The notes: generated by a model from the sequence alone, not told the origin. A stretch of DNA of 31,871 bases from Ilumatobacteraceae bacterium (GCA_036274875.1 DASUEW010000642.1:1-31871); one strand, 5' to 3'. Positions 1-31,871 are shown, counted from the stretch's first letter. Made by a program: numbers and translations.

Positions 1-2
1 TC

Positions 3-923
3 AACGTGCCATGGATGACCTGGCCGTGGGGACCCGGCCACGGTGATTTCGGTGGCGGCACCACAGATGGTGTGGTTGCCAACAGGACCGCGATCGCCGT
101 CGGTTTCGCCAAGCTGCAGGCATCGGGAACCCATGTCGCTCGCTGGTGGGCGTTCCAAGGGGACGCGTGGCAGATCAACCGTGACGCGAACGGATGGCCT
201 ACCTCGCTGAATCCGGCCGTGTACGCCGACTTCGACGCCGCCCTGAGCCTCGCCAGCCAGTACGACCTGTACTACGACTTCGTCCTGTTCGGTGGCCCCA
301 ACCAGTTCCCGTCGACGTGGCGAACCGACCCCGCGCAACGAGTCCAGCTCGCGAAGGTGCTCGCGCCGCTCTTCGCTCGCTACAAGGACAACCCCCGCGT
401 GATGTCGTGGGAGATCTTCAACGAACCGGAATGGGAGATCTGGAACAGCGGCGGGGTCGTCAGCGAAGCCCATGTGAAGGCGATGGCCGTCGAGATCATC
501 AAGTCGATCCGTGTCAACGCTCCGACAACGCTGGTCACCGTTGGCCAGGCTCTCGTCGGCGGCTTCAACTCGTCCCAGCGAGGAATCGCGATGTGGACCG
601 ACGTCGACCTCGACTTCTACTCGCCACACTGGTACGGCGCCCACACGTCGCCGTTCTCCATCTGCGCCATGTGCACCACGGCCCCCGACCTGCAGACCCT
701 GTACAACACCACCAAGCCGATCGTGATCGGTGAGTTCGACCAAGGTCTCGACACCACCAGCGCCAACACCGCTCGACTGAACCAGTGGTACAGCAAGGGA
801 TACGCCGGCGCATGGGGCTGGTCGCTCTTCCACGAACAGACGAACGACAAGTTCCCGATCGACTTCGTCGCCATGACGACGTTCAACGGGCAGCACTCCG
901 ACATCGGCCCTCGAACGCCTTGA
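3..923 (+). CDS. Clan GH-A (GH5-like) glycoside hydrolase, 5'-partial (frame open to the window edge)
   Basis: Acid/base motif WEIFNEPEW, nucleophile motif PIVIGEF, YSPHWY and GAWGWS of a TIM-barrel GH-A enzyme; N-terminal (N)VPWMTW. Stop TGA at 921-923. Confidence 0.8.
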   Translation, partial: NVPWMTWPWGPGHGDFGGGTTDGVVANRTAIAVGFAKLQASGTHVARWWAFQGDAWQINRDANGWPTSLNPAVYADFDAALSLASQYDLYYDFVLFGGPNQFPSTWRTDPAQRVQLAKVLAPLFARYKDNPRVMSWEIFNEPEWEIWNSGGVVSEAHVKAMAVEIIKSIRVNAPTTLVTVGQALVGGFNSSQRGIAMWTDVDLDFYSPHWYGAHTSPFSICAMCTTAPDLQTLYNTTKPIVIGEFDQGLDTTSANTARLNQWYSKGYAGAWGWSLFHEQTNDKFPIDFVAMTTFNGQHSDIGPRTP

Positions 924-1221
924 CGGGCTTGCGTCCGGCCAGCCCGTTCGGCTCGTTCGTGTGCGACACGCTTCGAGCGTTCCGGAGCCGGCGTTGCGCC
1001 AGGCGTTCCAGATGCTGACCGAGGGTGGCAACCTCTCCGACGCCGCACTCGAGACCGAGACGTTCGATGTGCTGCTCGACTGCCGATGCGGGTTCGCGGG
1101 TGCCCTCGGGCACGACGACCTGATCGGTGGGTCGGTGGCGGTGTGCCCGGCCTGCGGCGACGTCTCGACGCGGCGGCGAACGGCCGAGCTCGAGCTCCTC
1201 GAGGTCCGAACCGCTCCCTAG
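901..1221 (+). pseudogene. hypA: HypA-like nickel metallochaperone lacking a recognisable N-terminal MH start (truncated or atypical)
   Basis: Frame 1 reads ..SALERLDGLASGQPVRLVRVRHASSVPEPALRQAFQMLTEGG..DCRCG..VCPACG..ELELLEV, matching the HypA layout (P.AL.QAF, two Cys pairs, EL.L.EV). Open from a stop at 874-876, but the first ATG/GTG/TTG is GTG 961 and the Ni-binding Met-His is absent. Lies next to the hydrogenase operon. Confidence 0.6.
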
Positions 1222-1237
1222 CGTTGTTGCGGCATCG

Positions 1238-1696
1238 TCAGAGCCGGCTGGCGACCAATCTGGCGATCACATCGACCGCGTCCTCCACCGCACCGGCGAC
1301 CGCGGATGAGAGTCCGCGGCCGGGAGTCGTCTCGTGCGCCTCGACCCCGACGACGATCAGCCGTTTCGGGAGTCGATCGAGGGCGCGGCCGAGCGCGACG
1401 GCGTCTGCGAGACCCAATGCGTGGCTTCCAGTCGAGGCCGACGTGCTCGGCAGTTCGGAGTCGTCCGCCCACACGTGGATCTTCCCGGGCGCGCCGCCGC
1501 CGCGGACGGCGTCGACGACCACCGCCACGTCGACACCGGCCCAGGCGTCCAGGAGCCGGGTCGGCTCGCCGTCCGATTCGACGACGTCGACGGCCGGTCC
1601 GACGCGTTGGCCGACGGCTTCGGCGACGGCCCACCCGATGCCGTCGTCCCGCCGCCAGGGGTTGCCGACGCCGATGATGACCGCGCGCGATGTCAC
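1238..1696 (-). CDS. [NiFe]-hydrogenase maturation endopeptidase (HybD/HoxW-like), 152 aa
   Basis: IIGVGNPWRRDDGIG, VVVDAV, SHALGL motifs; GTG at 1696 overlaps the large-subunit stop (GTGA). Confidence 0.92.
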   Translation of the reverse strand: MTSRAVIIGVGNPWRRDDGIGWAVAEAVGQRVGPAVDVVESDGEPTRLLDAWAGVDVAVVVDAVRGGGAPGKIHVWADDSELPSTSASTGSHALGLADAVALGRALDRLPKRLIVVGVEAHETTPGRGLSSAVAGAVEDAVDVIARLVASRL

Positions 1697-2997
1697 GCTC
1701 GGTCGACGGTCAGATCGAGGAAATGCGTGGCGCACGAGATGCACGGGTCGTAGTTGCGGATGACCTGTTCGGCTCGCCGTCCGAGCTCGTCGTCGGCAAG
1801 GTGGAGGTTCCCCTCGACGAAGTGGAACAGGTCGTGCTCGATGCTCGCCTGGTTCTGCGACGTCGGGGGCACGATCCGGGCGCCGAGGATCGTCCCGTCG
1901 TCGTCGAGCTGATACCGATGCCACAGCATCCCCCGCGGCGCTTCGGTCCAGCCGAACCCGACGCCCGCCCGCGGCGGCACCTCGACCGCAGGTCGCTCCG
2001 GCTCGCGGTAGCGCTCGATGATGGCAAGACCCTCGTCGCAGGCGTGGACGATCTCGACGGCTCGGATCACGATCGACCGGAACGGGTTGCGTTCCGCCGG
2101 CGTGAGACCGGCGGCGCCCGCGGCGTCGCGCGCGAGCGGTGTGAGCTCGTCGAAGTTCAGCGCGAACCGGGCGAGTGGCCCTAGGAAGTACTCACCTCGC
2201 CCGAGCACGCGGGCGTGGAGCGCGGTCGAGTGCTCCACGTGGTCTTCGACGATGTGATGCTCGAGCTCCTCCGGTCCGATGTCGAGCCCGAGCGTCGAGA
2301 CGAGCCGACCCCGGGTGATCGGGTACTCACCTGGATGGCGGAGTGCCGCCAACTCCCCGGGCCACTCGTGGTCGGGGAAGTCGAACCCGGCAACCCAGCG
2401 GACCGTGTCCAGCGCGAGCTCTCGCGCCCGCTCCAATCGCGGTGCGATCGCTCGCAACTGGGCCTCGGTCGGTACCCGGTAGAAGCCCCCGATCCGCACA
2501 TTGACGGGGTGGATCGCCCGGCCGCCGATGAGCTCGACGAGCTGGTTGCCGATCTTCTTGAGGTCGAGGCCGCGTTGCACGAGGTCGCGGTGGGCGGTGG
2601 CCATCTCGATGGCGCCGTCGTAGCCGAGGAAATCCGGTGCGTGCAGGAGATAGATGTGCAGGCTGTGGCTCTCGATCCACTCGCCGCAGTACATGAGACG
2701 GCGCAGGTCGACGACCGGAGCGTCGACCGTGACGTCGCACAGCGACTCGATCGCGTTGCAGGCGCTCATCTGATAGGCGACCGGGCAGATACCGCAGATG
2801 CGGGCCGTGATGTCCGGTGGTTCGGTGTACGCCCGGCCTCGCAACAGCGCCTCGAAGAAGCGCGGCGGCTCGTAGATCCGCAACTGCACTTCGCGCACCT
2901 GCCCGTCGCGGATCACTACATGCATCGCGCCTTCCCCCTCGACACGCGCGAGTCCCGAGACTGTGAAGGTCCGATCAGGGTCGGCCCGGTGGGTCAT
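1693..2997 (-). CDS. hydA: Group 3b [NiFe]-hydrogenase large (alpha) subunit, 434 aa
   Basis: ARVEGEG, L1 [11 protein letters not shown]2 [12 protein letters not shown] followed by a 9-aa cleavable tail [12 protein letters not shown] 2997 overlaps the delta stop (ATGA). The 748-aa ORF in the track over-extends upstream. Confidence 0.96.
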
Positions 2998-3788
2998 GTC
3001 GGCCCTTCGTTGGTGGTGAGTCGCTCGCTCTCCTGGTGGAACCGTTCGGCGCCGGTGTTGAAGGTGCGCAGCATGCGGACCAGGTCGAGTCGACCGACGC
3101 CGAGCCGGCCGAGCTCGGTTGACAGCGAGGCAGGGTTCGGGTCCTCCGCGGGACCGAAGCAGCCGTAGCAACCTCGCCCGTAGGTCGGGCACAGCGCGCC
3201 ACAACCGGCCTGGGTGACGGGACCGAGGCACGGCGTTCCGCCGGCCACCATCACGCACACGTTGCCGCGGAGCTTGCACTCGACGCACACGCTGTGACCG
3301 GCCACGTTGGGCCGGCGTTCGCCGAGGAACGCGGCGATCACGTCGAGGAGCTGGCGCTTGTCGATCGGACAGCCGCGCAGCTCGAAGTCGACCGGGACGT
3401 GGGCGCTGATCGGCGTCGAGGTGGCGAGCGTCGAGACATAGGACGGTGTGGCGTACACGATCCGCACGAAGTCGTCGATGTCGGCGTAGTTGCGGAGCGC
3501 CTGGATCCCACCGGCGGTGGCGCAGGCGCCGATCGTCACGAGGCGACGCGATGCCTCGCGGATTCCCTTGATGCGCTCGGCGTCGGCCTCGGTGGTGATC
3601 GAACCTTCGACGAGGGACAGGTCGTACGGGCCGGCGACGGTCGCCCGTGTTGCCTCGAGGAAGTAGGCGATCTGCACGCGTTCGGCGACGGCCAGCAATT
3701 CGTCCTCGCAGTCGAGCAACGAGAGCTGGCATCCGTCGCACGACGCGAACTTCCACACCGCGACGGTCGACCGGACGGTGCTGGTCAC
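2994..3788 (-). CDS. hydD: Group 3b [NiFe]-hydrogenase small (delta) subunit, about 264 aa
   Basis: [54 protein letters not shown] Fe-S motifs; GTG 3788 overlaps the gamma stop. Confidence 0.94.
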
Positions 3789-4663
3789 CACCGTCGAACC
3801 GCCAGCAGCGGGGCCGCGGTTGCCCAGGTGACGACCGGACCGTCGGCGCAGATGAAGAGCGGACCGAGCTGGCAGTGGCCACACTGGCGAACGGCACAGT
3901 GCATGTTCCGTTCGAGCGAGACGAAGATCCGCTCGGCATCGACCCCCGCGCCGACGAGGTCGCGGGCGACGACGCGGATCATCACCTCGGGCCCGCAGAG
4001 GAACACCGTCGCACGTGTGGGCGTGATCGGCAGGCGGTCGATCAACGTGGTGACCAGGCCGACGTGGCCCTCCCAGCCGCGCGGGGCGGCGTCGACCGTG
4101 ACGGCCACGTGGGCATCGCTTCGCGCCCGCCACGCCTCGATCTCCGGTGCGAAGAGCAGGTCAGCCGGGGTCCGGGCGCCGATCAGCACTGCGACCCGAT
4201 CGAACCGCCGGCGGTTCTCCAGCACCTCGCGGATCACTGGTCGCAGCGGTGCGAGGCCGATGCCGCCACCCAGGACCAACACGTCGGACCCCTCCGCCGC
4301 GGGGACCCCCCAACCGGCGCCGAACGGGCCGCGCACGCCCACGACCGACCCTGGCTCGAGCCGGCACAGCGCTCGTGTGGTCGCCCCGACGCCCCGGATG
4401 GTGTGCCGTAGGGCGCCCTCACGGGCCGGGCACCCGCTGATCGAGATCGGCGCCTCACCCACCCCGAACGCGTAGAGCATCGTGAACTGGCCGGGCTCGG
4501 GCTCGTCGATCGGCGCGTCGACCGGCTCGAGCCCGATCGTGATCGTGTCGGCGGTCTCCCGCTCGCGGCTGACGACCCGGTAGCGAGTCGGCACCATCGG
4601 CCCGACCGGCGGCCGGAGGCGACGGCCGGCGGACGTCGCCACCGCGCCGGCGTCAGCGGGCAT
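3785..4663 (-). CDS. hydG: Group 3b hydrogenase gamma subunit (FAD/NAD(P)-binding, 2Fe-2S), up to 292 aa
   Basis: [59 protein letters not shown]. Confidence 0.94.
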
Positions 4664-5123
4664 CGACGTTCCCGTAGAGATCGAGCAGACGGAACCGTGT
4701 GGCCTGGAGACGGTCGACGACGACCTGCGCGAATCGCTTCATCAGCCGGTACCCGAACACCGGGTCGGCGTCGCACTTGGCCCGCAGGCACGCCGACTCG
4801 ATCACGATCACGCGCGTTCTGTCGATCGCTTCGACGTCGTATGTCCACCGATAGGGCGGGAACAACCACGACCATCCGACGAGGTCGCCGGCACCGATCG
4901 TTTCGATCAGGAGTGGTCCGGTCGGTGCGTGCAGTTCGAGCGCCACCTTGCCATGCCGCACAACGAAGAACCGGTCTGCCGGCGCCCCTTCCCTTGCGAG
5001 GTAGGTCCCGGCCTGGAACACCTCGTTGTGCCCACACCCCGCCATCAGCTCGATGTCGGCCGGTTCGAGATCGCGCAGCACCGGCTGGTCGGCGAGGAGC
5101 TCGCGAATCGGGATGGGTCTCAT
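4653..5123 (-). CDS. Stand-alone cyclic-nucleotide-binding-fold (CAP_ED) protein without HTH, 156 aa
   Basis: LAREGAPADRFFVVRHGKVAL..IETIGAGDLVGWSWL beta-barrel pattern; ATG 5123 overlaps the beta stop (ATGA) and the 3' end overlaps the gamma start by 11 nt. Confidence 0.88.
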   Translation of the reverse strand: MRPIPIRELLADQPVLRDLEPADIELMAGCGHNEVFQAGTYLAREGAPADRFFVVRHGKVALELHAPTGPLLIETIGAGDLVGWSWLFPPYRWTYDVEAIDRTRVIVIESACLRAKCDADPVFGYRLMKRFAQVVVDRLQATRFRLLDLYGNVDAR

Positions 5124-6259
5124 ACGTCTGTCCCCCCGGCCGCGATCGCGGCGACTTCGGCGGTGAGATCGATGCCGGCGGGGCACCACGAGATGCAACG
5201 GCCACACCCGACGCAACCTGACTCGCCGAACTGATCCCACCACGTCGAGAGCTTGTGTGTGAGCCACTGCCGGTAGCGCGACCGTGTGTCGCCGCGCACG
5301 CTGCCAGCCCCGTGGACAACCGAGTGGCCGAGCGTGAAGCACGAGTCCCACCGCTGGACACGCTCGGCGCGGTCGCCATCCAGGGAGGTCACGTCCTCGA
5401 TCGCACTGCAGAAGCACGTGGGGCACACCAACGTGCAGTTCGTGCAGGAGAGACAGCGCTCCGCGACGTCGTCCCAACGAGGATGCTCGAGGTTGGCGAT
5501 CAACGCGTCACGCGCGGTCGCGGGGTCGAGGTGGCGTGACATTTGCTCGACGCTGTGGGCGAGGACGCGCCGCGCCGCGTCGAGATCGTCGCCAGTCGCT
5601 CCTCGCCACGACACCGTCGACTGGACGTCGGCCAACACCTCGGCTCCCCGCTCGGTGCCGACCTCGACCCACAACTCGTGGCGGCCCTCGTCGATCAGCT
5701 CGGTCGCGGCGAGGTCGTGTCCCGTCTCGACCGCCGGACCCGTGCCCATCGACGTGCAGAAACAGGTCGAAGCCGGGCTGCCGCAGTTCACCCCAACGAA
5801 GAACGCCCGTTCCCGCGACCGGACGTAGGAGGGGTCGGGATGGGGACCGTCGCGCACGACGTGGTCCTGGACGGCGATCGCCGCCAGCTCGCACGCCCGC
5901 ACCCCGACGAAGGCGTATGGCGGTGGCTCGACGACGTCGTCGACGAGCTCGAACCCGTCCCCGATCCGCAACGCCGACCACAGCGTGCGCCTGGGTGCCG
6001 TCAGATAGCGCCGCGGCGAGTAGGGCCCGACCGCGTACGCGAACAGGGACCGATCGTCGCGACGGCGCAACCGGTAGGTGGCAGCCTCCTGTTCGTCGCT
6101 CCACCCGACCGGGAGCGCGGCCACTCCGTCAACCTCGTCGAGCACGATCGCGCCATCGCGCACGGTCGGGGCGATGACCATGTAGCCCCGCCGGCGGAGC
6201 GCGCCGATCAGCTCGTCGACGGCTCGTTCGGCGGGCGAGAACACCAGACGCACGTTCAC
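5120..6259 (-). CDS. hydB: Group 3b hydrogenase beta subunit (4Fe-4S dicluster, AsrA/HydB-like), 379 aa
   Basis: GVRACEL, CGSPASTCFCTSM, CLSCTNCTLVCPTCFC, RYRQWLTHK, CVGCGRCISWCPAGID. Confidence 0.94.
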   Translation of the reverse strand: MNVRLVFSPAERAVDELIGALRRRGYMVIAPTVRDGAIVLDEVDGVAALPVGWSDEQEAATYRLRRRDDRSLFAYAVGPYSPRRYLTAPRRTLWSALRIGDGFELVDDVVEPPPYAFVGVRACELAAIAVQDHVVRDGPHPDPSYVRSRERAFFVGVNCGSPASTCFCTSMGTGPAVETGHDLAATELIDEGRHELWVEVGTERGAEVLADVQSTVSWRGATGDDLDAARRVLAHSVEQMSRHLDPATARDALIANLEHPRWDDVAERCLSCTNCTLVCPTCFCSAIEDVTSLDGDRAERVQRWDSCFTLGHSVVHGAGSVRGDTRSRYRQWLTHKLSTWWDQFGESGCVGCGRCISWCPAGIDLTAEVAAIAAGGTDV

Positions 6260-6317
6260 CGGGCCTCAGCGTGCCCGATCCCGTGCCGGCCGTCCAGGGC
6301 GACGCGGGGGCAAGCGA

Positions 6318-7205
6318 TCACGCGTCCATCACCACCTCGTCGAAGACGGATCCGTCCTGGCCGATCGCACGAAGCATCAGCCGGTCCCCGGTGATGGCGA
6401 TGTCCAGGAAGTTGTGCCACGAATACGACGCGGCCGTGAAGGCGTCGGCACCGGTGCGGCGGGTACCTGCCCCCGCACCCGACACCACGTACGTCACGCC
6501 GCCGATCGGCACACTGCGCTGGTAGTCGTGGTCGTGACCGGACAGGACGAGTTGCACGCCGTATTGCTCGAACAGCGGTGACAGCGCTTGCCGCACGTTG
6601 ATACTCGACCCCTGGTAGCCGGCCGAGTAGGGCGGGTGATGGAGTGCGACAATCTTCCATCCGGCCGACGTCGAGGCGAGCGAATCCTCGAGGAACGCGA
6701 GTTGCTCGGGGTCGGCGACTTCGTTGGAGTCGAGGCCGACGATCAGGACATCGTCGTACTCCTCGGCCCAGAACCGCCCGGACATGCCGAGCGCCTCCAT
6801 CTGCGCATCGCCCCAGCCGTCCTTCACATCGTGGTTACCGAGGATCGCCAGGAGCACGGTGCCGCTGTCGAGGACCTCGCTGAAAGGCTCGAACACCGTG
6901 CCGGGGAGATTCGCCGGATTGCCGGTCGGGTAGACGTTGTCGCCCAGCAGCAACAGCGCGTCGTACGGTTCGATCGCGCCGATCCGCGCCACGGCCGCAC
7001 CCGTGGCGTCGATCCTGGAGCCGCTGTCGCCGACGTCGCCGGCAGCGGCCAGATGGAATGCGGCCGGCGGGTCGTGTGCCACATAGGCCCAAGTCGTCGA
7101 CGGCCCGTCCTTGCGGTGCGTCAGATACGACACGACCTGACGGTGGTACAACGCGAATCCGACCCCGAGGCCGGCCACGAGCACGAGAACGAGCAGCAGC
7201 GCCAA
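6318..7205 (-). CDS. Membrane-anchored or exported metallophosphoesterase (purple-acid-phosphatase-like); start uncertain
   Basis: All five calcineurin-like motifs: GDVG, GDNVY, GNHD, ALHHPPY, SGHDHDY; N-terminal hydrophobic segment. The frame continues upstream as an Arg-rich n-region (TGRRFARRRPRIAWRS) with no in-frame ATG/GTG. Confidence 0.88.
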   Translation of the reverse strand: MALLLVLVLVAGLGVGFALYHRQVVSYLTHRKDGPSTTWAYVAHDPPAAFHLAAAGDVGDSGSRIDATGAAVARIGAIEPYDALLLLGDNVYPTGNPANLPGTVFEPFSEVLDSGTVLLAILGNHDVKDGWGDAQMEALGMSGRFWAEEYDDVLIVGLDSNEVADPEQLAFLEDSLASTSAGWKIVALHHPPYSAGYQGSSINVRQALSPLFEQYGVQLVLSGHDHDYQRSVPIGGVTYVVSGAGAGTRRTGADAFTAASYSWHNFLDIAITGDRLMLRAIGQDGSVFDEVVMDA

Positions 7206-7306
7206 GCTGCGCCAGGCGATGCGGGGGCGTCGTCGGGCGAATCGTCGGCCAGTGAGCGCAGCGGTGTCCGTGACCTCATCGTGCGCCCGAGCCGGCCGGA
7301 ACCCCA

Positions 7307-7320
7307 GGGACCAATGGCCC
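7307..7320. promoter_or_regulatory. DosR/DevR-type box GGGAC-CAAT-G-G-CCC, with a degenerate second site at 7327-7340
   Basis: Exact match to GGGAC-N4-G-N-CCC. Centred about 43 nt upstream of the inferred leaderless start at 7357. The weaker copy TCGAC-AATC-G-G-CTC lies 20 bp downstream. Confidence 0.55.
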
Positions 7321-7343
7321 GAGACGTCGACAATCGGCTCGCG

Positions 7344-7349
7344 TACCGT
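7344..7349 (+). promoter_or_regulatory. -10 element TACCGT of a probable leaderless promoter
   Basis: TANNNT hexamer followed by 7 nt and then GTG 7357. Confidence 0.55.
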
Positions 7350-7356
7350 GATTGGT

Positions 7357-9558
7357 GTGACGCGTCACGCGGTCGTGTACCCGCTCGCGGACCCGCATGC
7401 CTGCGTGGCGGCGGTCGCAGGTGCCAAGGCGGCGAACATCGCCCGCGCCGCGATCGCCGGGTTCCCGACGGTGCCGGGGTTCGTGATCACGACCGCGGGC
7501 GTCGCGTCGGGAATCGACCAAGCCGACGTCGTTGCCGACGTGCGCCGGGCGTTCGACGAGCTCGCCGACGGGACTGCCGCGCCCTTGGTCGTGCGGTCGT
7601 CGTCGACGATCGAGGACGCCGGCGTCTCGTCGATGGCGGGTCGGTTCACCTCGGTCCTCGACGTCGTCGGCTGGGAGGCGTTCGTGACCGCGGTCCACGC
7701 GGTCATCCGATCCGGCGAGGACGTCCGCGACGATACGGGTACGGCGCAACCGATGGCCGTGCTCGTGCAGCGCCAACTCGTCACCGGGCTCGGCGGGGTG
7801 CTGTTCGGCGTCGATCCCGTGACCGGGAGCCGCGGCCACGTCGTGGTCGAAGCGGTGCCGTCTCGCCCCGACGTGCTCGTCAGCGGCACCGCACTCGCCG
7901 ATCACTACGTGCTGTCGCGCCGCGGCCGGGTCCTGCAGGCGACCCGGACCGGCTCGATGCCGGCGCTCGATCGGGCACGGCGGCGCTCGCTGGTGCGGCT
8001 GGCCCTGCGTGCCGAGCACCTGTTCGGTGCCCCACAGGACATCGAGTGGTGCGTCGACACCGACAGCCGGCTGTGGTTGCTGCAGAGCCGGCCGGTGACG
8101 GCGGTGGCGACTGACGACAACGGTCAGTCCGTCCTGCTCGGACCGGGGCCCGTGGCCGAGACGTTCCCGTCACCGTTGCGACAGCTCGAGGACGACCTGT
8201 GGATCCAGCCGCTGCGTGACGGGATCACTCGAGCCCTGCTCACGACGGGAGCCGTGTCGGAGAAGGCGATCAGAAGGTCACCGGTGGTGACGACGGTGAG
8301 CGGGTGGGCGGCGGTCGATCTGGAGCTGATCGGTCTCACCGACGGGCGCACCACGTTGCGCCGGCGGATGAATCCGTTCGTGATCATCCGCCGGCTCGGG
8401 ACGGCATGGCGCGTGGGGCGCCTCCGCGTGGCGCTCCCGGCGCTGGCGGATGCGATCGTCTCCACGGTCGACCGGGATCTCGCGATGGTCCCACGGCTCG
8501 ATGAGTTGACGACCGCCGAGCTCGCCGTCGTTCTCGATCGGGCGCGTCGCGAGCTGGCGACCGTGCACGCCCACGAGGTGCTCGCCGGGATGCTGCTCCG
8601 CGGGAACGACTCGGAGTCGTCGGCGGCCGGGCTGGCACTGAGGACGCTCCACGACGCGCGGGCTGCCGGTTGGGACGACGCGGAGGTGGTCTCCCGTTCG
8701 CCAGTCGTCCTCGTCCTGTCACCACCGAGTCTCGATGTCCCGCCGGGCCTTCCGGCCGACGTGCCCGTTCCGCACGGCGACGCGTGCACGGTCGACGGCC
8801 TCGGCAGCCGTGAGGCGCTGCGGCTGCGGGCACGATGGCTGCAGGAGCTCGAGGTGCGACTCGCCACGGAGCTGGGCCGTCGGTTGGCCGACGAAGGCTC
8901 CTTGTCCGACGCACGCATGCTCGGCGAGCTCCATCTGTCGGAGCTGCTCACCATGGCGGCCGGCGGGCCGCCCCCCAGCGATCTCGGCGATCGACACGCC
9001 GATCGATTCGCTCGTCGCGGCGGTCCACCGCTGCCCGCCGCGTTCCGGCTGGCCGTCTCTGGCGAGGTGCGTCCGGCCGGCAACTCGTCGCCGGCACGGC
9101 GGAGGAGCGAACCGGCCGGACTGCCGGCGGGTGGAGGCCGAGCGGTGGGTGTGGTACGCCACCGGCTCCCCGACGGTCCTGCGACCGAGGGCTCGATCCT
9201 CGTGACACGCCACCTCGAGCCGCAGCTGGCGCCGATGCTCGGCGGCCTCGTGGGCCTCGTCTCGGAGACCGGCAGCGCGCTGTCGCACCTGGCGATCCTT
9301 GCCCGTGAGGTGGGCCTGCCGACGGTCGCAGGGGTCACCGACGCGCTCAGGCGCTTCCCACCCGGCACACGGTTGTTGGTCGACGGGGGCACCGGGGAGA
9401 TCGAGGTGCTCGAGAGCATCATCGGTGGCGCGGTCGGCGAGGTGTCCGATGGCGTCGGCGAGGTTTCCGATGGCGTCGATGACCAAGACGTGTCCGATGG
9501 CGTCGACGACGTCGACGACGTCGACGGTGCATCCGACACGGCGATGGCGGCGCCATGA
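7357..9558 (+). CDS. PEP-synthase/PPDK-superfamily phosphotransferase with ATP-grasp, central domain and C-terminal phospho-His swivel (RPH/PigC-like architecture), about 733 aa
   Basis: GAKAANI, VVRSSSTIED..SMAGRF, AVLVQ, PQDIEW..LWLLQSRPVT; C-terminal GLVSETGSALSHLAILAREVGLP (His codon 9286-9288), LVDGGTG. No C-terminal PEP-binding TIM barrel. Confidence 0.88.
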   Translation: MTRHAVVYPLADPHACVAAVAGAKAANIARAAIAGFPTVPGFVITTAGVASGIDQADVVADVRRAFDELADGTAAPLVVRSSSTIEDAGVSSMAGRFTSVLDVVGWEAFVTAVHAVIRSGEDVRDDTGTAQPMAVLVQRQLVTGLGGVLFGVDPVTGSRGHVVVEAVPSRPDVLVSGTALADHYVLSRRGRVLQATRTGSMPALDRARRRSLVRLALRAEHLFGAPQDIEWCVDTDSRLWLLQSRPVTAVATDDNGQSVLLGPGPVAETFPSPLRQLEDDLWIQPLRDGITRALLTTGAVSEKAIRRSPVVTTVSGWAAVDLELIGLTDGRTTLRRRMNPFVIIRRLGTAWRVGRLRVALPALADAIVSTVDRDLAMVPRLDELTTAELAVVLDRARRELATVHAHEVLAGMLLRGNDSESSAAGLALRTLHDARAAGWDDAEVVSRSPVVLVLSPPSLDVPPGLPADVPVPHGDACTVDGLGSREALRLRARWLQELEVRLATELGRRLADEGSLSDARMLGELHLSELLTMAAGGPPPSDLGDRHADRFARRGGPPLPAAFRLAVSGEVRPAGNSSPARRRSEPAGLPAGGGRAVGVVRHRLPDGPATEGSILVTRHLEPQLAPMLGGLVGLVSETGSALSHLAILAREVGLPTVAGVTDALRRFPPGTRLLVDGGTGEIEVLESIIGGAVGEVSDGVGEVSDGVDDQDVSDGVDDVDDVDGASDTAMAAP
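9433..9528 (+). repeat. Coding tandem repeat encoding an acidic tail (VGEVSDG x2, DVSDG, VDD x3)
   Basis: 21-bp units gtcggcgaggt(g/t)tccgatggc at 9433 and 9454, a third partial copy, then gtcgacgac x2 and gtcgacggt. Confidence 0.85.
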
Positions 9559-10463
9559 CACTCGTGCGACTCGCGCGCTCGGTCGGGTTCGCCCTCGCGT
9601 TCTTGATCCTGGCGGTGTCGGGTGTCTACGTCGTCATCGACCTGGCCCGGTGGGAATGGAACCGGGCGATCATCTCGGCGCTGGTGTTCCTGTCGTCGCT
9701 GGTCGTGCTCGTGGCGATGATGTTGTTCCGACAACTCCACCGCCTCGAGATGCGGATGGGCGCCCTCGAGCACCAGCGGCGAGACGTCACCGACGTGCTC
9801 GGCACACTTCGCGCCACCAACGTCGCCGGCGCCGGACAGCGATTCCGGTGGCTCGAACAATCGCCGGACAGGTTGACCGTGTTCGTCCCCGTGCTGCTCG
9901 GGGCCGGGGTGGTCCTGTCGTTCGTGGCATACCTCATCGAGCGCATCGGTGGCGCGTTCGCCGCATCCGCCCTCGACCCACGGACGGCTCGCGAACTGGC
10001 GCCCGACCTACCCCTCGGCACGGGCATCGTGGAGCCAGTCGGCGAACGAGCGCTGCGCGAGCCGGTGCGCCGGCCCGCCGCGCGGGCCGTCGCGCTCGTC
10101 GTCACGGTGGTGCTGGCAGTGGTGCTGGTGCAGGGCTTGCGTGAGCTGACCCAGTCGCGCCCGGGCGAGTTGACGGCCCCTGGCGCAACCACCATCGTCG
10201 TCGACATCGGGCAGCGACGCCAGATCCGACCGCTCGAGGTCGTCGCCACCGACCTCTGGAGCACTTGCCGATCACGGTTGCCGGGCCCGCTCGAGCTCGT
10301 GGCGATCACGCCGACCGTCGGGGAAAGGGTGCGCCTCGACCTCGATCGCGCGCTCGGTCACACCGGGCGGGCGCGCATCGTCGGCTGTCTCGAGGACTAC
10401 ACCCTCGACCTCGTTCAGGCCGACGTAGTGAGCATCGACTCGTCGCCGTCGCCAGTTGGCTGA
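9555..10463 (+). CDS. Hypothetical 4-TM membrane protein with WEWNRA motif and a soluble C-terminal domain with two Cys, 302 aa
   Basis: ATG overlaps the dikinase stop (ATGA); four hydrophobic segments; GC-rich third codon positions. Confidence 0.8.
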   Translation: MTLVRLARSVGFALAFLILAVSGVYVVIDLARWEWNRAIISALVFLSSLVVLVAMMLFRQLHRLEMRMGALEHQRRDVTDVLGTLRATNVAGAGQRFRWLEQSPDRLTVFVPVLLGAGVVLSFVAYLIERIGGAFAASALDPRTARELAPDLPLGTGIVEPVGERALREPVRRPAARAVALVVTVVLAVVLVQGLRELTQSRPGELTAPGATTIVVDIGQRRQIRPLEVVATDLWSTCRSRLPGPLELVAITPTVGERVRLDLDRALGHTGRARIVGCLEDYTLDLVQADVVSIDSSPSPVG

Positions 10464-10538
10464 CGGGCGGTTCGGCACGCGGTCGGCAAGGACGGCCCAA
10501 CTTCTCGCTCTCGGAGACCGGCCGGGTACTGTCTGTGC

Positions 10539-11306
10539 ATGGCGGGGACGGGCGAGCAGTCCGATCCGGAGCCCCCGACACCCGCTCGGACCCATCCTTC
10601 CGTCCGCACCGCGGTTGGCGCTGATCTCCGTGACGCGACGTGGCCGCAGCGGCTGGCGCTCGGTGGGGTGGTGTGGTGGATCACCTACGAATGGGGTCCC
10701 GGCAACGAGACGTTCACGCCCTGGTTGCTCGCTCAGGTGATCGCCGCGTCCGATTCGGCCTGGGTCATCCCGCTCGCGGCGCTCGTCGGGTTCGCCTTCA
10801 CCGCAACACAGCAGCTGGCGTCGGGTTTCACGGCGCTGGCGGGATTCTCGATGTTCGACCGCACGTCGCGAGCTGCATGGAACCGGTTGCGGGGCCAGTC
10901 GGACACGGCTCCCGGTGAGTGGTCGCGCCTCGGCTGGGTCGCTCGATCGGCCATCGTCTTCCCGCTCGGCACGACGTCGGTGGCGCTGATCCAGATCATG
11001 ACCACCGGCGAGGTCGGAGTGCGTCGCCACCGGCGGGTCGTCGCGACGAGTGCGTTGCTGTGCGCCACGCTCGTGGGGGCGCTGGCGGCGATCGCTGGCA
11101 GTCTGGCCCTCGTCGGGCGCAACGTGCCTGCACTCGAAGGCGCCACGAACTGGATCCTGCGCGTGCTCGGCAACCCGCTGTTCTGGCTGGCCTTGATCGT
11201 GGTTTCCGTCGTGGGCCGAAGGATTCATGGCCGCACGACGCAATCCCCGAAGATTCTCACGCTCGGTGACCAAACCGACGCAACCGATGAGGGATCGCCC
11301 GCCTAA
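10539..11306 (+). CDS. Hypothetical multi-pass membrane protein, 255 aa
   Basis: 4-5 hydrophobic segments and a YEWGPGNE motif; TACTGT -10 at 10527-10532, 6 nt before the ATG. Confidence 0.7.
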   Translation: MAGTGEQSDPEPPTPARTHPSVRTAVGADLRDATWPQRLALGGVVWWITYEWGPGNETFTPWLLAQVIAASDSAWVIPLAALVGFAFTATQQLASGFTALAGFSMFDRTSRAAWNRLRGQSDTAPGEWSRLGWVARSAIVFPLGTTSVALIQIMTTGEVGVRRHRRVVATSALLCATLVGALAAIAGSLALVGRNVPALEGATNWILRVLGNPLFWLALIVVSVVGRRIHGRTTQSPKILTLGDQTDATDEGSPA

Positions 11307-11415
11307 CCGGTACGCTGTGGGTGGCGGTAAGAACGGCAGATCAGCGTGCAGATCAGCCGTCGATGACCCTCATCGAAGGTGCCTTCGCCGGGTTCGCGCG
11401 GGAAGGCGGTGATCT

Positions 11416-13710
11416 GTGACTTCTGAGTCGATGACCCCTCGCTCGGCGTCCGACCGCATCACGTGGATCTCGACGACCGCGTTCGCGACGGTCATCGCCG
11501 CACACGCGTTGGGTGTGTTGCGAGCCGTCACCTATCCCGCCGTCATCGTCGGTGGCATCGGGTGCGCCTTCATCGGCTTGCGGATGCACCGGCCGAAGTT
11601 GCGTTGGCCGTGGTGGGCGATGGTCGTCGCCGGCCTGTTGTGGGCGATCGCCGGGTTCGCCCGTGAGGTCACCGACGCCACGGGCGACCTCACCGCGAAC
11701 CGGTCGTTGATCCCGGATCTCTTCGCGCTTCCCGGTTACGGCCTGTTCGGACTCGCGCTGTACGGCCTGCTGCGAGCGCGCGGCGGGCCCGACGACTACG
11801 GCGCCCGGCTCGACGGGATCATGCTCGGCGCCGGGGCGTTGCTGTTCGTCAACGAGCTGTTGATCTTGCCGACCTTGCGCCTCGAGGGGACGTGGGTGAT
11901 GGCCAGGATCGCGATTGCGATCTACCCCGCGATCTCGATGTGTCTCCTCGTGCTCGCCATCCGGCTGGCGTTCTCGTCGGGGCAACGGTCGCCGGCCTTC
12001 ACGCTGCTGCTCGGCGGCACGGCGTGCCTGCTGGTCGGCGACGTCGTGTTCGCACTGGGCGACTCGGGCCGGTTGGTCGTCAGCCAGCGCCTGCTCGAGG
12101 TGCCATATCTGCTGATCCCCGCGGCGATGGGATCGGCCATCCTGCAACCGTCGATCCGCTTCTTCGCCCGGCCGGCCCGTCAGCCCGTCAACACGATGAG
12201 TCGCGGTCGGCTCATCGCCGTGGCGGCGGCGCTGCTGGCCCCGATCGCGGTCATCGCGATCCACGACATGTCGTTCGCCCGTTCGGTGACAGTGGTGGTC
12301 TGCCTCGTGCTCGCGCTGTCGGCGATCATGCGCCTCGCGAGTGCGATGAAGGAGCAGGCCGCGCTCGGCTTCCAGCTGACACATCAGGCCAACCACGACG
12401 ATCTCACCGGCCTGCCCAATCGCGTCCTGATCGTCAAGCACATCGACGCGATGCTCAGCGACTCGCGCCGCACCGGTCGACCAGTGGCGTTGATGTTCCT
12501 CGACCTCGACCAGTTCAAGCTCGTCAACGACTCGATGGGGCACGCGGTCGGCGACGAGCTGCTGGTCCTTGCCGGCCAGCGGATCGGCAATTGCGTGCGC
12601 AGTGACGACATCGTCGGCCGGATCTCGGGTGACGAGTTCCTCGTCGTCGCCGGCGGCCTCGATGCGGAGGGCGCGGCCGGACTCGCGGATCGGGTCAGGC
12701 GGGTGATGAGTGCCGCGTTCATGCTCGACCCCGGCGAAGTGTTCATCTCCGTCTCGATCGGCATCGCAGTCGCGTTCGGTGCCGACGTCGACGGAGCAGC
12801 GACGCTGATCCAGGAAGCCGATACCGCGATGTACCGCTCCAAGGACGCCGGCCGCAACGCGGTGACGGTGTTCGACACGTCGATGCTCGAGCGCGTCGCT
12901 CGACGCGTCGAGCTGGAACGACGACTCCGTCAGGCACTGGCAGCGGGGCAGATCGTCGCCTACTACCAACCGCTGGTGCGGTTGCCGACCGGCAACGTCG
13001 TCGGGTTCGAAGCGCTCGCGCGATGGGAGAACGACCGGCAGATGATCGCCTCGTCGGAGTTCATCCCGGTCGCCGAGGAGTCCGGCCTGATCGTCCCGCT
13101 CGGCGCGTACATGGTGGACGAGGCGTGTCGCAGCCTTGCCCACTGGCGCCGCACGATCCCCGGCGGGGAGCAGCTCTACGTGTCCGTCAACCTCTCACCG
13201 CGGCAAGTGCGCGAGAGCGACATCGTCGACATCGTGGCCGATGCACTCCTCCGCCACGGCCTGCCCGGCACCGCACTGTGGCTCGAGATCACCGAGAGCG
13301 TGATGATGGAGGACTCGGTCTCGACCGCCGGCGTGATGGTCGGCCTGCGGTCGCTCGGCGTGCGCCTGTCCGTCGACGACTTCGGCACCGGCTTCTCGTC
13401 GCTCTCGACGCTCAAGCGCTTCCCGGTGTCGGGCGTCAAGATCGACCGCTCCTTCGTGTCCGGTCTCGGCCAGCATCAGTCGGACTCGTCGCTGGTGGCC
13501 GCGATCGTGGCGATGGCATCCGCGCTGGGTCTCGTCGCCATCGCCGAAGGCGTCGAGACGCATGACCAGGCGACCCGATTGCTCGAGCTCGGCTGTACCG
13601 AGGTGCAGGGCTACCTCTTCGCGACGGCAGTGCCGTTCGACGACGTGCCGTCGACGGTCGCCCGTCTCGGCGTTGCCGGGCACGCGGTGCTCGAGTCCCG
13701 CGTGCCCTGA
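11416..13710 (+). CDS. Membrane-bound GGDEF-EAL diguanylate cyclase/phosphodiesterase, about 764 aa (start 11416 or ATG 11431)
   Basis: About 10 N-terminal TM helices; HDDLTGLPNR, FLDLDQFKLVNDSMGHAVGDELL, RSDD I-site plus RISGDEF; EAL domain FEALARW, VNLS, EITES, DDFGTGFSSL, KIDRSF, AEGVET, QGYLF all intact. Confidence 0.95.
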   Translation: MTSESMTPRSASDRITWISTTAFATVIAAHALGVLRAVTYPAVIVGGIGCAFIGLRMHRPKLRWPWWAMVVAGLLWAIAGFAREVTDATGDLTANRSLIPDLFALPGYGLFGLALYGLLRARGGPDDYGARLDGIMLGAGALLFVNELLILPTLRLEGTWVMARIAIAIYPAISMCLLVLAIRLAFSSGQRSPAFTLLLGGTACLLVGDVVFALGDSGRLVVSQRLLEVPYLLIPAAMGSAILQPSIRFFARPARQPVNTMSRGRLIAVAAALLAPIAVIAIHDMSFARSVTVVVCLVLALSAIMRLASAMKEQAALGFQLTHQANHDDLTGLPNRVLIVKHIDAMLSDSRRTGRPVALMFLDLDQFKLVNDSMGHAVGDELLVLAGQRIGNCVRSDDIVGRISGDEFLVVAGGLDAEGAAGLADRVRRVMSAAFMLDPGEVFISVSIGIAVAFGADVDGAATLIQEADTAMYRSKDAGRNAVTVFDTSMLERVARRVELERRLRQALAAGQIVAYYQPLVRLPTGNVVGFEALARWENDRQMIASSEFIPVAEESGLIVPLGAYMVDEACRSLAHWRRTIPGGEQLYVSVNLSPRQVRESDIVDIVADALLRHGLPGTALWLEITESVMMEDSVSTAGVMVGLRSLGVRLSVDDFGTGFSSLSTLKRFPVSGVKIDRSFVSGLGQHQSDSSLVAAIVAMASALGLVAIAEGVETHDQATRLLELGCTEVQGYLFATAVPFDDVPSTVARLGVAGHAVLESRVP

Positions 13711-13726
13711 CGACGCCACCGTGGAC

Positions 13727-14353
13727 CTACACGCTCGGGTTCGTGCGCGTGTGTGCTCCGACGCGCGGGTGTCCGGGGATCGGTTCGGGTAGCTCGGCCG
13801 CGTACCACGTCTGTCGGTCGAGGACCGCGACGGCCGAACGTGGGAAGTTGTCGGCGACCTGCTGGGCCAGCCGATCCGCTCCGAACACCTCACGATTGAA
13901 GTCACAGACGTCGAACACCAGCACGCCACCCACCAGGGCAGGCACCTGCCACAGTTCGGTGGACAGCCGTCCGAACAGCGTGCGGCGCCGCGCACCGGGC
14001 GTCACCATCACGAGGATCCCGACGTAGATGGCGTTTCGCGCCGCATGTTCCGGGTACCTCGATCGCAAGAACGCGGGGGAGATCTGGGGCACGTCCTCCA
14101 AGCTGTTGGTGACCATCGCCAATCCGACCGGCTGGCCGTCCTGCCAACCGACGATCTTGGTGATGCGTGAGTTCGCGAGCTCTGCCAGCACCTCGTCGCG
14201 CGCGTAGAGGTGCTGCAGGACCGCGAGCTCCGCGAGCGGCTCGAAGTTGATGCGGTACGCCTCCCACAAGGCCTCCGCAATCGTGCCGGTGATCGACAAC
14301 TCGTGGGTGATGGTGATGGGCGCAGCCGAAGGATGCGCTTCGAGTATTGACAT
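13727..14353 (-). CDS. Hypothetical protein, probable GNAT-like fold, 208 aa
   Basis: AAGGAG RBS 7 nt before ATG 14353; alpha-alpha-beta-beta pattern (KIVGWQDGQPVGLAMVT, AIYVGILVMVTPGARR, VLVFDV) reminiscent of GNAT. Confidence 0.65.
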   Translation of the reverse strand: MSILEAHPSAAPITITHELSITGTIAEALWEAYRINFEPLAELAVLQHLYARDEVLAELANSRITKIVGWQDGQPVGLAMVTNSLEDVPQISPAFLRSRYPEHAARNAIYVGILVMVTPGARRRTLFGRLSTELWQVPALVGGVLVFDVCDFNREVFGADRLAQQVADNFPRSAVAVLDRQTWYAAELPEPIPGHPRVGAHTRTNPSV

Positions 14354-14543
14354 ATCGGTTCTCCTTGGAGCTCATGAGAGCTCGGGAACCGTCCACGGCG
14401 AATCGCCGGACAAGGCGGCACATCGCGCCTTGACACACCGCTGGACAAACCGGTGGGAACGGCACCCGTTCGCCCTCGGTCGTGGTGATGCACTGTGTGC
14501 AGTCAACCTACCGGCGTGGCGGTCGTGGGGACGCCCGGTTGCG

Positions 14544-14816
14544 TCAGCGCCGTCGTGTGCGAGGACCGCGGCCGGCGATCGCCTGGAGCACGAGGAGCAA
14601 CAGCACCGCGCCGACCGCAGCGACGAGCACGGTGCGAATGGAGAAGTCATCGAGCGCGCGGCGGTCGACGGCCTGCATGAGCGCACCGCCGATCAGTGCA
14701 CCGAGGATCCCGACGACGACGGTGTAGATGCAACCGCTGCGCTCGTCGTGCACGATCCAACGGGCCAGGAGCCCGGCCAGGAGACCGGTGGCGATCCACG
14801 CGACGATGCTGCCCAT
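14544..14816 (-). CDS. GlsB/YeaQ/YmgE (transglycosylase-associated) small membrane protein, 90 aa
   Basis: MGSIVAWIATGLLAGLLAR..VVGILGALIGG..AAVGAVLLL; TACGGT -10 at 14824-14829. Confidence 0.9.
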   Translation of the reverse strand: MGSIVAWIATGLLAGLLARWIVHDERSGCIYTVVVGILGALIGGALMQAVDRRALDDFSIRTVLVAAVGAVLLLLVLQAIAGRGPRTRRR

Positions 14817-14855
14817 CCGTGCGACCGTAGCAACCGGACCTACAGTCGCTCGCCG

Positions 14856-15593
14856 ATGGCGTGGTGGGAGGCGGTGCTGCTGGTGGGCGGAGGACTGCTC
14901 GCCGGAACGATCAACGCCGTCGCCGGTGCGGGCTCGATCCTGACGGTGCCGTTGCTCGTGCTCGCCGGCGTGCCCGGTAACCACGCCAACGGGTCGAACC
15001 GGGTCGGGATCCTCACATCGAACGCGGCCGCCGCGGTGTCGTTCCGCCGGCTCGGCGTGCGCGGCCTGCGCGCCGCGTTGCCCATCCTCGTGCCGGTCGT
15101 CGTCGGCGCGATCGTCGGCTCGTTCACGATCGGCCGCCTCACGGACGAGGGCTTCGAACGGTTCTTCGGTTTCCTGGTCTTCCCGTTGGTGATCCTGTCG
15201 TTGCGCAAGCCGAAGGTGCGCGTCGACACCGAGCCGTGGAGCAGGAAGGCAACGATTGCGGTCTTCACCGCGATCGGCCTGTACGGCGGCGCGGTGCAGG
15301 CCGGGATCGGGCTCGTGCTCCTCGCGGCACTGACCCGTGCCGGCTACGACCTTGTCCTTGCGAACAACATCAAGGTGGTCGTGAACCTGAGCATCACGAT
15401 CGCCGCCCTTCCGATCTTCATCGCCCGCGGCGAGGTCGACTGGGTCCCCGCGCTGGTCCTCGCCGCCGGCTTCACCGTCGGCGGTTGGCTCGGCGCCCAC
15501 GCCGCTGTCAGGGGCGGCGAGCGCTTCTTGCGCTGGGCGATGGTCGCGGCCGCCCTACTCCTCGCCGGGCGTCTGCTCGGGCTCTACGGCTGA
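14856..15593 (+). CDS. TauE/SafE (TSUP) family permease, 245 aa
   Basis: GTINAVAGAGSILTVP, ANGSNRVG, GLYGGAVQAGIG, ANNIK, GGWLGAH; TACAGT -10 at 14841-14846. Confidence 0.9.
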   Translation: MAWWEAVLLVGGGLLAGTINAVAGAGSILTVPLLVLAGVPGNHANGSNRVGILTSNAAAAVSFRRLGVRGLRAALPILVPVVVGAIVGSFTIGRLTDEGFERFFGFLVFPLVILSLRKPKVRVDTEPWSRKATIAVFTAIGLYGGAVQAGIGLVLLAALTRAGYDLVLANNIKVVVNLSITIAALPIFIARGEVDWVPALVLAAGFTVGGWLGAHAAVRGGERFLRWAMVAAALLLAGRLLGLYG

Positions 15594-15609
15594 GAACGCG
15601 TTTTCGCGG

Positions 15610-16950
15610 TCATGGCCGTTCGCGCACGGTCTGGTCGTACGCCGCGATCACGGCCACGATCGCCAGCCCGGCCAGCGCGGTCATCCCGACGACGGTGACG
15701 GCATGCAGATCGCCGGCGGCATCGCCTGGGTTGGTGAACGCCGGGCCGACCGGCGAGTCGCCGAGCTCGAGGAGTGAGGTGACGGCCAGCCACAGCACCG
15801 GCAGCATCCCCCCGATCGCGACGCCCAGCCCCCACCGGCGCACCTGCAGGAACCCGACCACGCCGGCGAGGGCGAGGAGGACGACTTGGGCGAGCCGGCC
15901 GGCGAGGAAGGCAGTCGGCTGATCGAACGTGCCGCCGGCCGAGCTCCAGTTGTTGCGGAACGTCGCCGCGCCTTCTGGCACGAGAGGACCTCCCGCCGCG
16001 ATGAGTGCGCTGACCGCACCCAGGGCCGCGATCCAGGGATTCAAACCCGAGCGATCGTCGTTGCCGGCCTGCACCAACGAGACGACGAACACCGCACCAC
16101 CGAGCACGATCGCGGCGAGCAGCAGCCAGTACCCAAGATCGCGGGTGAGCGTGATCGTGAACGACTCGGTGGTCGGCTGCTCGACGGCGAGGGTGGCCGC
16201 CTGGAGCGGCTGTTCGGCGAGCCCGATCACGAGCGCCGCCCAGCCGGCGACGGCGAGCCCGGCTCCGCCAGCCAGCCCGGCACCCCAGCGGATGCCGAAC
16301 CCAGCGACGATCGCCCCGACGAGCAGCGCACCGACGCCGACGAGGCCGGCGACCTGAAGGTTCGAGCCGAGATCGCCGACGAGCCAGTCGCCCGTCTCGA
16401 ACGTCGGCGACGTGGCGTCGGTCGTGATCGTGGTGGCGTTGGCGAACACACCGACGAGGGCGACGAGCGCGGCGATGACGCCGGTACCTGTGACCACGCC
16501 GAAGCGGAACCGGAAGCGTCGCATCTCGTGCGGATCGATCAGCGGCATCTGGGCGGTCCGCGGACCGGTGGGCGCCGCCGGGGCGTACTTGGCCGTCACC
16601 TGGTCGGCGGTGACCGCGATCGGAGACCGGGCCGCGGCCGGCTGGACGGCGGCTGGCGGACGAACTGTCGGATGGGTGATGTCGTCGGGCTCGTCGGACG
16701 CGAAGTCGTACACGCCCTTCGGGGCGCCGTCGCCTGGCGGGCGGGTGGCCGTTGGCACGACTCCGGTCACCGCTTGGGTGACCGGCAGCTGATCGGTGAT
16801 CGAAGCCTTGATCAGCGGGTCGGCCGCACGTGCCGACGACGGCCGGATGAGCTCCTCCGTCGGGTCGGTCACGCCGGTGAGTGACACGCCGCAGTCGCCA
16901 CAGAAGCGCTGCTTCGGCTGCACCTCGACGCCGCACCGGTGGCAGAACAT
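15610..16950 (-). CDS. Zinc-ribbon membrane protein (N-terminal CxxC..CxxC, Pro/Ala linker, about 8 TM), 446 aa
   Basis: MFCHRCG..RFCGDCG; TAGCAT -10 at 16958-16963, 7 nt before the ATG. Confidence 0.85.
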   Translation of the reverse strand: MFCHRCGVEVQPKQRFCGDCGVSLTGVTDPTEELIRPSSARAADPLIKASITDQLPVTQAVTGVVPTATRPPGDGAPKGVYDFASDEPDDITHPTVRPPAAVQPAAARSPIAVTADQVTAKYAPAAPTGPRTAQMPLIDPHEMRRFRFRFGVVTGTGVIAALVALVGVFANATTITTDATSPTFETGDWLVGDLGSNLQVAGLVGVGALLVGAIVAGFGIRWGAGLAGGAGLAVAGWAALVIGLAEQPLQAATLAVEQPTTESFTITLTRDLGYWLLLAAIVLGGAVFVVSLVQAGNDDRSGLNPWIAALGAVSALIAAGGPLVPEGAATFRNNWSSAGGTFDQPTAFLAGRLAQVVLLALAGVVGFLQVRRWGLGVAIGGMLPVLWLAVTSLLELGDSPVGPAFTNPGDAAGDLHAVTVVGMTALAGLAIVAVIAAYDQTVRERP

Positions 16951-17031
16951 GGGTCGAATGCTAAGCGGCGTTGGACACTTCTTGCCCGTCGGCTGCGTCC
17001 GACGGCGAACATGTCAGCAGACTCGTACACC

Positions 17032-17961
17032 GTGACCGGCCGCTTCGCGCCCTCGCCCACGGGTGAGCTCCACCTCGGCAACCTGCGTACGGCACTCGTC
17101 GCCTGGCTCGCCGCACGTTCCATAGGCGCCGGGTTCGTCGTGCGGATGGAGGACCTGGACCGAATGACGTCATCGGTCGAGCACGAGCGTCGGCAGCTCG
17201 CCGACCTGGCCGCGATCGGGCTCGACTGGGACGGCGACGTCGTGCGCCAGAGCGACCGGTTCGAGCGCTACCGGGAGGCGATCACCGTGCTCGCCCGAGC
17301 AGGGCTCGTGTATCCGTGCTACTGCACGCGACGCGAGATCCGTCGCGAGATCGACGCCGCGGCGAGCGCGCCCCACGGCCGGTTGCCGTCCGACGGCTAT
17401 CCCGGGACATGTCGCGACCTCACGCGGGCCGAACGGGCGGCGCGCGAGGCGATCGGGCGACCGGCGGCGCTGCGGCTCCGAACCGAGCACCAACAGATCG
17501 AGATCGTCGATCTCGTCGCGGGCGTCCACCGTGGAATGGTCGATGATGTCGTGCTGCAGCGAGGCGACGGCGTGCCGGCGTACAACCTGGCCGTGGTCGT
17601 CGACGACGCTGCGCAGGGCGTGACCCAGGTCGTTCGTGGCGGCGACCTGCTGGCGTCCACGCCGCGCCAGGTGCTGCTCCAACAGCTCCTCGGCCTGCCG
17701 ACGCCCGAGTACCTGCACGTACCGCTCGTGCTCGGGACCGACGGTGAGCGTCTCGCCAAGCGCCACGGTGCCGTCACGTTGTCGCAGCTGGCCGCGCGCG
17801 GGGTCACCGCCGGCGATGTCGTCGCCTGGCTGGCCACCTCGCTCGAGCTCGCCGGGCCCGTCGAACGCGTGGGCGCGGGCGAGCTGCTCGACCGGTTCGA
17901 TCCGAGCACGGTGCCGCGAAACCCTGTCACGGTCACCGGTCTGTCGACGTCGCTCACCTGA
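17032..17961 (+). CDS. gluQ: tRNA glutamyl-Q(34) synthetase GluQRS (start GTG 17032 or ATG 17011)
   Basis: GRFAPSPTGELHLGN, RMEDLD, YPCYCTRRE..YPGTCR zinc motif, YNLAVVVDD, RGGDL, RLAKRH; about 310 aa with no anticodon-binding domain. Confidence 0.93.
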   Translation: MTGRFAPSPTGELHLGNLRTALVAWLAARSIGAGFVVRMEDLDRMTSSVEHERRQLADLAAIGLDWDGDVVRQSDRFERYREAITVLARAGLVYPCYCTRREIRREIDAAASAPHGRLPSDGYPGTCRDLTRAERAAREAIGRPAALRLRTEHQQIEIVDLVAGVHRGMVDDVVLQRGDGVPAYNLAVVVDDAAQGVTQVVRGGDLLASTPRQVLLQQLLGLPTPEYLHVPLVLGTDGERLAKRHGAVTLSQLAARGVTAGDVVAWLATSLELAGPVERVGAGELLDRFDPSTVPRNPVTVTGLSTSLT

Positions 17962-18022
17962 TCGACTGGGCCTCGGGAGGTGCCCGGCAGTTCCCGCAAG
18001 GGCCGGGCTAGGCTGGCATCCC

Positions 18023-18973
18023 GTGCGAGTACGCGTCCTGATAACCCCCCTGATCGGCGCGACGTTTCTCACCCTGGCAGCGTGCGCGACCACGTCGGTC
18101 ACTCCCACCGCGCTCGACGACTCGGACGCGGCGTCCCCCCGCACCGTGCCGCTGGCGCCCGTCACCGAGGTCGCGGCCGTGACGCCGACCGACGCGCCGA
18201 CGAGCACCGAGCCCGCCGCCACGACGACCGTCGTCGAAGCCACCACGACGACCGTGGCCGAGACCACCACGATCGTCGCCGAGACCACTACCACGACGAC
18301 ACTGCCGCCCAACGTCGTCCCCGTTCCGGTGGTCGCCGATCCGATCGTCGCGGTGGGCACGCGCAGCGGGGCCGACACCGCCAGGGCCCAGTGGAGGTTG
18401 CTCGAGCTCGGGTTCTGGGTCCAGAACGCCGACGGCGAGTACGGCCTCACCACCCGCCAGGCCGTGATGGCGTTCCAGAAGTACTACAACCTCGAGACCG
18501 ACGGCGTGCTCGGTGAGGAGACGGCGCAGTGGATGACGGCGCTCACCGAACGGCCGCAGGCGCGCGCCGATGCCGGCACGCTCGTCGAGATCGACAAGGG
18601 CAAGCAACTGCTGTACTTCGTCGTCGATGGGCGCACGGAGTGGATCCTCAACACGTCGACCGGCAACGGCGAGCCGTACGAGGAACCGGACCTCAACACC
18701 CCCGGCGAGACGATCACGGGCGTCTCGATCACACCGAACGGGCTCCACAAGGTCTACCGCGAGCGTGCCGAAGGATGGTGGCCGGGTGATCTCGGCGAGA
18801 TCTACCGGCCCAAGTACTTCTCGGGCGGCGCCGCCGTGCACGGATCGAACAGCATCCCCGACTACCCCGCATCGCACGGATGCGTGCGCATCAGCGTGCC
18901 GGCGATGGACTGGGTCTGGGAGGTCAACATGATGCCGATGGGCACCCCGGTCTGGGTCCACGAAGGGGTGTAG
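18023..18973 (+). CDS. L,D-transpeptidase (YkuD) lipoprotein with Thr-rich linker and PG-binding domain, 316 aa
   Basis: Lipobox LAAC; DGEYGLTTRQAVMAFQ..L.TDG PG-binding motif; catalytic AVHG..ASHGCVR; TAGGCT -10 at 18009-18014. Confidence 0.92.
   Translation: MRVRVLITPLIGATFLTLAACATTSVTPTALDDSDAASPRTVPLAPVTEVAAVTPTDAPTSTEPAATTTVVEATTTTVAETTTIVAETTTTTTLPPNVVPVPVVADPIVAVGTRSGADTARAQWRLLELGFWVQNADGEYGLTTRQAVMAFQKYYNLETDGVLGEETAQWMTALTERPQARADAGTLVEIDKGKQLLYFVVDGRTEWILNTSTGNGEPYEEPDLNTPGETITGVSITPNGLHKVYRERAEGWWPGDLGEIYRPKYFSGGAAVHGSNSIPDYPASHGCVRISVPAMDWVWEVNMMPMGTPVWVHEGV
18215..18305 (+). repeat. Thr-rich coding repeats (ATTTVVE ATTTTVAE TTTIVAE TTTTTT)
   Basis: Imperfect repeats of gccgagaccaccacga in the LDT linker. 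Confidence 0.75.
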
Positions 18974-18979
18974 CAGACC

Positions 18980-22582
<3,603 letters not shown>

Positions 22583-22586
22583 GGCG

Positions 22587-24155
22587 CTACTCAGGTCGTG
22601 CGGTCGTCGGTTCGCGGCGCCGCACCCGCAACGAGCGGTCGTCGGCCGTAAGGCAGCGGCCGGTCTCGAGGTCGAATCGCCAGCCGTGCAGCGTGCACAC
22701 GAGCGTGCAACCTTCGATCTCGCCGAACACCGCGAGGTCGGCGTTGCGGTGCGGGCAGCGGCGTTGCACCACCCAATCCCCGAGCTCGATGTCGGGCTCG
22801 AACTCGGCCGGTGGTTCGAGCCTCCACAACGCCTCGGCCTCGGTGCGGCGCATGCGCTCGACCGAGAGTGATTTGAAGAAGTTGTAGAGGTACTCGTTGA
22901 ACTCGCCGTCACGCCATGCGGTGAAGCGGCACGACAAGAACAGCGAGTTGCTCCAGTCGACCGCCCGCCGGGCCACGACCGTCTCGACGAGATCGCGAGC
23001 GATCTCGAACCGGAACGAGTAGTTCTCGCCTGCATACGCGCGGACCTCACCGGCGGGGAAGTCGATCACCACGTCGAGATCGCCGACGCGCAACAGGCAG
23101 TTGGCGCCAACCGCGCTGCGCAGTGTCGGTGCCATCGTAAGGAGCGGTTCCCACCAGGCTTTGAGCGTCGCCAGCAGGTCGGTCTCGGGCGTTTCCCAGC
23201 TCTTGTGGAGCTCGGCCAGCCATCCCTTCCAGTCGGCGCGATAGCGGTCGAGGTACGCCGCCTTGTCGTCGAAGATCTCGTCGACGTCGGCGCCGGCCAT
23301 CGGATGGGTGACCTCGATCGCATCCGGGGAGATGTCGATCGTCGTGCCGGGTATTGCCAGCAGCCCGCGATGGCCCGCCTTCTCGAGCCGTGCCATGAAC
23401 GCCCGTTGGTCAGGGAAGATCGACAGCTCGTCGCCGCGGATCATGTTGAGGTGGAACAGCTCGTCGTCGAGGAAGACCGGCGGACCGGCGCTCGGCACGA
23501 CGGCCCGGGCGCCGATCGCCTCGACGTACCGCATCGCTCGTGCGAACTGGCTCTCGACCTTGGCTTCGCAGAGGACACGCTTCTCGGGCTCGGGCATGTC
23601 GTACACCATCGGGTACCAGATCGCGCCCGAGTACTGCAGCCAGTGCACGTCGACCGGTCCGTGGGCGGTGAGCGCATCGAGATCGGACGTGCGGCAGTCG
23701 TTCTGGTTCACGAGACGTGTTCGCCCGTCGGACACCACCATCGCCGAGTCGCCTCCCGGGCCGTCGGTGATCGAGGTCTCGACGTGGATCGCGATCGTCA
23801 GGCCGGGGGCCAGTTCGAGCTCTTCGCCGTCGGAGGTGCGGATGAACTCGGTGAAGCCGATCTGACGGAACGTGCGCTCCTGTTCACGGGTGGGGTAGCC
23901 GGGCAGCAGGATCGGGATGTCACGTCGCAAGTGCTCGCGCAGCCACGGTTCGTCGTGGTGATCGGCATGCAGATGCGTGACGTAGAGGTAGTCGGCGTGC
24001 TCGATCCGCTCGCGCAGGTCGTCGTCGAGTTGGTCGTTGCGGGGGAAGACGAACCACGAGCCGAAGAACGCCGGCACGAACCACGGATCGCACAGGATCG
24101 ACCCGGCGGCGGTCTCGATGAGGATGCCGGCGTGGCCGATCGAGGTCGCGCGCAT
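22587..24155 (-). CDS. MBL-fold (UlaG/CMAH-like) protein with C-terminal Rieske [2Fe-2S] domain, 522 aa
   Basis: GHAGILI..LCDPW, THLHADHHD; Rieske boxes CPHRNADL and CTLHGW. Confidence 0.9.
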   Translation of the reverse strand: MRATSIGHAGILIETAAGSILCDPWFVPAFFGSWFVFPRNDQLDDDLRERIEHADYLYVTHLHADHHDEPWLREHLRRDIPILLPGYPTREQERTFRQIGFTEFIRTSDGEELELAPGLTIAIHVETSITDGPGGDSAMVVSDGRTRLVNQNDCRTSDLDALTAHGPVDVHWLQYSGAIWYPMVYDMPEPEKRVLCEAKVESQFARAMRYVEAIGARAVVPSAGPPVFLDDELFHLNMIRGDELSIFPDQRAFMARLEKAGHRGLLAIPGTTIDISPDAIEVTHPMAGADVDEIFDDKAAYLDRYRADWKGWLAELHKSWETPETDLLATLKAWWEPLLTMAPTLRSAVGANCLLRVGDLDVVIDFPAGEVRAYAGENYSFRFEIARDLVETVVARRAVDWSNSLFLSCRFTAWRDGEFNEYLYNFFKSLSVERMRRTEAEALWRLEPPAEFEPDIELGDWVVQRRCPHRNADLAVFGEIEGCTLVCTLHGWRFDLETGRCLTADDRSLRVRRREPTTARPE

Positions 24156-24248
24156 GCACGTCAAACGACCGACGAGGCACGCCTGACGACCGGCAGTCGC
24201 GGGTGATCCCGGCAGGGGTCGCCCACGACGACTGCGAGGATCGGTGCG

Positions 24249-25220
24249 TCAGGCGACCGGCGGATCGGTGTACTGCTGACCGGCCCGCGAGACGTGCTCG
24301 GTCCACTGACTGCCGTCCCAGTAGCGCAGCTCGTAGCGGCCCGACGGGTCGGCGTACCACCCGGCAGGCGCTGCCGACGAGGCGGCCGCGGTCTGCCCGG
24401 CGGCGCCGGACGAAGCGGATTCGGAGCTCGCAACGGCCGCCGATTCGGCGGTCACGCCGGCGTCGTAGCCGGTGGACACGTCAGCGCTCGCCCCGGCGTC
24501 GTAACCCGAACTGCTCGCCGGTTCGGTCGTCGCCCCGGCGTCGTGGCCGGTGCCGGGTGTGATGGTCGCGCCGGCGTCGTAGCCGGTGCTCGGTGTCGTC
24601 GCCGCGCCTGTGTCGTAGCCGGTGCCGGGTGCGGGCGTGGTCTCCGAACTGGTACCGGTGTCGTAGCCCGTGGTGCCGGTGTCGTAGCCGGCGGTGGTGG
24701 ACCCGAGTCGTGGTTCTCCGACGTATCCGCTCTCGGCGGTCTCAGTGGGCTGGCTGACGCTGTACCCGCTGGACGTGTCGACGTATGGCGTAGGTTCGGG
24801 CGAGACCTCGGGCACTCCGACGCTCGCCGGCGGTTCGCTCACGGGCTCCGGGGCCACAGCCCAGCCGGCTGGCTCGGCGACGGGCGCCGGTTGCTCGGCG
24901 ACGGGCTCGGGCTCCCAGACGGGCGCCGGTTCCTCGACCGCCGGTTCCTCGACCTGTGCTTCCTCGACCGTGGTGGCCACGTTCGTGGGAGTCGAGTCGG
25001 CGAGGGGGGCAGGTTCGGCCGCTGCGGTGTCCTCGGAACCGGTGTCCCACGACGGCGCCGTCTCGGCAGCTTCGGCCTCACGACTGAGGTAGGCCGTGAT
25101 GTTGGTGCCCGCCGGCACGATGGCCACGACGTCCCAACCTGCGGCTGACTTCTCGGTGAGCTTGTCGGCGAGCGACGCCGCGTCGTACGACGAAACGCTG
25201 ATCGAGGTGAACTCGTGCAT
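24249..25220 (-). CDS. DUF2510-type C-terminal domain protein with low-complexity repeat linker, 323 aa
   Basis: C-terminal PAGWYADPSGRYELRYWDGSQWTEHV; short N-terminal L..K...GWDVV domain; TAGGGT -10 at 25229-25234. Confidence 0.85.
   Translation of the reverse strand: MHEFTSISVSSYDAASLADKLTEKSAAGWDVVAIVPAGTNITAYLSREAEAAETAPSWDTGSEDTAAAEPAPLADSTPTNVATTVEEAQVEEPAVEEPAPVWEPEPVAEQPAPVAEPAGWAVAPEPVSEPPASVGVPEVSPEPTPYVDTSSGYSVSQPTETAESGYVGEPRLGSTTAGYDTGTTGYDTGTSSETTPAPGTGYDTGAATTPSTGYDAGATITPGTGHDAGATTEPASSSGYDAGASADVSTGYDAGVTAESAAVASSESASSGAAGQTAAASSAAPAGWYADPSGRYELRYWDGSQWTEHVSRAGQQYTDPPVA
24460..24692 (-). repeat. Seven G(Y/H)D(T/A)G coding repeats
   Basis: tcgt(a/g) cores at 24463, 24499, 24541, 24577, 24613, 24661, 24682 (spacings 36, 42, 36, 36, 48, 21 nt). 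Confidence 0.85.
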
Positions 25221-25421
25221 GGCCCGGAACCCTAGCGACTGTGGAGGCCATCGAGGGCATGGCGGCGGACTGTCCGAGTCTGACCCCGTCGGCGACCAGC
25301 CGATCTGGGCTGCTGGGGATTGCAGGTGCCGAAAATCGTTGCAGCCCGGAAACGGGGAGGGGACGTTCGTCGCACGAGTCGGCGACCAAATGTTCAGCGA
25401 CGCGACGTGGGGTGAGCCGAC

Positions 25422-26129
25422 TCAATCAGATTCGTGTCTCGGGGCAGTGTCGACGAGCTCGTGGAGGTCGGCCTCACCTGGTCGGCCGTCGAACACGACC
25501 GCACCGTCACGGAGGGCGACGATCCGATCGCTCTCGACGACGGTGGTGAGCTCGTGGGTCGCGACCACGAGGGTGGCGCCAGCGCCGTGAGCGGCACGGA
25601 ACAGCTCGAGGACCGCATCGCGTCCCGCCCGGTCGAGGCCGACGAACGGCTCGTCGACCACCATCACCTCGAACGGTCGGACGAACGCCAGGCAGACCGC
25701 GGCCTTCTGTCGCAGACCTCGGCTGAACGTCGAGGGCAGCCCGTCGGCGCGTTCGGTCAGGCCGATCGCGTCCAACAGTTCAGCTGCTCGCTCCTCCCAT
25801 TCCGCTCGCCCGTGTAGTCGCGCGATGTATTCGAGGTGTTCGCGCACGGAGAGATCGTCGTAGAAGACCGGCTGATCGGCGAGATGCGCGAGCGCCGCCC
25901 GCGCCCCGATCGATCCCACCGGATGCCCTACTACCGCAGCCGAACCGGCAGACGGTTCGAGCATCCCCGCCAGCAACCTGATCAGGGTCGTCTTCCCGCT
26001 CCCGTTGTGACCGATCAGCGACACGCGCTGGCCAGGGGGCACGACGAGGTCGATCGGTCCCAGCGCGAGCGCGCCGCTGTAGTCCTTCGTCAGCCCGGCC
26101 GTCGAGATCGCGGCGACGGTGGTGCTCAC
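25422..26129 (-). CDS. ABC transporter ATP-binding protein (exporter type), 235 aa
   Basis: GHNGSGKTT, FSRGLRQK, VMVVDEP, ATH; GTG 26129 overlaps the permease stop. Confidence 0.92.
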   Translation of the reverse strand: MSTTVAAISTAGLTKDYSGALALGPIDLVVPPGQRVSLIGHNGSGKTTLIRLLAGMLEPSAGSAAVVGHPVGSIGARAALAHLADQPVFYDDLSVREHLEYIARLHGRAEWEERAAELLDAIGLTERADGLPSTFSRGLRQKAAVCLAFVRPFEVMVVDEPFVGLDRAGRDAVLELFRAAHGAGATLVVATHELTTVVESDRIVALRDGAVVFDGRPGEADLHELVDTAPRHESD

Positions 26130-27691
26130 GGCCTCGCTCCGGCGACGAACCGTCGCCACGCGGTGCGCCAACGATCGCGGCGAGTCACCCACCACGATGT
26201 GGTCGCCACGACGAGGGCGGCTCCGACCACCGAGCGGGCGATGGTTGCCCACCCCGGCTGTTCTCGCGCGGCCCACACCGCAAGCGCGCCGAGCGTGCTG
26301 ATCGCGACGGGAATCAGTACTCGCATCCCGTCCGCGAACCCAGCGAACTCTGGCGGCATGAACGCCGACTCGGCAGCCGCCGGGTCTGGTGCGTCACGCA
26401 CGGCGCTGACGACTGCCCCCGCCATTCCGACCAGCGCGACGGGATACGCGAGAACGAACGCGGCGGCGGCGACGTCGGGCTCAGCGATTGCGGCGACCGT
26501 GGCACCGAGCACGCTGAACGGCACGAGCAGGCCTGCGGAGGCGACCAGCAGGTGAACGTGCAGCCAACCGCGCGCGAGTGGCAAGCCATCGGTGAGCCCG
26601 GATTGATCGATCTCTTGCGACAGCGGCTCGATCGCCTCGAGGCCGAGTAGGAACAGCAGCACACCCATCGCGACGAACGCCGGGGTCGTGCCGCGTAGTA
26701 CGGCCACCGCCGCCAGGCCGGCTCCGCCCGCGAGTGCTGCCATCCTGGCGAGACGGCCAGCGGGGGTCCTGGCGATGCCGCGCCAGCTCCTGCGCCAGAT
26801 CGCCGCGCGAGCAGATCCGGCGGCCGGCCGAAGACGCAGCCATGGCGAGCGCCGCGGTTGCTCGTTGCGGAGCTGCCGACGCAGGAGCACGACGGTCCGG
26901 AGATCCTGCATCGTGACCGCGAACCGCAACTGCGACACCAGCTCACCGCGCCGCGCCAGCGGCTCAACCCGCAGTCGACCGACGAGCCGCCAGGCGATGA
27001 CGACGAGCGCCAGCGTCACGCCGATCGCGCCGAGGTCAGCGGCTCGCTGCTCGTACCCCCACAGTGCCAGGTGCCCGAACCGGTCGCCGGGACCTGGGAC
27101 ATCACGGACAACGGCCACGGACTGCCAGATGACGAGCGCGACGGCGACCGCGGTGGCGACCACACGAGGAACGTGCAGCGCATGGGTGATCGTCGCTACG
27201 GCGACGAACACCAGACCCACGAGCGCGGCGGCCGACGCGCCGCTGGCCGTCCACGCCGCGGCCGAGCCCGGCAACCGTTGAGCCGCCAGCACGCCACCGA
27301 TGCCGCCGACGATGGACGCCGTGAACGCCGCTGAGCGCAATCGCTGGACGAGCGGGCGCGACAGGACGGTACGGCGCACGATCGGCGCCAGCATCAGGTG
27401 GCGCACGTCGGCGGCCTCGATCGACAGCGGTCCACCGTCGCTCCCGCTGCGCAGGCCGAGCGCAACCGCGAGCACGGCAACCATCCCGAGCAGCGCCGGG
27501 CCGTCGGCGAACACCGACGCGATCTGCGACGGGGTCGCCTCGGCGTCACCGACCTGGTCGCTCAGCACGATCACCGCGCTCCCACCGAAGATGGCCGCGA
27601 TGTAGACGCGATAGGCGAGGTCGAACCACTCGACATCACCCAGGCGTCGTGCTCGTCGCGTGCGCCGGAGGTCGGAGAGCGCGTCGTGCAT
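26126..27691 (-). CDS. Large multi-TM membrane protein, probable ABC-exporter permease, 521 aa
   Basis: Many TM segments; translationally coupled to the ATPase; TAGCGT -10 at 27701-27706. Confidence 0.8.
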   Translation of the reverse strand: MHDALSDLRRTRRARRLGDVEWFDLAYRVYIAAIFGGSAVIVLSDQVGDAEATPSQIASVFADGPALLGMVAVLAVALGLRSGSDGGPLSIEAADVRHLMLAPIVRRTVLSRPLVQRLRSAAFTASIVGGIGGVLAAQRLPGSAAAWTASGASAAALVGLVFVAVATITHALHVPRVVATAVAVALVIWQSVAVVRDVPGPGDRFGHLALWGYEQRAADLGAIGVTLALVVIAWRLVGRLRVEPLARRGELVSQLRFAVTMQDLRTVVLLRRQLRNEQPRRSPWLRLRPAAGSARAAIWRRSWRGIARTPAGRLARMAALAGGAGLAAVAVLRGTTPAFVAMGVLLFLLGLEAIEPLSQEIDQSGLTDGLPLARGWLHVHLLVASAGLLVPFSVLGATVAAIAEPDVAAAAFVLAYPVALVGMAGAVVSAVRDAPDPAAAESAFMPPEFAGFADGMRVLIPVAISTLGALAVWAAREQPGWATIARSVVGAALVVATTSWWVTRRDRWRTAWRRFVAGARP

Positions 27692-27799
27692 GCCTGCCGA
27701 ACGCTAGCGGTGAGAACCGGACCGGTCGCCGCACGGGTGTTCGTGGTTCACCACCGTCTGCGGCCCGAAGACCGTGATCAGGCCCCATACTTGGTGCCC

Positions 27800-28369
27800 G
27801 TGGACGTCGAGACCGTCGAGATCTTCACTTCCCTGCTCGCCCTCGTCGCGCTCGCGGGCGCGGTGCTGCTCGTCGTCGCCCGCCTTCTGTCGTCACGCGT
27901 CGCCATCGCCCGCGTAGCCGGTTCGGCCGTCGCCGACGCCGGTCCGTGGCTGTTGTTCCTCGTCGCCGCGGGCGCGACGGCCGGCAGCCTCTACTTCTCC
28001 GAGGTCGCCAACTTCGTCCCCTGCCGGTTGTGCTGGTTCCAGCGCACCGCGATGTACCCGTTGTCGGTCATCCTCCTCGTCGCCGCGATCCGTCGCGACC
28101 GCGGGGCACGCTTCTACGTTGTCCCGATCGCCGCGGTCGGTGCCATGGTGTCGTCGTACCACTACCTGCTCGAGTGGAAGCCGTCGCTCGAGGGCGGGGC
28201 CTGCTCGGCCGTCGGGCCGAGGTGCGCCGACATCTGGTTCCGCGAGCTCGGCTTCGTGACCCTTGCGTTCATGGCGCTCGCCGGGTTCATCACCATCATC
28301 GTGTTCTCGCTCGTGTCGTTCCCGGCCACGGGCGATGTCGATCTCCATCAAGGATCGGAGCTCCCGTGA
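27800..28369 (+). CDS. dsbB: DsbB/BdbC-family disulfide bond formation protein, 189 aa
   Basis: SLYFSEV..PCRLCWFQR..MYP; second Cys pair GACSAVGPRC; CATACT hexamer 8 nt before GTG 27800. Confidence 0.88.
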   Translation: MDVETVEIFTSLLALVALAGAVLLVVARLLSSRVAIARVAGSAVADAGPWLLFLVAAGATAGSLYFSEVANFVPCRLCWFQRTAMYPLSVILLVAAIRRDRGARFYVVPIAAVGAMVSSYHYLLEWKPSLEGGACSAVGPRCADIWFRELGFVTLAFMALAGFITIIVFSLVSFPATGDVDLHQGSELP

Positions 28370-29088
28370 CTCCCCGCACCAAGGAGGCCCGCAACAAGGC
28401 CGCCAGCAACAAGACGCCCCTGGTCATCGCCATCGTGCTGGTCGTCGTGGCCATCATCGGCATCGCTGCTGTGATCGCCACGCGGGGGGGCGACGACGAA
28501 CCCACCCTCGCGGAGGGCGAGACCGCGCCGACGAACCCGGTGCCCGACGAATTGGCCGGCGAGGTCCGTCCGATGACAGTCGAGGGTTCGGCCCTCCCTC
28601 CGCTGCCGAGCTCGGGAGACGACACGGCGGTCGGCCTCACCGCTCCGGCGCTCGTCGGCGAGAGCTTCGACGGGTCGGCGGTCACGACGGCGTCGGAGGG
28701 CGGGCCCGTGATGGTCGTGTTCCTCGCCCACTGGTGCCCGCACTGCAACAACGAGATCCCGAGGCTGATCGAGCTCGAGGAGACGGGGCGGTTCCCCGAC
28801 GACTTGAAGATCATCGCCGTGAGCACGGCCGCCCGAGCCGACGCTCCGAACTTCCCGCCGTCGGAGTGGATCGTCGACATGGGCTGGCCGTGGCCGGTGA
28901 TGGTCGACGACGTGGACACCGAGACAGGGATCCCGGTCGGCGCTGAGGCGTTCGGGGTGAACTCCTTCCCGTTCATCACTGTCGTCGGCGCCGACGCCAC
29001 GGTGTTGGCGAGGTGGTCGGGAGAATCGGAGCCCGACGACTTCATCGCCAAGCTGGACGCCGCGCTGGTCTCGTTGCCGGCCGAGTGA
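28366..29088 (+). CDS. Membrane-anchored TlpA/ResA-fold thioredoxin with CPHC active site, 240 aa
   Basis: N-terminal TM; VFLAHWCPHCNNEIP; cis-Pro loop GVNSFPF; GTGA overlap with dsbB. Confidence 0.9.
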   Translation: MTPRTKEARNKAASNKTPLVIAIVLVVVAIIGIAAVIATRGGDDEPTLAEGETAPTNPVPDELAGEVRPMTVEGSALPPLPSSGDDTAVGLTAPALVGESFDGSAVTTASEGGPVMVVFLAHWCPHCNNEIPRLIELEETGRFPDDLKIIAVSTAARADAPNFPPSEWIVDMGWPWPVMVDDVDTETGIPVGAEAFGVNSFPFITVVGADATVLARWSGESEPDDFIAKLDAALVSLPAE

Positions 29089-29111
29089 TCAGCGGGCGAG
29101 GGGTTCGTGGG

Positions 29112-30350
29112 TCAGGGTCGATAGCCGATCCTGGCGGCCAGTGCTGGGGTGACCCCAAACGTCGCCGCCAGGCGCTCCGCCGCGGTCGATGCATCGGGGT
29201 CGGGCCGGTCGGTCCGGACGGCGCGGATCATCAGGTTCTTGGCGGTGTGCTCGGTCGAGACGAACTCGATGACGTCCGTCCGATACCCGTGGGCGCGTAG
29301 CAGCTCGGCGCGCAGCGAATCGGTGAGGAGGTCGCCGAGGCGTTCGCGCACGATCCCGTGGCGCAGCAGCGGCGCGAGCTCAGGCGGCGCCGCGGCATTG
29401 TCGATCTGGGCCTGCAGGTCGTGCTGGCAGCACGGCGCCGCCAGCACGTAGTGCGACCGCCAGCCGACCGCGCGGGCGAGCGCGTCGTCGGTCGCCGTGT
29501 CGCAGGCGTGGAGGGCGAGGACCAGGTCGGGTGGTTGGTCCGGTTGATGGTCGGCGATCGTGCCGACCTCGAACCGCAGACCATCCCATCCGAGTCCGGC
29601 GACCGTGGTGTTGAGACGGTCGATCAGATCCGTCTTCGTGTCGATTCCGGTCATCGTCACGGCGTGGCCGCGCACCTCGGTCAGGTAGTGGTACGTGGCC
29701 AAGGTCAGCACGCCAGCACCACAGCCGAGATCGACGGCGCGGATCGTCGTGCTGTCGGACGCGTCGTCATTCGCATCGTCGAGCGTGTGCGACAGGATCT
29801 CGACGAAGCGCTCGACCTGGCGGTGCTTGGCTCGCGCGGTCGGCTTGATGCGGCCCTGCTGGTCGGTGATCCCGACCGCGTGCAGGAACGGCGCGCCCGA
29901 ATCGAGCAAGCGTGCCTTGGGACGATCGTGGGTGGTGACGATCGTGCTGGCGCTCGGGCGATGGCGAGCGATCCGGGCTGCCCCCGCGCGTGAGTGGGTC
30001 AGCTGCAGGTCGGCGGCGAGCGTGCGCACGAACGTGGACGCGTACCCCGCGTCGAACAGTTCCTTCAACCGCGGCGCCAGCTCGTCGGGCTCAAGGTTCG
30101 TGACGACGGTCGTTCGTCCGTCGAACACCGAGAGCTGCAAGCGGCGTCCGGCCTTGAGGTCGACCGGGCGCAGCGTCACTCGCTCCGCCGACGGTGTGAT
30201 CCCTGGCAATGCACCCGACCATGTGGCCGAGACGAAGCGATCGGCGTCGGTGATGGCGTCGATCAGCACCGTGATCGGATCGGCTGCGCTCGGATCGGCT
30301 GGGATCGGATCGGCTGCGCTCGGATCGGCTCGCGGGGACTCGCCTTCCAC
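29112..30350 (-). CDS. Class I SAM-dependent methyltransferase (Methyltransf_32-like), 412 aa
   Basis: VDLGCGAG, ALHACDTATD, APCCQH, HTAKNLMIRA; TACAGT -10 at 30357-30362, 6 nt before GTG 30350. Confidence 0.88.
   Translation of the reverse strand: MEGESPRADPSAADPIPADPSAADPITVLIDAITDADRFVSATWSGALPGITPSAERVTLRPVDLKAGRRLQLSVFDGRTTVVTNLEPDELAPRLKELFDAGYASTFVRTLAADLQLTHSRAGAARIARHRPSASTIVTTHDRPKARLLDSGAPFLHAVGITDQQGRIKPTARAKHRQVERFVEILSHTLDDANDDASDSTTIRAVDLGCGAGVLTLATYHYLTEVRGHAVTMTGIDTKTDLIDRLNTTVAGLGWDGLRFEVGTIADHQPDQPPDLVLALHACDTATDDALARAVGWRSHYVLAAPCCQHDLQAQIDNAAAPPELAPLLRHGIVRERLGDLLTDSLRAELLRAHGYRTDVIEFVSTEHTAKNLMIRAVRTDRPDPDASTAAERLAATFGVTPALAARIGYRP
30273..30330 (-). repeat. 30-bp-period tandem duplication encoding ADPSAADPI x2
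   Basis: gatcggatcggctgcgctcggatcggct identical at 30273-30300 and 30303-30330. Confidence 0.9.
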
Positions 30351-30379
30351 GTTCCAACTGTACGGTCGGCGCGTCGCGC

Positions 30380-31870
30380 TCAGCGCCAGGCCGGCGGGCA
30401 CTCCATGTGGTCGGTGACCGCGCAGTCATCACCGAACACGACGAAGCGGTCGAAGCCGCGGAGGAACCAGCGATCGTGGGTGACAGCGATGACCGTGCCG
30501 TCGAAGCGCTCGAGCCCGGCTTCGAGTGCCTCCGCCGAGACGAGATCGAGGTTGTCCGTCGGTTCGTCCAACAGCAGCAACGTCGCCCCGGAGAGCTCGA
30601 GCAGCAGGATCTGGAAGCGCGCCTGCTGCCCGCCCGAGAGGGTCTGGAACGGCTGGTGGGCGCACGCCTGCATCTCGTAGCGACGCAGCATGCCCATGGC
30701 CGGGCCGAGCACCACGTCGTGGTCGTGGAGGATCTCGATGAGCGTGCGACCGATCCACTCCGGATGTTCGTGGGTCTGGTGGAACAGGCCGGCCACGACG
30801 CCGGCGCCGAGCCGCCACCTTCCGTCGTGTTCCGTCGGGTAGCCGGCCAGCAGGCGGAGGAAGTGGCTCTTGCCGACGCCGTTTCCTCCGAGCACCGCGA
30901 CCCGCTCGCCGTACCACAGTTCGAGGTCGAACGAGTCGGTGAGCCCGAGGAGCTCGAGGCCTTCGATGATGACCGCGCGCTTGCCCGTTCGGGCGCCGCG
31001 CAGGCGCACGTCGATCTTCTGTGTCCGCGCTTGGGTCGGTCGCTCGCTCTTCTCGAGGAACAGACGCAGCCGGCTCTCGGCGGCCTTCAGCTTCGGCGCG
31101 AACGCGTCGCTGATCTTGGCCCGGCGGCTCATCTCGGCCACCAGCTCCTCGAGCCGCTTGCGTTCGTCGTCGTAGATGGTGCGATCGTGTTCGAGGCGTT
31201 CATGGAGCGCCGCACGTGCCTCCGCGTAGGTCGCGAAGCCGGCGCCGTGGGTCCACGCGCCCTCGGCCTCGACGGTCACGATCTTGCTCGACGTCGCGGC
31301 GAGGAGCTCGCGGTCGTGGCTCACGAAGAGCACCGTCTTACGGCTCGATCGCAGTTCACGCTCGAGCCAGCGCTTGGCGTTGACGTCGAGGAAGTTGTCG
31401 GGCTCGTCGAGCACGAGCACGTCGTCCTCGCCACGGAGGAGCGCCTCCAATGCGAGCCGCTTCTGCTCACCACCGCTCAGCGTCGTGAGCGGTCGATCGG
31501 CGACATCGCGGAAGTCGGCACCGAGCGCCCGTCCGGCACACTCGTCCCACAGCACCTCGGCGTCGTAGCCACCGGCGTCGCCCCACTCGGCGAGCGCACT
31601 GGCGTAGCGCATCGGATCGGTCGCGGCGTGGACGTGAGCGTTGTCGAGGCGCAGTGCGGCGCGGCGGATGCGTTCGGGGGAGACGGAGACGAGGAGATCG
31701 CGCACGGTCCGTACCGTGCCCTCGGCGCCGCGGGTCCCGACCAGCTGGTTCATGACGCCGAGCCGCCCGTCGACCGTCACCGTGCCGGACGTCGCGGTCG
31801 TGTCGCCGCACACGATGCGAAGGAGCGTCGTCTTGCCGACCCCGTTGGCACCAACGAGTGCCACACGCTC
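30380..31870 (-). CDS. ABC-F family ATPase, 5'-partial
   Basis: Two NBDs with no TM: GANGVGKTT/LSGGEQKR/LDEP and GGNGVGKS/LSGGQQAR/LDEP, joined by a helical linker; frame open to the window edge. Confidence 0.92.
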   Translation of the reverse strand, partial: ERVALVGANGVGKTTLLRIVCGDTTATSGTVTVDGRLGVMNQLVGTRGAEGTVRTVRDLLVSVSPERIRRAALRLDNAHVHAATDPMRYASALAEWGDAGGYDAEVLWDECAGRALGADFRDVADRPLTTLSGGEQKRLALEALLRGEDDVLVLDEPDNFLDVNAKRWLERELRSSRKTVLFVSHDRELLAATSSKIVTVEAEGAWTHGAGFATYAEARAALHERLEHDRTIYDDERKRLEELVAEMSRRAKISDAFAPKLKAAESRLRLFLEKSERPTQARTQKIDVRLRGARTGKRAVIIEGLELLGLTDSFDLELWYGERVAVLGGNGVGKSHFLRLLAGYPTEHDGRWRLGAGVVAGLFHQTHEHPEWIGRTLIEILHDHDVVLGPAMGMLRRYEMQACAHQPFQTLSGGQQARFQILLLELSGATLLLLDEPTDNLDLVSAEALEAGLERFDGTVIAVTHDRWFLRGFDRFVVFGDDCAVTDHMECPPAWR

Positions 31871-31871
31871 G

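What the first reader, a model, noticed from the sequence alone, without database searches (positions are those of the whole stretch)
6318..10463. Candidate undescribed phospho-transfer module: RPH/PigC-architecture dikinase, coupled membrane protein and divergent exported phosphoesterase, attached to a group 3b hydrogenase
Seen: 7357-9558 has an ATP-grasp N-domain and a C-terminal phospho-His swivel (SHLAILARE) but no PEP/pyruvate TIM barrel. It is ATGA-coupled to a 4-TM unknown protein (WEWNRA at 9651-9668; C-terminal domain with two Cys). Directly divergent is a membrane-anchored metallophosphoesterase that sits 58 bp upstream of, and co-oriented with, the hydrogenase operon. Known: this domain order is that of rifampin phosphotransferase and PigC, which phosphorylate small molecules rather than pyruvate. 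Inference: a kinase/phosphatase pair plus membrane partner acting on an unidentified metabolite or envelope component, co-regulated with fermentative H2 metabolism.
Basis: partly seen in the sequence, partly recalled or inferred. Interest (0 to 1): 0.8.

Follow-up and report, generated by a model that had tools for sequence, protein, structure and literature searches.

The report
Membrane-docked dikinase with swappable phosphatases
A rifampicin-phosphotransferase-like ATP-driven kinase is always encoded with an unnamed membrane protein, and usually beside one of four unrelated membrane phosphatases, so this looks like an undescribed actinobacterial kinase/phosphatase system acting at the membrane; the hydrogenase next door is a local coincidence.

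Summary

- **Kinase and membrane protein.** The kinase (7357-9558) and the membrane protein (9555-10463) form an obligate pair. They are adjacent in 79 of 80 fetched loci. They occur in exactly the same 12 of 41 relatives, with matching copy numbers.
- **Phosphatase.** The phosphoesterase link is real but not fixed. Its orthologue flanks the pair in 30 loci. In other loci a DSP-type (21), PhoD-like (4) or PAP2 (3, plus 5 in relatives) phosphatase takes its place. All are membrane-anchored or integral.
- **Kinase family.** The kinase folds like rifampin phosphotransferase and keeps the ATP-grasp residues and the catalytic His644. It scores far below every named family cut-off.
- **Membrane protein.** It has no Pfam or NCBIfam match and is named "hypothetical".
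- **Hydrogenase.** It sits near the module only here and in one other locus, so that part of the reading is not supported.

Most likely the system phosphorylates and dephosphorylates a membrane-embedded substrate, probably a lipid; that step is inferred. I found no paper describing it. This scan already noted the same module on other DNA (e1-1092631, e1-2349782).

The parts
6318..7205 (-). Membrane-anchored metallophosphoesterase (295 aa from the TTG start), purple-acid-phosphatase-like. This is the phosphatase partner of the module in this clade.
   Evidence: PF00149 scores 54.6 bits against a cut-off of 21.5. The GDxGD, GDNVY, GNHD, HHP and GHDH motifs are visible in the translation. The nearest solved relatives are purple acid phosphatases and Rv0805. 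Orthologues of 52-74% identity flank the pair in 30 of 80 loci.
7206..7356 (.). Divergent intergenic region holding a conserved box, AGGGACCAATGGCCC, at 7306-7320.
   Evidence: The block is conserved at the same place in orthologous loci that lack the hydrogenase. It occurs once in the window, which alone is not above chance.
7357..8106 (+). Dikinase, N-terminal ATP-grasp domain (residues 1-250). K24, R80-S83, E86, D87, D228, E230, Q243 and R245 are invariant.
   Evidence: PF01326, alignment A2 and the profile alignment to RPH-Lm residues 1-317.
8107..9111 (+). Dikinase, mostly helical central domain (residues 251-585), the presumed acceptor-binding domain. It carries the conserved GPGPxAETFP, WRVGRLR and R485-E/D486-x-L-R489 motifs.
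   Evidence: AlphaFold model with mean pLDDT 82.6. Foldseek gives a full-length match to RPH-Lm at E 1e-29. More than 2000 proteins match this region.
9112..9420 (+). Dikinase, phospho-histidine swivel domain (residues 586-688). The catalytic His644 codon is at 9286-9288.
   Evidence: PF00391. H644 is invariant in 30 sequences and aligns with His825 of RPH-Lm.
9421..9558 (+). Acidic low-complexity tail of the dikinase (residues 689-733) and its stop codon, which overlaps the next start (ATGA).
   Evidence: 29 homologues have no such tail. pLDDT is below 50. The sequence is shown.
9555..10463 (+). Membrane partner (302 aa) from a family with no name.
- Transmembrane helices at about residues 10-30, 38-58, 107-128 and 177-197.
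- RWEWNR turn at 9648-9665.
- C-terminal ACT/ferredoxin-like domain, residues 205-298 (10167-10448).
- C238 at 10266-10268 and C278 at 10386-10388.
   Evidence: No Pfam or NCBIfam hit. A profile search finds 845 clusters. Model. Only generic fold matches were found.

Best explanation
**What it is.** The three genes are one conserved actinobacterial module.

**Kinase chemistry (inferred from family).** The cytoplasmic dikinase is expected to work like rifampin phosphotransferase:
1. The ATP-grasp domain binds ATP.
2. His644 on the swivel domain takes the beta-phosphate, releasing AMP and phosphate.
3. The swivel domain carries the phosphate to a second site in the helical central domain (R485, E486, R489), where it passes to a hydroxyl-type acceptor.

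**Role of the membrane protein (inferred).** It is needed for this step. Most likely it docks the enzyme at the membrane and presents a membrane-embedded acceptor, such as a lipid, polyprenol-type alcohol or lipid-linked glycan, or moves the product.

**Role of the phosphatase (inferred).** A membrane-anchored phosphatase removes the phosphate again, probably on the outer face. Here it is the purple-acid-phosphatase-like enzyme at 6318-7205; elsewhere it is a DSP, PhoD-like or PAP2 enzyme. The result is a kinase/phosphatase cycle at the membrane.

**Shown versus inferred.**
- Shown: the obligate gene pairing, the recurrent replacement of one phosphatase by another, the RPH-like fold, and intact catalytic residues.
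- Inferred: physical docking, the class of acceptor, and the side of the membrane on which each step happens.
For: **Pairing**
- The kinase is directly upstream of the membrane protein in 79 of 80 loci. The remaining locus has no DNA there.
- The kinase's central domain and the membrane protein occur in the same 12 of 41 relatives, side by side in every assembled case, including a second pair in this genome.
- The genes overlap by ATGA.

**Phosphatases**
- Among the 80 loci: Metallophos 30, DSP with an intact HCxAGVGRTG loop 21, PhoD-like 4, PAP2 with the full KX6RP-PSGH-SRX5HX3D motif 3. PAP2 also occurs in 5 loci of relatives.
- No locus carries two of the first three types. PAP2 turned up only in loci where none of those three had been found.
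- On the kinase tree, built before PAP2 was found, the other labels change at least 7 times.
- The Metallophos orthologue was found only in genomes that have the pair.

**Membrane location**
- Every phosphatase type has an N-terminal anchor or is integral to the membrane.
- DSP anchors carry +3 to +7 net charge on the N side and about 0 on the C side, which predicts an outside catalytic domain.
- PAP2 enzymes are classically lipid-phosphate phosphatases (established knowledge).

**Chemistry**
- Full-length fold match to RPH-Lm.
- K24, R80 and H644 align with RPH Lys22, Arg117 and His825.
- R485, E486 and R489 fall on RPH Arg666, Glu667 and Lys670 if the alignment register is carried back 20 residues without gaps. 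This last point is inference.
Against: - No substrate is identified, and nothing here shows a lipid directly.
- The complex prediction gave no verdict.
- Eleven loci with good flanks, mostly Nocardia and Actinomadura, show no adjacent phosphatase of the four types.
- The topology of the membrane protein is unresolved, because loop charges are nearly balanced.
- The anchor of the metallophosphoesterase has similar charge on both sides.
- DSP and PPP-like metallophosphatases are also classical protein phosphatases.
- Known members of the RPH/PigC group act on soluble small molecules.
Confidence: 0.6

Rival explanations
1. Protein phosphorelay. The dikinase autophosphorylates on His644 and passes the phosphate to the membrane protein itself, for example to its conserved C-terminal domain with C238, C278 and D281, or to another protein. 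The neighbouring phosphatases reset the signal.
For: - DSP and calcineurin-like enzymes are classical protein-phosphatase folds.
- VadK of M. tuberculosis is a TIM-less PPDK relative reported to act as an autophosphorylating regulatory kinase (PMC13400623).
- The C-terminal domain is ACT/ferredoxin-like with near-invariant Cys and Asp residues.
- A GAF histidine kinase sits directly upstream in six DSP-type loci.
Against: - PAP2 and PhoD-like enzymes are not known protein phosphatases, yet they take the same place.
- The kinase keeps a large conserved RPH-like acceptor domain with an R-E-x-x-R motif.
- If the phosphatase domains face outwards, they could not reach a cytoplasmic phospho-domain.
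Confidence: 0.17
2. Soluble small-molecule kinase plus transporter. The dikinase phosphorylates a soluble metabolite, xenobiotic or antibiotic, as RPH, PigC and the aromatic-ketone kinases do. The membrane protein imports the substrate or exports the product, and the phosphatase removes the phosphate outside.
For: - All characterised relatives with this domain order act on small organic molecules (PMC4844700, PMC13534948, PMC12167813).
- The best fold match is RPH.
Against: - Four helices and a small domain are not a recognisable transporter.
- PAP2 partners point to lipid phosphates.
- No catabolic or biosynthetic genes travel with the pair across clades.
Confidence: 0.13
3. The module is functionally tied to fermentative hydrogen metabolism. 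For example, it would be co-regulated with, or would modify a component needed by, the group 3b hydrogenase.
For: - In this window the phosphoesterase ends 58 bp before the hydrogenase operon on the same strand, with no terminator-like site found.
- One other locus (L057) has the hydrogenase 4.6 kb away.
Against: - The same-genus orthologous locus has no hydrogenase gene in 18 kb.
- 79 of the 80 loci have none within 8 kb.
- The conserved box is present in loci without the hydrogenase.
Confidence: 0.04
4. Nothing special: an ordinary PEP synthase or rifamycin-resistance kinase that happens to lie beside unrelated genes.
For: Sources name homologues 'pyruvate, water dikinase' or 'rifampicin phosphotransferase'.
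Against: - There is no TIM barrel.
- All named-family scores are 5- to 12-fold below their cut-offs.
- The central domain is about 335 residues, against about 450 in RPH (residues 315-766, PMC4844700), and most of it does not align.
- Synteny and phyletic coincidence are far beyond chance.
Confidence: 0.02

Closest known systems
Rifampin phosphotransferase RPH-Lm (Listeria monocytogenes; PDB 5FBS, 5HV1; PMC4844700)
   Same: - Same three-domain order: ATP-grasp, helical central domain, C-terminal His swivel.
- Best full-length fold match, E 1e-29.
- Equivalents of Lys22, Arg117 and His825 are invariant.
- Probable equivalents of Arg666, Glu667 and Lys670.
   Different: - 17-18% identity.
- NCBIfam RPH model scores 129.5 bits against a cut-off of 999.
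- The central domain is about 100 residues shorter, and the rifampin-contact residues cannot be aligned.
- Always paired with a membrane protein and usually a phosphatase, which RPH is not reported to need.
Prodiginine ligases PigC, HapC and RedH
   Same: Same domain order and ATP-to-AMP chemistry through a phospho-histidine (PMC13534948).
   Different: Scores are 106.9 against 1300 (PigC) and 140.6 against 1350 (RedH). There is no prodiginine gene context.
Two-component small-molecule dikinases (HpeHI; phenylphosphate synthase type)
   Same: The ATP-grasp domain resembles HpeI (PDB 9goj). Both phosphorylate a hydroxyl by way of a swivel histidine (PMC12167813).
   Different: Those enzymes are split into two soluble proteins and sit in aromatic catabolic clusters. 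This one is a single chain with a membrane partner.
VadK (Rv1127c), the TIM-less PPDK relative of M. tuberculosis
   Same: It has lost the PEP/pyruvate barrel and keeps the ATP-grasp and catalytic His. It is proposed to be regulatory (PMC13400623).
   Different: VadK derives from PPDK, with a different domain order. The related model PRK05878 scores 40.8 bits against a cut-off of 456. No membrane partner is reported.
Glucan water dikinase with the DSP glucan phosphatases SEX4 and LSF2 (plants)
   Same: A dikinase is paired with a dual-specificity-type phosphatase for reversible phosphorylation of a non-protein, insoluble substrate (established knowledge; PMC13553574). LSF2 and PTPMT1 are among the solved relatives of the DSP partner.
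   Different: The domain order differs and carbohydrate-binding modules replace a membrane partner. No homology exists beyond the shared domains. This is an analogy only.
Polyprenol or lipid kinase with PAP2-type lipid-phosphate phosphatase cycles (for example undecaprenol kinase with BcrC/PgpB-type enzymes)
   Same: Cytoplasmic phosphorylation and outer-face dephosphorylation of a membrane lipid (established knowledge). A PAP2 partner is present in 8 loci.
   Different: Known lipid kinases are DgkA-type or soluble DAG-kinase-type enzymes that make ADP, not dikinases that make AMP. No sequence relationship exists. This is a functional analogy only.

Membership tests
Rifampin phosphotransferase (RPH) | Domain order: ATP-grasp, central domain, C-terminal swivel His | tested here: met
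   Pfam domains, the model and the Foldseek full-length match.
Rifampin phosphotransferase (RPH) | Catalytic His825 and the ATP-site residues Lys22 and Arg117 | tested here: met
   H644, K24 and R80 are invariant in 30 sequences and aligned by HMMER to RPH-Lm. Residue roles are from PMC4844700.
Rifampin phosphotransferase (RPH) | Second-site residues Arg666, Glu667 and Lys670 | tested here: inconclusive
   R485, E/D486 and R489 are conserved. They match only when the alignment register is extended 20 residues without gaps beyond the aligned block.
Rifampin phosphotransferase (RPH) | Rifampin-binding domain, and a score above the curated equivalog cut-off | tested here: not met
   NF041857 scores 129.5 bits against 999, and NF000283 scores 96 against 1700. 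Central residues 251-507 are not aligned to RPH by sequence.
Rifampin phosphotransferase (RPH) | Phosphorylates rifamycins | not testable with these tools
   Needs an enzyme assay or a resistance test.
PEP synthase / pyruvate phosphate dikinase | C-terminal PEP/pyruvate-binding TIM barrel, with the His domain in the middle | tested here: not met
   No TIM-barrel family was hit. TIGR01418 scores 109.7 bits against 739.75. A true PEP synthase from L057 scores 1130.9 bits on NF005057 (cut-off 598) and 1093 on TIGR01418.
PigC/RedH prodiginine ligases | Score above the equivalog cut-off, and a prodiginine cluster context | tested here: not met
   106.9 against 1300 and 140.6 against 1350. No such neighbours were found.
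Calcineurin-like metallophosphoesterase (PF00149), for 6318-7205 | Pfam gathering score and the five metal-binding motifs | tested here: met
   54.6 bits against 21.5. GDxGD, GDNVY, GNHD, HHP and GHDH are present in the translation.
Group 3b [NiFe] hydrogenase (the neighbouring operon) | Four subunits (alpha, beta, gamma, delta) most similar to the sulfhydrogenase subunits | tested here: met
   The best NCBIfam hits are ShyA/HydA, HydB, HydG-type and HydD, all below equivalog cut-offs. Classification by signature motifs was not done.
Any named family, for the membrane protein 9555-10463 | A match in Pfam, NCBIfam, solved structures or named AlphaFold clusters | tested here: not met
   No Pfam or NCBIfam hit. 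RefSeq names it 'hypothetical protein'. Only its own uncharacterised clusters and generic ACT/ferredoxin-like matches at Z about 8 were found.

The most novel reading that the evidence does not exclude
This is the first membrane-lipid dikinase system. An RPH-like enzyme, held at the membrane by a dedicated four-helix protein, spends ATP to AMP to phosphorylate a lipid alcohol such as a polyprenol, glycolipid or quinol-type molecule. One of four interchangeable outer-face phosphatases reverses the step. Together they form an unrecognised lipid phosphorylation cycle in the actinobacterial envelope.
Probability: 0.4. Interest if true: 0.8.

Novelty: new variant of a known kind. Interest (0 to 1): 0.65.

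Why it matters
- **New type of system.** RPH-like dikinases are known only as soluble enzymes acting on small molecules. A version that is obligately paired with a dedicated membrane protein and an exchangeable membrane phosphatase would be a new type of reversible phosphorylation at the bacterial envelope.
- **Function for an unnamed family.** It would give a first function to a protein family of about 845 sequence clusters that has no name.
- **It can be tested.** Although the window comes from an uncultured Ilumatobacteraceae genome, the same pair occurs in cultured Actinomadura, Embleya, Spirillospora and Nocardia.
- **Annotation.** Current names for these genes, such as 'pyruvate, water dikinase' and 'rifampicin phosphotransferase', are misleading.

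Tried and rejected
- **Complex prediction.** The kinase (residues 1-690) with the membrane protein scored 0.02 against a mark of 0.32. This is no verdict and is not used either way.
- **Kinase-membrane fusions as a Rosetta stone.** Six long proteins hold both parts. The one examined, P0362, reads the swivel domain out of frame, so it is a frameshift artefact. The in-frame fusion in relative G002 (P0354) comes from a metagenome bin and could be a single-base error. Fusions are therefore not used as evidence.
- **Fold searches of the membrane protein.** Foldseek on PDB, AlphaFold clusters, VIA-align wide and the ESM Atlas returned only its own unnamed clusters and generic ACT/ferredoxin-like or helical-hairpin matches.
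- **Topology of the membrane protein.** Every loop is about +1 net, so the positive-inside rule cannot decide it.
- **Hydrogenase linkage.** Rejected as a conserved feature.
- **Promoter and terminator scan of 6100-7500.** One weak promoter-like site inside the phosphoesterase gene and no terminator. Not informative.
- **Literature.** Searches for this pairing found no description.
- **PI3P-kinase idea.** The idea that this is the missing mycobacterial PI3P kinase could not be tested.

Full report
**Where the window comes from.** The window is contig C642 of a metagenome-assembled genome (880 contigs, 81.5% complete, about 70% G+C). Named homologues place it in Ilumatobacteraceae, class Acidimicrobiia.

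**Genes around the finding.**

| Coordinates | Strand | Gene |
|---|---|---|
| 1238-6259 | - | Hydrogenase operon: HycI-like protease, large and small subunits, FAD/NAD subunit, a small cNMP-binding ORF, and an Fe-S subunit |
| 6318-7205 | - | Metallophosphoesterase |
| 7357-9558 | + | Dikinase-like gene |
| 9555-10463 | + | Membrane protein |
| 10539-11306 | + | Unknown ORF |
| 11416-13710 | + | GGDEF-EAL protein |

- The dikinase has PPDK_N and the PEP-utilizers swivel domain and nothing else. No PEP/pyruvate barrel was found.
- Alignment with 29 homologues supports the GTG start at 7357, giving 733 residues. The catalytic histidine of SHLAILARE is then His644, codon 9286.
- The stop overlaps the next start as ATGA at 9555-9558.
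- The membrane protein has four hydrophobic helices and RWEWNRA between the first two. Its C-terminal beta-alpha-beta-beta-alpha-beta domain is modelled with pLDDT above 90 and holds its only two cysteines.
- The phosphoesterase carries all five calcineurin-type metal motifs and an N-terminal hydrophobic anchor. It ends 58 bp before the hydrogenase operon.
- The hydrogenase subunits hit the sulfhydrogenase (group 3b type) models best.

**The kinase and the membrane protein are an obligate pair.**
- A search of 41 related genomes found the membrane protein in 12. The kinase's central domain alone was found in exactly the same 12, with the same copy numbers.
- In every assembled case the two genes lie side by side. 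This includes a second, paralogous pair in this same genome on contig C824.
- A profile of the membrane protein finds 845 clusters at 50% identity. None carries a Pfam family, and those with a source name, including RefSeq, are called 'hypothetical protein'.
- A scan of one genome per species returned 244 relatives. The best 80 loci run from Acidimicrobiia bins to cultured Nocardia, Actinomadura, Spirillospora and Embleya.
- The kinase lies directly upstream of the membrane protein in 79 of these 80. The remaining contig ends 152 bp upstream.
- In an even sample of the phylum, the family was found in 15 of 401 genomes, concentrated in a few families. One of the 15, G041, is an unpublished genome, so the figure without it is 14 of 400.

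**The phosphatase partner is real, and it can be swapped.**

| Phosphatase type | Loci among the 80 | Position and notes |
|---|---|---|
| Metallophosphoesterase orthologue (52-74% identity) | 30 | Usually divergent upstream, as here; once upstream on the same strand; once downstream |
| Dual-specificity (DSP/PTP-type) | 21 | 5-288 bp beyond the membrane gene; intact HCxAGVGRTG loop and RDGQ acid motif |
| PhoD-like with an N-terminal multi-helix domain (DUF7670) | 4 | Adjacent to the pair |
| PAP2 with the full KX6RP-PSGH-SRX5HX3D signature | 3 | Also in 5 loci taken from relatives, including the same-genus counterparts of this genome's second pair |

- No locus carries two of the first three types. 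PAP2 turned up only in loci where none of those had been found.
- On a tree of 64 kinases, built before the PAP2 partners were found, the other labels change at least seven times. Shuffled labels need about 25 changes. Partners were therefore replaced repeatedly, not inherited once.
- The metallophosphoesterase orthologue is not a housekeeping gene. It was found in 4 of 41 relatives, and all four are among the 12 that carry the pair. In two of them it lies far from the pair.
- Eleven loci with at least 1.5 kb on both sides, mostly Nocardia and Actinomadura, show none of the four types nearby.

**Everything points to the membrane.**
- All phosphatase partners are membrane-bound. The DSP and metallophosphoesterase enzymes have a single N-terminal helix. 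The PhoD-like enzymes have about five helices before the catalytic domain. PAP2 enzymes are integral to the membrane.
- DSP anchors have a strongly positive N-side and a neutral C-side, which predicts a catalytic domain outside the cell.
- PhoD and PAP2 enzymes normally act outside the cytoplasm (established knowledge).
- The metallophosphoesterase anchor is ambiguous.
- The topology of the membrane partner could not be settled from charges.

**The kinase is RPH-like but is not RPH.**
- Its model (mean pLDDT 82.6) matches Listeria rifampin phosphotransferase over the full length, at E 1e-29 and 17-18% identity.
- The residues that RPH uses to bind ATP and carry the phosphate have invariant counterparts: K24, R80 and H644 for Lys22, Arg117 and His825.
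- The profile alignment to RPH restarts at kinase residue 508, opposite RPH residue 686. Carried back 20 residues without gaps, the conserved R485, E/D486 and R489 fall on Arg666, Glu667 and Lys670 of RPH's second active site. This is my inference, not an aligned result.
- Every curated model scores far below its cut-off: RPH 129.5 against 999, PigC 106.9 against 1300, PEP synthase 109.7 against 739.75.
- The central domain is about 100 residues shorter than RPH's rifampin-binding domain, and most of it does not align by sequence.

**Most likely mechanism.**
- The kinase uses ATP-to-AMP chemistry through His644 to phosphorylate a hydroxyl on a membrane-embedded acceptor that the membrane protein presents or handles.
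- The anchored phosphatase takes the phosphate off again, probably on the outer face.
- The PAP2 partners, and the DSP relatives that act on lipids or glycans (PTPMT1 and LSF2 appear among its solved relatives), favour a lipid or lipid-linked acceptor.
- I put about 0.6 on this overall picture and about 0.4 on a lipid specifically.
- The main rival is a protein phosphorelay onto the membrane protein's conserved C-terminal domain (0.17). VadK is a precedent for a regulatory TIM-less dikinase.
- Next comes a soluble-metabolite kinase with a transporter (0.13).

**The hydrogenase link fails as a general rule.**
- The orthologous locus in a same-genus genome keeps the phosphoesterase, kinase and membrane protein but has no hydrogenase gene within 18 kb.
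- Among the 80 loci only L057 has the operon. There it lies 4.6 kb away, behind a PhoD-like gene and a true PEP synthase.
- In this genome read-through from the phosphoesterase into the operon remains possible.

**Known or new.**
- I found no paper that describes this pairing.
- Earlier notes of this scan describe the same module on other DNA, in the form with a split membrane protein (e1-1092631, e1-2349782).
- Those notes are not independent evidence.
- What this window adds: the single-gene form of the membrane protein, the purple-acid-phosphatase-like partner, and the count of four interchangeable phosphatase families.

Noticed in passing
window 7206-7364 (- strand): The phosphoesterase's only usual start (TTG at 7205) begins directly at the hydrophobic anchor. 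The Arg-rich stretch that homologues have before the anchor (GRRFARRRPRIAWRS) is present in frame upstream, but no ATG, GTG or TTG precedes it. The gene may use an unusual start codon or have a shortened N-terminus.
   Followed up: partly
window 7306-7320: A box, AGGGACCAATGGCCC, lies between the divergent phosphoesterase and kinase genes. It is conserved at the same position in orthologous loci that lack the hydrogenase: five exact matches to AGGGWCCAWYGGCCC, plus near matches. It has a GGGAC-N4-GNCCC palindromic form like DosR-type sites.
   Followed up: partly
window 9421-9555: The kinase ends in a 45-residue acidic, repetitive tail (GEVSDGV-type repeats) that none of 29 homologues has and that is modelled as disordered.
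   Followed up: no
G000 contig C824 = L017:8917-11890 (- strand): This genome has a second kinase-membrane pair, inserted between enolase and the divIC/ftsB-like gene. Its membrane protein is split into two genes (helices 1-3, then helix 4 plus the C-domain). Same-genus relatives have a PAP2 gene between the pair and divIC, but this genome does not.
   Followed up: partly
L085, L087, L100, L102, L017 and others: In one clade, which includes Nocardia, the membrane protein is encoded as two adjacent genes of about 168 and 125 residues. This marks a domain boundary near residue 165-175.
   Followed up: partly
L059, L067-L070, L084 (about 1.3 kb upstream of the kinase): In six DSP-type loci a GAF-domain histidine kinase lies directly upstream of the dikinase on the same strand. 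Beyond it lie AIM24, a GT4 glycosyltransferase and a TauE-like gene.
   Followed up: no
L086, L087, L095, L099, L101 (downstream of the pair): In Nocardia a conservon-like set lies beside the pair: NIT-sensor kinase, Roadblock/LC7 and an ATP_bind_1 GTPase.
   Followed up: no
window 4653-5120 (- strand): A small cNMP-binding-domain ORF sits inside the hydrogenase operon and overlaps both neighbours.
   Followed up: no
P0362 (972 aa) and P0354 = L023:8854-11610 (- strand): Database proteins that look like kinase-membrane fusions exist. P0362 reads the swivel domain out of frame, so it is a frameshift or gene-calling artefact made likely by the 4-bp gene overlap.
   Followed up: yes
L045 (record titled uncultured Acidobacteriota): One locus carrying the whole trio comes from a bin labelled Acidobacteriota. 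Its kinase sits inside the actinobacterial clade on the tree, which suggests mis-binning or gene transfer.
   Followed up: no
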